Source of the DNA: Halarcobacter sp.
GTDB lineage: Bacteria > Campylobacterota > Campylobacteria > Campylobacterales > Arcobacteraceae
Reading direction: 5' to 3'
DNA length: 64,000 nt
Assembly: GCA_048571215.1 (NCBI GenBank)
Contig: CP182352.1
Coordinates: 1,728,001-1,792,000 of the forward strand
In this document: positions 1-64,000 of the stretch, in pieces
Layout: every line of letters starts with the position of its first letter
Position numbering within the stretch: the first letter of the stretch is position 1
Notes under the pieces: model-generated
What the model was told of the DNA's origin: nothing
Databases searched by the model: none
What the model saw: only the letters and a program-made list of their open reading frames with translations
Position numbers and translations under genes: made by a program

Positions 1-235
1 TACCATGTTCCATCGCTTTAACCATTGCATCTTCAACTGCTTGTTGTGCTGCAAAAGGAGTAGATTTTTTAGAACCTTTAAACCCTAAGTTTCCTGCACT
101 TGACCAAGCAATAGCATTACCAGCTGAATCAGTTACAGTTACCATCGTATTATTGAATGATGCCGCAATATGTACGATACCGTCAGCAATATTCTTTTTT
201 ACTACTTTTTTTCTAGTTACTTTTCTTTTTGCCAT
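1..235 (-). CDS. rpsK: 30S ribosomal protein S11 (runs off the window edge)
   Basis: Manual translation from ATG at 235: [36 protein letters not shown]...[14 protein letters not shown]; directly follows rpsM. Confidence 0.97.
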
Positions 236-244
236 TAGTTATCC

Positions 245-613
245 TTACTTCGCTGCTGCACCAACAGTTTTCTTTTTACCTTTTCTTGTTCTGGCATTAG
301 TTTTAGTCTTTTGCCCTCTACAAGGTAAACCTTTTCTATGTCTTAAACCTCTATATGAACCTAAGTCCATTAAAGCTTTGATATCCATAGCAACTTTTTT
401 TCTAAGATCACCCTCAACCATGTAGTTTTTTTGAATCTCTTGTCTAATAGCTGCTGCTTCATCTTCTGTTAATTCGTGTGCTCTTTTGTTGTAATCAATT
501 CCAACAGCATCTAAGATTAATCTAGAGTTATGTAAACCAATTCCGTAAATATACGTTAACGCATATTCCATTCTTTTTTTATTTGGTAAATCAACACCTG
601 CAATTCTTGCCAT
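245..613 (-). CDS. rpsM: 30S ribosomal protein S13
   Basis: [10 protein letters not shown]...[26 protein letters not shown], the S13 signature. Confidence 0.98.
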
Positions 614-615
614 GA

Positions 616-729
616 TTATCCTTGTCTCTGTTTATGTTTTTTGTTTTCGCAGATTACTCTTACGATACCTCTTCTTTTGATAACTTTACATTTATCACAC
701 ATTTTCTTTACTGAAGCTCTTACTTTCAT
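616..729 (-). CDS. rpmJ: 50S ribosomal protein L36 (Zn-ribbon type), absent from ORF track
   Basis: Manual translation [44 protein letters not shown] upstream. Confidence 0.97.
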
Positions 730-931
730 AAGTCTGTCCTCTTTTTGTGTTTATTACCACAATCCAACAGGGAAGAACTGCCTAGAAAAAAGCGAAATCG
801 CTTTCTTGCATGGGTGGAACCAAGCTAGAACAATCTACAAAATATAGATATTCGCTTTTTTCCGGTTCTGCCCAACTCTTTATAAAACACAAAACATTTT
901 ATAAAAAATTCCTCTATGGTTGGAAAAATGG
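730..931 (-). promoter_or_regulatory. Structured ~200-nt 5' leader of the rpmJ-rpsM-rpsK operon
   Basis: Nested inverted repeats 763-768/919-924, 770-780/863-873 and perfect 12 bp 785-796/851-862. Confidence 0.6.
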
Positions 932-937
932 ATTTGG

Positions 938-960
938 ATTATATTTAATTTTGGCTTAAA
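938..960 (-). promoter_or_regulatory. Sigma70 promoter of the rpmJ operon
   Basis: Minus-strand TATAAT at 943-938 with TTTAAG at 960-955, typical Campylobacterota RpoD promoter layout. Confidence 0.6.
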
Positions 961-1067
961 TCTTGTTTAATTCTTAAGTCACAGATTAATCTAGATAATT
1001 AAAAATATAAGTAAGTATTTTTTAGTTATAATTTTTTTATTAATTAAGTTATTAAAAGGGTGATATT

Positions 1068-2108
1068 TTGTTAAAAATTGAAAATATTAATGCTGTTTAT
1101 ATTGATGATGAACCAGTAAATTTAATGTTGGTACAAGCTTATGGTTTAGAATTCAATTTAAATATAGAAACGTTTCAAGATCCAAAAGAGGGATTAGAAT
1201 ATATTCTAAACAACAATATAGATATTCTCTTTACCGATTATATGATGCCAGAAATTAATGGAGTTGAGTTAATAAAAAGATTTAGAGAAATCAATAGTGA
1301 TGCACCTGCTGTTGTTATTACAGCAGTAGGAGATGACCAAGAATTAAAAATAAATGCCCTAGAAGCTGGTGCAACTGATTTTTTAACAAAACCTTTAGAA
1401 CTACCTGAATTTAAAGCTAGAAGTATAAACCTAATAAATCTAAGACTTGCCCAACTAAAATTACAAGATAAAGCCTTACTACTACAAGATGAGATAAATA
1501 AAGCAACCCAAGAGATACAAAATAGAGAATATGAAACCCTTAAAGTTCTTGCAAAAGCTGCAGAGTATAAAGATGCAGAAACAGCAAATCATACTATTAG
1601 AGTTGCACACTATTCAAAACTTATGGCAAAAAAATATGGCTTAAATGAAGAACAACAAAGAATTATATTTTATGCTGCACCTTTTCATGATATAGGAAAA
1701 GTTGGTATTCCGGATTCTATTTTATTAAAAGAGGGGAAACTAGACCCTGAAGAGTTAAAAGAGATGCAATCCCATCCATATATTGGTGCTAGCATTTTAG
1801 AAAACACCCAAAGTCCTTATCTAATAGAAGGAAAATTAATCGCTTTGAATCATCATGAAAAATATGACGGCTCTGGCTACCCTGAAGGGAAAAAAGGTGA
1901 AGATATACCTTTAAGTGCCAGAATAGTAACAATTGCTGATGTTTTTGATGCACTAACTTCTAAAAGACCATATAAAGAACCGTGGAGCTTCCAAGAGGCA
2001 ATCTCACTTTTAGAAAAAGAAAAGGGGATACATTTTGATCCCAAGCTCATTGAACTTTTTACAAATTCAATAGATGAAATCAAGGATATATATGAAAATT
2101 TTCAATAA
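1068..2108 (+). CDS. Response regulator with REC and HD-GYP domains (RpfG-type c-di-GMP phosphodiesterase)
   Basis: REC motifs (IDDE, TDYMMP, FLTKP); HDIGK, HHEKYDGSGYP, ADVFDAL; TTG start. Confidence 0.93.
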   Translation: MLKIENINAVYIDDEPVNLMLVQAYGLEFNLNIETFQDPKEGLEYILNNNIDILFTDYMMPEINGVELIKRFREINSDAPAVVITAVGDDQELKINALEAGATDFLTKPLELPEFKARSINLINLRLAQLKLQDKALLLQDEINKATQEIQNREYETLKVLAKAAEYKDAETANHTIRVAHYSKLMAKKYGLNEEQQRIIFYAAPFHDIGKVGIPDSILLKEGKLDPEELKEMQSHPYIGASILENTQSPYLIEGKLIALNHHEKYDGSGYPEGKKGEDIPLSARIVTIADVFDALTSKRPYKEPWSFQEAISLLEKEKGIHFDPKLIELFTNSIDEIKDIYENFQ

Positions 2109-2460
2109 TAAATCAATCAATATAGAGATAGAAGATAGTGAAATCCCATGGCTAAAAATATTTACAAATGAAGCTTATAAAGAGTTGTCAGAATGCCCAA
2201 AAGAAGTAAAAGAGGAGATTTTTAATACTTTAGATATTATTGAAAAAGAGATGTTAAACTATTTTAATCCAAAAAAAATAAATATCGCTTCATTTGGGAA
2301 CTATCTTCCCCATGTACATTTTCATATAATGGCTAGATTTGAAGAGGATTCTTATTTTCCAGAACCTATGTGGGGAAAGAAACAAAGGGAGGCAGATTTG
2401 AATCTACCTGAGTTTAAACCCTTTTTTGAAAAAATCTCTTTATTACTAAATAAAAATTAA
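2092..2460 (+). CDS. HIT family nucleotide hydrolase
   Basis: NIASFGNYLPHVHFHI (HxHxH triad); start moved to ATG 2092 after AAGGA; overlaps the HD-GYP gene end. Confidence 0.88.
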   Translation: MKIFNNKSINIEIEDSEIPWLKIFTNEAYKELSECPKEVKEEIFNTLDIIEKEMLNYFNPKKINIASFGNYLPHVHFHIMARFEEDSYFPEPMWGKKQREADLNLPEFKPFFEKISLLLNKN

Positions 2461-5069
2461 TTTTTTGCTATAGATTTTATAGATTCTAAATATGAACTTA
2501 AAACTTCATATTTAGCTTCATAATCAATACTCTCTTCTTCATCCTTAGCAGCTGTTTCTATCTCTTGGCTAATATCTGCAATCTCTGTCATTTTTAGATT
2601 TGCTGCAGCTCCTTTTATTTTATGAGCTAGCTCTTTTATTTGAGTGAAATTTTTTGAAACTATTGCCTCTTTTAAGTTAGATAAATCATCATCTATAGAA
2701 TCAAAAAAGGTATTTAATATTGTTCTAAATACACTTACAGGTATACCTAGTTTTTTTGCACTATCATCTATAGAGTATGATAGCTTTTCACTTTTTATCT
2801 CCTCTTCATTCTCTTTTTTCTCTGCATCTTTTTTTTGGGTGTACTTATACAATATAGAGTTTAAAGTTTCCTCTTCAAATGGCTTTGTCATATAATCATC
2901 CATTCCAGCTTCTAAAAACTTCTCTTTATCCCCTGCTATGGCATTGGCAGTTAGTGCTACAATAGGTGTATGGTTTAAATTATTTGTTTTTTCATATTCT
3001 AATATTAAAGTGGTAGCATCAATACCATTCAGTATAGGCATATTTATATCCATAAATATTAAATCAAATTTTTCACCAGTTTTTACTATATCAACTGCTT
3101 CTTGTCCATTATTTGCCATTATAGAATTTATATTTTTTTCAGTAAGTATTGCATTCATTAGGTGCTGATTAACTATATTATCTTCAACTACCAAACATTT
3201 TATTTCCCATTCATAATCTATATTTTGATTAACAAATACTTCATCTTCAATATTAGGATTTAATATCTCAACAATTGCATCATATAGTCTTGATTGATTT
3301 ATAGGGGATTTCAATACAATATATTTGTTCTTTAAATCTATTTTATAATTTTCATCTGAAGCTACAATTATAAAAGGAACATTTAGATTTTCCTTATCTA
3401 TTAAAGCTAAATCCTCATAATTTATCACAACTAAAGCATAATTAAAAAACTGGCTTTGTTCGTACATAACTTCAGGTTTACTATAATTTGATAAATACTT
3501 TTTAGCAATACCTAATTGTGATTTACAATCACACTCATCACAATATATTGCAATTTTAGAATTAATATCGATTTGAGGAAATAAATCTTTTGCTTTTTTA
3601 TAATCTAAATCAAGGATAAAATAAAACTCACTACCTTGATTGTCTTCACTTAAAAGTTCTATTTTAGAACCCATTACTGAGATAATATTTGAACTAATAC
3701 TTAAACCTAATCCTGTACCACCATATTTTCTAGTAACACTACTATCAACTTGTGAAAATGGATCAAAAATGGTTTTTTGTTTATCTTTTGGTATACCTAT
3801 TCCTGAATCTTTAACAGAAAATAAAACTTGTGCAGTTTTTTCATTTTTACCTTCTAACTCAATACGAACTGAGATTGATCCCTTATTAGGTGTAAATTTT
3901 ATGGCATTTCCAATCAAATTAGAGATAACTTGTTTTATCTTTAGAGGATCAGCTATTATTTTACTTGGTAGATTTGGGTCAATGTAAAAAAGTATATCAA
4001 TATTTTTTTCATTTGCTTTTGCTACAAAAAGTTCTATTACTGGTTCAAACTCTTTAAAAGGATTAAACTCTTTTTTCTCTAATTCTAACTTTCCACTCTC
4101 TATTTTAGAGATATCTAAAATATCATTTATAACACCAAGTAATGAGCTTGCACTACTATTTACAATATTTACATAATTTGCTTCTTTTTTTGGTAAGTTT
4201 GAGTGTTCTAAAAGTTTTGTAAAACCTAATATTCCATTTAAAGGTGTTCTAATCTCATGGGACATTGTTGCTAAGAAAATTGACTTTGAAGCTTCAGCAT
4301 TTTTTGCTTTTTGCATAGAATGAATATGTTCTGTTATATCTACACTAAAAGATAAATACTCAGAAATTTGATCCTTGAAATCTAACATAGGCACAATTAT
4401 TGTAGAGGTATAATAATCTTTTCCACTTTTATCATGATTTTTAATATCCCCAGTCCAAATCTCATTATTGTTTATCTTCTTCCAAAGGGAGTCAAAAAAC
4501 TCATCTTCCATATCCCTATGTTTTAAATAATTGTATGGTTTTCCAATTAACTCTTCATTTGTATAGTTTGAGATATTTAAAAACTGTTCATTTACATAAG
4601 TTATTTTACCTTTAGTATCAAACCTAGTTATAATAGCTGAGGCATTAATAGCTTTTTGATACTCTTCTAAATGTTTATTTGAATCCTTCAAAGTAGAAAT
4701 TAAGGATTTGGCATTGGAATCTTTTTCTTCTAAATATTTGATGATTTTATTGATTTGAATAACAAAATTATCTATATCTTTGTTATTGAAATTTTTATCA
4801 AAGGGGGTATATTTGTCATTTTTAATCCCCTCAAGAAAACTTGTTATCTCCTCAATTGGATATTTAACAAAACGATTAGTTACATAAATAGCAATTATCA
4901 CTAAAACAATAAGTAAAGCTAACATATATACAATAAAAAAGTTTTTTAAACCACTACTTATTGCACTACCAATAACTACTTCCATTCCAATATTGATACC
5001 TACAATAAAAAGAAAACCAACTATTATAACGGGAATTAAAACCTTATCTTGGGTATCTAATTTTTTCAT
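2457..5069 (-). CDS. Hybrid sensor histidine kinase (TM-PAS-HisKA-HATPase-REC-Hpt)
   Basis: FLATMSHEIRTPLNGI H-box, N/G1/F/G2 boxes, REC FMDINMP, Hpt AHKIKGAAANL. Confidence 0.95.
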   Translation of the reverse strand: MKKLDTQDKVLIPVIIVGFLFIVGINIGMEVVIGSAISSGLKNFFIVYMLALLIVLVIIAIYVTNRFVKYPIEEITSFLEGIKNDKYTPFDKNFNNKDIDNFVIQINKIIKYLEEKDSNAKSLISTLKDSNKHLEEYQKAINASAIITRFDTKGKITYVNEQFLNISNYTNEELIGKPYNYLKHRDMEDEFFDSLWKKINNNEIWTGDIKNHDKSGKDYYTSTIIVPMLDFKDQISEYLSFSVDITEHIHSMQKAKNAEASKSIFLATMSHEIRTPLNGILGFTKLLEHSNLPKKEANYVNIVNSSASSLLGVINDILDISKIESGKLELEKKEFNPFKEFEPVIELFVAKANEKNIDILFYIDPNLPSKIIADPLKIKQVISNLIGNAIKFTPNKGSISVRIELEGKNEKTAQVLFSVKDSGIGIPKDKQKTIFDPFSQVDSSVTRKYGGTGLGLSISSNIISVMGSKIELLSEDNQGSEFYFILDLDYKKAKDLFPQIDINSKIAIYCDECDCKSQLGIAKKYLSNYSKPEVMYEQSQFFNYALVVINYEDLALIDKENLNVPFIIVASDENYKIDLKNKYIVLKSPINQSRLYDAIVEILNPNIEDEVFVNQNIDYEWEIKCLVVEDNIVNQHLMNAILTEKNINSIMANNGQEAVDIVKTGEKFDLIFMDINMPILNGIDATTLILEYEKTNNLNHTPIVALTANAIAGDKEKFLEAGMDDYMTKPFEEETLNSILYKYTQKKDAEKKENEEEIKSEKLSYSIDDSAKKLGIPVSVFRTILNTFFDSIDDDLSNLKEAIVSKNFTQIKELAHKIKGAAANLKMTEIADISQEIETAAKDEEESIDYEAKYEVLSSYLESIKSIAKN

Positions 5070-5071
5070 GA

Positions 5072-6001
5072 TTATCCATCTTGATTTATTTGTTTTATTA
5101 ACTCTTTTAAAATATCCTCTGCATCATCAATCTCTATTTGGCAACCACCAGCTGCTTCGTGACCACCGCCACCATATTTAAGCATAAGTTCACCAACATT
5201 TGTTTTTGAAGTTTTATTTATAATAGATTTACCTGGACTAAAAACTACATTTTTTCTATCTTTTCCCCAAACAACATGGATAGAGATGTTTGTTTTAGGA
5301 TATAAAGCATAAACTAAAAATCTATTTCCAGGATAAATAATATCTTGGTCTCGATAATCAACAATTACTAGATTTCCTTTAATTGTAGAACAACTTTTTA
5401 ATTGAGCTTTAAACTCTTTTTCATATAAATAGTATAAATCAATTCTCTCTTTTACATCTGGAAGTTTTAAAATATCTTCTATATCATGGTCAGCACAATA
5501 ATCAATCAAATCCATCATAAGCTGATAATTAGAAACTCTAAAATCTCTAAATCTTCCAAGTCCAGTTCTTGAATCCATTAAGAAACTTAATAAATCCCAA
5601 CCTTCTGGATTTAGAATGTCATCTCTTGAAAACTGCGCTGCATCAGCCTTATTTGCAGCATCCATCATTGGTCTAAATTTTGCTGGAAACTTCTCATCCC
5701 CACCATAATATTGATATACAACTTCTGCTGCACTTGGAGCATCTGGATCGATTATATGATTGTCTTTTTTTTCATTTCTAAGGGTTTCAGAAAAATGGTG
5801 ATCAAATGCTATATGAACACCAGGTACATATGGTAGATTTGTTGTTATATCTGTTGAAGTTACTTCGATTTTCCCATCTTACATATCTTTTGGATGTACA
5901 AATGTTATCTCATCAACTATACCTAAATATTTCATTAGTGTTCCACAAACTAAGCCATCCATATCACTTCTTGTGATAAGTCTAAATTTCTTCAAAGACA
6001 T
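5072..6001 (-). pseudogene. DHH-family exopolyphosphatase-like/nanoRNase-like protein interrupted by in-frame TAA at codon 41
   Basis: ATG 6001 with GGAG SD; MSLKKFRLITRSDMDGLVC...VHPKDM*DGK...AFDHH...GGGGHEAAGG; stop at 5879-5881, the same frame continues into the 198-aa ORF. Confidence 0.85.
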
Positions 6002-6026
6002 AACAACTCCTAAATTATATATTTAT

Positions 6027-7097
6027 CTAAACCAATGCAATATTATTTGCAATCACTTCACCCATTTGTGAAGTTGAAACAACCTCTTTAGCATCAAATG
6101 CAGCAATATCTTTAGTTCTATACCCATCTTTTAATGCTTTTTTAATAGCTGCATCTATTTTTTCTGCTGCTTTTTCTTCACCTAAAGAGTATCTAAGCAT
6201 CATACCAGCACTTTCAATTGTAGCAATTGGATTTGCTATACCTTGCCCTGCTATATCTGGTGCTGAACCATGAATTGGTTCATAAATTGCTGTTTTTTCT
6301 CCTGTTGAAGCTGATGGCAATAGTCCAATAGAACCAACAACCATTGAAGCGGTATCTGATAAAATATCTCCAAAAATATTTCCAGTTACAATTACATCAA
6401 ATTGTTTTGGGTTTCTAACAAGTTGCATAGCAGCATTATCAACATACATATGTGATAATTGAACTTCTGGATAAGCTTTAGCAATCTCTTCCATAGTATC
6501 TCTCCAAAGTTGAGAAACTTCAAGAACATTTGCTTTATCTACAGAACAAACTCTTTTATCTCTTTTCATAGCCAATTCAAAGGCTTGTTTACCAATTCTT
6601 TCAATCTCTGGTTTTGTATAAACCATAGTATTAAAAGCTTTAAAACCATCATTTTCTCTTGGTTGACCAAAATAGATTCCACCAATTAATTCCCTTACAA
6701 CCATAATATCAACACCCTCAATAATTTCAGGTTTTAATGTTGAAGCATTTACTAATTCATCATAAATAATAGCAGGTCTTAAATTTGCGAAAACACCCAT
6801 CTTTTCTCTAAACTTCAAAAGTCCAGTTTCAGGTCTTAAATCCCTAGGAAGAGTGTCCCATTTTTCTCCACCAATTGCACCAAATAAACAAGCATCAGAA
6901 TCTAAAACACCATCAACAGTCTCTTGTGGTAAAGGGATTCCTGTTTCATCAATAGCAATACCGCCCATAAGATACTCTTTATAAGATAGTGCAAAGCCAC
7001 ACTCTTTTGCTACTGTATCTAATACTTTTATTGCTTCATCTACTATCTCTGGACCTATTCCATCACCTTTAATTACTGATATATTATAATTCTTCAT
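6027..7097 (-). CDS. leuB: 3-isopropylmalate dehydrogenase
   Basis: [28 protein letters not shown] motifs. Confidence 0.97.
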
Positions 7098-7597
7098 TAG
7101 TTTCCTTTTCCCGTTTCAGCTTTTGCATAATTTATTAATCCACCTGTTTGTATCAACTCTTGCATAAAAGGTGGAATTGCAATAAATTTATAAGTTTTAT
7201 TAGTAGTATTATTTGTAATAATTCCATCATCAAGATTAATCGATATCTCCTCACCCTCTTTTATCTCTAAAGATTCAGGTAATTCAAAAATTGGTAATCC
7301 CATATTAAAAGCATTTCTATAAAATATTCTTGCAAAAGATGGTGCAACTACAGCTGCAACACCAGCAGCCTTAAGTGCGATTGGTGCGTGTTCTCTTGAA
7401 CTTCCACAACCAAAGTTTTCTCCCGCAACAATAATATCACCCTTTTGAAGTTTTTTAGGGAAATCAGGATCTGCATCCTCCATAACATATTTTGCTAAAT
7501 GTTCAGGGTCTGAGCTATTTAAATATCTTGCAGCAATGATAACATCAGTATCAATATTTGCTCCAAAATTCCATACTTTTCCAGTAATAATATTCAT
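7097..7597 (-). CDS. leuD: 3-isopropylmalate dehydratase small subunit (short type)
   Basis: [29 protein letters not shown]; coupled to leuB. Confidence 0.95.
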
Positions 7598-7779
7598 TCT
7601 ATATTTCCTTATTGTTAGTATACTTTTATAAACAAAAGTAACCGAATATATTTTTTAAAGTCTTGCATTTTATCTAATATTTAACAAATAATAGATTAAA
7701 CATATCAATTAATGAATATTTCAACTAATTTCGGTATAATATCGGACTATCTTTAATACACATGAGGAAAATCCATATA

Positions 7780-9642
7780 ATGAGCGCAAAAGATTTAAAT
7801 AAAGTTATTGAGAATACTATTAAAGAGTATAAAGAGTCAGTACTTACCTATGAAAAACTTATTAAAATCTTTCCAAAAGCACCTTCAGGTCCAAATATCA
7901 AGAAACTTTTAGCCCTTGTACAACTATACAGTGTAACCTTGATTACATCACAAGAACAAGCTAAAAGAATGAATGCTGAAGAAGCAAAAAAGAAAGAAGA
8001 TTTAAGAAATAAACTAAAAGACAATGATGAGGATGTATTTGATTTACTAAAAAGTAAAGAACTCTTAGAATGGTCTAGATCAGACTCACCTGTAAGAATG
8101 TACCTAAGAGAGATGGGACAAATTCCACTTTTAACAAAAGAGGAAGAGATTGAAATCTCTAAAAGAATCGAAATGGGTGAAGATATCATCCTTGATGCTA
8201 TTTGTTATGTACCCTATCTAATCGATTTTATCTTAGAATACAAAGAGCCTTTAGTAAATAGAGAAAGAAAAGTTAAAGAGCTTTTTAGAAATTTTGATGA
8301 TGAAGATTCTGATGATACTGATACTTCAAATGATGATGAATTAGAAGAGGAAGAGGATGAGTTAGATGATGATGGCTCAATCAAAAAAACAAAAAAACTA
8401 GATAAAAGAGCAGAAACAATTATCGCCACTTTTAAGGCTTTAGAAAAAGCTAAAAAAGATTGGACTAAGTTCCAAGCAAAAGAGACAGCAAAATCAGATA
8501 ATGAACAAGATCAAATGCAATTCAACCTTGCAATAGCATTTAGAAAGAAGATTTTAAAAGAGGCTTTAATGGATTTAGGTCCAACTTCTAAGCTTATTAC
8601 AGAAATAGTAAAAGCTATGGAAACTGCTCTTAAATCAGAATCAGGATTTGAAACTGAACTTAAAAAACTAGAGTATAAATTACCATTATTTAACGATATA
8701 TTATTGAAAAATCACCAAAAGATTTTAGATAATATTGTAAACCTATCAAAAGTTCAAATCACTTCAATGGTTCCTGAAGCTACTATGGTATCAACTTATA
8801 TGGAGATTAAAAAGCTTTTCCAAACAGCAGAAGCTTCTAAGGGTGGATTTGATTTAGAGCCAGAAGAACTTGTGGATGTATTAGAACAAATTAAACGTGG
8901 TAAAAAAATCACAGATGAAGCAAAAACAAGAATGGCTAAATCAAACCTTAGACTTGTTGTATCTATTGCAAAAAGATACACAAATAGAGGTTTACCTTTC
9001 TTAGACCTAATCCAAGAAGGAAATATTGGTCTTATGAAAGCTGTTGACAAGTTTGAGTATAAAAAAGGTTATAAATTTTCTACTTATGCAACATGGTGGA
9101 TTAGACAAGCAATCTCAAGAGCAATTGCTGATCAAGCTAGAACTATTAGAATTCCAATTCATATGATTGAAACTATTAATAGAATCAATAAAATCATTAG
9201 AAAAGGTATTCAAGAAAATGGTAAAGAACCGGATGTAGATGAAATCGCAAAAGAGGTTGGATTGCCAGTTGATAAAGTAAAACAAGTAATTAAAATTACT
9301 AAAGAGCCTGTATCTTTAGAAGCACCTATTGGATCTGATGATGATGGTAAATTTGGAGATTTTGTACCAGACGAAAAAGCTCCAACTCCTATTGATAATA
9401 TTATGAAAGAGGATTTACAAGGTCAAATTGATCAAATCCTAGCTCAGTTAAATGAGAGAGAACAAGCAGTAGTTAGAATGAGATTTGGTCTTATGGATGA
9501 TGCAAGTGATAGAACACTAGAAGAGATTGGAAAAGAACTTTCTGTAACAAGAGAAAGAGTTAGACAAATTGAATCAAGTGCTATTAAAAAACTTAAGCAT
9601 CCAAAAGTTGGTAAAAACCTTAAAAACTATGTAGAAAGTTAA
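7780..9642 (+). CDS. rpoD: RNA polymerase primary sigma factor sigma70
   Basis: SPVRMYLREMG, DLIQEGNIGLMKAVDKF, YATWWIRQAI, TRERVRQIE; start 7780 after GAGGA; TATAAT at 7735-7740. Confidence 0.98.
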   Translation: MSAKDLNKVIENTIKEYKESVLTYEKLIKIFPKAPSGPNIKKLLALVQLYSVTLITSQEQAKRMNAEEAKKKEDLRNKLKDNDEDVFDLLKSKELLEWSRSDSPVRMYLREMGQIPLLTKEEEIEISKRIEMGEDIILDAICYVPYLIDFILEYKEPLVNRERKVKELFRNFDDEDSDDTDTSNDDELEEEEDELDDDGSIKKTKKLDKRAETIIATFKALEKAKKDWTKFQAKETAKSDNEQDQMQFNLAIAFRKKILKEALMDLGPTSKLITEIVKAMETALKSESGFETELKKLEYKLPLFNDILLKNHQKILDNIVNLSKVQITSMVPEATMVSTYMEIKKLFQTAEASKGGFDLEPEELVDVLEQIKRGKKITDEAKTRMAKSNLRLVVSIAKRYTNRGLPFLDLIQEGNIGLMKAVDKFEYKKGYKFSTYATWWIRQAISRAIADQARTIRIPIHMIETINRINKIIRKGIQENGKEPDVDEIAKEVGLPVDKVKQVIKITKEPVSLEAPIGSDDDGKFGDFVPDEKAPTPIDNIMKEDLQGQIDQILAQLNEREQAVVRMRFGLMDDASDRTLEEIGKELSVTRERVRQIESSAIKKLKHPKVGKNLKNYVES

Positions 9643-9648
9643 TAACTT

Positions 9649-10335
9649 ATGGATTATTTTGAAGAATGGGTTGAACTTGACCTAAACCCTGTAATTTCAT
9701 TTTCTTCCGCTGGGAAGTTAGTTTACTCAAATCAAGAAGCTCAATTTCTACTTAGTAGAATTAAACAAAAAGAGCTTTTTGATTTGGCTTTAAAATATGC
9801 TCCTCAAACCTTTGGTATTGAGACATCATATATTGATTTAAATATTAAAAATTACTCTTTTTATGCTATTACAGTAAGGTATCATGATGAAGATGAGATT
9901 CATATGAAGCTTTATAAAAGTGCTATGGTTAAGAAGAAATCCCAACTTAGTACAGAGAATACTAATATTACAAATATATTCACCCTTGTTGACTTAGCAA
10001 TATCTACTAAAAAAATAAAATCAAAAGCAAAGTTTATAAAAAACTACGATCCATCTATTCCTGAGTTTAAAATAAATGCTAGTGAGTTTATAAAAGCTCT
10101 AAATCTTATTTATGATACCTTTGAAAACTCTGAGATGCTTACAACATCAGTTATATTAAAAATTGGTGAATATATAAAAATAAACAATAAGAAACACTCT
10201 ATTATAAGTGTAGATGTTTTTTCTAGCACTAAATGTTCAACAGAATCTTTTACTTATAAAGATGAAAATGCTTCATTTATAGTTACAAAAGATGAAGATA
10301 AGATAACTATTGACTTGCCTCTTCTTTTAAAATAG
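9649..10335 (+). CDS. Hypothetical protein (PAS-like N-terminus, degenerate kinase-like C-terminus)
   Basis: 228-aa ORF 6 nt after rpoD; NPVISFSSAGKLVYSNQEAQFLL resembles a PAS start; no H-box. Confidence 0.6.
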   Translation: MDYFEEWVELDLNPVISFSSAGKLVYSNQEAQFLLSRIKQKELFDLALKYAPQTFGIETSYIDLNIKNYSFYAITVRYHDEDEIHMKLYKSAMVKKKSQLSTENTNITNIFTLVDLAISTKKIKSKAKFIKNYDPSIPEFKINASEFIKALNLIYDTFENSEMLTTSVILKIGEYIKINNKKHSIISVDVFSSTKCSTESFTYKDENASFIVTKDEDKITIDLPLLLK

Positions 10336-10870
10336 CTTTTGAAACAATCACAGAAATAGGAACAACTGCCAATCCAACTAAAAAAGGGATTGGTAGAAAA
10401 AGCTTATTGTTATTTAAAGCAAAAAATCCAAGTATTAAAAAACCATATCCAAGTATTCTATAAATAGAAACAAAACCTGTAGCAGAAAAGATTGTATTTT
10501 TAAAAGAATCTTTTTTTACTTTTGATTTCTCTTCATTTATTATCTCTTTTATCTTTTCAGGAGTTAACTGCTCTTCGGGAATCTCTTCATATTCAGTATA
10601 TAAATCATATGGATCATCTATCTCATCAACTTTATCTCTATCTTCACTACTATTTACCTTAGAGCTGTCAAAATTAGAGAGTCTATTTTGAATATTTTTT
10701 CTATAAGATAAAAAAGAAGTAATAGTTACAAATAAAGAACCTAAAAATGCAATTTGTGTATTTAGAAGCCATAAAGAATCATAAACTATCAAAGCAAATA
10801 TAGCTAAAGCTATATCTACTATTAAAAATATTTTCCCGAAAGAAACAATTGTATTTTTAGTCCTCATCAT
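10307..10870 (-). CDS. Membrane protein, AtpI-like
   Basis: About 4 hydrophobic segments; overlaps the stop of the upstream AtpZ/AtpI gene; likely start ATG 10870 or 10867. Confidence 0.55.
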   Translation of the reverse strand: MMRTKNTIVSFGKIFLIVDIALAIFALIVYDSLWLLNTQIAFLGSLFVTITSFLSYRKNIQNRLSNFDSSKVNSSEDRDKVDEIDDPYDLYTEYEEIPEEQLTPEKIKEIINEEKSKVKKDSFKNTIFSATGFVSIYRILGYGFLILGFFALNNNKLFLPIPFLVGLAVVPISVIVSKAILKEEASQ

Positions 10871-11174
10871 CTTCTTTATCGTAAGAGTTATCTCCATATT
10901 TTGCTCTGTGAGAATATCTTGGGTCATTTTCCATCCCCTCAAACTCTTTTTGAGCTCTTTTGTAAGCCTTGTATATATTTAATCCAGCCGCAGCTATTCC
11001 CCAAAAGAGACCAAGCCAAAGTGTCCAGTTATATCCTGTTAAAACTTTTAATCCATAACCAATACCAAAACCTATTAAAACAGCAGCAACCATAGATATA
11101 CCTAATGACAGGTTATCTAATGCTACAAGTTTTGCTCTATGCTTTGGTTCAGTTATATTATTTTTATTTTCCAT
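10857..11174 (-). CDS. AtpZ/AtpI family (ATPase gene 1) membrane protein
   Basis: LSLGISMVAAVLIGFGIGYGL...WLGLFWGIAAAGLNIYK, two TM helices. Confidence 0.8.
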   Translation of the reverse strand: MENKNNITEPKHRAKLVALDNLSLGISMVAAVLIGFGIGYGLKVLTGYNWTLWLGLFWGIAAAGLNIYKAYKRAQKEFEGMENDPRYSHRAKYGDNSYDKEDDED

Positions 11175-11183
11175 AATAACCTA

Positions 11184-11504
11184 CTAATTTAAATAAGTAC
11201 AACAGTAATCTGTAATCTCATCAACTTTTATTTCAAAGCTAGAGTTTGCAGGTACATCAAAAGAATCTCCAGTTTTAAAAGTTTCCCAGTTACTTTCCAT
11301 TCCTGAAAATAAAACTTCAACTTTACCTGAAAGTATCTCCATATTTTCTGCTGCTTTTGTACCAAAAGTGTATTCTCCTGGCAACATTATTCCAAGTGAT
11401 CTAATAACACCCTCTTGGTCTGTATAATTTCTACTTGTAACTTTTCCATCAAAGTAGATATTTGCTTTTTTTAGTAAATCTACATTTTTCTCAATCAAAC
11501 TCAT
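11184..11504 (-). CDS. ppnP: Pyrimidine/purine nucleoside phosphorylase (DUF1255)
   Basis: ANIYFDGKVTSR, LGIMLPGEYTFGT, FDVPANSSF, YCCTY. Confidence 0.9.
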   Translation of the reverse strand: MSLIEKNVDLLKKANIYFDGKVTSRNYTDQEGVIRSLGIMLPGEYTFGTKAAENMEILSGKVEVLFSGMESNWETFKTGDSFDVPANSSFEIKVDEITDYCCTYLN

Positions 11505-11513
11505 AGTTATTCC

Positions 11514-12797
11514 TTATAAATTTTTCATAACTTCATTAGCTGCAGCAATACACTCATCAATCATCTCATCACTTATTACTGTTGACATAAATCCAAGTTC
11601 ATAAGCAGAACAAGCAAAATAAAAACCTTTTTTTATCATTTCGCTATGAAATTTAGTAAATCTATCAATATTAGAAAATTCTCCTACTTCTTTAAAATTT
11701 GTAGGCATTTTATTGGCAAAAAAGAATCCAAACATACTACCTCTAGTATCAACTTCTAATTCTATACCATTTTTATTTGCTACTTCTTTTAATCCATTAA
11801 CTAATTTTTTAGATTTTCTCTCTAACTCATCATAAATAGACGGATTTGCCTTTAATTTTTTTAAACTTGTAAGACCTGCTGCCATAGCAACAGGATTACC
11901 ACTTAAAGTACCTGCTTGATAAATAGCTCCATTTGGTGAAAGTTGTTCCATGATTTCACTACTTGATGCAAATGCACCAACTGGCATACCAGCTCCAATA
12001 ACTTTTCCAAAGGTGATAATATCACTTTTTGTTTTAACAACACCATGAGCTCCAGTTAAAGATGCTCTAAATCCAGACATAACTTCATCAAAAATCAATA
12101 AAGCACCATTTTCATCACAAAGTCTTCTACACTCTTTTAAAAACTCTTCTGTTGCTGGTACCAATCCCATATTTCCTGCTATTGGTTCAATTATAATACA
12201 AGATATATCATTTGAATCCTCAAAACACTTTTTTAAGTTTTCAATATTATTATACTCACAAACTAAAGTATGTTTTGTTAAATCAGAAGGAACTCCTGGA
12301 GAGCTTGGACTTCCAAATGTAGCCATACCAGAACCAGCTTGAACCAATAAAGAATCAGAATGTCCATGATAACACCCTTCAAACTTTACAATATCACTTT
12401 TACCTGTAACACCTCTTGCTAATCTAATAGCAGACATTGTTGCTTCTGTTCCAGAACTTACAAATCTTACTTTCTCAATATTATCATACATATCAACTAT
12501 TTCTTCAGCTAGCTGTGTTTCAAGAACTGTAGGTGCACCAAATGATAAACCTTTTTTACTAGTTTCAATAACTGCATCTTCAATATCTTTGTCACAATGA
12601 CCAAAAATAAGTGGTCCCCAACTTTGTACAAAATCTAAATATTTATTTCCATCAACATCAATTAAGTATGCACCCTCACCTTTTTCAATAAACGGAGGTG
12701 TTCCACCTACACTAGTAAAGGCTCTTACAGGAGAATCAACCCCTCCTGGAATAACTTTTTTTGCATCTTCATAAGCATCAATTGAGTTTTTAAACAT
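11514..12797 (-). CDS. hemL: Glutamate-1-semialdehyde 2,1-aminomutase
   Basis: [50 protein letters not shown]. Confidence 0.97.
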
Positions 12798-12926
12798 TAT
12801 CTATCCTAACATATCTTAAAATTAAAAGTGGCAATTATACTATAACTTTCTTGATATATAATTTTATTGGCATATTTTAATTTTTTTGCAACTTAAGCAA
12901 AGAAACTTTTTACTATAATTGCATCT

Positions 12927-13709
12927 ATGAGAATAATTATATTTGCTTTTTTAATTTCAATTATTATACATCTTTTACTATTTTCTCCCCTTATAAAAAT
13001 AAAAAAAGATATTAAACAGCCTATATCTACATCAAAGGTTATAGATAAATCAACAGTGCGTTATGTAAAGTTACAACCAAAGCCAAAACCAAAAAAAGTT
13101 GAACAAAAACCAAAAGTTAATACAAAAGTTCCAAAAAAATTTAAAAAAGTTGAACAAAAAAAAGTTGTGCCTCAAAAAAAAGCACCTAAACAAAAAAGTA
13201 AAAAAGTCATACCTAAACCTATAAAACTACCAAAAGAGAAAAAACAACTATTTAAAATAAACAAAGATATAAAACCTGTAGAGAAAAGAAAAACAATAAA
13301 GAAAAAATCTTTAGAAAATTTACTTCTAACAGAACCTATACCTTTAGATAAAAATTTATTAGATGATATTACTAAAAGTTATGTAAAACTTTATGGTCAA
13401 GAGTATAATTCTATGACCAAAATACAAAAGGTTTTTATACAAAGTAAAATAAAAGATATAGTTGAAATCACAAGACAATACTATAGATTTCCAAGAATTG
13501 CTATAAAATTAAGAAAAAATGATTTTAATATTGTAGAGTTTAAACTTCATCCAAATGGTGATATTAGTGATTTGAAAATAGTACAAAAAGGGGAATACTC
13601 TTTTTATGACAAATCTATTATTGAGGCGATTGAGATAGCTTATAAAGACTATCCAAGACCTAAGGAAACAACTAAAATAAAATTTTATTTAACCTATACT
13701 ATATATTAA
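12927..13709 (+). CDS. TonB/TolA-like energy transducer
   Basis: N-terminal TM with SIIIH, Lys/Pro-rich linker (KPKPKPKK), TonB_C-like C-terminus. Confidence 0.8.
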   Translation: MRIIIFAFLISIIIHLLLFSPLIKIKKDIKQPISTSKVIDKSTVRYVKLQPKPKPKKVEQKPKVNTKVPKKFKKVEQKKVVPQKKAPKQKSKKVIPKPIKLPKEKKQLFKINKDIKPVEKRKTIKKKSLENLLLTEPIPLDKNLLDDITKSYVKLYGQEYNSMTKIQKVFIQSKIKDIVEITRQYYRFPRIAIKLRKNDFNIVEFKLHPNGDISDLKIVQKGEYSFYDKSIIEAIEIAYKDYPRPKETTKIKFYLTYTIY

Positions 13710-13774
13710 ATTTACACTATTTTAACAATAAACTAAGTAGAATTACAAAATTTTATAATATTTCAGGAAATTTA

Positions 13775-14710
13775 ATGCTAACAGATAAAATAAGAAATAA
13801 ACAAAGTGGAATTATATTATATGGGATTACACCACCTAAAGTAAATCATAATGAAGAAGAGATAAAAGATATAGCTAAAAAACATATTGAGAGAATATCA
13901 AAGTTAAATGTGGATGGTTTAGTACTTTATGATATCCAAGATGAATCAGATAGGACAGATGAAAAAAGACCTTTCCCATTTATAAAAACTTTAGACCCTT
14001 GTGAATATTCTCATAACTATCTCCAAGAGTTAAAAACTCCAAGAATAGTATATAGAGCTGTAGGAAACTATACTACTCAAACCTTTACAAAATGGCTAGA
14101 ATTTACAAAAGAGGATGGACAACAAGTTCATTCAGTATTTGTAGGGGCTGCATCTCACGAACAAAAAAATCCATTAACTTTAAAAGAAGCCTATGTCCTA
14201 AAAAGAGAAGTAAATAACAATCTATGTTTAGGTGGTATTGCCATACCTGAAAGACATACAAAAAAACACGATGAACACCTAAGAGTATTTTCTAAAAAAA
14301 ACAACACGTGTGAATTTTTTATAACCCAATGTGTATATGACTTAGAAGCTGCCAAAGTGTTTTTAACAGATTATGCAAAATATGCAAAAGAAAACAACTA
14401 TGAAATGGTTCCAATCATTTTCACTCTAACCCCTTGTGGTAGTATAAAAACCTTAGATTTTATGAAATGGTTAGGAATAAGTATACCAAACTATTTAGAA
14501 GAGGATTTAAAAGAATCAGGTGATATTTTACATGAATCAGTGAAACTTTCAAGAGATATTTTTGAAGAGCTTTACACCTTTGGTTTAAAAAAAGGTATTC
14601 CAATTGGATGTAATGTTGAAAGTGTTGCCATACGAAAAACAGAAATTGAAGCTTCAGTTGAACTTTTAGGAGAAGTAAAAGAAATAATAAAAAATCATTC
14701 AGAGCATTAA
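13775..14710 (+). CDS. Methylenetetrahydrofolate reductase-like FAD protein
   Basis: YGITPPK, YDIQDESDR, GGIAIPERH, FFITQCVYD, FMKWLGI. Confidence 0.8.
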   Translation: MLTDKIRNKQSGIILYGITPPKVNHNEEEIKDIAKKHIERISKLNVDGLVLYDIQDESDRTDEKRPFPFIKTLDPCEYSHNYLQELKTPRIVYRAVGNYTTQTFTKWLEFTKEDGQQVHSVFVGAASHEQKNPLTLKEAYVLKREVNNNLCLGGIAIPERHTKKHDEHLRVFSKKNNTCEFFITQCVYDLEAAKVFLTDYAKYAKENNYEMVPIIFTLTPCGSIKTLDFMKWLGISIPNYLEEDLKESGDILHESVKLSRDIFEELYTFGLKKGIPIGCNVESVAIRKTEIEASVELLGEVKEIIKNHSEH

Positions 14711-14774
14711 ACTATTCCATTCTTTATTTTATTAAGATATACTAGTTTCTGTAAATAAAAATAAAGGAAACAAT

Positions 14775-14936
14775 ATCGCAAAAACAAACTATTCTTATGA
14801 AAAACGGGGTCGAGAGATAGAAAAGCAGAAGAAAAAAGAAGAAAAGCGTATGAAAAAGCTAGCACAAAAAGAGGATAAAAAACTTGATGAATCAGAAGAG
14901 AATCAAGAACTTAAAGATTCTGCAGTTGATAAATAA
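14775..14936 (+). CDS. Small 53-aa charged protein with non-canonical ATC start
   Basis: AAGGA SD at 14764-14768, ATC GCA AAA ACA AAC TAT..., (M)AKTNYSYEKRGREIEKQKKKEEKRMKK...DK*; TTAAG and TATACT promoter elements at 14732-14743. Confidence 0.7.
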   Translation: MAKTNYSYEKRGREIEKQKKKEEKRMKKLAQKEDKKLDESEENQELKDSAVDK

Positions 14937-14955
14937 AGTCTAGTAATACGCAAAA

Positions 14956-14989
14956 AGTGAGATAGAAAACACTTAACTATCTCAACTTA
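14956..14989. terminator. Hairpin between convergent small ORF and speB, probable terminator
   Basis: aagtgagatag / ctatctcaactt stem with a one-base bulge. Confidence 0.55.
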
Positions 14990-14994
14990 TAAAA

Positions 14995-15846
14995 CTACTT
15001 TACAGTAGCCAAAACTAACTCTCTAAGTGTTTTACAGGCAACTGCTGTAGAAACTCCACTTGCATCATATTTTGGACTAAGTTCCACCACATCCATTCCA
15101 ACTACATTTTCTAATTTACTTAAACTTTTAATTATATTCATCATATCATGAAAATCTATTCCACCTGGTTCTGGTGTCCCTGTACCAGGCATTACTGAAG
15201 GGTCTAATACATCTAAATCTATTGTAATATATACAGGTTTATCTTTTAATCTTCTAACACAAGATTCTAAGGTATTATATGTAAATTTTTCTAAGTGAGT
15301 ATGTTTTTTTGCCCAAATAAACTCCTCTTTTAGTCCACTTCTTATACAAAATTGATTTATTTTACCATCACCTACTTGGTCATATATTCTTCTTAAAACA
15401 GTAGCATGACTTAAGGCCTCACCTAAATAATCCTCTCTTAAGTCTGTATGGGCATCAAAATGAATAATGTTTAAATCATCATATTTTTTACTAAGTGCTT
15501 TTACAGGAGCTAAAGATACTAAATGCTCTCCCCCTATCATAATTGGAATTTTTCCAGCATCTATAATCTCTTGTACTTTTTCTTGAATCATTCTAAGTGC
15601 TGTTTTTTTATCCCCAAAAGGTAATTCTAAATTACCATAATCAAAAAGTTTTAAATCCTCTAAATCCCTATCTAGATATGGACTAAAACTCTCTATTGCC
15701 CATGAGTCTTCTCTCATTGCGCTTGGTGCAAATCTTGCTCCTGGTTTAAAAGATGTTGTCCCATCAAAAGGTGCTCCAAATAGTACAGCTTGTGATTCTT
15801 TAAAATCATCTTCAAAACCTATAAAACAACTACTTTGTGCTTCCAC
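14995..15846 (-). CDS. speB: Agmatinase
   Basis: GGEHL, HFDAHTDLR, DLDVLDP, PGTGTPEPGG; GTG start directly behind rodA. Confidence 0.93.
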   Translation of the reverse strand: MEAQSSCFIGFEDDFKESQAVLFGAPFDGTTSFKPGARFAPSAMREDSWAIESFSPYLDRDLEDLKLFDYGNLELPFGDKKTALRMIQEKVQEIIDAGKIPIMIGGEHLVSLAPVKALSKKYDDLNIIHFDAHTDLREDYLGEALSHATVLRRIYDQVGDGKINQFCIRSGLKEEFIWAKKHTHLEKFTYNTLESCVRRLKDKPVYITIDLDVLDPSVMPGTGTPEPGGIDFHDMMNIIKSLSKLENVVGMDVVELSPKYDASGVSTAVACKTLRELVLATVK

Positions 15847-15848
15847 TT

Positions 15849-16955
15849 CTATAATCTCCTTTCGAAACTATACATATGCATATATCTAAATGCCACAAGA
15901 TTTTCTAAAATAGCAAATAGAACTATAAAATTTATAAACGAACTTCCCCCATATGAAAACATGGGTAATGGAAGTCCAACAACAGGAGCATAACCTATAA
16001 CCATCAAGATATTTACACTCATATTAAAAAATATCAATAGTCCCAATCCGGAGGCAAAGGTACGAATAACATAATCATCATGAAAAAAATAATTCATGGA
16101 TAGAAGATGAAATATTATCAAACCATAAATAAAAATCAAGCCTAAGGCACCTAAAAAACCATGTCTTTCTACAAAATATGCAAAAATAAAATCACTTGTT
16201 GCTATTGGTAAAAACTTTAATTGAGTTTGGGTAGCATCCTCTACATCTTTTCCTGTAACTCCACCATTACCAATGGCAATAATTGATTGTTGAACTTGAT
16301 AACTAGGCTTTTCTGATAAAAAATCTGATATTCTTTTCTTTTGATAATCTTTAATTAAATTAGTATATATCAAAGGGGATGCAAATAGTATAATAATTAA
16401 AATAGTTGTCCAAATTCGCCAATTTACCCCAATTATAAATAAAATACCATATCCCACTAACAATAACACCAAAGCAGTACCTAAATCTGGCTCTTTTGCT
16501 ATTAGAATAAAGGGTAAAACTATATAAAAAGAGTAAAAAAGAAAATCTTTTAACTCATAACCGGTTTTTTCAGGAGGATTATTTTGTATCAAATACCCTA
16601 ACATCAATATAAATACTGGTTTAAAAAGTTCACTTGGTTGTATAGTTAAACCCACATAAGGAATGCTTAACCATCTCTTAGCCCCAAGTTTTGTTACTCC
16701 CCAAAACTCTACTGCTATAAGCAAAAACACCCCAATCCAATAAAGTATTGGTATTATCCTTATATTCCTTCTAAGGGGAAAAAGAAAAACTATAACAAAG
16801 GCAATTGCCGAAATTGTAAAATATAATAATTGTTTATTAGCTAAATTATCACTTGTTTCACCAATTAAATTATGTGATAATAAAATTAATGGTAAAATAA
16901 ATATAATAATCAAATAATCAAAATGAGATATAATTCTTTTGTCAAATAAATACAT
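15849..16955 (-). CDS. rodA: Rod shape-determining SEDS protein RodA
   Basis: GAKRWL, IQPSELFK, EPDLGT, TSDFIF, GLPLPMFSYGGSS. Confidence 0.92.
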   Translation of the reverse strand: MYLFDKRIISHFDYLIIIFILPLILLSHNLIGETSDNLANKQLLYFTISAIAFVIVFLFPLRRNIRIIPILYWIGVFLLIAVEFWGVTKLGAKRWLSIPYVGLTIQPSELFKPVFILMLGYLIQNNPPEKTGYELKDFLFYSFYIVLPFILIAKEPDLGTALVLLLVGYGILFIIGVNWRIWTTILIIILFASPLIYTNLIKDYQKKRISDFLSEKPSYQVQQSIIAIGNGGVTGKDVEDATQTQLKFLPIATSDFIFAYFVERHGFLGALGLIFIYGLIIFHLLSMNYFFHDDYVIRTFASGLGLLIFFNMSVNILMVIGYAPVVGLPLPMFSYGGSSFINFIVLFAILENLVAFRYMHMYSFERRL

Positions 16956-16974
16956 AGTGAAAGAGTACCAAAAT

Positions 16975-17949
16975 ATGTATAAAAATTTTATTGTTTTTAC
17001 CCCAAATAGATTAGATAAATTTTTAGCCGAAAATTTAAGTGAGTCAAGGAACCAAATAGAGCAACTTATAAAAAAAGGTTTTGTAAAAGTTGATGGAAAG
17101 GTTTCTTCAAAAACTGGCTTAAAATTAAAAGAAGATCAAGAGATTTTAGTTGAATTTCCCCAAGTTATTCCAAAAGAAGTAAAAGTTAAGGAAGATTTAA
17201 AAGATATAGATGTTGAAATAATATACGAAGATGATGAAATATTAGTTATCAATAAGCCTTATAATCTTACAGTTCATGATGCACCAAGCGTAAAAGATGC
17301 CACTTTAGTGGATTGGCTAAAACAAAAAAACATCTCCTTGTCAACTATAAGTGGAGATGAAAGACATGGTATAGTTCATAGACTAGATAAAGGAACTAGT
17401 GGGGTCATGGTTGTAGCTAAAACCAATGAAGCCCATGTTCACTTAGCAAAACAACTTGAAGTAAAAAGTATGGGAAGATATTATTTAGCTATAATTGATA
17501 TGCCCTTAAAAGATAACCTGATTGTAGAAAAACCAATTGGTAGAAATCCAAACAATAGATTAAAAATGGCAATTGTACAAAATGCAAGATATGCAAAATC
17601 TGCATTTTCTAAATTGATATTTTCTAAAGATGAAAAATATGAGCTAATTTCTTGTAAACTCTTTACAGGAAGAACTCATCAGATAAGAGTTCATCTAAGT
17701 TCGATAAATAGGCATATTTTAGGGGATAATTTATATGGTTTTAAGGGCGAATTAAATAAAATAAACAGATTTTATTTACATGCATATATACTTTATTTAA
17801 CCCATCCGAAAACAAAGAAACAAATGAGTTTTCGTGCAAACCTTGCACCAGATATGCATGAGTTTTTATGTAAAAATTTTAATATGGAGATTGTAAATGA
17901 CAAAATTGATAAAACTAATATCTTTGATAGCTTTAATTTTACTAGTTAG
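16975..17949 (+). CDS. rluD: RluA/RluD-family 23S rRNA pseudouridine synthase
   Basis: S4 domain RLDKFLA, VHRLDKGTSG, TGRTHQIRVH. Confidence 0.88.
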   Translation: MYKNFIVFTPNRLDKFLAENLSESRNQIEQLIKKGFVKVDGKVSSKTGLKLKEDQEILVEFPQVIPKEVKVKEDLKDIDVEIIYEDDEILVINKPYNLTVHDAPSVKDATLVDWLKQKNISLSTISGDERHGIVHRLDKGTSGVMVVAKTNEAHVHLAKQLEVKSMGRYYLAIIDMPLKDNLIVEKPIGRNPNNRLKMAIVQNARYAKSAFSKLIFSKDEKYELISCKLFTGRTHQIRVHLSSINRHILGDNLYGFKGELNKINRFYLHAYILYLTHPKTKKQMSFRANLAPDMHEFLCKNFNMEIVNDKIDKTNIFDSFNFTS

Positions 17950-19177
17950 TGGTTGTGCCTATAAAGATGGTTTAATAAAAGTAGAAAAACCAAAAATTGA
18001 TGAGACTCTTGAAGTTGTTGATTCTAGCTCGATTAGGTCTATTTCAGATGTAAATGCAATCGCTTTTGAGTGGAGAAAAGTTGATGATCCAAGGGTTGTT
18101 GGATATAATTTTTACAGAGCAAACCTTCAAAAAGATGGTTCAAAACTTATACTAATTGATACCATAAAAAATAGATATACAACCCACTATGTTGATAATG
18201 ATTTAGAAGCAAACACAAAATACGTTTACAAAATTTCATCAGCTACAAAAGGTGAATATGAATCAAGAACAACAAATGATTATGTGACATCTACTCTTCC
18301 AAAAATAGAAGGGGTTAGTTTTATCCAAGCTATTTCAAACCTTCCAAGACAAATTAAAATTATTTGGAGACCACATACAAATGAAAGAATAGAATATTAC
18401 AAAATAGAAAGAAGTTCTCCTGCAACTTCAAAATGGAAAGAGTTAGATACGATAAAAGGTAGATTGCAAGCTGAATATATTGATATGGATTTAGATGATA
18501 ATGTGATTTATAACTACAGAGTTACAGCTATTACTTTTGATGATTTAGAAACACTTCCAAGTGAAATTGTAAAAGCACAAACAAAACCACTTCCAGAAGG
18601 AATTTTAAACCTAAAAGCAACAAATAATTTACCTAGAAAAATAGCACTTCATTGGCAAGCATCACAATCAAGTGATGTTATCAAATATAATATATATAGA
18701 TCAACTTCAATAAATGGTTCTTTTGATAAAATCAAAAGTGTAAGTGCAAATACTTTAGAGTATACGGACTTTATTAATGAAGATGGAAAAAGTTATTTTT
18801 ACAAGGTAAGCTCTCTTGATAAAGATGGTTTGGAAAGTGATTTAAATATTAATGCGACTTTAGGAACAACTTTAGGAAAACTAAATAAACCTATTATCAC
18901 TTTAGCTCAGATTCAAGGGGAAAAAGCAATACTAAATTGGCAACCAGGTGATAGAAGAGCTGTTTCATATATTGTACATAAAACTATAAAAGAGAATTTT
19001 CTAAGCTCAAAAACAATTAAGTTTGAAGGGATTAATGCTCTTAGATTTGAGGATAAAGATATAGTTAGAGGTGTATCATATAGTTATGCAATACAAGCAG
19101 TTGATAAAAATGGTATCCTATCAGAGATAACAAATAAAACTGAACTAATTTTACCAAAACTGAAAGAACAAAATTAA
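17897..19177 (+). CDS. Fibronectin type III repeat lipoprotein (FlpA-like)
   Basis: Lipobox LVSGC; four FnIII repeats (W...Y.IYR...Y.D...Y.Y.V). Confidence 0.85.
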   Translation: MTKLIKLISLIALILLVSGCAYKDGLIKVEKPKIDETLEVVDSSSIRSISDVNAIAFEWRKVDDPRVVGYNFYRANLQKDGSKLILIDTIKNRYTTHYVDNDLEANTKYVYKISSATKGEYESRTTNDYVTSTLPKIEGVSFIQAISNLPRQIKIIWRPHTNERIEYYKIERSSPATSKWKELDTIKGRLQAEYIDMDLDDNVIYNYRVTAITFDDLETLPSEIVKAQTKPLPEGILNLKATNNLPRKIALHWQASQSSDVIKYNIYRSTSINGSFDKIKSVSANTLEYTDFINEDGKSYFYKVSSLDKDGLESDLNINATLGTTLGKLNKPIITLAQIQGEKAILNWQPGDRRAVSYIVHKTIKENFLSSKTIKFEGINALRFEDKDIVRGVSYSYAIQAVDKNGILSEITNKTELILPKLKEQN

Positions 19178-19180
19178 TAG

Positions 19181-20377
19181 ATGCCGCATATAACTTTCAA
19201 AAAATCAAAAAAAGATTTAATTGTACCATCAGAGTTTGATGGTACAAAATTTAATTTTATGGCAAAATCATATAACTTTACACAAAAAACAAGAATACCT
19301 GAATATAAGATTTGTGTACAAAGGGAAGATAAAACTTTTTTACTAAGCTTAAGAGAAAAAGAGAATAATCTTTTGCTAAAAGCAGACAAAATAACAAGAG
19401 TCACCCCAGTTCAACTTGTAAAAGAAGCAATAAACTCATATATCCAAAGTGTAGATGGTGAAATATTATTTTCAAATACTCAAAACTTTTCTCAAAAAAT
19501 AAAACCAAACAAAAGTTATTTAAAGGATATAGATTATTTTGTCAATGATTTCAAAACAGATAAAGAGATACAAATTGAGATAGGTTTTGGAAGTGGTAGA
19601 CACCTTTTATATCAGGCAAAAAACAATCCCGATATCCAATTTATAGGTTTAGAGATACATACCCCTTCAATAGAACAACTTTTAAAACAACTAGAGATAC
19701 AAAAACTAGATAATATTTTAGTAGTAAATTATGATGCAAGATTATTTATGGAGTTTATTAACTCAAATAAAGTGGGAAGAGTTTTTGTGCATTTCCCAGT
19801 ACCTTGGGATAAAAAACCCCACAGAAGAATCTACTCAAATGGTTTTATAAATGAAGCCTTAAGGGTTTTGAAAATAAATGGTAGTTTAGAACTTAGAACA
19901 GATAGTAGAAAATATTTTGATTATTGTCTTGATTTGTTAACAAATTTAAATAGTGGAAAAATTGAAATAGAGATAAATAAAGATTTGGAAATCTCAAGTA
20001 AATACGAAGATAGATGGAAAAGACAAGGTAAAAATATCTATGATGTTACTCTATTTTGTAACCAAGAGGATGAAGATATAAATTTAGATTATGATTTTAG
20101 TTTTGAAAATATAGTTAACTATACAGAACTAATCAAAACCCTAAGTACAAAAGCTGTTGTAAAAGATGACTATTTTATCCATGTGGAAGACTTATTTATC
20201 ATTGAAGAGAAAGAAAACTCTGGTCTAATTCAAGTCACCTTTGGAAGTTTTGATAGACCCCTTAGCAAATATATTTTAATCCTTGAAGGTAAAGCTTCAT
20301 ATTTCCAAGACCACCCACTACCAACAAGTGCAAATATAAAAGCACATAATCAATTAAAAGAGATGCTAAAAGTATGA
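19181..20377 (+). CDS. trmB: tRNA (guanine-N7)-methyltransferase
   Basis: EIGFGSG, HFPVPWDKKPHRR, LRTD, SKYEDRW. Confidence 0.93.
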   Translation: MPHITFKKSKKDLIVPSEFDGTKFNFMAKSYNFTQKTRIPEYKICVQREDKTFLLSLREKENNLLLKADKITRVTPVQLVKEAINSYIQSVDGEILFSNTQNFSQKIKPNKSYLKDIDYFVNDFKTDKEIQIEIGFGSGRHLLYQAKNNPDIQFIGLEIHTPSIEQLLKQLEIQKLDNILVVNYDARLFMEFINSNKVGRVFVHFPVPWDKKPHRRIYSNGFINEALRVLKINGSLELRTDSRKYFDYCLDLLTNLNSGKIEIEINKDLEISSKYEDRWKRQGKNIYDVTLFCNQEDEDINLDYDFSFENIVNYTELIKTLSTKAVVKDDYFIHVEDLFIIEEKENSGLIQVTFGSFDRPLSKYILILEGKASYFQDHPLPTSANIKAHNQLKEMLKV

Positions 20378-21036
20378 TATTTGCCAAAAATATATATCTT
20401 TCATATGATGAAAATAAATATATTATTAAAAAAGGCAATTTCAATATAAAAGAAAAAGAGTTTGTTTTTATAGGTGGAACAAGTGGTAGTGGTAAATCTA
20501 CCCTACTAAAATCTTTTTATGGTGAAATACCTCTAAAACATGGTGATTTAGTAATTGCTGGACAAAATGTTATGGGGATAAGAGGAAAAGCACTTAGAGT
20601 ACTTAGAAAAGATATAGGTATTATTTTCCAAGATTACAAGCTAATAAAAGAGTGGACTATTGAAGAGAATATTATGATTCCACTTAAAATAAATGGTTAT
20701 TCTAATGATATTTCAAGAGAACAGGCAAATAAATTACTAGCCCATGTGAAACTTGCCCATAGAGCTGGGTACTATCCAAATGAGTTAAGTGGTGGGGAGC
20801 AACAAAGAGTTGCAGTTGCACGTGCCCTTGCACACAATCCAAAGATAATTATTGCTGATGAACCTACAGGAAACCTAGATGATTATTCAGCAGAGGTTGT
20901 TTGGAACTTACTTAAAGGTGCAAATGAACAATTAGGTATTACAGTTGTAGTTGTAACCCATAGGGTTCCTAAAAACTTTGGAATTAGATTTAGACAATTA
21001 TCAATTGAAGATGGAATAATATATGAAGTTTCTTAA
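20374..21036 (+). CDS. ftsE: Cell division ATP-binding protein
   Basis: [33 protein letters not shown]; upstream of ftsX. Confidence 0.92.
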
Positions 21037-21841
21037 AAATATATTTGCTTTTATTGTTCCTTTAACTGCAATGTTAATCTCCTTTATCATTTATCTATTT
21101 GCTTCAAATATATTAGAAAACTATAAAATAAAAATAGCAAATGATTATTCAATTGTTATTGTAACAAACACACCACTAATAAAAGAGGATCTTACAAAAC
21201 TTGCAGGAATAAATGTTGAGAAAATCATCACCTTAGAAAAAGAGAAAATAATTAATGATATAAAAAATAGTCTCTCTCCCACTTCTATTATTCTTTTAAA
21301 ACAAAAACTTCCACACTTTTATAAAATACAACTTGAAGTATTTCCAACAACTTCGGAACTTGAAATCATAAAAAATACCCTTTATCAAAATAAAAACATT
21401 AGAAAAGTAGAAATATTTTCAAAAAACCATAATAATATCTATCTTCTACTGTTGTTACTTAGTCAAATAAGTTTGATACTATTTACTATTATTACAGTCT
21501 TTGCTATTATAATTATCTCAAAACAAATTAGAATTTGGTTTTATGAACACCACGAAAAAATCACAATATTAAAACTACATGGGGCGTCTATTTTATATAG
21601 TTCCTCTGCCATATTAAAATATGCTATTATAAGTGCTATTTTGTCATTTATAATAGTTTCTGGAATATTTATTTACCTAATAGGCAATATTGGGGTAATT
21701 TTACCTGATGATTTAGAAAATATTGTTATTGTAAATTTAAATCTAAATGAAGCACTCACTGAGATTTTTATTCTCTCATTTGGAATATCAATATTAACAA
21801 TTATTGGAGTACTATTAAAGTATAAGTTAAAACATGATTAA
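21023..21841 (+). CDS. ftsX: Cell division permease
   Basis: 4-TM topology, ILKLHGAS motif, located between ftsE and envC-like gene. Confidence 0.85.
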   Translation: MKFLKNIFAFIVPLTAMLISFIIYLFASNILENYKIKIANDYSIVIVTNTPLIKEDLTKLAGINVEKIITLEKEKIINDIKNSLSPTSIILLKQKLPHFYKIQLEVFPTTSELEIIKNTLYQNKNIRKVEIFSKNHNNIYLLLLLLSQISLILFTIITVFAIIIISKQIRIWFYEHHEKITILKLHGASILYSSSAILKYAIISAILSFIIVSGIFIYLIGNIGVILPDDLENIVIVNLNLNEALTEIFILSFGISILTIIGVLLKYKLKHD

Positions 21842-23108
21842 GTTTATAATTCTTTTATTTATTAGTTTTACTTTTTTAAATTCTGCAAATAGCATTGATA
21901 AAAAGATATTAAGCAATAAAAAAATACTTAACAAAAATAAATCGGTTCAATTAAGAACAGACCTTCAAGTTAAAATCTTAGCTAAACAAATCTCCAATCA
22001 AAATAATGAACTAAACAAACTTGAAAATGATATTAAAATCATAAACAGTGATATTATAGTGCATGAAGAGAAACTAAAAAATGCAAAAAAATCTCTTGTC
22101 AATTTACAAAATAATTCAAAATCACTAATGGAAAAGAAAAGGGAAAATGAAGAGCAAATAGTAAAGGTTATAATAGAAGACTTTTCCTCTTCAATAGCAC
22201 TTAAACTTGCAAATGAAAGCACTCTTGATGAATTAATAGATTCAGAAGTTTATAAAATACTTTCACAAAACTCAAAAGATGAGATATTAAAACTAAACAA
22301 CAGTTATGAGATAATTACCCAAAATAAAAAAGATAATCAAAATAAAATTGAAGATATTTCAGATTATATTAAAAAAAGAAAAGAGAAAAAAAAGTATTTA
22401 GCAAGTTTAAAACGTAAATACTCTAATTCCTTAGTTACTTTAGAAAAAAAACATAAAGAGTATCAAAAACAACTAAGAAAAATTATTTCAAAACAAGAAT
22501 CACTAAAAAATCTTTTAGGAAAATTAAACATCTTAAAAAAAGAGCAGCTAGAAGCAGAAAGAAAAAAAAGATTGGCACGAGCAAAAGCCGCAAAAAGAAA
22601 AAAGAAAAAAAGTGGCAAATATGATATAAATGATGAAAGAAATAGTAAATATGCAGACGATATTGATATGGATATTAGAATGATTGGTTCATCAACTTCT
22701 GGAATAAAAATATCAAGATATAGAGGTAAAAAAACTATTGCACCACTTGATTCTTTTAAAGTTGTTAAAAAATTTGGTAAATACTATGATCCAGTATATA
22801 AAATAGAACTATTTAATGAATCAATGATACTAAAATCAAAAATCCCTCAAGCAAAAGTAAAATCAATCTGGAATGGAAAAATTGTATATGCCAAAAAAGA
22901 TGCTGGATTATTAGAAAATGTTGTTATTATTCAACACTCTAATGGAATCCATACTATTTATTCACATCTAGATAAAATCTCTCCCTCTTTAAAAGTTGGC
23001 AGATGGATTAAACAAGGGTATGTTGTAGGTAGAGTGAATGATAGTTTAACTTTCCAAGCAACAAAAAATGAAGCCCACGTTGACCCAAAAGATCTCTTTA
23101 GAATATAA
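21834..23108 (+). CDS. envC: EnvC-like murein hydrolase activator (coiled coil plus degenerate M23)
   Basis: Signal peptide, long coiled coil, IIQHSNGIHTIYSHL. Confidence 0.82.
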   Translation: MIKFIILLFISFTFLNSANSIDKKILSNKKILNKNKSVQLRTDLQVKILAKQISNQNNELNKLENDIKIINSDIIVHEEKLKNAKKSLVNLQNNSKSLMEKKRENEEQIVKVIIEDFSSSIALKLANESTLDELIDSEVYKILSQNSKDEILKLNNSYEIITQNKKDNQNKIEDISDYIKKRKEKKKYLASLKRKYSNSLVTLEKKHKEYQKQLRKIISKQESLKNLLGKLNILKKEQLEAERKKRLARAKAAKRKKKKSGKYDINDERNSKYADDIDMDIRMIGSSTSGIKISRYRGKKTIAPLDSFKVVKKFGKYYDPVYKIELFNESMILKSKIPQAKVKSIWNGKIVYAKKDAGLLENVVIIQHSNGIHTIYSHLDKISPSLKVGRWIKQGYVVGRVNDSLTFQATKNEAHVDPKDLFRI

Positions 23109-23189
23109 GTATTTCTTATTTTTAGCCTATAATTATAGATAGTTTAAGTGCATTTTTACTAGAATATCAGGTTTTAAGGTGGTTTATTA

Positions 23190-25034
23190 ATGAAAAAAAA
23201 TATTATTCTAAATTCTGTTATAATGGTTATAGTTTTATCTATATCTATTACTGTATTAAGTTTGTACAACTTAAGAACTTCTGGTATCAAATCAGCTATT
23301 CATAATGCTCTATCTATTTCAGAAGTAGTAAAAAGTGGTTTAACTTCTCATATGGTAAATGATAATATGGGTGAGGTTCAAACCTTTATGCAATCTGTTT
23401 CAAATATAAAAAATATTGATAAACTTTGGCTTGTTAGAAGTGATTTAGTAAATAAACAATTTAAGACAACAAACCACAATAAACCAAGAGATGCAATCGA
23501 TAAAGAAGTTTTAAAAACAGGTAAAATGATTTATATTTTGGATGAATCAATTACAAAATCCTCAGTAAGAGTTACTATCCCATATAATGCTATAGCAGAC
23601 AAAGGAGTTAACTGTTTAAATTGCCATCATGTTCAACCTGGTGCCACATTAGGAGCCATTACCTTAGTTGCAGATATTAGTACCTTAAAAGAGATAGGTA
23701 TTGAATCTTTATATGTAATATCTGTAATCATACTAATCACAATAATCTTTTTCTTGATATATAGTAAAAAAATCATTTCACCTTACTTTAAACTTTATGA
23801 ATTATTTAAAATAAATATGTCACAAGCAACCCTTGGAAAATTTGAAAAAGTTACTCCCCCACCTGGTTTAGCAAAGGAGATGAAAGTTATCACTGATGAT
23901 TATAATAATCTTTTACAAACCTTTAAAGAAACTGCTGGAGATATAGATAAAAAGTTGCAAGGATTTATTGGTTACAAAAATTCAAGTACAGAAAGAAATC
24001 CACTAAAAGAATCAAAAGAGATTATCGACAATTTATCAAATCTATATCAATATAAAAAGCAAGTTGAGTTAGATAGTTCTTTAGATGAAATATATACAAG
24101 ATTAGCTCAAGTTTTTGAAAATAAGTTTGGTCTAAAAAACTTCACTTTTGCAGAGATAGATATGACTAAACACAAGATGAAAAAACTTATTCAAAGAGGT
24201 AAATCATTTTATTGTGAAAAAACAATGGAAACAAACCCTGAATGGTGTAGATGTGCTAGGACAAAAAGTGATGTAATCTCAATAGATTTTCACAATAGTT
24301 GTAGATATTTTGAAAATAAAGAAAAGTTTTATTATTGTATGAATATCAATATTGCAAAAAATAAATTCTTGATTATCCATTTTACTTGTAATACAAAAGA
24401 AGAATTAGAGCAACTAAAAGAAAAAATAGTATTTATAAAAAACTATTTAACAGAAACAGCTCCTGCAATTGAAGTGAAACTTCTGATGGCTGCACTTAAA
24501 GATTCTGCATTTAGAGATGGCTTAACAGGGCTTTATAATAGAAAATTTTTAGATGAACATACTAAAAAACTTATTCCTCAAGTAAAAAGAAATAATACAA
24601 ATATTGGAGTTCTTATGCTCGATATGGATCATTTTAAAGCTGTAAATGATGAGTATGGACATGATATTGGGGATAAAGTTTTAAAAGAATTAGCAATAAT
24701 TTTAGAAGAGAATGTAAGAGAATCAGATCTTGTCATTAGATATGGGGGAGAAGAGTTTATCATACTTCTTGTAGATGTTATATCAGAAGATGCAGCACTA
24801 AATGTTGCACAAAAAATAGGTCAAAAAGTAAGAGATAATGAGATATCTGTTTATGCAGGTAATAAACTTAAAAAGACAATAAGTATTGGTCTATCTATGT
24901 ACCCAAAAGATTCAAAAGTTCTAGATACTGTTATTAAAAATGCTGATATCGCCTTATATGAAGCAAAAAGTACAGGAAGAGATAAAGTTGTTAGATTTAA
25001 AGAAGAGCAAATTTCTAGTGTTGATTTATTTTAA
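23190..25034 (+). CDS. Membrane diguanylate cyclase with periplasmic CxxCH sensor
   Basis: Two TMs flanking a domain with CLNCH; DGLTGLYNR, RESD I-site, GGEEF. Confidence 0.92.
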   Translation: MKKNIILNSVIMVIVLSISITVLSLYNLRTSGIKSAIHNALSISEVVKSGLTSHMVNDNMGEVQTFMQSVSNIKNIDKLWLVRSDLVNKQFKTTNHNKPRDAIDKEVLKTGKMIYILDESITKSSVRVTIPYNAIADKGVNCLNCHHVQPGATLGAITLVADISTLKEIGIESLYVISVIILITIIFFLIYSKKIISPYFKLYELFKINMSQATLGKFEKVTPPPGLAKEMKVITDDYNNLLQTFKETAGDIDKKLQGFIGYKNSSTERNPLKESKEIIDNLSNLYQYKKQVELDSSLDEIYTRLAQVFENKFGLKNFTFAEIDMTKHKMKKLIQRGKSFYCEKTMETNPEWCRCARTKSDVISIDFHNSCRYFENKEKFYYCMNINIAKNKFLIIHFTCNTKEELEQLKEKIVFIKNYLTETAPAIEVKLLMAALKDSAFRDGLTGLYNRKFLDEHTKKLIPQVKRNNTNIGVLMLDMDHFKAVNDEYGHDIGDKVLKELAIILEENVRESDLVIRYGGEEFIILLVDVISEDAALNVAQKIGQKVRDNEISVYAGNKLKKTISIGLSMYPKDSKVLDTVIKNADIALYEAKSTGRDKVVRFKEEQISSVDLF

Positions 25035-25041
25035 ACAATAA

Positions 25042-25842
25042 ATGAAAATTAGTGTAATCATCCCTAGCTTTAATAGAGAAAAACTAATTGCTAAAGCTAT
25101 AAAAAGTGTTCAAGACCAAAGTGTCAAAGTAGATGAGATTATAGTAGTAGATGATGGCTCAACTGATAATACTAAGGAGTTATTAAAAGATTTTAATATT
25201 AGGTATATTTACCAAAAAAACAAAGGTGTTTCAGCTGCAAGAAATGTAGGAATCACCCATGCAAAAAACCAATGGTTGGCTTTTTTAGATTCTGATGATA
25301 TCTGGCATAAAGAAAAAATTAAACACCATATTGATTTACACCAAAACAATAAAAAACTCCTTGCATCTTTTACCGATGAACTGTGGATTAGGAACAATAA
25401 AGAGATTAAGCTAAAACAATATCAACAAAAAACTAATCCAAGCTTTTCTAACTCTTTAAGATTATGTAAAATAGGAACCTCCACATTTTTTTGTCACAAA
25501 AAAGTTTTTGGAGATATTGGCTTATTTGATGAATCACTAAAGGCTTGTGAGGATTATGATTTATGGCTAAGAGTTTTATTGGATTATGAAATCAAATACA
25601 TAAATAAAAAACTTACAACAAAATATGCAGGGCATGAAAATCAACTATCTTTTAATACAAAACTTATTGATACCTATAGAATAGAAGCTTTAGAAAAACA
25701 TATAAATACTCCACATAAAAAAGAGGTTATAGAAGAGATTATTTATAAAATAGATATTTTATTGAAAGGTGCCATCAAACATCAAAATGATGATTTGATT
25801 ATATTTTATAAAGATAAGCTAAAAAATATAATGAATCATTGA
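25042..25842 (+). CDS. Glycosyltransferase family 2
   Basis: SVIIPSFNR, VVDDGSTD, AFLDSDD, EDYDLWLR. Confidence 0.92.
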   Translation: MKISVIIPSFNREKLIAKAIKSVQDQSVKVDEIIVVDDGSTDNTKELLKDFNIRYIYQKNKGVSAARNVGITHAKNQWLAFLDSDDIWHKEKIKHHIDLHQNNKKLLASFTDELWIRNNKEIKLKQYQQKTNPSFSNSLRLCKIGTSTFFCHKKVFGDIGLFDESLKACEDYDLWLRVLLDYEIKYINKKLTTKYAGHENQLSFNTKLIDTYRIEALEKHINTPHKKEVIEEIIYKIDILLKGAIKHQNDDLIIFYKDKLKNIMNH

Positions 25843-25854
25843 TAGGAAAAGCTA

Positions 25855-28218
25855 TTAAGCTTTTCCATCAAAATTGTTTTCATTTACATTATTTACAATA
25901 TCATTTGCTATATCATTTGTTTCTTTTGCTATTTCATTTGTTTTATCAGCTATAGAAGCATTTTCCTGAGTAAATTTATCTAATTGGTTTACTGCATCAC
26001 TAATTTGAATCATACCAGTATTTTGCTCTTTTGCAGCATTTGTAACATCATCAATCAAATGACTTGTACTAGCAATTTTTTCCTCAAGTTCACTAAAACC
26101 TTCAATCATTGTTGTACTTATTTTTTTACCCTCATCTGCTTTGACAGTTGCTAACTCAACAAGATCTTTAATCTCTTTAGCAGCTTCAGCACTTCTACTT
26201 GCTAGATTCCTAACCTCCCCAGCAACTACTGCAAAACCTTTTCCAGCTTCACCTGCAGTTGCAGCTTCTACTGCTGCATTTAGTGAAAGAATATTTGTTT
26301 GGAAGGCGATTTGATCAATCACTGAAATAGCATCATTGATTGCAATTACAGTTTTATTTATTGAATCCATAGAGTTAACAGTTTTATTTGCTAAGTCTTT
26401 TCCCACATGTGCAGATTCTTGTGTTGCACCTGAGATTTGTAACATCTCTTGCGCTTTTTCACTTGTTTGTCTAATATTTCCTGTAATCTCTTCAATTGAA
26501 GCTGCAGTTTCTTCTAATGATGCTGCTTGACTTGTGGCATTTTCATTTAAAATCTTTACATTTGAAGTAAGCTGATTTGATCTATTTTGTAAACTTATAC
26601 CATCTTCTTGATTACTTTGTAAAATCTTAGTAATCATTCTATTCATATTAATAATATCAGTACCAATTTTACCACTATTTTTAGCATCAATTTTTACTGT
26701 AAAATCTCTATTTGCATATTGTTCTAAGACATCACTTAAGGTATTAATATTTGTACCAACAAGAGCTTGTACATTGTCAAGCATATTATTAAGTAAGGAC
26801 TTTAACTCTTCTAGTGATTCATTATTTGTTGAATTAGTTATTCTTTTATCTAAAAATCCTTCTCCAACATTATGAACAATCTCTTTAACATCATTTATCA
26901 AAATATTATCCTGTTCTATAATATTTTTTGTCTTCTCAATATTTTCATTAACCAATAAAGACATGCTTCCAATCTCGTCATTTGAAGTTATCTCTAAAGA
27001 CTTAATATTTTTTTCTTCTTTATTTACATACCTAAAGAAATGAAGTAGACCATTTTGAAACTTATTTAATGGTTTTACTATAATATTATTCATAATAAGA
27101 ATTGAGATAAATCCTAAGATAATAATTATTATTAGTACAATTATAGAGATTTTTACAATTGAGGAGTTTATACTTTTATTAGTTCTATCATTGATTTGTT
27201 TTATATCTGCTTCTACATCTGTTATATATGAACCAGTTCCAATTATAAAATCCCAAGGTTCAAATTTTCTAACATAAGAAAACTTTTTAAAATCACCTTT
27301 TTTACCAGGTATAGTCCAAAAATATTTTACTAAACCACCATCTTTATTAGCATTTGCAACCTTTACTATCTCTTTATATATAAAAGTTCCTTTTTTGTCT
27401 TTTAATTCAGACATATTTTTTCCAACCATAGAATCTTTTTGTCCATGCATTAGAACTTTATAGTTAGAATCATTTATCCAAAAATATCCCGTTTTACCAT
27501 ATCCCATATTTTTTATAGCTGTTAATGCTTCCTCTTTCATTTTTTCAGAAACATTATCTATATATTCACCTGTTCCAACAACCCAATTAAAAGGTTTAAA
27601 CATCTTCACATATGATACTTTTGGTTGAGCTTGATCAAATCCTGGTTTATCCCATAAGTATTTCAAAAACCCTTCCCCTTTAGGTGATGTTCCAAGTGCA
27701 ACTAAATCTTTTATAAGATACACTCCATTTTTATCTTGCAAGTGGGATAGGTTTTTACCCTCTAATTGTGGTTTAGTTGGTAAAGATATACAAACTCCAT
27801 TTGGGTCATATACGAAAAAATATCCAGATTTACCAAATCTTGCATCATTTAAGATTGATTTTAATCTTTTTTTCATCTCCTCATTTGAAAGTGTATTTTT
27901 ATATTTATTATATTCCCCTTCTAGAATAGAAAAAATATAATTAGTTTGTTCTCTTAAATAATCCTCAACCTCTTCTTGTATTTTATCTTGTGATGTTCTT
28001 GCATAATAGGATTCTACTGTTTTATATGCTAAAGATACATAGTTCTTAAGTTCATTCTCTTTTGCTGTATATGCACTTTTTGCTGATAATTCACTTGTTG
28101 ATTTTGCTTCATTTTTCATTGTATAAATTGACTCAAAAAGCATAATAACTGCAACTATAACGATAGAACCAACTACTGTAGAAAGCAGTTTAACTTTTAT
28201 TGAACTATTTTTTAACAT
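25855..28218 (-). CDS. Methyl-accepting chemotaxis protein with two Cache_2-type domains
   Basis: Two GYF..D...KVSYV/KFSYV...GTG repeats; IAFQTNILSLNAAVEAATAGEAGKGFAVVAGEVR. Confidence 0.95.
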   Translation of the reverse strand: MLKNSSIKVKLLSTVVGSIVIVAVIMLFESIYTMKNEAKSTSELSAKSAYTAKENELKNYVSLAYKTVESYYARTSQDKIQEEVEDYLREQTNYIFSILEGEYNKYKNTLSNEEMKKRLKSILNDARFGKSGYFFVYDPNGVCISLPTKPQLEGKNLSHLQDKNGVYLIKDLVALGTSPKGEGFLKYLWDKPGFDQAQPKVSYVKMFKPFNWVVGTGEYIDNVSEKMKEEALTAIKNMGYGKTGYFWINDSNYKVLMHGQKDSMVGKNMSELKDKKGTFIYKEIVKVANANKDGGLVKYFWTIPGKKGDFKKFSYVRKFEPWDFIIGTGSYITDVEADIKQINDRTNKSINSSIVKISIIVLIIIIILGFISILIMNNIIVKPLNKFQNGLLHFFRYVNKEEKNIKSLEITSNDEIGSMSLLVNENIEKTKNIIEQDNILINDVKEIVHNVGEGFLDKRITNSTNNESLEELKSLLNNMLDNVQALVGTNINTLSDVLEQYANRDFTVKIDAKNSGKIGTDIINMNRMITKILQSNQEDGISLQNRSNQLTSNVKILNENATSQAASLEETAASIEEITGNIRQTSEKAQEMLQISGATQESAHVGKDLANKTVNSMDSINKTVIAINDAISVIDQIAFQTNILSLNAAVEAATAGEAGKGFAVVAGEVRNLASRSAEAAKEIKDLVELATVKADEGKKISTTMIEGFSELEEKIASTSHLIDDVTNAAKEQNTGMIQISDAVNQLDKFTQENASIADKTNEIAKETNDIANDIVNNVNENNFDGKA

Positions 28219-28389
28219 ATATTTCCCCTGTTGTTAGTTATATTATTATAACACAATTAATTTTTTATTATAAGTTTATCTTTTAAGTTTATTTTATTTA
28301 TTGTATAAAAAATAAACAAAAGTGTAAGATAAAAGTAGATTTTATAAAGAATAAAAAAATGAATTTTAGAAAATATTTTTTATGTGAAT

Positions 28390-28419
28390 TAGAGTAAAGC
28401 AATTTAATGCTTTACTCTA
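28390..28419. terminator. 12-bp hairpin downstream of dapD
   Basis: tagagtaaagca / tgctttactcta perfect stem, 6-nt loop, weak U-tract. Confidence 0.55.
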
Positions 28420-28427
28420 TAGTTTTG

Positions 28428-29615
28428 TTAGTGAAGGTCAGCGTTTAGTTTTACTTCTCTTGTTGATCTCATAGCAATAATTTGACCATTTACTGAGTTT
28501 TGTCTAAAATGAACTCCATTTACACCTAAGAAGTCCATACCTCTCATAAGTGTTTTAATCTCTTTGTCTGGATTAATCTCTTTGATTGCAGCAACCGCTT
28601 TTTCAGAAAGTGTGATTTTAGTTCCTGGTAAAATTGTTACACCAGCATCTAAGATACATCCATCACCAATTGCAGTACCTGTACAAGAGTTAGCTCCAAG
28701 AAGAGTATTCTCACCAATTGATACAGGAACACCATCTGTTCCAGAAAGTACTCCAAGAATTGAAGCACCACCACCAACATCAGAACCAGCACCAACTACA
28801 GCTGATGAAGAGATTCTTCCTTCAACCATAACAACACCTTCAGTACCTGCATTAAAGTTAATATATGCAGCCCCAGGCATAACAGTTGTACCAGCTGCTA
28901 ATTGTGCACCAAATCTAACTTTTGAAGTTTCTAATATTCTTGTGTTATCTGCTGGAATTACATGAGATAAGAATCTTGGGAATTTATCTACCATTGTAAT
29001 CTCTGGATATTTGTTAGCTAATTTTAATGTAACTTCATTTTCTCTTAACCAATCTAATTCAATTGGAGTAGAACCAGACCATGCGCAGTTATGTAGTTTT
29101 CCAAATACACCATCAAGATTTAAGCTTCTTAATTTTGCTTTTCCTGTTGATAGAGCATAAAGTTTTAAATATGCAGTTTCTGTACAAGCTACAGGCTCAT
29201 CATCAAAAATAAATACAACTTTGAAATTATCTGCTGTTAAACCAGAATCAATAGGCAATGAAGCTAATTGAGATACAACTTGAACATTTTTATGCTCAAC
29301 ACCTTTTGCTTCTGGGATATAAGGTCTAAAAGACTCAATGCAAGCTGTTAAAAACTTGTCATCAACACCACAAACTAATTCAGACTTAGATGTATCTACA
29401 TCAGCTCCAGCTTGTTTTAAAGCATCTAAAAATATAGCTGCACTACCTAAGTTTTCATTCCAGTTTAATACAGGGAAAGTTGCTTGTAAAATTTTTTCAG
29501 GATTTAATTGTCCTCTATCAACTCTTGCAATACCAAAACCAATAGGATTTCTATACCAAGATTGAGATTGAATCTCTTCTATTTTCTTTTTAAAATCATC
29601 TTTTGTAAATGTCAT
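28428..29615 (-). CDS. dapD: Tetrahydrodipicolinate N-succinyltransferase
   Basis: VDKFPR, YINFNAGT, MVEGRISS, GGGASILGVLSG. Confidence 0.95.
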   Translation of the reverse strand: MTFTKDDFKKKIEEIQSQSWYRNPIGFGIARVDRGQLNPEKILQATFPVLNWNENLGSAAIFLDALKQAGADVDTSKSELVCGVDDKFLTACIESFRPYIPEAKGVEHKNVQVVSQLASLPIDSGLTADNFKVVFIFDDEPVACTETAYLKLYALSTGKAKLRSLNLDGVFGKLHNCAWSGSTPIELDWLRENEVTLKLANKYPEITMVDKFPRFLSHVIPADNTRILETSKVRFGAQLAAGTTVMPGAAYINFNAGTEGVVMVEGRISSSAVVGAGSDVGGGASILGVLSGTDGVPVSIGENTLLGANSCTGTAIGDGCILDAGVTILPGTKITLSEKAVAAIKEINPDKEIKTLMRGMDFLGVNGVHFRQNSVNGQIIAMRSTREVKLNADLH

Positions 29616-29680
29616 AAACCTTCCTTAAATTTTTTTGGATTATACTTAAATGTTCTCTAAATTCAGATTAAATAAAAAAA

Positions 29681-31528
29681 CTAATGAATTGTATCCATAT
29701 CTATTAAAGCCATAGTTGAATCTATGTTATGTAATGCTGTTAAAAGAGCTTTTATATTGGATGACCTTAATATAATCTCATATCTATATCGATTAGATAA
29801 TTTAAATATTGCACACTGACCAAAACCAACCACTTCAATATCATTATTTGATTTTAATATCTTTACATATTTATCTAATTCATCTTTTACTTTCAAACCA
29901 TTTGCATGGGCAAATATAACTCTTGCTAACTTTAGATATGGGGGATAAAGTTCTTGTCTAAACTCTAATTCACCTTTTAAAAACTCCTCATAATCACTAT
30001 CAATTAGATAATGTTTAAAAAACTCTTCATTTTTTGTTTGAACTATAACTTCACCCTCCCCTTTTCTTCCACTTCTTCCAGAGATTTGAATAAGCAAAGA
30101 TAGGGCTCTTTCCCTTGATTTGTAAGAATTCATATTTAAAACTGAATCAATACCAAGTACAACGGCAAGTTTCACATTATGATAATCATGCCCCTTTGAA
30201 AGCATTTGAGTACCAATTAAAATATCTATTTTATTACTATTGAAGTCATTTAATACAGTTTTTAGTTTAGTATCTGTTTTTATCTCATCCCTATCAAATC
30301 TTCTAATTGTTTTTGTAGGGAAAAGTTCATTTAATTGAGTTTCAATCTCTGCTGTACCAACTCTTAGATTATGAATAACTCCATTGTCACAATTAGGGCA
30401 TTTTTCAGGGATTTTTTGAGTATAGTTACAATAATGACATTTTAAAGCTAAATCGTTTTTATGTAAACTCATAGAAACTGAACAATAAGGGCATTCAACA
30501 GATTTTCCACAAGAGGTACATATTTGGTATTTATAGTTTGCTCTTGTTGGTAAAAATACTATCACTTGATGGTTATTATTTAATGTATTTGTTATTTTTG
30601 AGATAATATTATTTGATAAATCTTGAGAAGATTCATCAAAATAGATTGTTTTTGAAGTATCATAAAAGGTCTGCTTTAATCTAATATATGGAACTTTTAA
30701 AAAAGAAGAAGCGGAAGCAGTTGCACTTCCTAGTATTAACCTTATATCATATTTTTTAGATATATAAATGCTTAAATCTTTTGCATTAAGTCTTGGTTTA
30801 CTATCACTTTTATAAGAATCATCATGCTCCTCATCAACAACTATTAAACCAAGGTTTTCTAAGGGTAAAAAAAGAGCAGATCTAGCTCCAGCTATTAATT
30901 TGATTTTTGAACTTAATATCCCATTTATAATTGTTTCTTTTTTCTTTTTTGTAATTTTTGAATGCCAAATAGCAATAGCTTCACCAAATACTTTTTCTAA
31001 TCTTTTTTGCATTTGTGGAGTTAGTGATATTTCAGGCATTAAAAGAATAGCTTGTTTCCCTTCGTTTAAAACTTTTTCAATAGTTTTAATATATATCTCT
31101 GTTTTACCACTTCCAGTGTTTGCAAATAAAAGGGCTTGTTTTTTATCCTCTAAAAAATCATATGCCTCTTTTTGTTCCTTTGAAAGTTGTATATTTGAAT
31201 CAAATTTTTCATTATCATCAATAAGTTTTATATCTTTATCAAAAGGGGTATATATACTTAGTGCTTCACCTAAAGAACACACATAATATTGGGAAATAAA
31301 ACTTGCTATTTCTAACATCTTCTTACTATAATAGGCTAAACTAACCTCTACTATATCACTACAATTAAATTTTGGTTTTTCAACACTTTTTAAAACAACA
31401 GCTTCACTATTTATTTTTCTATTTCTAAGTTTTATTAATACTTTTGTGCCATCTGGTATATCAATATCAGATTGAAATGTTAAGGGGCTTAGGGGGGATT
31501 TTAGTAAGGCTACTTCATAATAATTCAT
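29681..31528 (-). CDS. priA: Primosomal protein N'
   Basis: TGSGKTE, PEISLTPQ, DEEHD, Cys clusters, GTQMLSKGHD. Confidence 0.96.
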   Translation of the reverse strand: MNYYEVALLKSPLSPLTFQSDIDIPDGTKVLIKLRNRKINSEAVVLKSVEKPKFNCSDIVEVSLAYYSKKMLEIASFISQYYVCSLGEALSIYTPFDKDIKLIDDNEKFDSNIQLSKEQKEAYDFLEDKKQALLFANTGSGKTEIYIKTIEKVLNEGKQAILLMPEISLTPQMQKRLEKVFGEAIAIWHSKITKKKKETIINGILSSKIKLIAGARSALFLPLENLGLIVVDEEHDDSYKSDSKPRLNAKDLSIYISKKYDIRLILGSATASASSFLKVPYIRLKQTFYDTSKTIYFDESSQDLSNNIISKITNTLNNNHQVIVFLPTRANYKYQICTSCGKSVECPYCSVSMSLHKNDLALKCHYCNYTQKIPEKCPNCDNGVIHNLRVGTAEIETQLNELFPTKTIRRFDRDEIKTDTKLKTVLNDFNSNKIDILIGTQMLSKGHDYHNVKLAVVLGIDSVLNMNSYKSRERALSLLIQISGRSGRKGEGEVIVQTKNEEFFKHYLIDSDYEEFLKGELEFRQELYPPYLKLARVIFAHANGLKVKDELDKYVKILKSNNDIEVVGFGQCAIFKLSNRYRYEIILRSSNIKALLTALHNIDSTMALIDMDTIH

Positions 31529-31956
31529 TCAAACTCTTCACATAATTTTTTACTATTTAAACACTTAAACAAAGAGTTTTTATACTTAAACTCTAAATAT
31601 TCATCACTATTAAAATATATTTTATAACTATTTGAAGAGGTTTTTATCCATTTTCCTAACTCTTTTTTTTCACTTGAAGTGGAAATTAATGGAAACTCTA
31701 AGATATTTTTAAAAAGTTTTGTATTTACTTCATCTACTTTTGCACTATCCAATAGGATTGGATTACTTATATTTTTTAAAATATTTTCACTATTTAGTTT
31801 TTCTATGGAGTTTCTAATCAAAGCTATTTGTGTCTTGATTTTAACTTTATTTGCATAATTTGTAGAGTCTAGGTATTTATTTAATGCAAAGGCAGCCAAA
31901 ATAGATAAAATCACTAAAACAATAATCAATTCAAACAAAGAAAAACTATTTTTCAT
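31525..31956 (-). CDS. Prepilin-type N-terminal cleavage/methylation protein
   Basis: MKNS-FSLFELIIVLVILSILAA. Confidence 0.85.
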   Translation of the reverse strand: MKNSFSLFELIIVLVILSILAAFALNKYLDSTNYANKVKIKTQIALIRNSIEKLNSENILKNISNPILLDSAKVDEVNTKLFKNILEFPLISTSSEKKELGKWIKTSSNSYKIYFNSDEYLEFKYKNSLFKCLNSKKLCEEFE

Positions 31957-31958
31957 AA

Positions 31959-32168
31959 TTAAAAATTTGGAATTTTATTGGTGATTTGTTCTATATCCTG
32001 CTTAGCAGAGTTAAACTCTTGTGCAAGTCTTATATAAGCTGTTAAGAGTTCTTTTGTATCTACATTTTTATTTGCGTCTAGATTTCTAGTTAGTTCTTCT
32101 TTTAAGCCTTGATCAACGCTAATTGTATAAGCCATATTATTTATATGGAAGGTTAACTTACTTTCCAT
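31959..32168 (-). CDS. Small protein, ZapA-like
   Basis: MESKLTFHINNMAYTI...; overlaps stop of ZapB-like gene; ZapA call rests on size and context. Confidence 0.55.
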   Translation of the reverse strand: MESKLTFHINNMAYTISVDQGLKEELTRNLDANKNVDTKELLTAYIRLAQEFNSAKQDIEQITNKIPNF

Positions 32169-32361
32169 TTGTTCTAGCCTCGACAAAGGTTAATGTACTA
32201 TCTATTTTTAAAAGCATATCTTGATTGTTTCTCTCCAATTCATCATTTTTATTTTTTAATTCATTAAAGTCTTCTTTTAATATTTCATTCTCTTTTTTTA
32301 ATATTTCATATTCATAAATTAATTTTTCAATTTTTTGATTTAAATTTTCGATAATTTCCAT
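32158..32361 (-). CDS. Coiled-coil protein, ZapB-like
   Basis: MEIIENLNQKIEKLIYEYEILKKENEILK heptads. Confidence 0.65.
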   Translation of the reverse strand: MEIIENLNQKIEKLIYEYEILKKENEILKEDFNELKNKNDELERNNQDMLLKIDSTLTFVEARTNGK

Positions 32362-32419
32362 AAAAATAATTCTACCCAAATTTTCTAGAATATTATTTAA
32401 ATTTAAGCTAAGAAAACTA

Positions 32420-32821
32420 TCAATCTTTAATAAATATCTTACCTTGTTGGTAAAGTGCGGCTACTGCTTTACCCCATTGAGAATATAATTCAACATCTTC
32501 TTCTCTAAATTTAAAAAATTTAGTTATCTCAGAGATAAGTGTTCTTTCTTTTAAATCAAACTTATCATCAGCATGAATTAAAATAGTAAGTTCTAATATA
32601 ACAATTTTTTTACTTGTTTTTGATTTAAAATCTTTCAAAGTATTTTCTAAACTAAACTCATTTATATCAAACATATCGTCATTATCAATACCCATTTCAG
32701 CACAATATTCTAAAATAACCTCTTCTTCTTTTTCTCCATATTCATTATCAATTCTAGCTAAATAGTGTGCAAGTTGTAAAAAAGAGAATTTCTCTTTTGG
32801 ATGTAATTTCATTAAAAGCAT
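32420..32821 (-). CDS. TerB-like (tellurite resistance family) protein
   Basis: LARIDNEYGEKEEEVI and IHADDKFDLKERTLI paired motifs. Confidence 0.75.
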   Translation of the reverse strand: MLLMKLHPKEKFSFLQLAHYLARIDNEYGEKEEEVILEYCAEMGIDNDDMFDINEFSLENTLKDFKSKTSKKIVILELTILIHADDKFDLKERTLISEITKFFKFREEDVELYSQWGKAVAALYQQGKIFIKD

Positions 32822-32972
32822 ATTTTTCCTGTGTAGTATATTTGTTTGTATATTGTGTAATTATATTGGAAAAAAGTTAATAATTATTAAATAAAATAAA
32901 TTATCAACATAAATTACTTGAAAATTTCAAATAAATTTCAAAAAAGTTTTTATTTTTTAATAAAATTATAAC

Positions 32973-32994
32973 TTTTGCAATGATTTTGCAATGA
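32973..32994 (+). promoter_or_regulatory. Perfect tandem 11-bp direct repeat (ttttgcaatga x2), putative winged-helix regulator site
   Basis: Lies just upstream of TAAAAT (33003-33008) and the AGGAG SD of the giant lipoprotein. Confidence 0.6.
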
Positions 32995-33040
32995 AAAAAA
33001 AATAAAATTCATACATAAGATTTAATTTTAGGAGAAAACA

Positions 33041-36000
33041 ATGTTTCTAAAAAATTTAAAAATATGCTTATTAATATCGCTTATCATCATATTTTTTACA
33101 TCATGTGGAGGTGGGGGAAGTGATAGTACTACAAAAACTATTACAACTTCAACTTCATTAAATACAATTTCAAGTATTAGCTCTTTGACTAAACTAGCAC
33201 CTGTACTTTCTAATCTATCTATTACAAATACAGAAGAGTTGTCAGATAACTTGAAAACAAAAGAACCTTTAGCTTTACTTCTAGAATTAAAAAAACTTGA
33301 TAATTCTATACAATCAGAAGATTTATTAAACCTTATGAAAGATTTAGAAAAAGAGATTTTAATTAAACCACTGTTGCAAGAAAATAAAATAACAAAAAAA
33401 GCATTTAATAGCTTGTCATTTATTGATAGCTCTATTCAAAATTTAAAATCATCTACATTAAGAGTATGGCAAAGCCCTAAAAACAGCACTTTAAATACAA
33501 GTGCAAATGAAGAGTATATAAAACAACAATGGATTTCATATAATAACAAATTAACAGCTTTTGGGGAAGAACAGTTATCATTAGAAGATTTTAAATCCCT
33601 AAGAACTGAGATAAATAATATTATTCCTTTATTTGTAAATTTTGGCAAACCTATGCAAAATGTTATTTCATCAACAAATACTACTATGACTTCATATTTT
33701 GCTGGAAAAAGTATTGCCTCAATGAGTATAAATAGTACTCCCATATTAAATACTTCTGTTCTAAACCCAGTTAATGAAGCCCTTGGTTCACAAAAGAAAT
33801 CACCATCTGTTTTTTTAGATTTTAAACCACACCAATATATGGCTTGTAATGGTTTACAAAGAGAATATCCATTTCAAATAATGGGTACAGCATATTTAGG
33901 AGATTTTGCTGGAAATCCTATTTATGGAAATATCGACACATCAATCCCTTTACTTGGTGATGAACATGGAAAAAGATTTTTTCAGATAAACGAAACAGGT
34001 TTAGCTGAATTATTACTAACTAATAAATCAAATCAATCTATAACTTTAGAATTAAAACACAATGACAAAATACTATTTACAACTACAATTGAAGCATTAA
34101 AAAAACAAAAAGTATTTATTCCTGTCTTTGAAGATGATATTTGTGTCCCCTATTATATAACTAAAGATGATGACAATATAAATGCAACAATTATAGGTAT
34201 TAAAAAACCTAGAAAATTAGAAAAAGTTCTTGATTCTAAAAGTGGAGCTTATGATATTGTTGCAACAATAAATACAAATGAAGATCAAGATTTATTTCTT
34301 AACTCTGATTTAATAGAGTTTTCTCTACTTGAAAGCAATGAAAATCAAGATAAAATTATATCTTTTATAGATAATAATAGTGGATATGGGGTAATTCAAT
34401 ATATAATAAAATCACCCTCAGGTAAATTATCAAGTACCTTAAAAGTTGGAACAGAAGATTTCTCAATAAAAACACAAAATGGTAAATGGCAAATTTATGT
34501 AATTCCTATAGTAGGAGCTCAATTTGATGAAATAAAAATTGATGAATATAAAAATGAAATTACTTCTTTATATGTTATGAAAGAAAGTTCTTCCGTACTT
34601 GCTAATAAAGAATATAAAGTTTCATTAAGAACTAGCGAACTATCAAATAGAAAAAAATTTATTATCTCAGAAATGAAAAATGCAGAATTTTCTCATGATG
34701 GAGAATCACTAGGAAATAGTGCAGAAGTTATTTTATCTCTACATACAAATATGGCTCCAAAATTAGATATGGGTGAGGATTTAAATGATTTATTTAATGA
34801 AAGTCCAACTTATCCTGCATATAAATGTTGGAATGATAATGGAAAAACTATCAATTTATTTGATTTAAACCAAGCTTGTTATGAATTAAGAGATGGCTTG
34901 GAAAATATTTATTATGAATTTATGAAAGAAGAATATGGTATATCAAAATTTTTAATAAAAAACAATTCCCTTTACTCTAATTTACAATTTAGCAGTAAAA
35001 ATAACGAATTTAAACAATCTATTCTTATTTGGAAAAAAGCAGAAATTATAAAACAAATCAATGATGCACAGTTTGGTTTACTATTTGAAACATATAGTGA
35101 CTTGTATCAAGAGTGGGAAAATAGTATTGTTCAAATAAATGATTTAAAATTTCCTTTAGATTACCATTATGGAATTCAAGATTCAATTATAATAGTAGAT
35201 AATAATAATCCTTTAGCAAGTACCTATGATACTTTCTACCATCCTAGTATTCCTTTAAATATACCTATTTTAGCCCTTACAAAAAAAAGAATGGCATCAT
35301 CAACTATGCCTTTTGGATTTAAATATTCAGCCTATGATAATGATGAAGTCGATAAAGGTGCAATATTTTTTGCAGTTGCAAAATATATAGTAAATCAAAC
35401 CCTAGCAGCACTTTCTGGAAATTTTTCTGCATTTATTTGTAATACCTTTTCAACTATGGGGGAAGTAAGAGATATCCAAATTGCAGGGGAAGATGACCCA
35501 ATAGGTGAAGCTGATTTCTTTTTAAATCGTTTTTCATCAAATGACCAGTTTTATGGTTTGCAAAACAATAATTTAAATTTTTCTATTTCAGGGTTAGCAG
35601 ATATTCCAAATCACTACACCTCAGCAGATGAAGTCTTAGGATATGCAAACTTAGCTTGTGGTATTTTAGGAACAGTTAGCGCAGGTTATGATTTATATAG
35701 TTCTGTGGGAGGGATAATCTCTGGAGATTTTTATAATGCTGCAGATTTAGATAGTTTAAAAAGTGATATGTTAGATCAAGTTGAAGTAGGATCAAGTGAG
35801 TATAATAAAATAACTAATACATTTGATGCTCTTAAAAATGGTACAGCAGATGCTGCATCTCTTGCAGCATTGGAATATGCAATAAAAACAGAAGCTTTTA
35901 AAAGTGGAATAGATATTTATAATGATTTATCAAATCTAAATTCTGGATTGGGAGGATTAGGTTCTCAAGGTTATAATACAATGAGATCAGAAGCTAACTA

Positions 36001-39000
36001 TTATTTTTCGAACTTCAATGATAGAAAAACTCGTTCAGATATTCTCGTCAAAGAAGTTGAATCTATGCCAATAGTAGATACAAAAGTTACACTTGACAAT
36101 GTTTATATTATACACAATCTTGAAGATGGGAATGCAGAAGTAAAACTAAGAACAAGAGTTGGTGTTATTAGTGATGAAAATCCTAGCTATACAGGAGCAT
36201 TTGCAACAAATGCCCCATATATGATAAATGGGGAATTATTATATACAAATGGTACCAATGATTATAAAACTCTTCCAAACTTACCCTTTAAAGGATATTT
36301 ACTAAAAAGTAAAAATTTCAATGGTATAAGTGATGGTGAATTTTTAAATATAGGCACAGGATTATCTTTATATGAAGCAACTTATCCTAGTACAAATAAC
36401 ACGGCATCTATATATTTAGAAGTGGGTCTTTTTGAAGGAGATGGAGGGGGAGTTGATGATGATATGATTGGAGTTTTATCAAAAACTTTTTATTTAGAAG
36501 ATTTATTTAATAATGTGGAAGGAAAGAGATGGAGACATATAGGTAATAATATCTATAGATTAACAATTAGCGACTATCCAGTTTATGATGCAACAGGTTT
36601 AGCAACTTCTGTTGAGATTGTAAATGCTCAAAATAGAGAAAAACAATTAGCACACAATAATACACGTATAGATAATCCAAGTGCCTTAATATCTTTTCAT
36701 ATAGATGTACAACTTGGGGATTTTATAAACAATGAGATAATAGATGTTCAAGATGAGATAGTTGATGGTGATCCAAGTAATGGGAAAGTACCAATGGATT
36801 ATAGTATTCTTAACTTAAAAGAAATAAGCTCTTTAAGTGGCTCAGAAATGAAACTACATGATGTATATGGAGATAAAATAGTAGTATTAAGTGATACTGA
36901 TGGAATTAAAATAGCTAATATAGATCAAAATAAAAATCTTTCTTGGGAAAGAATTATCAATAGTAGCAATGTTGAACCATCATACAAATCACTTTTAGAG
37001 ATGAGTTCCACAGATTTCAATAATGAAAAGATAAAAAATATAAGCTTTATAGATTCAGAAAATTTACTTATGTTTAGAAAAGCTGATTCAGATGATACTT
37101 ATGGAAGCTTAGCAATTATAAATACAAAAGTAGGTAACAGCACAGGAGTGGTAACAAAACACAAAACAATTTTAACACAAGAAAAACCTACTTATATGGT
37201 AACACAAAGAGTAAGTAATGATAAGATTAGAGCCTTTGTTATTTTATCAAATTTAAATAACAATAGTGGACAAATTATTGTTTATGATGTTACGAAAGAT
37301 TCCATTGATATTGTCTCTTCACAAGTATTATCTCATGTGCCAGTAGACCTATTATTAATTGATAATAAAACTTTATTATTAAAATCTGAAAAACTTAAAT
37401 ACAAAGCTAAAACTACTTCAAATACTAGAAGCGAATACTGGATACAAGAGATATATCTTACTTTATATGAATTCAAAGATAATAATTTTACAGCAAAAGA
37501 TCTAAAACAATATACATTTAATCATCAAGATTATACTCCATATACAGGTATTGTCAATCCTGCTGGTTCAAGAAATATATATAGAATGAAAAATGTCAAT
37601 AATAGTAATCTAAATAGAATAGTTGGTGTACATATTAGTGATTACCATGATTATAATAATAATCCTGCTGTTAGAATGTTAAAATTACTTTATAATGGCG
37701 ATACCAAAAACTATAGATTTGGATTAAAACATAACACAAGAGTTGGTACAAGAAACTATTTAGAGAATGAGCAATATCCATATTTTATTGATACTAGATT
37801 AAAGGTATATGAAACAGACCTTAATTCAAAAACTTTAGATTCTGTAGATGTTTCAAAAATATTTGGAGATAATACATATTATCAAGGCAAAGATATGAAA
37901 TTCTTAGACTCTAAATATCTAGTTACCCTAGGTAAATTACAAAGAAATATCAATTATGACACCCTTAGTATAATTGATACCCAATATGTAGATAATACAC
38001 CTCCTATAATAACTAGTACTGATTTAGATAAAGAGCATATTATGGAATACTCTAACAACTTCACTGCATCTATTAATTTTAAAGTAAGTGATGTTGAAAG
38101 TTTAGCGAGTGATTTAAATATCACCTTTACCGAAATAGATCCAGATACAGATGAAGAGTACTATACAGGTACAGATACAAGTGATATAAATCTTTTACAA
38201 AGATCAAAACTCACTTGTGATAATAGTGGTAATTGTAATATAACAGTAAATTTGGCTTTACATGATAGTAGTATAAAAACTAAATTTAGAATAAATGTTG
38301 AAGACCATGGTATTGTAACACATAAATATTTTACTACTTGGTTAGCAAAATCTGAACCTGTAATCTATTCTCATGCACCTTTAGATGTCACACTAAAAAA
38401 TGAAGATACATATAATGAAGTTGATTTTGAAATAATCTCACAAAATGAGATTTCAAATGGATATATTGATGAATTCATAATTGAAAATAAACCTGACTGG
38501 TTAACTTCATCTGTTTATATCTATGGTACAAAAACATTAAGACTAAAAGGTACTCCACCTATTGGTTCACATGGTAGCTATGATATAAAAGTTACAGCAA
38601 AAAATGATAGATATGAAGATGTAGAACACTATGTTATTAATGTAATAAAACCAGACATAACACCCGATATCTTTAGTTTTCCAATAAGTAATGACGTACA
38701 AAGAGAAGTTACTATAACAAAAGAGTTTATAGTTAGTGGGATAAATGGATATGCCCCAATTTCAATAACAAATGGTGAGTACAAAATAGATGATAACAAC
38801 TGGACCAATCAAAGCTCAGTTGTTACTAATACAAGCAAGGTTACCGTAAGACACACAAGTTCAACAGAGTATTCAACAGAAACTATATCTACCTTAACAG
38901 TAGGAGGTATAACATCACAATTAATAAGTAGAACTATTACAGACCCAAATAGTGGTGACTTTACACCAAATCCATTTACTTTTGTAGATGCTACAGATGT

Positions 39001-41740
39001 AGCTTTATCTACTCAACAATATAGTCAAGTTACAATTACTGGAATTAATGAAATTGTTAACTTAAGTATTACAAATGGGGAATACTCTTTTGATAAAAAA
39101 CAATGGTTTACAAATAATACAACAGTACAAAATGACCAAACCATATACATAAGACATACTAGTTCTAATTTATATTTTACAGAAGTAAATACAACTTTAA
39201 CGGTGGGTGGTATTAGTGATGTTTTTACTTCAAAAACTATTCAGATTCCTAAACCAATTCTAACTCCTATTGCTCCTATTTCAGTAGATATTCAAGATGA
39301 TTTAGATTTTACACCAAATAATACAGGAGGTGAGGCAGGAGCATGGAGTATAGAAAACAAGCCTGAATGGGTCACATTTAATACAGCTACAGGTAAGTTA
39401 ACAGGTACTGCAACGCAAGCTGGGTATTTTTCAAATATCATAATCACTGCAACTAACGCTGGTGGAACTCATAGTATTAATATAGATATTAGTGTAGACT
39501 CAAAAAATCCACCATATATAAATAGTGGGAACCATACAATTGATGAAGAATATATGGAGTTTACTTTTACAGACAACCAATCTTGGAGAGATTCAATTAC
39601 TGAGATTACTATTCAATCAGACTATGGACAAGCTTCTAAAACTTTAGTTTTAAATAGTGATTATACTATTGAAACAGGAAAATTAACTTTAATTGTAAAT
39701 GGAACAAACAATGTTCCTACAAAAGCAAGTAACTGGCAAATAAATATAAAAGCTACAAATTATTATGATAGTAACTTACAAGTCTATGTTCAAAATGGTA
39801 CTATTAATATTTCCCATGCACAAAGTACTTTAAATGTTTCAAATGCACCACTTAGACAAGGAAAGGTATCAAATATAAAATTTCAAGCATTTGATAGGTT
39901 TGGAAATAGTATGAGTAGCAAAGAAGTATATTTTGATACTGTTATTACTAACAATAATAATACTTTTGATGAACCCTATTTTATAAAGGATATAAATCAA
40001 ACAACTTATACTAACTTTATAAACCCCTCTTCTACACCAACCAATAGACATAGTTACTATACTGATCAAGATGGCTGGGTAGAAGTTAATATAAAAGTTC
40101 CAGCCTGTGTTGATATTAATGATGGATTTGAAATAGTTATAAAGGATACAAATGAAACTATCTTGATGACAAGTTCTGCCTTGATTAATTCTATTAGTTT
40201 AAATAGCACAACAGCAATTTGTACAGATAGTGATTGGACTAAACGATTTGTAAATGCAAATATAAACAAGATGAAACTAATTACAGATTTAGCAGGCAAT
40301 ATTTATGTAGCAGGAAACACAACTGGAAATATAGATGGTTTTACTAATCTAAATGGTGATATTTATTTATCAAAAATAGATAGAAATGGTGTTACTAAAT
40401 GGCAAAAACTATTAGGTACAAGTGGATATGATTTAGTTAATGACCTTATAATAGATGACACTAATTTATATTTGGCAATTACAACAACAGGCTCATTAGA
40501 AAATAATACAAATGCCGGTCTAAAAGATGCTGGATTATTAAAAGTATCTGCACTTGATGGTTCTTTAACTTTTGCAAAACAAATAGGAGAGGTAAATGAT
40601 GATTTGGCCATTGGTATATCAAAATCCTTAAATGAAATAAATCTTTATGTAGATAAAAATTCAGAATCATTTCTATATAAATATGATTTAAATGGCACAC
40701 TTATTTCAAATAAAGATTTGTTACAAAATCTTAAAAAAGTAATCGGAGACAATGAAAACAATCACTTATCTATCGCAAATAGTGGTATCTTAAAGTATGA
40801 CGTAAATGGAGATTTTCTATTATCAAGAAGTAATACGGGTGGGGCTAGTTATTATAGTGTAGGTCTATTTACATTAGATACAAATAGCAATAATGATATC
40901 TATACAACAGGACAAACAAAACTAAAACTTTTTGATGAAGAGATAAGTGATTCTTCATATTATGGAACCATTGTAAAAAGAAATAAAAATGGTAATTACC
41001 AATGGAGTAAAATACTTGGAACTGAAAGTATTATTACAACGGGTGGAAATACAACAATAGATGGAATTACCTATGTAATCTATACACAAAGAAGTAGTTC
41101 ATTAAATTCATCTCCAAGAGATATGTATATGGAAGTATTCAATGATAAAAATGGTGTTACATTAGGCACATATACTTGGGAAGCTGGCAATTCTGCATAT
41201 AATGCTATCACAGCTAATGATATCATTTCAGATGCCAATAAACACTCTTTATATATAGCAGCCAATGTTATTGGAACAATGACTAATACAAATATCCAAG
41301 ATGGTTTAAATGTAATAATTAAAAAACAACAATACGATACACCTATTCCTGTTACAGGTTATTCAAGAAGTTCATATCTTAATATAGTTACAGATTATGA
41401 TAATAAAGTTCAATGGGTTGATACATCAAATTTCATATACAAAAAAACATATGATAATGCTTCAGATTTTTGTTCAAATGAAGTTTTTTTAGATGACAAT
41501 AATTCAAATGCTTCGTGGAGAGTACCTACATCAAGTGAACTAGATAAAATAATTAATAGTTCAAATACACCCGCTATAAAATCAATATTTGAATCAACTG
41601 ATTTAAATACAGCATATTGGAGTAGCACTGAAAAAGATACTTCAAATGCTTATGCAACGTACTTTTGGTCAAATGCGGGACTTGATGTTTATTCTAAATC
41701 AAGTTATCTATATGTTAGATGTATTAGAGACAATCAATAA
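33041..41740 (+). CDS. Giant 2899-aa mosaic surface lipoprotein (C2-like motifs, Ig/He_PIG-like repeats, DUF1533-like, SBBP-like propeller, C-terminal DUF1566/Lcl-like)
   Basis: Lipobox FFTS-C plus GGGGS; NKPDWL/NKPEWV He_PIG-like; FTDNQSWRDSITEI; GNIYVAGNTTG; WRVPTSSEL...YWSST...YVRCIR. Confidence 0.85.
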   Translation: MFLKNLKICLLISLIIIFFTSCGGGGSDSTTKTITTSTSLNTISSISSLTKLAPVLSNLSITNTEELSDNLKTKEPLALLLELKKLDNSIQSEDLLNLMKDLEKEILIKPLLQENKITKKAFNSLSFIDSSIQNLKSSTLRVWQSPKNSTLNTSANEEYIKQQWISYNNKLTAFGEEQLSLEDFKSLRTEINNIIPLFVNFGKPMQNVISSTNTTMTSYFAGKSIASMSINSTPILNTSVLNPVNEALGSQKKSPSVFLDFKPHQYMACNGLQREYPFQIMGTAYLGDFAGNPIYGNIDTSIPLLGDEHGKRFFQINETGLAELLLTNKSNQSITLELKHNDKILFTTTIEALKKQKVFIPVFEDDICVPYYITKDDDNINATIIGIKKPRKLEKVLDSKSGAYDIVATINTNEDQDLFLNSDLIEFSLLESNENQDKIISFIDNNSGYGVIQYIIKSPSGKLSSTLKVGTEDFSIKTQNGKWQIYVIPIVGAQFDEIKIDEYKNEITSLYVMKESSSVLANKEYKVSLRTSELSNRKKFIISEMKNAEFSHDGESLGNSAEVILSLHTNMAPKLDMGEDLNDLFNESPTYPAYKCWNDNGKTINLFDLNQACYELRDGLENIYYEFMKEEYGISKFLIKNNSLYSNLQFSSKNNEFKQSILIWKKAEIIKQINDAQFGLLFETYSDLYQEWENSIVQINDLKFPLDYHYGIQDSIIIVDNNNPLASTYDTFYHPSIPLNIPILALTKKRMASSTMPFGFKYSAYDNDEVDKGAIFFAVAKYIVNQTLAALSGNFSAFICNTFSTMGEVRDIQIAGEDDPIGEADFFLNRFSSNDQFYGLQNNNLNFSISGLADIPNHYTSADEVLGYANLACGILGTVSAGYDLYSSVGGIISGDFYNAADLDSLKSDMLDQVEVGSSEYNKITNTFDALKNGTADAASLAALEYAIKTEAFKSGIDIYNDLSNLNSGLGGLGSQGYNTMRSEANYYFSNFNDRKTRSDILVKEVESMPIVDTKVTLDNVYIIHNLEDGNAEVKLRTRVGVISDENPSYTGAFATNAPYMINGELLYTNGTNDYKTLPNLPFKGYLLKSKNFNGISDGEFLNIGTGLSLYEATYPSTNNTASIYLEVGLFEGDGGGVDDDMIGVLSKTFYLEDLFNNVEGKRWRHIGNNIYRLTISDYPVYDATGLATSVEIVNAQNREKQLAHNNTRIDNPSALISFHIDVQLGDFINNEIIDVQDEIVDGDPSNGKVPMDYSILNLKEISSLSGSEMKLHDVYGDKIVVLSDTDGIKIANIDQNKNLSWERIINSSNVEPSYKSLLEMSSTDFNNEKIKNISFIDSENLLMFRKADSDDTYGSLAIINTKVGNSTGVVTKHKTILTQEKPTYMVTQRVSNDKIRAFVILSNLNNNSGQIIVYDVTKDSIDIVSSQVLSHVPVDLLLIDNKTLLLKSEKLKYKAKTTSNTRSEYWIQEIYLTLYEFKDNNFTAKDLKQYTFNHQDYTPYTGIVNPAGSRNIYRMKNVNNSNLNRIVGVHISDYHDYNNNPAVRMLKLLYNGDTKNYRFGLKHNTRVGTRNYLENEQYPYFIDTRLKVYETDLNSKTLDSVDVSKIFGDNTYYQGKDMKFLDSKYLVTLGKLQRNINYDTLSIIDTQYVDNTPPIITSTDLDKEHIMEYSNNFTASINFKVSDVESLASDLNITFTEIDPDTDEEYYTGTDTSDINLLQRSKLTCDNSGNCNITVNLALHDSSIKTKFRINVEDHGIVTHKYFTTWLAKSEPVIYSHAPLDVTLKNEDTYNEVDFEIISQNEISNGYIDEFIIENKPDWLTSSVYIYGTKTLRLKGTPPIGSHGSYDIKVTAKNDRYEDVEHYVINVIKPDITPDIFSFPISNDVQREVTITKEFIVSGINGYAPISITNGEYKIDDNNWTNQSSVVTNTSKVTVRHTSSTEYSTETISTLTVGGITSQLISRTITDPNSGDFTPNPFTFVDATDVALSTQQYSQVTITGINEIVNLSITNGEYSFDKKQWFTNNTTVQNDQTIYIRHTSSNLYFTEVNTTLTVGGISDVFTSKTIQIPKPILTPIAPISVDIQDDLDFTPNNTGGEAGAWSIENKPEWVTFNTATGKLTGTATQAGYFSNIIITATNAGGTHSINIDISVDSKNPPYINSGNHTIDEEYMEFTFTDNQSWRDSITEITIQSDYGQASKTLVLNSDYTIETGKLTLIVNGTNNVPTKASNWQINIKATNYYDSNLQVYVQNGTINISHAQSTLNVSNAPLRQGKVSNIKFQAFDRFGNSMSSKEVYFDTVITNNNNTFDEPYFIKDINQTTYTNFINPSSTPTNRHSYYTDQDGWVEVNIKVPACVDINDGFEIVIKDTNETILMTSSALINSISLNSTTAICTDSDWTKRFVNANINKMKLITDLAGNIYVAGNTTGNIDGFTNLNGDIYLSKIDRNGVTKWQKLLGTSGYDLVNDLIIDDTNLYLAITTTGSLENNTNAGLKDAGLLKVSALDGSLTFAKQIGEVNDDLAIGISKSLNEINLYVDKNSESFLYKYDLNGTLISNKDLLQNLKKVIGDNENNHLSIANSGILKYDVNGDFLLSRSNTGGASYYSVGLFTLDTNSNNDIYTTGQTKLKLFDEEISDSSYYGTIVKRNKNGNYQWSKILGTESIITTGGNTTIDGITYVIYTQRSSSLNSSPRDMYMEVFNDKNGVTLGTYTWEAGNSAYNAITANDIISDANKHSLYIAANVIGTMTNTNIQDGLNVIIKKQQYDTPIPVTGYSRSSYLNIVTDYDNKVQWVDTSNFIYKKTYDNASDFCSNEVFLDDNNSNASWRVPTSSELDKIINSSNTPAIKSIFESTDLNTAYWSSTEKDTSNAYATYFWSNAGLDVYSKSSYLYVRCIRDNQ
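38654..39238 (+). repeat. Two tandem ~95-aa Ig-like repeats inside the giant lipoprotein
   Basis: D.TP..F.F...GIN...SITNGEY...W.....V.N.....RHTSS..Y.TE...TLTVGGI at about 38654-38935 and 38957-39238. Confidence 0.85.
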
Positions 41741-41760
41741 TATATAAAGTGATGTTCACT

Positions 41761-42444
41761 TTATATATTAATTCTATAACCAATAGAGGGGATAGTCTCA
41801 ATAAATTTATACTTCATTTTTGAACGCAATCTACTAACTAAAGCTCTTCTTGTATTTTCATTGGCAGTTTTATCTGGCCAAATTTCATTTTCCATTTCAT
41901 AGATTGATACAATTGAATTTTTTGATTCTATTAGTAGATGCAAAAGTTCTTTTTCCCTTTTTGTTAGATGAATATATTCAGAAGAAAAAATTAATTGTTT
42001 ATTTTTACTATCAAAACTAAATTCATTGTCAAGAATTATATTTCCTCTTTTTATTTTTTGTTTTTTATTTCTTTTATTGTAATTAAATGCTGCAATTTTT
42101 AAAGAAGCAAATAACTCTTTTTTATTAAAAGGTTTAGTAAGATATGCACTTGGATTTGTTTTAACTGCTCTTTCTATTGTTTCTTCATCACAAAAAGCTG
42201 TTAGATATACAAAAGTAGTATCTATTTCATTTGAAATTTTAATAGCAGTATCAATACCATCAACATCCCCTTTTATTTTAATATCCATTAAAATAATATG
42301 AGGTTTGTATTTCATCGCTAAAGAATATGCATCTTCTGAATTATTAACTATACCAATTATTTTAAAATCAATACTTTTTAAATAACTCTCTATCTCCATT
42401 GAAACAATTCTTTCATCTTCTACAATTAAAATTGGTATTTCCAT
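41761..42444 (-). CDS. Response regulator, REC plus winged-helix (OmpR-like) domain
   Basis: IVEDE, LMDIKI, YLTKPF; LTKREKELL...LVSRLRSK...IGYR. Confidence 0.92.
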   Translation of the reverse strand: MEIPILIVEDERIVSMEIESYLKSIDFKIIGIVNNSEDAYSLAMKYKPHIILMDIKIKGDVDGIDTAIKISNEIDTTFVYLTAFCDEETIERAVKTNPSAYLTKPFNKKELFASLKIAAFNYNKRNKKQKIKRGNIILDNEFSFDSKNKQLIFSSEYIHLTKREKELLHLLIESKNSIVSIYEMENEIWPDKTANENTRRALVSRLRSKMKYKFIETIPSIGYRINI

Positions 42445-42446
42445 AT

Positions 42447-44219
42447 TTAAAACCTTATTATATATTCACATTTATTTAAACTATTTATTTCTATTTCGCC
42501 TGCTAATTGGTCTATAACTAAATTTTTCACAAGGCTTAAACCTAATGAGTCTGTTGATATGTTTTCTATTTTAAATCCATTTCCATCATCATAAACATAT
42601 AAAAAATATTTTCCTTTTTTTTCTTCCAAATTAATATTTATTTTTGAACAAGTAATTGCATATTTTATTGTATTAGATATTAGTTCATTTATGATTATAC
42701 CTACATATATCGCTTTTTTTAGTGGCATTTTTACATCAGTTTTAAGTTCAAAAGATATATCTCTATTATTTAATGAAGAATCAATATCTTTATATAACTT
42801 ATAAAGATATTTATACATATTTATTTTTTCAATTTCATCATTTAAATATAATAAATCATGAGTTTGGGATATAGATTTAATTCGATTTTCTAATTTTACA
42901 AATTGTTCTTGAAGTTGGGTATTTTGAGATTGACCTTGCAATCGTATAATAGAAAGCATTAACTGTAAATTGTTTTTAACTCTATGGTGTAACTCTCTAT
43001 AGAGATTTTCCAAGTTTTTCGTCTGTTTTTTAACCTCTTTTCTTATTAAAATATTTCTTTCTTTTAGTTCTTCATATAACTTTTTATCTAAAAGCTCTTT
43101 TTGTATTTGTAAAATATTTAACCTATCAATAAAAGCTAATAATAAAAATAAAGCTTCAATTAAAGTCAAAATTAAAATCAATGGAGGTAAAAAATACATC
43201 ACAGAGATTATTCCAAGAGCATCTATTATTGTAAGGAAATACCCTATAGATAAAAATGACCACCCAACTATAAAAAATCTTGCTTGTTTATTTCCACTTC
43301 TATAAATATAAACTGCACTAAAAAGATTAAAAAATATAAAAAACAATGCAGTTAATATTGTAACTTCTGGATAATAAAAATAAGGAGTAGATAGTAGTAA
43401 TATCTGTAAAGATACAAAATATATTAAAAATTTGTAAATTCTATCTAACTTAGGAAAATATTTACTTTTTAAAAAACTCCTTGCAAAAATTATAGCAGTG
43501 ATAATCATCATACCAACTTTTGGAACAACAATTAAATTATCATAATAGGTAAACCAGCTTGGTGCATATAATGGCAAAAACCCTATATAAGTTAATTGCT
43601 GAAAAAGCAAAGTAAAAATATAAATACAATAATATAAATAACTCTTCTCTTTTGTATAAATAAACAAACTAAAAGAGTAGATTATAAAAGCTAAAATAAC
43701 TCCAATAAAAAATACTATAAGAAATTGTTTTATTAAATCATTTTTTTTAAACTCTTCTAATCCCTTTAATAAAATAGAAAACTGCAAAGCAGTAGTACTA
43801 TTAGAAAGTTTTAGATAATAAACTTTTTTCTCTTTTTTAAATAAGTTTAATTTAAAACTAGGATTTAAAGATTTTAACCTCTCTTTAATATGTAACATTC
43901 CACTGTGACTATCATCGCAATTTTCTGCATATAATGTAATATGTTCAAGTAAGGGATTGTTTATCTCCAATATAAAATATTTATTTATATCATCTAAGTT
44001 TGTTAGTTCAAGTCTTAACCAAATTGAAATTTTTGAATTAAAACCATAATTTACATGATCTTTTAATAAAGGGGTGAAATTAACTTTATTAATATTAGAA
44101 AAGCTTATATCTTTTTCAGTAGTATATATATCTACTTTTTTTAATATACTTAAATTTTCAGCCTTTACTAGGCTGAAAAATATAAGAGTAAGAAGAAAAA
44201 AAATTTTATAAAATTTCAA
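42447..44219 (-). CDS. Sensor kinase, 7TMR-DISM plus HisKA_2
   Basis: 7TMR-DISMED2-like ectodomain (SIWLRLEL, NPLLEHI), about 7 TMs, ELHHRVKNNLQ, NELISNTIKYA, DDGNG, SLGL. Confidence 0.92.
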   Translation of the reverse strand: MKFYKIFFLLTLIFFSLVKAENLSILKKVDIYTTEKDISFSNINKVNFTPLLKDHVNYGFNSKISIWLRLELTNLDDINKYFILEINNPLLEHITLYAENCDDSHSGMLHIKERLKSLNPSFKLNLFKKEKKVYYLKLSNSTTALQFSILLKGLEEFKKNDLIKQFLIVFFIGVILAFIIYSFSLFIYTKEKSYLYYCIYIFTLLFQQLTYIGFLPLYAPSWFTYYDNLIVVPKVGMMIITAIIFARSFLKSKYFPKLDRIYKFLIYFVSLQILLLSTPYFYYPEVTILTALFFIFFNLFSAVYIYRSGNKQARFFIVGWSFLSIGYFLTIIDALGIISVMYFLPPLILILTLIEALFLLLAFIDRLNILQIQKELLDKKLYEELKERNILIRKEVKKQTKNLENLYRELHHRVKNNLQLMLSIIRLQGQSQNTQLQEQFVKLENRIKSISQTHDLLYLNDEIEKINMYKYLYKLYKDIDSSLNNRDISFELKTDVKMPLKKAIYVGIIINELISNTIKYAITCSKININLEEKKGKYFLYVYDDGNGFKIENISTDSLGLSLVKNLVIDQLAGEIEINSLNKCEYIIRF

Positions 44220-44309
44220 ATACTTTCCTTAGGAAAAGTTTTTTTGTATTTTACAAAATTATATCCAAATTGCAATAAAATTATAACAAATAAACAATTA
44301 AGTTACTAG

Positions 44310-45005
44310 TTATGCACCTAAATATTTTTTTCTAACTTCATCTGAATCAATCAACATTGAAGCTTTTTCTTCCAAGGCAATCTCTCCATTTTCTAAAACA
44401 TATGCATAATCTGCTACATCTAAAGCTGCATATGCATTTTGTTCAACTAAAAGTATAGTGATTCCTTCACTTTTTAATTTTAATATTGTCTCAAAAAGTT
44501 CTCCAACTATTTTTGGTGCAAGTCCAAGTGAAGGTTCATCTAGCATCAATAGTTTTGGTGAACCCATTAATGCCCTAGCTATTGCTAACATTTGTTGTTC
44601 ACCTCCACTCATGGTACCTGCTAATTGATATCTTTTTTCTACAAGTCTTGGAAAAAGTTTATATGAGTGTTCTAATAAGGCTTCATAATTTTTTTCATTG
44701 TTAAAAGCACCAATTCTTAGATTTTCTTCAACTGTAAGATTTATAAAAACCCGTCTTCCCTCTGGAACTAAACTAATACCCTGTTTTATAATATCATGGG
44801 TTTTATATTTAGTAATATTTTTACCCTCAAACTCAATTTTACCAGTTTTTTTAACATCATTTACTATTGATTGTAAGGTGGAAGTTTTACCTGCTCCATT
44901 TGAACCAATAAGAGATACAATATCACCTTTTGAAACTTGAAAGTTTATACCTTTTACAGCTTTTATAAGACCGTAATATACTTCAAGATTATTGATTTTA
45001 AGCAT
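44310..45005 (-). CDS. livF: Branched-chain amino acid ABC transporter ATPase
   Basis: GSNGAGKTS, VPEGRRVF, MSGGEQQML, DEPSLGLAP. Confidence 0.95.
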   Translation of the reverse strand: MLKINNLEVYYGLIKAVKGINFQVSKGDIVSLIGSNGAGKTSTLQSIVNDVKKTGKIEFEGKNITKYKTHDIIKQGISLVPEGRRVFINLTVEENLRIGAFNNEKNYEALLEHSYKLFPRLVEKRYQLAGTMSGGEQQMLAIARALMGSPKLLMLDEPSLGLAPKIVGELFETILKLKSEGITILLVEQNAYAALDVADYAYVLENGEIALEEKASMLIDSDEVRKKYLGA

Positions 45006-45765
45006 GTTTAAACTCTCCTAAATAGGCCTTTATAACCTCTTCATCTTTAATTGCATCTTCAATTTTTCCCTCAAAAATAGTTTTACCATAATCAAGTACC
45101 ATAACCCTATCACAAAGATGATTTACAAACTTCATATCATGTTCTATTAATAAAATAGTTACATTATATTTATCTCTAATATCAAAAAGTAGATGGGCTA
45201 ACTCTTTTGTTTCATTTGGATTCATACCAGCTGCTGGCTCATCTAAAAGTAAAAGCTTTGGAGATGTTGCTAAAGCTCTAGCTATTTCTACCTTTCTTTG
45301 CTGTCCATAAGATAGTGAAGTAGCCAATTCATCAGCAAACTTATCTATACCTAAAAAGTTCATTATCTCATAAGCTTTTTCTTTTACCTCTTTTTCTTGA
45401 GAAAAGAATCTTGGTAGTCTAAAAATTGACTCCAAATAAGTATATTTTGTAGCATTATTAAAACCTATTAAAATATTATCTAAAACACTCATTGAAGAAA
45501 AAAGTCTTATATTTTGAAAAGTTCTAGCAATCCCAAATTTTACTATTTTATAGTTTTTTTTGTTTGTTATATTTTCACCATCTAAAACAACTTCCCCACT
45601 TGTAGGCTTATAATTTCCAGTGATTATATTAAACATAGTTGTTTTACCAGCACCATTTGGTCCAATAAGTCCAAAAATTTCATTTTGTTTTATACTAAAA
45701 GATGTATCATTGATAGCAACAATACCACCAAATTTTTTTGTAATGTTTTTTATCTCTAATATCAT
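44998..45765 (-). CDS. livG: Branched-chain amino acid ABC transporter ATPase
   Basis: [34 protein letters not shown]. Confidence 0.95.
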
Positions 45766-46781
45766 CTTTTACCCTTTTTATCTTTTCTTTTGATGATATT
45801 ACTTAACTCTTTTCTACCCAATAAACCTTCCCTTGCAAAAAGCATTACTAATATAAGAATCATTGAAAAAACAACCATTCTAAGACCCGGATGGGCATCT
45901 GTTTGTAAACCAAAAATATTCATAGGTGAATCTAAAAATCTTAACCACTCACTACCACCTATAACAATAATTGTACCTATAATTGTTCCAGTCATAGAAC
46001 CTAAACCACCTAAAACTATTATAATAAGTAGTTGAAATGTTAAGAAAAATGTAAATAGATCTGGTGAAATAGTTGTAAGAAGAACTGCTAACAATCCTCC
46101 ACCAATTCCTTCAAAAAATGCAGAGGTACCAAATGCAAGAGTTTTTATCTTAAAAGTATTTATCCCAATTGCACTTGCTGCATCCTCATCATCCCTAACA
46201 GCTTTCATTGCCCTACCAAATTTTGAGTAAACAATATTTAACATAATCAAAACAGTAATAATAGCAATACCACCTGTCCAATAGATATTTATCAAAGATG
46301 GAATCTCATTTAGTCCAATTGAACCATTTGTAATCTCAGGAGAATTAATAGCAAAAACTTTTATAATAAACCCAAAACCTAAAGTTACAATTGCCAAATA
46401 ATCACCCCTAACTCTAAATACAGGAGCTGCAAGTAAAACTGCAACAATTGATGCTATAACACCACTTAATAATAGTGCTGGAACAAGTGAAGTATTTAAG
46501 GCTAATACCCAAGGGGCTGGATCTTCTAGTTGAAATAAATCCCACTTTAAATCTTCACTTAATAAACATAAGGCTGTAGTATAAGCACCAATAGCAACAA
46601 ATCCATTTGGTTCTAATGAAAACTGACCTGTAATACCATTTATTAGATTATATGAAGCGGCTAGTATTAAAAATATAAAAATGTTGTTTAATATTCTTAT
46701 CCCATAATCTTCAAATACATAAGGTGAAATTACAACAAAAGCGATTGCCAAAATTAAATAGAGTATAAAATTCTTATTCAT
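45762..46781 (-). CDS. livM: Branched-chain amino acid ABC permease
   Basis: [34 protein letters not shown]. Confidence 0.93.
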
Positions 46782-46783
46782 GA

Positions 46784-47680
46784 TTAAAACCTACTCTTTT
46801 CAAAATTTATCCCCATAATACCAGTTGGTTTAAAAAGTAAAACAAGAATTAAAAATACAAAAGCTATGGCATCCTTATACCCTCCATACTCAGGAAGAAA
46901 TGCTACAAAAATAACTTCTGTAAATCCTAAAATAAAGCCACCTAAAACAGCACCAGTAACAGAACCAATACCACCTAAGACGGCTGCTGCAAACGCCTTT
47001 AACCCTATCATAACTCCCATATATGGAGTTAATATAGGGTATGATATAGCCCAAAAGAGTCCAGAAACTCCAGCTAAACTTGAACCTATAATAAAAACTA
47101 TCATAATAATTTTATTTGAGTCAATTCCCATTAATGATACTGTTTTTACATCAAAGGCTAATGCTCTAATTGCAATACCATATTTTGTTCTAAAAAGAAT
47201 AAAAAGTAAAACTGCCAATAAAAGTAAAGTTACAACAGGAACAATAATAACTGTTGGTGTTAAAACTGTACCACCAACACTAATTAACTGTTCAAAAAAA
47301 TCTGGTACATCAAATGATTTTGGTGTTCCTCCAAAAGTAACATTTATAATATTTTCTAAAAAAAAGGAAACACCAATTGCGGTTATGAGCAAAGAGATTC
47401 TTGGAGCTTCCCTTAAAGGTTTATAGGCAACTTTATCTGTTAAAATCCCTATAAGTGTGGAGATTACAATTGCAAAAAGAAAAGCAAAAGGAACAGAAAG
47501 TTCTAAAGTATTTGCAGCATAAAAAGCTGCAAATGCTCCTACCATCATTATGTCTGCATGGGCAAAGTTAATAAGCCTTAGTACTCCATAAACCATAGTG
47601 TAACCTATGGCTATAAGAGCATACATACTTCCTAAACTTACCCCATTGACAAGCTGTTGTAATAGTGTAATAAAATCCAT
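46784..47680 (-). CDS. livH: Branched-chain amino acid ABC permease
   Basis: GSMYALIAIGYTMVYGVLRLINFAH, KAFAAAVLGGIG. Confidence 0.95.
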   Translation of the reverse strand: MDFITLLQQLVNGVSLGSMYALIAIGYTMVYGVLRLINFAHADIMMVGAFAAFYAANTLELSVPFAFLFAIVISTLIGILTDKVAYKPLREAPRISLLITAIGVSFFLENIINVTFGGTPKSFDVPDFFEQLISVGGTVLTPTVIIVPVVTLLLLAVLLFILFRTKYGIAIRALAFDVKTVSLMGIDSNKIIMIVFIIGSSLAGVSGLFWAISYPILTPYMGVMIGLKAFAAAVLGGIGSVTGAVLGGFILGFTEVIFVAFLPEYGGYKDAIAFVFLILVLLFKPTGIMGINFEKSRF

Positions 47681-47696
47681 AAACTAACTTACAAAC

Positions 47697-48818
47697 TTAT
47701 TTTGGGTCGACAGTTGTAAGATACTCTTTTTTACCAGATTTTATTACATTGATAACTGCTGATCTTACTGCATCACCATTTTCAAGTGTAATAACCCCTG
47801 ATGCTCCTTGGAATTTTTTAGTTGCTCTAATGTTTTTATTTACACAAACAGAATCTGTTGGATCTTCACATTTATTCATAGCTGCTACTATTATATTGTA
47901 TGAATCACCTGATAAAACTCCAAAAGGATGAACCTCTTTATTCAATTTTGCCTTATATGCTTTTTCGTATTTTTTTGAAAGGTCAGTTGTTTTTGGAGCA
48001 CTTGGTGAATAAAGGTCTGTTGCATAAAAACCTTCAACTGCATCTCCTCCTACTTCAAAGAAAACATTATCTGCTGTCATACCATCAGTTCCTAAAAACT
48101 TAGCTGTGATTCCTAACTGCTTAGCTTGTTTTGCAATAAGTGCAGCTTCAGCTGAATAGATTGGGAAAAAGATAAGTTGTGGATTTAAAGCTTTGATATT
48201 TGAAAGCATAGCTTTATAATCAGAATCACCTTGGTTTATTTTAGCTTGTTGTAAAATAGTACCACCAAGTTTTTTATAAGCTCGTTTAAATACTTTTGAA
48301 ATACCTATTGAATAATCATTTTTAACATCAGTAATTAAAACTGCTTTTTTAAATTTCAAATAATTTATTGCAAAGTCAGCGGCAACTTGTCCTTGAAAGG
48401 CATCAGAGAAACAAACTCTTGAAACATAGTCTTTTCTTTTTGTTACTAAAATATTTGTCGCCACAGGTGCAACAACTGGAACCTTTGCATTCTCTGCAAT
48501 TTTTGTCATAGCCATAGTATTTGTAGAAGTAAGTGCACCAATAATTGCCGTTACTTTATCATATGAAACTAATTTACTTGCTGCATTTGCTGCTTCAATT
48601 TTATCTGATTTATTATCTACTAGTATAAGTTTTACATCATCACCATTTTTTAGTTTTGGTTGCATATCATGGGCAACATATAAACCCTCTACTGCACTTT
48701 GACCAAAACCACCAATAGGTCCAGACATAGGCATAATAACACCAATTTTTACCTCTTTTGCAAAAGCAACAGTACAAGCCAATGCAGAAACCACTGCTAA
48801 GTTAACTAACTTTTTCAT
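47697..48818 (-). CDS. livK: Branched-chain amino acid ABC substrate-binding protein (LivJ/K)
   Basis: Signal peptide, VKIGV..PMSG, RVCFSDAFQG; first gene of liv operon. Confidence 0.9.
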   Translation of the reverse strand: MKKLVNLAVVSALACTVAFAKEVKIGVIMPMSGPIGGFGQSAVEGLYVAHDMQPKLKNGDDVKLILVDNKSDKIEAANAASKLVSYDKVTAIIGALTSTNTMAMTKIAENAKVPVVAPVATNILVTKRKDYVSRVCFSDAFQGQVAADFAINYLKFKKAVLITDVKNDYSIGISKVFKRAYKKLGGTILQQAKINQGDSDYKAMLSNIKALNPQLIFFPIYSAEAALIAKQAKQLGITAKFLGTDGMTADNVFFEVGGDAVEGFYATDLYSPSAPKTTDLSKKYEKAYKAKLNKEVHPFGVLSGDSYNIIVAAMNKCEDPTDSVCVNKNIRATKKFQGASGVITLENGDAVRSAVINVIKSGKKEYLTTVDPK

Positions 48819-48930
48819 AAAAACTCCTATTTTTTTATTTCAAAATAATATGCAGTAGATTATCATAATTAAACAAAAGCTTCAATAAGATGAAACTATT
48901 ATACATATTAATTGCTATTTTATTAAAATT

Positions 48931-50835
48931 TTAAGATATTGTATTTTTACCCTTTTCTTTTGAGTAGTATAAGGATTTATCAGCTCTAATTACCATATCT
49001 TCTATCTTATCATCATTTTTGAGATACTCAGTACAACCAATACTAATCGTAAATTTAACAATAATATTCTCTATATCATTTTGAAGTTTATTTATTTTTT
49101 TAAGTATTTTATTACCAACAATTTTTGAATTTTCTAAATTAACATCAGGTAATAAAACTAAAAATTCATCACCACCAAACCTAACTATAATATCATTTTC
49201 CCTCAAAAGCTCTTTTATTTCATTTACTAAAGTCTGAAGTATTTTATCTCCAGTATTATGTCCATATTGATCATTTATATGTTTAAAATCATCAATATCT
49301 ATCATTAGCAAAGATAATGTGCTCTTTTCTCTTTTTACTATTTCAAAATAATTTTTACTAAAATCATTTAAAAACCTTCTATTATAAGCACCAGTAAGAA
49401 CATCTGTATTTGATAAATGTTCATGCATCGCTTTGTTTGCTTCTGCTTCGATTAACTTTTCAGTTCTATTTTCTAACTCCTCAATCATATTATTAAAATT
49501 TTTATTTAATATATCAAGTTCTTCAACTCCTGTAGGAGATAAGCTTTTAATATGCTTTTGTTTAGCTAGGTTTTTTGTTAATGAAATAATTTTTAGTAAT
49601 GGGTCATTTATTCTTTTTACAAAATTATTAGATTTTTTATAAAGATATATAAAAAATAATGTATAAAAAAGTATAATAAGTGAGATAATCAATATTCCTA
49701 AATCTATATAATAATCCTCAAGTTCATTTACCTCTTTTAAAATATTTTCTTGTTTAATCAAACTTACAATATGCCAAGAAGTTTTTTCAATATACTCAGT
49801 AAATAAAAGATATTTTTTACCATCAATTTCTAATTCATTTTTATATTTTTTATTTTTTAAAATATCTTTTAAAATTGAAACCAACTGTTTATTTTTGTGA
49901 TTTAAAATATTAATCTTTTCTTTTAATATTGTCCCATTTACTTTTTCATCTTTTTTATATTTATAGCGATTGAAATCTATACCTAAAATTGCTTTTATAC
50001 CATCCGTTGTTGCGATAATGTCCCCTTGGTTATCTAACAAAAAACTATCAGCATTGTATGGAATTTTAATTTCTAAAAGTGATTCTATTATCTTTTCAAT
50101 AGTAATATCAAAACCTGTGACACCCTCTAATTTGTTGTTGTAATATATAGGAACTAGTGAACTTATCATCCAGCCCTGTCCTGCTGGATCCAAATATATA
50201 TCTGTCCAAACAACTTTTCTTTCTGGATTATGTATTAAATCAGCTTTATAAAAAAAATTGTATTTTTTTATATCAAAACTAGCAGGAAAAGTTTTATATG
50301 GATCTTTTAGATAGGGATAGTATCTACTATAATTATATTTAGAGTTATAATATGCAGATGTAATCATTTTATTATTATCAACAGCTATTTTAAAACTTTT
50401 ATCAAATAGTTCAGTTTTGTCTAATTCATCTTGCAAAGTTTTATCTATTTTTATATCTTTTGATACAATTACAAAAGAACCGCCATTGTCAACTGACTTG
50501 TAATACATACCATTTTCGGCTACTTTAAATTTAGGTTTTTTATCTATTTTAATATTCTTATAATATTTAAAAAAGTTTTGATGTTCATTTTGAAATAATA
50601 AAGCTATTTTTTCAATATCAAGAAGATTTCTATTTATATCATCTTTTATATCATCTATTTTACTATAAACTGTTTCTCTTAGGTCTTTAATAATAAAACT
50701 TGAACTTTTATTTACCAAATTATTTGTAACATTAAAATATAAAAATAAAAGTGTTATCTCTATAAAGATAATTGATGTTAATGCAGTTTTTAAATAATTT
50801 TGATAAATTAAGTTTTTTAAATTAACTGTTTTCAT
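48931..50835 (-). CDS. dCache-HAMP-GGDEF diguanylate cyclase
   Basis: VWTDIYLDPAGQGWMIS Cache motif; DVLTGAYNRR, REND I-site, GGDEF. Confidence 0.92.
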   Translation of the reverse strand: MKTVNLKNLIYQNYLKTALTSIIFIEITLLFLYFNVTNNLVNKSSSFIIKDLRETVYSKIDDIKDDINRNLLDIEKIALLFQNEHQNFFKYYKNIKIDKKPKFKVAENGMYYKSVDNGGSFVIVSKDIKIDKTLQDELDKTELFDKSFKIAVDNNKMITSAYYNSKYNYSRYYPYLKDPYKTFPASFDIKKYNFFYKADLIHNPERKVVWTDIYLDPAGQGWMISSLVPIYYNNKLEGVTGFDITIEKIIESLLEIKIPYNADSFLLDNQGDIIATTDGIKAILGIDFNRYKYKKDEKVNGTILKEKINILNHKNKQLVSILKDILKNKKYKNELEIDGKKYLLFTEYIEKTSWHIVSLIKQENILKEVNELEDYYIDLGILIISLIILFYTLFFIYLYKKSNNFVKRINDPLLKIISLTKNLAKQKHIKSLSPTGVEELDILNKNFNNMIEELENRTEKLIEAEANKAMHEHLSNTDVLTGAYNRRFLNDFSKNYFEIVKREKSTLSLLMIDIDDFKHINDQYGHNTGDKILQTLVNEIKELLRENDIIVRFGGDEFLVLLPDVNLENSKIVGNKILKKINKLQNDIENIIVKFTISIGCTEYLKNDDKIEDMVIRADKSLYYSKEKGKNTIS

Positions 50836-50926
50836 TTACTTGCCTAAAATAGCGCTCTTAAAATAATTTTATAATCTTAAAAATCAAAGGCAAATGAAAA
50901 TAATAATCAATAAACATAATTTAAGT

Positions 50927-51268
50927 TTAATTTAACTCTAAACTCATCAAATACATCTCTTCACCATCAACTACTTTTATCATATTGCTATTACACTTTG
51001 GACAGAAGAACTCATTTTTTTCTAATGTTGAAGTGGTATTACAATCCAAACACTCAATAACCACTTTTTGATGATTTATAATAAATTGGGCATTTTCACA
51101 AACTGTTTTTTCTTTAAAAGTATCAAAGGCAGTTTGCAATAAATCTGGTTCTACTCCAGATAAAACACCTATTTTTACTACAACTTTTGTTACATTTGTT
51201 GACTCATTTTGTTTTGCATGCTCTTCGCAACTATCCAAAAGTGATTGAACTATACTATATTCATGCAT
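50927..51268 (-). CDS. hypA: Hydrogenase nickel incorporation protein
   Basis: MHEYSI, CLDC and CPKC. Confidence 0.96.
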   Translation of the reverse strand: MHEYSIVQSLLDSCEEHAKQNESTNVTKVVVKIGVLSGVEPDLLQTAFDTFKEKTVCENAQFIINHQKVVIECLDCNTTSTLEKNEFFCPKCNSNMIKVVDGEEMYLMSLELN

Positions 51269-51310
51269 TAAATTTTTCCTTTTGAAATATCCTATTTTTT
51301 AAAGAGACCA

Positions 51311-52309
51311 TTAACAAATCCTTGGTAATAATTCACCTGTTGGCAAATCTATAAATCTTTGGGTTCCCCAAGCTGTATTTAAAATAACTTTACCTTTATG
51401 CTTTGAGTTTACAAGCCCTATAATACTTGATTGTTTTGAAGTATCCATTGATTTTAAAAGCTGCATCGCTTTTTCAACTTCACTTTTTGGAAGTGCTAAT
51501 ACAAAAGTTCCCTCATTTGCTAAACTTAGAGCTTCAAAACCTAAAAGCTCACAAACTCCATTTACCTCATCACAAACAGGTATTTTTTCCTCTTCTATCT
51601 CTATACAAATATCAGATTGTTTTGCCCACTCATTTAAAACTGCACTTACACCACCTCTTGTAGCATCTCTTAAGGCTCTAATATTTACACCATTTTCAAT
51701 AAGCTTTTCAACTACAGGCCAAAGGGAAGCACAATCAGATTCTAAAGAAGTTGAAAAATCAATCCCCTCGCGTGCTGCAAAGATTGTAGCTCCATGTTTT
51801 CCTATAGAGTTAGATACTATAATCACATCATCTTCTAAAATAGAGTTTGAAGAGATTCCACTTTTTTTAACCTCACCAATTCCAGTTGTATTTATAAATA
51901 TCTTATCCACACTACCACGAGGTACCACCTTAGTATCTCCAGATACAACAACAGCCCCATTTATCTCAAGCTCTTTTTTCATACTAGCAACTATTGTATT
52001 TAATGTTTCAACATCAAAGCCCTCTTCAAGAATAACTGAACAAGTAAGATACTTAGGCTTTGCACCCATCATAGCTAAGTCATTGCAAGTACCACAAACT
52101 GCAAGCTTACCAATATTTGCTCCTGGGAACTCTATAGGACTTACGGTAAAACTATCTGTAGAAAAAGCTAGCTTTCCATCTTGGATAATAGCTGCATCTT
52201 CACTTTTTGCTAAAATATCATTTTCAAAAGCCTTATAAAAAACTTTTGATATAAGTTCATTGTTTTCTTGCCCACCATTTCCCTGTGCTAGCGTTATTGT
52301 TTTAGTCAT
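51311..52309 (-). CDS. hypE: Hydrogenase maturation carbamoyl dehydratase
   Basis: TDSFTVSP, GDTKVV, RDATRGG, C-terminal LPRIC. Confidence 0.96.
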   Translation of the reverse strand: MTKTITLAQGNGGQENNELISKVFYKAFENDILAKSEDAAIIQDGKLAFSTDSFTVSPIEFPGANIGKLAVCGTCNDLAMMGAKPKYLTCSVILEEGFDVETLNTIVASMKKELEINGAVVVSGDTKVVPRGSVDKIFINTTGIGEVKKSGISSNSILEDDVIIVSNSIGKHGATIFAAREGIDFSTSLESDCASLWPVVEKLIENGVNIRALRDATRGGVSAVLNEWAKQSDICIEIEEEKIPVCDEVNGVCELLGFEALSLANEGTFVLALPKSEVEKAMQLLKSMDTSKQSSIIGLVNSKHKGKVILNTAWGTQRFIDLPTGELLPRIC

Positions 52310-53021
52310 TTTCAACCTCTTTTTCTACAATCTCTCCAAATCTTTTTAAAACTAAATTTGCATATGGAGTCTTCTTTATATTTTTAATTAAAATATCGAT
52401 TGGAATATCTTTATCTTTTCCAACTTCCTTGATATATGATTGCATAATATCTTCATTGTATTCTGGATGAAATTGTACACCCCAAGCATTTTTGCCTATC
52501 CTAAAAGCATGATTTTTTTCATATTTATTATATGCTAAATGTATGCTATCTTTAGGAAGTTCTAATACTGATTGGGAGTGTATTGTATGTGCCATAAACG
52601 ATTTTGGCACTCCACTAAAAAGTTTATCATTTGCTACATTATTTGATAAATTTATCTCTACACTACCTATCTCCATACCATCTTTATGAAAATCACTAAT
52701 TCCACCCATACTTTTTCCTAAAAGCTGGTGTCCATAACATATTCCCAATAGTGGTATCTCTTTTTCAATTAAAATTGGTATCCATTGTTCAATTGCTACA
52801 CTCCATGGCTCTTCATCTGTAACCATAGAGTGTGAACCTGTTATAATAACTCCTGCACACTCTTCAATATCTGGAAAATAGATTTTTTCTTGTATATGTA
52901 TAACTTCAATATCTAAATTAGGATTGTCTAACTTATCAATAACCCAAGTATCAAAATCTTTATTCTGTTTTTTTGTATCTTCAAAAGTGATACCAGCTTT
53001 AATAATAAAAAGTTTTTTCAT
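52302..53021 (-). CDS. Class I glutamine amidotransferase-like protein
   Basis: ITGS, LGICYGHQ nucleophile elbow, VQFHPE. Confidence 0.9.
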   Translation of the reverse strand: MKKLFIIKAGITFEDTKKQNKDFDTWVIDKLDNPNLDIEVIHIQEKIYFPDIEECAGVIITGSHSMVTDEEPWSVAIEQWIPILIEKEIPLLGICYGHQLLGKSMGGISDFHKDGMEIGSVEINLSNNVANDKLFSGVPKSFMAHTIHSQSVLELPKDSIHLAYNKYEKNHAFRIGKNAWGVQFHPEYNEDIMQSYIKEVGKDKDIPIDILIKNIKKTPYANLVLKRFGEIVEKEVEND

Positions 53022-54146
53022 TTATAATAGATTTCCATATTTATAGTAGGCACTACATGCCCCTTCACTTGATACCATACACGATCCTAATGGGCTACTT
53101 GGTTTACATGCTGTTCCAAATACACTACAATCATTTGGTTTGGCTACACCTCTCATGATTTGACCACAGATACATAACTTATGATCGTCAATTTTTTCAT
53201 TTGGTAAGATATCTTTATATATAACTTCGGCATCTAAAGAGGCGTATTCATCTCTTAGTCTAAAGGCTGAATTTGGAATATCCCCTATTCCTCTCCACCT
53301 AAAGCTATCTAATCTTGTGAAAAATTTATCATTTAATTTTTGTGCTGCTAGATTTCCATCATAAGAAACTGCTCTTGAGTACTCCACTTCTAAATCACAT
53401 CTGCTTTCATTAAACTGTTTTACTATCATATATATTGATTGCATCACATCAACTGGTTCAAAACCACTTACCACAACTGGTTTTTTATAATCTTTTACAA
53501 ACTCATCATATATCTTACTTCCACTTATCACACTTACATGTGATGGTCCTATAAAAGCATCTATTTTACAATCACTGCTATCAAGAAGGGCTTTCATAGG
53601 TTCTGGTACTGTGATATGATTTATATGAAAAAGGATATTTTTTATATTTGCTTTTTCAACTTGTTGCAAGAGTGCTGATGTCATTGGAGTTGTTGTTTCA
53701 AAACCTATGGCAAAAAATATTATCTTTTTATTTGGATTTTCAAGAGCTATTTTTAGAGTATCTAAAGGGGAATATACAAACCTTACATCAGCTCCTTTAC
53801 TTCTAGCATCTTGTAAACTTCCACGACTACCTGGAACTTTTACCATATCTCCTAAAGTTACTAAGATAACATCTTCTTGTAAACTTAAAATATAAGCATG
53901 GTCTATTCTCTCTTTTGGCATAACACAAACAGGACAGCCAGGTCCATGAATAAACTCTACATTTTCAGGCATTAGTTGATTTAGACCATATTTCATAATA
54001 GTATGGGTATGTCCACCACACACTTCCATAATATGAATTTTTTTATCTAGTTTTTTAGCCTCTTCATCAACCAATTGTTTTAAAGCTTTTATGGTTTTTG
54101 GATCTCTAAAACCATCATACAAATCTTTTAATTTTAATTCACTCAT
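53022..54146 (-). CDS. hypD: Hydrogenase maturation protein
   Basis: MEVCGGHTH, GPGCPVCV, GFETT, GPSHVS, CMVSSEGAC. Confidence 0.97.
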   Translation of the reverse strand: MSELKLKDLYDGFRDPKTIKALKQLVDEEAKKLDKKIHIMEVCGGHTHTIMKYGLNQLMPENVEFIHGPGCPVCVMPKERIDHAYILSLQEDVILVTLGDMVKVPGSRGSLQDARSKGADVRFVYSPLDTLKIALENPNKKIIFFAIGFETTTPMTSALLQQVEKANIKNILFHINHITVPEPMKALLDSSDCKIDAFIGPSHVSVISGSKIYDEFVKDYKKPVVVSGFEPVDVMQSIYMIVKQFNESRCDLEVEYSRAVSYDGNLAAQKLNDKFFTRLDSFRWRGIGDIPNSAFRLRDEYASLDAEVIYKDILPNEKIDDHKLCICGQIMRGVAKPNDCSVFGTACKPSSPLGSCMVSSEGACSAYYKYGNLL

Positions 54147-54151
54147 AAATT

Positions 54152-54436
54152 TTAGGCTCTACTAGGACAATTATCTGATTCTTCTATGGCAGCTTGCCTA
54201 TCTTGTTCTTCCATTTTGTCTATTATTTCACGATAAACTTCAAGACTAGCTAGGGCATCCTCTTCGTCTATTTTGTTCATTGCAAAACCAATATGAATAA
54301 GAACATAATCACCCACTACAACGGGTTGATCTATTAAATCCAAAGAGGCACTTCTTTCTACACCCATAGTATCTACAGTACAAACATTATTTTCTTCATC
54401 TATATGGGTTACTTTTGAAGGGATTGATAAACACAT
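54152..54436 (-). CDS. hypC: Hydrogenase maturation chaperone
   Basis: MCLSIP, GDYVLIHIGFA. Confidence 0.96.
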   Translation of the reverse strand: MCLSIPSKVTHIDEENNVCTVDTMGVERSASLDLIDQPVVVGDYVLIHIGFAMNKIDEEDALASLEVYREIIDKMEEQDRQAAIEESDNCPSRA

Positions 54437-54559
54437 ATTTTTTCCTTAAAATGTCCCATTTTGATGGGACCAATAAATTTAATAACTTCTTTTAACAGGG
54501 AAAATAAATTTCGCTTAAAGAAGCAAATCCTAAAGAGCGTAACAAGTTACGCTTAATGC

Positions 54560-55348
54560 TTATCGCATTTTTCTTTTAAAATTAATCCAATCTACAACTG
54601 CTTGTAAACTTTTTTCATCTTTTGTTGATACTTCTAAGATATCTACATTAGGTTTTAATTTTCTAGCTTGGGCTTTCTCTTTTTCCATATCGTATTCAAA
54701 ATATGGCAACAAATCTGTTTTTGTAAAAAGAATTAAATCAGCAGTTCTAAACATAACTGGATATTTCTCTACTTTATCTTCCCCTTCAGGAATAGATACT
54801 AAAACTATATTTAGGTGAGTTCCCACATCATAAGAAGCAGGACAAACTAAATTTCCAACATTTTCCACAAAACATACATCTAAATCATCAAGGGGCATAT
54901 CGTGTAAACCCTTATGAACCATAAAGGCATCTAAATGGCAAGCTGAACCAGTTTGTATTTGAACTGCTTTTATCCCTTTTGTTATTAACCTATCTGCATC
55001 TCTGTTTGTTTCTAAATCCCCTTCTACAACCCCATATTTAAAATCAGCAAGTTCTGCCATATGTTCTAAAAGTGTTGTTTTTCCACTTCCTGGACTACTC
55101 ATTAGATTGATACCCAATACCTTGTGATTATCAAAATGAGCTCTATTGTGAGCTGCTTCATGATCATTTTTATCTAGTATCTTTTTTATAACTGAGATTG
55201 TTTTACTATCGTTTAGCTGTGGGTTATGGTGTAAAGTCTCATGGGCTGCTTGATGTGATTTGCTATCATGAGAGTGTGAGTGTTCATGATCATGGTCATG
55301 GTCATGATGGTGGTGGTCTGTTATACTACATCCGCAATCTTGGCACAT
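54560..55348 (-). CDS. hypB: Hydrogenase nickel GTPase with His-rich N-terminus
   Basis: MCQDCGC, His-rich tract, SSPGSGKTT, CHLDA, ENVGNLVCP. Confidence 0.97.
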   Translation of the reverse strand: MCQDCGCSITDHHHHDHDHDHEHSHSHDSKSHQAAHETLHHNPQLNDSKTISVIKKILDKNDHEAAHNRAHFDNHKVLGINLMSSPGSGKTTLLEHMAELADFKYGVVEGDLETNRDADRLITKGIKAVQIQTGSACHLDAFMVHKGLHDMPLDDLDVCFVENVGNLVCPASYDVGTHLNIVLVSIPEGEDKVEKYPVMFRTADLILFTKTDLLPYFEYDMEKEKAQARKLKPNVDILEVSTKDEKSLQAVVDWINFKRKMR

Positions 55349-55420
55349 ATAATTATCCTTTTATTTTTCCCTTAGGGAGTTATTTTTATTTATCTTTTTT
55401 AAACTCTTATAACCTGAATA

Positions 55421-55463
55421 TATGTTCAGTTTCATGCAGTTTATTGTAATGAAACTGAATATA
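55421..55463. promoter_or_regulatory. 15-bp inverted repeat in the divergent hypB / DUF808 intergenic region
   Basis: tatgttcagtttcat - 13 nt - atgaaactgaatata, 14/15 complementary. Confidence 0.55.
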
Positions 55464-55584
55464 ATCTAATACTTGCTATCACTTATGCATTTTTTGAACC
55501 ATTAAAATATAATTTGTCCTTTCAATATAACTTGTTTTAACAACTTTTTAAATAAAATACAAGAAAAAATTATCAAGGAAACAA

Positions 55585-56700
55585 ATGTCAGGTATATTAG
55601 GATATTTATCAATATTAGCAGATGATATTAGTACCTTAGCAGGTAAAACAATTGTAACAGCTTCAAAATCCCTTGCAACTTCCCTTGATGATATTGGAAT
55701 TTTATTTGATGATATAGTTACTTACACAAAACTTGCAAGTGCAAAATCTTCTGCTCTTTTGGTAGATGATCTTGCTGCCATTTCTAGTTTTACAAATGAA
55801 ACAACCTCTGATATATTAAAAAAAGAGTTAGCAAAAGCCGGTTCAATTGAAGAGTTGAAACAAAATATTAAAAATCTTGATAAAAAATCCCAAAAAGAGA
55901 TATTGGATGAATTAACAAAAATTAAAAACACTCTACTTAAAGAAGCTCAAAAAAATGCAGCAGCAAGAGAGCTTCCTATTGTATATAAGATTGCAAAAGG
56001 GAGTTTTAAAAACAAAATTATAATTATCCCTATAGTATTAATACTAAGTGCCATAGCTCCTTGGCTAATCTCTCCTGCTCTAATCTTAGGAGGTACCTAT
56101 TTAGCCTACGAGGGGGTAGAAGTTATTTTAGAAAAGTTTTTTCCCCATCAAGCCCATGAAGAGAATAATCATACTAAAAAAAATATTAGCAATGAAGAGT
56201 TTGAAAAACAAAAGGTTAAAAGTGCTGTTAAAACAGACTTTATTTTATCTTTTGAAATTATAGTAATAGCCTATAGTCTCCTAACCCAATCTGATTTCTT
56301 AGTAAAAATAGTAGTACTTATTTTAATAGGTATCATAACAACTATAGGTGTTTATGGAATAGTTGCTTTGATTATAAAACTTGATGATATTGGCTTTTAT
56401 CTACAAGAGAAAACTTCAAGTTTATTACAAGCTATTGGAGTAGGTCTTGTAAATGCTATGCCTGTTGTTATAAAGGTTATCTCTATTATTGGTACTATTG
56501 CTATGTTAGCAGTTGGAGGTGGAATTGTTGCCCATGAAACCCATGCCTTACATTTTTTAGATAATACAATTGAAAACTTAGGTGCTTTTTCATGGTTTAG
56601 CTCTTTTATTTTAGAGATTATATTTGGTCTTATTGTTGGTTTTTTTGCAGTTAAACTACTACAAATAGCAAATCCTATTTTTAAAAAATATAAAAGATAG
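55585..56700 (+). CDS. DUF808/YedI-family inner membrane protein
   Basis: DDLA, RELPIVYKIAKGS, GGTYLAYEG, TDFILSFEI, VYGIVALIIKLDDIG, GTIAMLAVGGGI. Confidence 0.88.
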   Translation: MSGILGYLSILADDISTLAGKTIVTASKSLATSLDDIGILFDDIVTYTKLASAKSSALLVDDLAAISSFTNETTSDILKKELAKAGSIEELKQNIKNLDKKSQKEILDELTKIKNTLLKEAQKNAAARELPIVYKIAKGSFKNKIIIIPIVLILSAIAPWLISPALILGGTYLAYEGVEVILEKFFPHQAHEENNHTKKNISNEEFEKQKVKSAVKTDFILSFEIIVIAYSLLTQSDFLVKIVVLILIGIITTIGVYGIVALIIKLDDIGFYLQEKTSSLLQAIGVGLVNAMPVVIKVISIIGTIAMLAVGGGIVAHETHALHFLDNTIENLGAFSWFSSFILEIIFGLIVGFFAVKLLQIANPIFKKYKR

Positions 56701-56711
56701 TATAAAATCTT

Positions 56712-57365
56712 ATGAAAATAATTAGTTGTCCCTTTTGCAAACATAAAAGACTCTACTCTTTACAAGATGATTATAAAAAATGTGCCTCTTGTAAGCGAAA
56801 ATTTTCTTTAAAGAAACTCAATACTGATATAAAAATTATCCAATTTTTTTGTAATAGTATTAATGCTAACAGATGTGCTAAACTTTTAAAGGTAAACTAT
56901 AGAACTGTACAAAATAGATATATGCTTTTTAGAAAGCTTATAGCCGTATATTTAGAAGAACAATACCAAAGTTCAATAAAAGACAATAGCTCATATGAAG
57001 AGTTTTACTATTTTACTTCCAGACAAAAAAAAGATAGAAAAAAATCTTTATATGATGCTATAAATATAATAGGTTTTTATTCAAATAAAAAAATCTACAC
57101 ACTTTTAATGCCAAGACTTCCCAAATACAATACATTTGAAGATAATAAGACTTTTGAAAACTATCTAAGATGGCATAGAATCTATTCTCAAAATTCATAT
57201 ACAACACCCCTATATGTTTTTTGGAAATACCTAGAAGAGAACTTAAAAAAATATAAAGGTATAGATGAAGAAAACTTTTTTTACTATTTAAAAGAGTGTG
57301 AATTTAAGTTTAACTATCTTCAAAATAAACAAATCGAAATTTTAAAAGAGATTTATTTTAAATAA
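56712..57365 (+). CDS. IS1595/IS1016-like transposase-derived protein, probably catalytically degenerate
   Basis: CPFC..CASC Zn ribbon, HTH (ANRCAKLLKVNYRTV), C-terminal FW...KGI...YLKECEFKFN; no terminal IRs seen. Confidence 0.7.
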   Translation: MKIISCPFCKHKRLYSLQDDYKKCASCKRKFSLKKLNTDIKIIQFFCNSINANRCAKLLKVNYRTVQNRYMLFRKLIAVYLEEQYQSSIKDNSSYEEFYYFTSRQKKDRKKSLYDAINIIGFYSNKKIYTLLMPRLPKYNTFEDNKTFENYLRWHRIYSQNSYTTPLYVFWKYLEENLKKYKGIDEENFFYYLKECEFKFNYLQNKQIEILKEIYFK

Positions 57366-57500
57366 TTTGTTTTATATAAATAGGAGATTCATTTTTTTTA
57401 ACTACTTTTTTTTATCTTCTAAAAAATAAAAAGATGAAACTATAAAAATACTAAAAACTAGAAAAAAAAGAGAATGTATTTTTTATACTCTTCATAATAA

Positions 57501-58253
57501 TCAAGCATACATAGATTCTTTTTTTATGTCATTATAATGTTTTAAAATAATATTATATCCATCTAGTCTTTCTTGATGTTGGTCTATAACTTTTGGGTGA
57601 GTTTTAGGATTTGCTAATGCTTCTTTATGCATTGAGATAACATCACCTAAAAATTTATTAAAATCTATATTCATATTATCATAATCCCATTTCCACATAT
57701 TTTCTGTTTCAGCTTCAACATAAAAAGATGGCATTAATTCATATCCAAAGTGAGCCTGCGCCACGTTCATTTTTACTTGACCTAAAACTGTCATTCTATA
57801 AATATCATCATCTAACTCTCTTGCTGTTCTGTATAAGGCTTCATTAAAGGTTTTATCATTTGTTGTTCGTGTAGCAAGTAACATATCGCCAATTTGATTT
57901 GTTTTATATACAATAGGTGTATTATTAATCTGTTCTTTAGTAAAATCACCTTGTGGATAAGCAATATACTCAAACTTTTCTGCTTGCTCATAAGTTAAGC
58001 TATCCATCTCAGCCATTGTAATTTGATCATCTTTTAGTATTTCCCTAAACAGTTTTCTATCTTCAGGTGATAAAGAATCAAAATAGTTAAACTGATCCAT
58101 ATATTTTATATATAGCCCTACCTCTTCTTTCTCTTCTGTTTTTTCTGAACTTGTTAGCATTGAAGAGAAAGAGTTTTCTTCTGTCTTTTCTGTTTTTGTT
58201 ATATTATTTGTTTGAGTATAGTAGTTTGTATATGTATTATTTGATACTTGCAT
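57501..58253 (-). CDS. Hypothetical protein
   Basis: 250-aa ORF with AAGGAG SD; Thr/Asn-rich N-terminus; no recognised domain. Confidence 0.75.
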   Translation of the reverse strand: MQVSNNTYTNYYTQTNNITKTEKTEENSFSSMLTSSEKTEEKEEVGLYIKYMDQFNYFDSLSPEDRKLFREILKDDQITMAEMDSLTYEQAEKFEYIAYPQGDFTKEQINNTPIVYKTNQIGDMLLATRTTNDKTFNEALYRTARELDDDIYRMTVLGQVKMNVAQAHFGYELMPSFYVEAETENMWKWDYDNMNIDFNKFLGDVISMHKEALANPKTHPKVIDQHQERLDGYNIILKHYNDIKKESMYA

Positions 58254-58468
58254 AATAACTCCTTTATTATAATTCTACTCCTTTTTAGTTAATAAAAAAT
58301 AAATATAATTATATTTTAATATAGAATTATATATTTTATTATTTAAAAAACCAAAACTGACTTTATATATGAAATCGACTACACATAAACTCTACATTAA
58401 TAAATTATAATTATAAAGCTATTATAATTTTAACTCATTATAATATCGAAAAATTTATAAGGATGTTT

Positions 58469-58768
58469 ATGTTGAGTAGTGCCATTAAAAGATTTAGAAT
58501 GATTTCTGCAATAGAGGGTATATCTTTTTTACTTTTAGTTTTTATTGCCATGCCAATAAAATATATAGGAGAAAACCCTTATCCTGTTAAAATATTTGGA
58601 ATGGTCCATGGGGTTTTATTTATAATATTTATGATTTCATTATTTGAAGCTAAAAAAAGAACTAACTTTGATACCGGTTTTATGTTTCAGCTTTTTGTTT
58701 TATCACTAATCCCATTTGGGGCAATTTTTATAGAAAAAAAGGTTAAACCCTTAGATAATAAAATTTAA
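58469..58768 (+). CDS. DUF3817 family membrane protein
   Basis: FRMISAIEGISFLLLVFIAMPIKY, GMVHGVLF, SLIPFG; start 58469 after AAGGA. Confidence 0.85.
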   Translation: MLSSAIKRFRMISAIEGISFLLLVFIAMPIKYIGENPYPVKIFGMVHGVLFIIFMISLFEAKKRTNFDTGFMFQLFVLSLIPFGAIFIEKKVKPLDNKI

Positions 58769-60987
58769 ACTTGTGAGTATATCTGTCCTACAGATATACC
58801 TGCATCATTTAGAGGGATTTTTTTAGAGTAATAAACTTTTATAAAATTGTCATTTAGTTTTTTAGTAACCAACTGTAAAAGTGTTTTATTTTGAAAAACT
58901 CCACCTGTCAATACTACAGGCAATCCCCTGTAATTTGTACTAATATCAAAAATGATATCAACTAACATATTTATAAACTTTGTACAGATTTTCTTATCAT
59001 CATTATCTTTAACTATCTGTTTTATACAAGGACTTATATCGATTTTATCTTCAAGTAATTCATAAGTATAACTATCTTTGATAACATCATCATAAAACAT
59101 CTCTATTTTAAGCCCTGTTTCACCCTCATAGCTTTGTTCATGTGCAATATTGGCAAAAGATGCTATTGCATCAAAAACTCTTCCTATAGAGCTTGTAAGT
59201 GGAGAGTTTAAATCATTTTCCCACATCTTATGATATAAACCTATTTCACTATATGAAAACTTTTTTAAAAGTGGCAAATCTAATAATCTTATCTCAGCTA
59301 AACTATAGTTATCAAATAGCAATGACAAGGCCACTCTTTTGGGTTCTTTTATACTCTTTTCACCACCTAAAAGTTTAAAATAATTTATATGATTTATCCT
59401 TTTATACTCTTTTTTACTTGCTAATAAAACCTCTCCACCCCAAATCTTTCCATCTTCACCAAAACCTGTACCATCAAAACTAAAGGCTAATACTTTTTCA
59501 TCTAAATTATATTCACACATAGTTGATAAAACATGAGCATGATGGTGTTGTATTTGTACCACTTCACAGTTTTGTTTCATAGCCCATTTTGTACTCTCAT
59601 AATTTTTATGTTTATCACAAACTATTAAATCTGGTTCAAAATCGTAAAATCTTTTAAAGGTTTCAATTGTTCTTTCAAAATATTCCATAGAGCTTATTGA
59701 ATCCAAATCTGCAATATGGGGTGAAACTATTAAAGTATCATCAAAAGCTAATGAAATAGTAGATTTTTGATTTGCACCTAAGGCTAATATCTTTTTATTT
59801 AATTTTTTAGCAAGTTTAAATGAACTTGGGGCAAAACCCCTTGCATTTCTTAAGATTTGTAGTTCATCATTTACAACTTGTACTACAGAATCATCACAAG
59901 CATTGATTATGTCCCTATTAAAATCCAAAACATAATCTACAACCTTATCAAGCTTTATCAAAATCTCATCTTTAAATCTAATAATTGGTTCCCCACTTAG
60001 ATTTGCACTTGTTGCAACTATTGGATTACTTAAATACTTGAAAAGGAGCAAATGTAAAGGAGTATAAGCTATAAAACAACCTACCCTATCAATATTTGGG
60101 GCAACAAAACTGCTTAAACCCATAGAGTTTGATTTTACTACTGTGATTGGTTTCTCTTTTGAGTTTATTATCTCCTCTTCTTTTGGAGTAATTGTAAGAT
60201 ATTTTTTTATTTGCTTAAGAGATTTGAACATAACAGCCAAAGGTTTTGTTGGTCTATTTTTTCTTTGTCTTAGCTGTTCAACAGCTAAATCATTGGTTGC
60301 ATCACAAACAATATGAAAACCTCCCAAACCTTTTATAGCTACTATACTACCTTCGTTGATAAGTTTTGCGAGGTCTTTTAAGGCTTCATTATCTTTTGAT
60401 ATTTTTATGCCATTTTTATCTAAAAGTTGTATTGTAGGTCCACACTCTCTACAAGAGAGTGGTTGAGCATGGTATCTTCTATTTGATGGGTCTTTATACT
60501 CTTTTTTACAACTTCTACAAAGGGTAAAATTATCCATAGAGGTATTTACCCTATCATAAGGAACTGTTTTTATAATAGAATATCTAGGACCACAGTTTGT
60601 ACAATTGGTAAAAGGATACTCAAATCTTGGATTATTTACATCACTTATATCATCAATACAATCTTCACATATGGCGATATCAGGAGATATAATTGTAGTT
60701 TTATTTGAGTTTGATTTACTTTTTACTATCTCAAAAGTATTGAACCCTTCAATATCCCTTTCTAAACAGTTTATCTCAAATATTTTTGATAAAGGTGGAG
60801 CAAGTTGCGTTATATCATCTATAAAAGACTCAATAGCTAACTCATCACCTTCTATGCAGATATTTACACCCGTATCAGAGTTATTTACCCAACCATTTAA
60901 AGAGTATTTTGTTGCTAAGTTATAAATAAAAGGACGAAAACCAACCCCTTGAACTACACCTTTTATCTCTATTGCAAGTGATTTCAT
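58765..60987 (-). CDS. hypF: Carbamoyltransferase
   Basis: GVVQGVGFRPF, CTNCGPRYS, KGLGGFH, HHHAH, DGTGFGEDG..WGGE, GGVFQN. Confidence 0.97.
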   Translation of the reverse strand: MKSLAIEIKGVVQGVGFRPFIYNLATKYSLNGWVNNSDTGVNICIEGDELAIESFIDDITQLAPPLSKIFEINCLERDIEGFNTFEIVKSKSNSNKTTIISPDIAICEDCIDDISDVNNPRFEYPFTNCTNCGPRYSIIKTVPYDRVNTSMDNFTLCRSCKKEYKDPSNRRYHAQPLSCRECGPTIQLLDKNGIKISKDNEALKDLAKLINEGSIVAIKGLGGFHIVCDATNDLAVEQLRQRKNRPTKPLAVMFKSLKQIKKYLTITPKEEEIINSKEKPITVVKSNSMGLSSFVAPNIDRVGCFIAYTPLHLLLFKYLSNPIVATSANLSGEPIIRFKDEILIKLDKVVDYVLDFNRDIINACDDSVVQVVNDELQILRNARGFAPSSFKLAKKLNKKILALGANQKSTISLAFDDTLIVSPHIADLDSISSMEYFERTIETFKRFYDFEPDLIVCDKHKNYESTKWAMKQNCEVVQIQHHHAHVLSTMCEYNLDEKVLAFSFDGTGFGEDGKIWGGEVLLASKKEYKRINHINYFKLLGGEKSIKEPKRVALSLLFDNYSLAEIRLLDLPLLKKFSYSEIGLYHKMWENDLNSPLTSSIGRVFDAIASFANIAHEQSYEGETGLKIEMFYDDVIKDSYTYELLEDKIDISPCIKQIVKDNDDKKICTKFINMLVDIIFDISTNYRGLPVVLTGGVFQNKTLLQLVTKKLNDNFIKVYYSKKIPLNDAGISVGQIYSQV

Positions 60988-61176
60988 AAATTATCCAATA
61001 TATAAGTTTATTTATAATTGTATTGGAAAATCCTTATTGTAAAATTATTTAGACTATCTTATATAAACAAATAAGATAATCAAACATAAATAGGTTCTTT
61101 TTTTATATTATTATAATGTTTTAAAACTCTCACTCTATATAAAATAAAAAGGATTATATATCATATAAATTCAAAA

Positions 61177-61351
61177 ATATTACATCACAAGTTGTACCGC
61201 GAATATCACAACTAATAAAAGGGGGGAGTAAAATTAGCTGTTTGGTAATCTTGTATTTTGATCAAACAAAAAGGGAGTGGGGCACTTGTGATTAGCAAGT
61301 ATAATAAATATACAAAGCTTGGTATTCACGGCACAACTTCTAATGTAATAT
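61177..61351 (-). ncRNA. Candidate structured sRNA (long closing duplex, C/U-rich loops)
   Basis: 32-position stem 61177-61208/61320-61351 enclosing three hairpins; G-U bias favours minus strand; TAAAAT at 61374-61369. Confidence 0.65.
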
Positions 61352-61414
61352 CTTTAATAAAGATTGAAATTTTAACTTTTATATAAATAAACTCCTTTTT
61401 TCTTAATAGTTTTT

Positions 61415-61978
61415 CTAAATTGTAAAATCATTTACTATAGACCTTTTAAAAGAGATTTTTGATATATCTTCTATACTTATAGTCTCATTTTTTATTTTTA
61501 ATTCTACATCCAACTTTTGTAACTCATTGACAAGGGTTTTTTCCATTGTTTTTACAGCTTGAATAATCTCAAAACTCAATTCAAATGCTGTATCATCAGC
61601 AACTCTTTTTGGAATTACACCTAATACATGTGTACTAGGTAAATCACCATTCATCTTTATCATATTTAGAGTTTGAAGCATCTCTACTTCGTGGGCACTA
61701 CCTTGCCAATCTATTTCACTAGGAGCTTTTAAATAATCAAAAAAATAAACATCTCCAGCTTTTGAATTTAAAGCATCGATACAATCAATAACAAAAACCT
61801 TATCAAATCTAACAATCAAAGGGATAAGTCTTTGGGCCAAAGTACCCCCATCAACTATACAAACTCTATTATCTTTTGAATTATATTTATATTTTTCATC
61901 CATATAGTGAACAAAATGTGCTCCTATCCCCTCATCTTGAAATAAGATATTTCCAATACCTAAGATTAATATATCCAT
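61415..61978 (-). CDS. hydD: Hydrogenase maturation endopeptidase
   Basis: LGIGNILFQDEGIG, VDGGT, SAHE. Confidence 0.93.
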   Translation of the reverse strand: MDILILGIGNILFQDEGIGAHFVHYMDEKYKYNSKDNRVCIVDGGTLAQRLIPLIVRFDKVFVIDCIDALNSKAGDVYFFDYLKAPSEIDWQGSAHEVEMLQTLNMIKMNGDLPSTHVLGVIPKRVADDTAFELSFEIIQAVKTMEKTLVNELQKLDVELKIKNETISIEDISKISFKRSIVNDFTI

Positions 61979-61979
61979 A

Positions 61980-62645
61980 TTATTTCTTATTTACCCATCT
62001 ATAACCACTAAATATAGAATCCATAGCACCAGCTTTTCCATATATAGAGTTAAATACAGCAAGATAGATATGAATAGGTATAAATAAAATAAACACCCAC
62101 ATAAAAATATGATGTATATTTCTAACCATTGCTAAACCACCAAATAAAACCTCAATTGGTTTTACCATATCAAATAAAAATCCTCCTATCCCTTCATGAT
62201 ATACATGAACATATAATATAATACCCGTTAGTGATATCATAAATATACTAATATAAATCCCCACATATGCCATAAACTGCAAAGGGTTATAAACCCCTTT
62301 TCCATGTGGATGTTTCGATATCAACAAATAATAACCTATTTGTTTAATCCAAATTTTTGGATTTATAAAGTCCCAAAAAGATTCCCTTTCAACTTTACTT
62401 TGTTTATCAAAAACAAAAAGATAAAACTTTCCAATAGTTACAGCAATAAGCAAGAAACCAAATATTATATGCCAAGATCTAGATAAAGCATTTAGAAAAT
62501 TAACAGGTTCCCCACCACTATGTGATGGTGAAATAAAAGGAAAAGCCAAATAAAATCCAGTTGCTGTTAAAATCAAAATTGTTAATGCCCTAAGCCAATG
62601 GGTTATCCTAACCCAAGATGAAAACTCATAATGTTTTTTAATCAT
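61980..62645 (-). CDS. hydC: [NiFe] hydrogenase b-type cytochrome subunit
   Basis: RITHW, WH, YNPLQ, RNIHH, HIYLAV. Confidence 0.95.
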   Translation of the reverse strand: MIKKHYEFSSWVRITHWLRALTILILTATGFYLAFPFISPSHSGGEPVNFLNALSRSWHIIFGFLLIAVTIGKFYLFVFDKQSKVERESFWDFINPKIWIKQIGYYLLISKHPHGKGVYNPLQFMAYVGIYISIFMISLTGIILYVHVYHEGIGGFLFDMVKPIEVLFGGLAMVRNIHHIFMWVFILFIPIHIYLAVFNSIYGKAGAMDSIFSGYRWVNKK

Positions 62646-62654
62646 AAGTGCAAC

Positions 62655-64000
62655 CTAACAACTTGCTGAATACACTGGGTCAACTTTATAAGTTCCCAAA
62701 TCATTACCTTTTTTATCCATAACATGAACAGCACAAGCAATACATGGGTCAAAACTATGAATAACTCTAATAATCTCTAAAGGCTTACTAATATCTTTTA
62801 CTTTCAAACCAATAAGGTTTGATTCATAAGGTCCTTTTAGACCTCTTGAATCTTCAGGACCTGCATTCCAAGTTGAAGGAACTACAGCTTGATAGTTTTC
62901 AACAACTCCATTTTTTATCCTAATCCAATGACTTAACATACCCCTTGGAACATCACCTATAAATCTTCCTTTATACTCTTTATCTTTATCAATTTTATAA
63001 GAAGTATAAGTATCTTGATCAACTTTTAAGTTTTCTATTAAACTTTCAAAAGTTTCTAAACCATTATCAATAATAGCCTTTGCTTGTAAGGCTCTTGCTG
63101 CAGTTCTACCTAATGTTGTATATAGTGCCTCTAAAGGCAAATTAGTTTTGGCTAAGAACTCATCTACAATTTTTACTATTTTTTTATTTCCTTTTGCATA
63201 AGAAACTAAAATAGCAGCCAAAGGTCCAACCTCCATAGCTTTTTCATCATATCTAGGGGATTTTATCCAAGAGTATTTACCCTTATCATCTACTGATTTT
63301 GAGTGTACCTCTTTCCCATCTGCGCCAATAGTCATTTTCTCTTTTAGACCTGTATATTTTGGATTTGTTTTTCCATTATATGGATGTAAAGCTTCATTAT
63401 CTTCATACCAAGAGTGTGTTGCTTCTTCTGTTATAAAATCTTCATTTATAGGGTATACTTTTGATAAGTCTCCATCTAAAATAATCCCCGTATCAAATAA
63501 AAATTCACTTCTATTTAACTGCATCTCTTTATGTGACATAAAATTCATAGTTCCAGCTTTAGCAGTAACACTAGGCTCAGTTCCATAAGCCTTTGCTGCC
63601 ATTAAAACATCTGCGTAATATGCATTTTCAATAAAATTTGCAACCTCTTTGTATTTTGTTAAATACTCTGACATTCTTGAGGGGTCTAAAAGATCCATAA
63701 CACAAGTAACTCCACCAACAGTCAAACTTTGAGGATGGGGTTGTTTACCACCAAACATTGCCATAAGTTGAGCTGCTGTTCTTTGAACTTCAAGAGCTTT
63801 TAGATAATGTGACAAGGCTATCAAATTTTGTTCTGGAGTAAATTTAAATGTTTTATGTCCCCAGTATGCATTTGCAAAAGGTCCCAATTCCCCCCTTTGA
63901 ACAAAAGCCTTTACCCTATCCTTTGTTTTAACTAAATCATTTTCACCTGTTGCGATTGGGTATTTTGTATATTTAAATGCCTCTTTTGAAGCTTTTGCAG
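62655..64000 (-). CDS. hydB: Group 1 [NiFe] uptake hydrogenase large subunit (5' part outside window)
   Basis: GGKQPHPQ, YSWIKSPRY, PRGMLSHW, VVPSTWN, SFDPCIACAVH plus cleavable C-terminal tail. Confidence 0.96.
   Translation of the reverse strand, partial: AKASKEAFKYTKYPIATGENDLVKTKDRVKAFVQRGELGPFANAYWGHKTFKFTPEQNLIALSHYLKALEVQRTAAQLMAMFGGKQPHPQSLTVGGVTCVMDLLDPSRMSEYLTKYKEVANFIENAYYADVLMAAKAYGTEPSVTAKAGTMNFMSHKEMQLNRSEFLFDTGIILDGDLSKVYPINEDFITEEATHSWYEDNEALHPYNGKTNPKYTGLKEKMTIGADGKEVHSKSVDDKGKYSWIKSPRYDEKAMEVGPLAAILVSYAKGNKKIVKIVDEFLAKTNLPLEALYTTLGRTAARALQAKAIIDNGLETFESLIENLKVDQDTYTSYKIDKDKEYKGRFIGDVPRGMLSHWIRIKNGVVENYQAVVPSTWNAGPEDSRGLKGPYESNLIGLKVKDISKPLEIIRVIHSFDPCIACAVHVMDKKGNDLGTYKVDPVYSASC

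Follow-up and report, generated by a model that had tools for sequence, protein, structure and literature searches.

Gene organization of the hydD–hypF region

The DNA analysed here (the window) comprises 64,000 nt of contig CP182352.1 from Halarcobacter sp. (genome G000) and carries, on its minus strand, hydD of the second hydrogenase operon and the first downstream maturation gene, hypF, separated by 427 nt. In the initial annotation this interval had been treated as an ordinary intergenic gap enclosing a long inverted repeat, thereby overlooking a hydE pseudogene remnant. When the arms of the repeat were searched against 61 related genomes, both were found, in six genomes of the same genus, inside an ORF of 536–564 codons located between hydD and hypF. 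The gap was thus shown to represent the remains of a hydE-type gene (a HypF paralogue), with the arms corresponding to its former codons. Approximately three quarters of hydE is gone from the window; the gap also keeps the stretch from about SIF..TLEVVP to CGTTCDV, interspersed with stops and frameshifts. The features of the region are as follows:

61415..61978, minus strand: hydD, maturation protease of the second hydrogenase operon (PF01750 and TIGR00072 above cut-off)
61372..61431, minus strand: remnant hydE start of 19 codons that overlaps the end of hydD and runs into a stop; the intact genes of relatives begin with the same overlap
61321..61357, minus strand: 5' arm of the long duplex, former hydE codons around TLEVVP
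61208..61320, minus strand: enclosed interior of ~113 nt, former HypF-type zinc-finger codons of hydE
61268..61283, minus strand: second C-rich motif GCCCCACUCCCUUUUU, partly paired; absent from the other three remnants
61208..61241, minus strand: hairpin exposing UUUACUCCCCCCUUUU (loop 61232–61217), from N-P-F codons; candidate anti-SD seed
61171..61207, minus strand: 3' arm of the long duplex, former hydE codons around CGTTCDV
61076..61126, minus strand: 51-nt leftover of the 3' end of an inserted paralogue of ORF 57501–58253, 90% identical to 57497–57547
61012..61050, minus strand: remnant hydE 3' end (FYNKDFPIQL-stop), 39 nt, 92–95% identical to the three best-matching intact genes shown
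58765..60987, minus strand: hypF carbamoyltransferase, first downstream maturation gene (TIGR00143 above cut-off)

The element, consisting of the duplex and its interior, is located just downstream of hydD on the same strand. The 51-nt segment at 61076–61126 is the trace of a paralogue once inserted in the broken hydE and later deleted; ORF 57501–58253, whose 3' end it resembles, is without an NCBIfam family. Despite belonging to a dead gene, the hydE tail (61012–61050) contains TACAAT/TATAAA sites and was possibly kept as an internal hypF promoter. At a metagenomic locus, L156, TGGTATAAT is present before hypF in place of the hydE tail.

The hydE product was identified as a degenerate HypF paralogue, with weak hypF, HypF_C_2 and zf-HYPF matches below cut-off (the zf-HYPF match in one intact relative), and its predicted structure aligned with three clusters automatically named 'Protein hydE' at TM scores, normalized by query, of 0.75–0.79. 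Judged by its position, the weak family matches and the predicted structure, the host gene corresponds to HydE, i.e. a HypF-like protein encoded after hydD in Campylobacterota. The operon order in H. pylori is hydABCDE (PMC3903283, excerpt), and hydE is required for hydrogenase activity according to the title of a reference listed in PMC6155014 (excerpt).

Two tandem hydABCDE-type uptake hydrogenase operons followed by a hyp cluster are encoded at G000:C1:1790655-1799731 (window end and beyond). The window genome has lost hydE from the second of these operons and retains an intact, distant hydE paralogue (25% identity) in the first, upstream operon. Loci L144 and L145 (genomes G091 and G070) have no second hydrogenase operon; there, the first-operon hydE is followed by an unrelated gene and then by a hydE that is truncated at its 5' end.

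Predicted fold of the element

Recounting of the inverted repeat upheld the reported pairing of 61177–61208 with 61351–61320, with 27 of 32 positions being Watson-Crick (WC) and three of the five remaining positions forming G-U pairs on the minus strand; of the other two, one is G-U on the plus strand only and one is C.C/G.G. Folding of both strands placed the minus (mRNA) strand far ahead, at −60.7 kcal/mol (z −8.87, equalled by 0/200 shuffles), compared with −41.9 kcal/mol for the plus strand (z −2.64, equalled by 2/200 shuffles). The duplex was found to be longer than first noted, extending over 35 pairs (61357–61321 with 61207–61171) with a mean pair probability of 0.97. Inverted repeats with at least 27/32 WC positions at comparable spacing occur at four sites in the whole 3.6-Mb genome, the element among them, and those with at least 26/32 at nine.

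Among the three inner hairpins that had been proposed, that at 61209–61240 was recovered (P 0.94–1.0), whereas those at 61239–61268 (P ~0.04) and 61284–61300 (P 0.01) were not. The C/U-rich loop claimed earlier was borne out, as the C6 loop of hairpin 61209–61240 is predicted to be unpaired (P=1.0). The sequence described as a linker, GCCCCACUCCCUUUU, is present but partly bound in a 4-bp hairpin (61286–61283 with 61279–61276, P 0.9). The interior (61208..61320), together with the inner halves of the arms, constitutes the predicted excised RNA.

The duplex within intact hydE genes

This hydE type is present in 19 of 24 genomes of the same genus and in 53 of 184 genomes of the family. Following removal of 11 duplicates and of one locus lacking the gene start, 39 distinct hydE coding sequences were extracted and scanned, without use of the window sequence, for the best 24-bp long-range stem in the first 700 nt. 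In 17 of the 39 intact genes the best stem was located at the register of the element (nt 206–212 with 377–386); of 34 additional hydE-like genes, comprising 24 retrieved by an order-level search and 10 first-operon paralogues, none gave this register.

Covariation was assessed in 21 sequences, comprising 19 genes that fold in this manner and two remnants, a set picked after the folds had been seen. Within this set, 90.5% of cells were paired, compared with 31–54% for slid registers, and two-sided changes were observed at 9 of the 24 pairs, a result matched by 0/500 shuffles; these shuffle counts are not probabilities, because the sequences are kin and not independent. RNAalifold independently recovered 18 of the 24 duplex pairs and predicted no inner helix for the set, leaving the duplex as the sole structure common to all carriers. 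On the mRNA strand, the non-WC cells of the core comprise 27 G-U, 2 A-C and 44 other mismatches, and the ratio of G-U to A-C identifies this strand as the target of selection. In the duplex, third codon positions face one another and paired synonymous changes are present; six arm codons also show a higher degree of fixation (0.86) than 55 others (0.64). A 24–35-bp long-range duplex is therefore selected on the mRNA strand inside intact hydE. The selection on RNA structure originally suggested for the window's duplex is accordingly supported for the minus strand by the fold z score, the covariation and the G-U bias: the duplex is real and is under RNA-level selection on that strand.

On the hydCD tree, carriers of the stem group together, their distribution involving at least three changes. 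Named members of this group are assigned to Halarcobacter, Malaciobacter and Arcobacter sp., and the duplex is present in Malaciobacter canalis and M. halophilus (L075 and L076); among the genes scanned, the element is confined to part of the Halarcobacter/Malaciobacter group. In two genomes inside the carrier clade, G004 and G022, the stem is weak, degenerate, remodelled or lost.

Retention of the element following loss of hydE

Of the 184 family genomes surveyed, 60 encode this hydD. Among those without an intact hydE, the element is kept in the window genome and in G002, and is absent from G015, G093, G114, G117, G183 and G184; in G198 and G134, hydE is interrupted by a contig end. G015 falls in a stemless clade, G093, G114, G117 and G184 belong to genera without the stem in scanned hydE genes, and none was scanned for the genus of G183. 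In G002 the element makes up the entire interval between hydD and the convergent gene (z −7.3). A metagenome scan with a pattern requiring the C-run yielded five matches, three of which were unrelated, whereas the other two, L154 and L156, represent additional copies standing alone downstream of hydD (z −8.3 and −8.5, respectively); in L154 the element fills the 3' region between convergent genes. The window genome and G002 are sisters (support 100/100), and HydC+HydD of L154 and L156 are 91–94% identical to those of G002, for which reason the four remnants probably derive from one hydE loss.

The window and G002 are near saturation, agreeing at 134 of 259 fourfold sites and retaining G/C at 6/32, while their arms are identical at 15/21 and 14/21 positions with pairing intact. 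They share ACTCCCCCTTTT at a position where intact genes mostly have AATCCYTTT or AACCCCTTT, encoding N-P-F. The CUCCCCCUUU motif is predicted to be unpaired in all four remnants (P≥0.94); its conservation is tested by the comparison of the window with G002 only, because the search that retrieved L154 and L156 demanded the C-run. In the part of the interior upstream of the C-run, G002 matches L154 at 85/86 positions (fourfold sites 68%) and L156 at 74/83 (fourfold sites 67%), and L154 compared with L156 shows a marginal excess (75/83 versus 83%, p 0.045), fourfold sites being an imperfect neutral baseline for AT-rich non-coding DNA. Interior folds differ, being kept neither across intact genes nor between the window and the G002-type remnants. 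The element thus outlived the decay of hydE, and its interior and unpaired CUCCCCCUUU motif are conserved in the window lineage.

In intact genes, the C-motif is explained by the protein sequence (N-P-F codons): CCY proline codons at this site are also present in seven of the eight non-stem genes having Pro there, and L041 is a stem-bearing gene without the C-motif. In G017, the second operon is absent at the locus and the element is absent too; from its HypF start and hydA1 leader, this genome looks like a member of the same lineage as the remnants, a placement made without a tree.

Similarity searches and excluded element classes

No Rfam 15 family, housekeeping RNA or riboswitch matches the element: Rfam searches of the window returned three chance snoRNA matches, all outside the element, those of five related loci returned none, and ARAGORN found no tRNA or tmRNA match. 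BLAST and a covariance model both placed the element at a single locus, with no dispersed copies, and this single copy rules out a MITE or other dispersed repeat, a possibility that had been raised at the outset. A riboswitch or four-way junction was rejected, the interior not being conserved in fold and two of the three hairpins being unsupported. An antisense small protein was likewise discarded: a 32-codon plus-strand ORF follows the G-rich tract in the window, but the tract of G002 is followed by GTG-TAA, and a type I toxin-antitoxin reading was accordingly dropped. Resemblance to attC sites or CRISPR repeats was rejected, given the single copy and an arm order that is the reverse of the attC layout.

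Search for target mRNAs

Genome-wide duplex scans against 3121 crudely called genes yielded no outlier target, and a strict perfect-target pattern was found at no real gene start in the window genome; a loose pattern gave at least 120 matches in viral contigs. Target prediction, which had been recommended for the C/U-rich motifs, thus provided neither a standout nor a covarying target. A LysR gene ranked top in the window genome, but its site was the best for three of four seeds, and the cognate site was best for one seed only; this missing cognate preference, together with 94% DNA identity of the G002 copy, undercuts the candidate. The LysR locus (G000:C1:3351052-3351951 and L317), with its 94% identity between the two genomes being well above that of the hyd genes, is possibly a recent transfer, and the genes divergent from it are presumably of a tricarballylate-utilisation type. 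The hydB2 gene ranked 48/3121 in the window genome and showed weak pairing in G002.

The first gene of the neighbouring paralogous hydrogenase operon, hydA1, ranked 30/3121. It was noticed among ten genes examined, and the difference corresponds to a single event on the tree, the SD reading AAGGGG in the window genome and G002, and AAGGAG in 13 other genomes and then five more (in the underlying pattern search for hydA1 starts, 13 of 19 regions were not hydA1). Such an SD is found in 35 of 3121 genes. As AAGGGG is found in G017 as well, where both the second operon and the element are missing, hydA1 serves as a post hoc lead only.

Proposed mechanism and alternative explanations

The reading that we favour, with a probability of roughly 0.55, is that the element specifies an operon-internal RNA, cut from the hydABCDE mRNA by RNase III and carrying a C-rich anti-SD seed. 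On the hydABCD(E) mRNA, the element would lie within the first 130 hydE codons, and it would be transcribed by read-through from the hydrogenase operon, its own promoter not being used. Folding would take place when ribosomes are absent from the hydE stretch, as would always be so in the remnants, whereupon RNase III would cleave both arms and release an RNA of ~120–140 nt with its ends still paired; owing to these paired ends, the freed RNA is proposed to resist exonucleases. The same cut would divide the message between the structural genes and the maturation genes that follow them. The C-rich single strand would pair with G-rich ribosome-binding sites and repress translation and, because the seed would act from an operon-derived RNA, regulation would be tied to expression of the hydrogenase operon. 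The RNase III gene (rnc) is present in all five genomes examined. A mode of action like that of CJnc190 is the leading mechanism in view of the minus-strand selection, the covariation, the single copy, the lack of a housekeeping match and the conserved unpaired motif. Retention of the long stem after hydE decay suggests that the hydrogenase message also yields an undescribed small regulatory RNA.

Among the alternatives, the one that fares best, although we consider it the less probable account, is a purely cis-acting mRNA element, serving as an RNase III site or, if left uncleaved, as a 3' barrier; it would stabilise the hydABCD part of the transcript or separate it from hydE/hypF and set the ratio of the two, with any released fragment being waste. 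It overlaps with the excised-RNA reading, since the same cut also splits the operon mRNA, and the two differ in whether the released piece acts. A cis role would fit the duplex being the only structure shared by all carriers, its position directly after hydD (as the whole 3' region between convergent genes in G002 and L154), the TGGTATAAT promoter-like site for hypF that follows the duplex in L156, and its absence from G017, a genome without the second operon; cuts made by RNase III in rpsO-pnp and within the arfA coding sequence provide a precedent (PMC8708148, excerpt). However, it leaves unexplained the retention of a 106–125-nt interior while the flanks have been trimmed to the arms, does not predict an interior more conserved than fourfold sites, and offers no reason for an unpaired C-run in a genome of 28.5% G+C.

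A more elaborate form of the excised-RNA reading, which we regard as doubtful, is that the zinc-finger codons of hydE double as the code for a trans-acting sRNA, which RNase III would excise only in the absence of hydE translation. After decay, the N-P-F codons would have been sharpened to a stronger anti-SD seed, and the sRNA would now regulate other mRNAs, possibly that of the hydA1 small subunit (SD AAGGGG in the clade and AAGGAG elsewhere). If true, living genomes of this group would document every step by which a coding sequence becomes a free sRNA.

The stand-alone sRNA gene originally put forward, RepG/CJnc190-like and driven by its own promoter at TAAAAT 61374–61369, is improbable. The hexamer is indeed present, 12 nt upstream of the duplex, TAAAAT or TAAAGT adjoins the arm in other remnants, and promoters internal to coding sequences are a recognised source of sRNAs (PMC13501541, excerpt). 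Nevertheless, TAAAAT occurs at 3.4 per kb per strand in non-coding DNA here and is uninformative as a promoter, its spacing from the arm varies among remnants, the promoter scan was at chance (5 sites versus 4.9 expected, with nothing above chance on either strand) and the terminator scan found none after the duplex. In the window, the hexamer begins with the stop codon of the truncated hydE start.

A neutral or DNA-level origin (an inverted repeat that arose by chance in hydE codons and was perfected by template switching, or a DNA site such as an operator, MITE or recombination site), for which the other long inverted repeats of the genome, the weak or lost duplex of G004 and G022 and the six duplex-free genomes with this hydD but no hydE might speak, is very improbable and largely refuted by the strand-specific G-U:A-C bias of 27:2, the paired synonymous changes in the arms, the single copy and the retention in non-coding DNA at near-saturated divergence.

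Comparison with known regulatory RNAs

With regard to the initial assignment to RepG/CJnc190-like sRNAs, the CJnc190-like architecture of a flanking duplex and a C/U-rich motif was retained, whereas the stand-alone, promoter-driven gene, the three-hairpin interior and membership of either family were not. CJnc190 of Campylobacter jejuni is matured by RNase III from a flanking duplex (PMC8687705, excerpt); similarly, the element has a long intramolecular duplex around a putative mature RNA and a predicted exposed C/U-rich single strand, in the same phylum and with RNase III present. CJnc190 differs in having its own promoters and an antisense partner, CJnc180 (PMC8687705, excerpt), whereas the element is located on the operon sense strand, lies within coding sequence in relatives and is known from sequence and predicted folds. 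RepG of Helicobacter pylori shares a C/U-rich loop able to pair with G-rich mRNA leaders, yet it is a separate gene transcribed as a mature sRNA, with no flanking processing duplex in the excerpted account (PMC8687705). The single-stranded C/U-rich loop is predicted for the element in 4/4 remnants (P≥0.94); a separate gene was not found, the element being hydE-homologous, on the operon sense strand, with a chance-level promoter signal and no terminator. As no separate gene, promoter signal or antisense partner was seen, the element was filed under neither RNA, and its apparent descent from hydE codons makes homology to them unlikely.

The element resembles OxyS and other sRNAs of decayed genes in being intergenic here while relatives have, in the same context, a gene whose coding strand contains it; it would also remain in the regulon of its parent gene (PMC8825220, excerpt). 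In contrast to that type, the structure was already selected inside the intact gene, in its 5' quarter, and it relies on a long-range duplex rather than on a parent promoter and terminator; the sRNA–ORF overlap table of PMC8825220 is restricted to Enterobacterales. As proposed here for the element, RsaC (mntABC) and DicF are freed from polycistronic mRNAs by RNase III at double-stranded sites; they derive from 3' or intra-operonic non-coding regions (PMC9438474, excerpt), whereas the element overlaps protein-coding zinc-finger codons. Internal sRNAs of coding sequences are a recognised but poorly studied class (PMC13501541, excerpt). As in rpsO-pnp and arfA, a duplex between or inside genes may alter the stability of part of a transcript (PMC8708148, excerpt); unlike those cases, the interior and C-rich motif are conserved after gene loss.

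Novelty and additional loci

We conclude that this is a real, undescribed RNA element: no description of it was found in the openly accessible literature searched. What sets it apart is a covarying long-range duplex in the zinc-finger region of an intact gene that is again found free-standing after gene loss. It represents a rare natural experiment, in which one RNA structure occurs in an intact gene, weakened in some relatives and alone after decay; as it is seen at all these stages, the origin of an sRNA from coding sequence becomes testable by synonymous mutations in cultured Malaciobacter/Halarcobacter. A second testable question is whether RNase III makes sRNAs from mid-gene in Campylobacterota. 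The element also points to post-transcriptional control of hydrogen uptake in marine bacteria, a subject on which no title or abstract was found for these organisms.

Further structured or repetitive loci were observed in the window genome. At G000:C1:2588328-2588533, where two response-regulator genes converge and their 3' ends abut, a 28/32 inverted repeat spans the junction; it probably reflects paralogue similarity, but on the minus strand it would fold into a long duplex (−73 kcal/mol). An intergenic long stem (27/32) around two hairpins at G000:C1:608142-608284, with the plus strand being better (−52.5 kcal/mol), is a possible structured RNA. A long stem with inner hairpins is located at G000:C1:100235-100376, between a gene that we take to be Rho-like and a convergent ORF that is presumably CcdB-like. 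Finally, repeated short ORFs starting with MFTSLVS.. and having a common G-rich leader, at G000:C1:808737-811803 and 2555290-2559457, look like cassette arrays of a polymorphic system.
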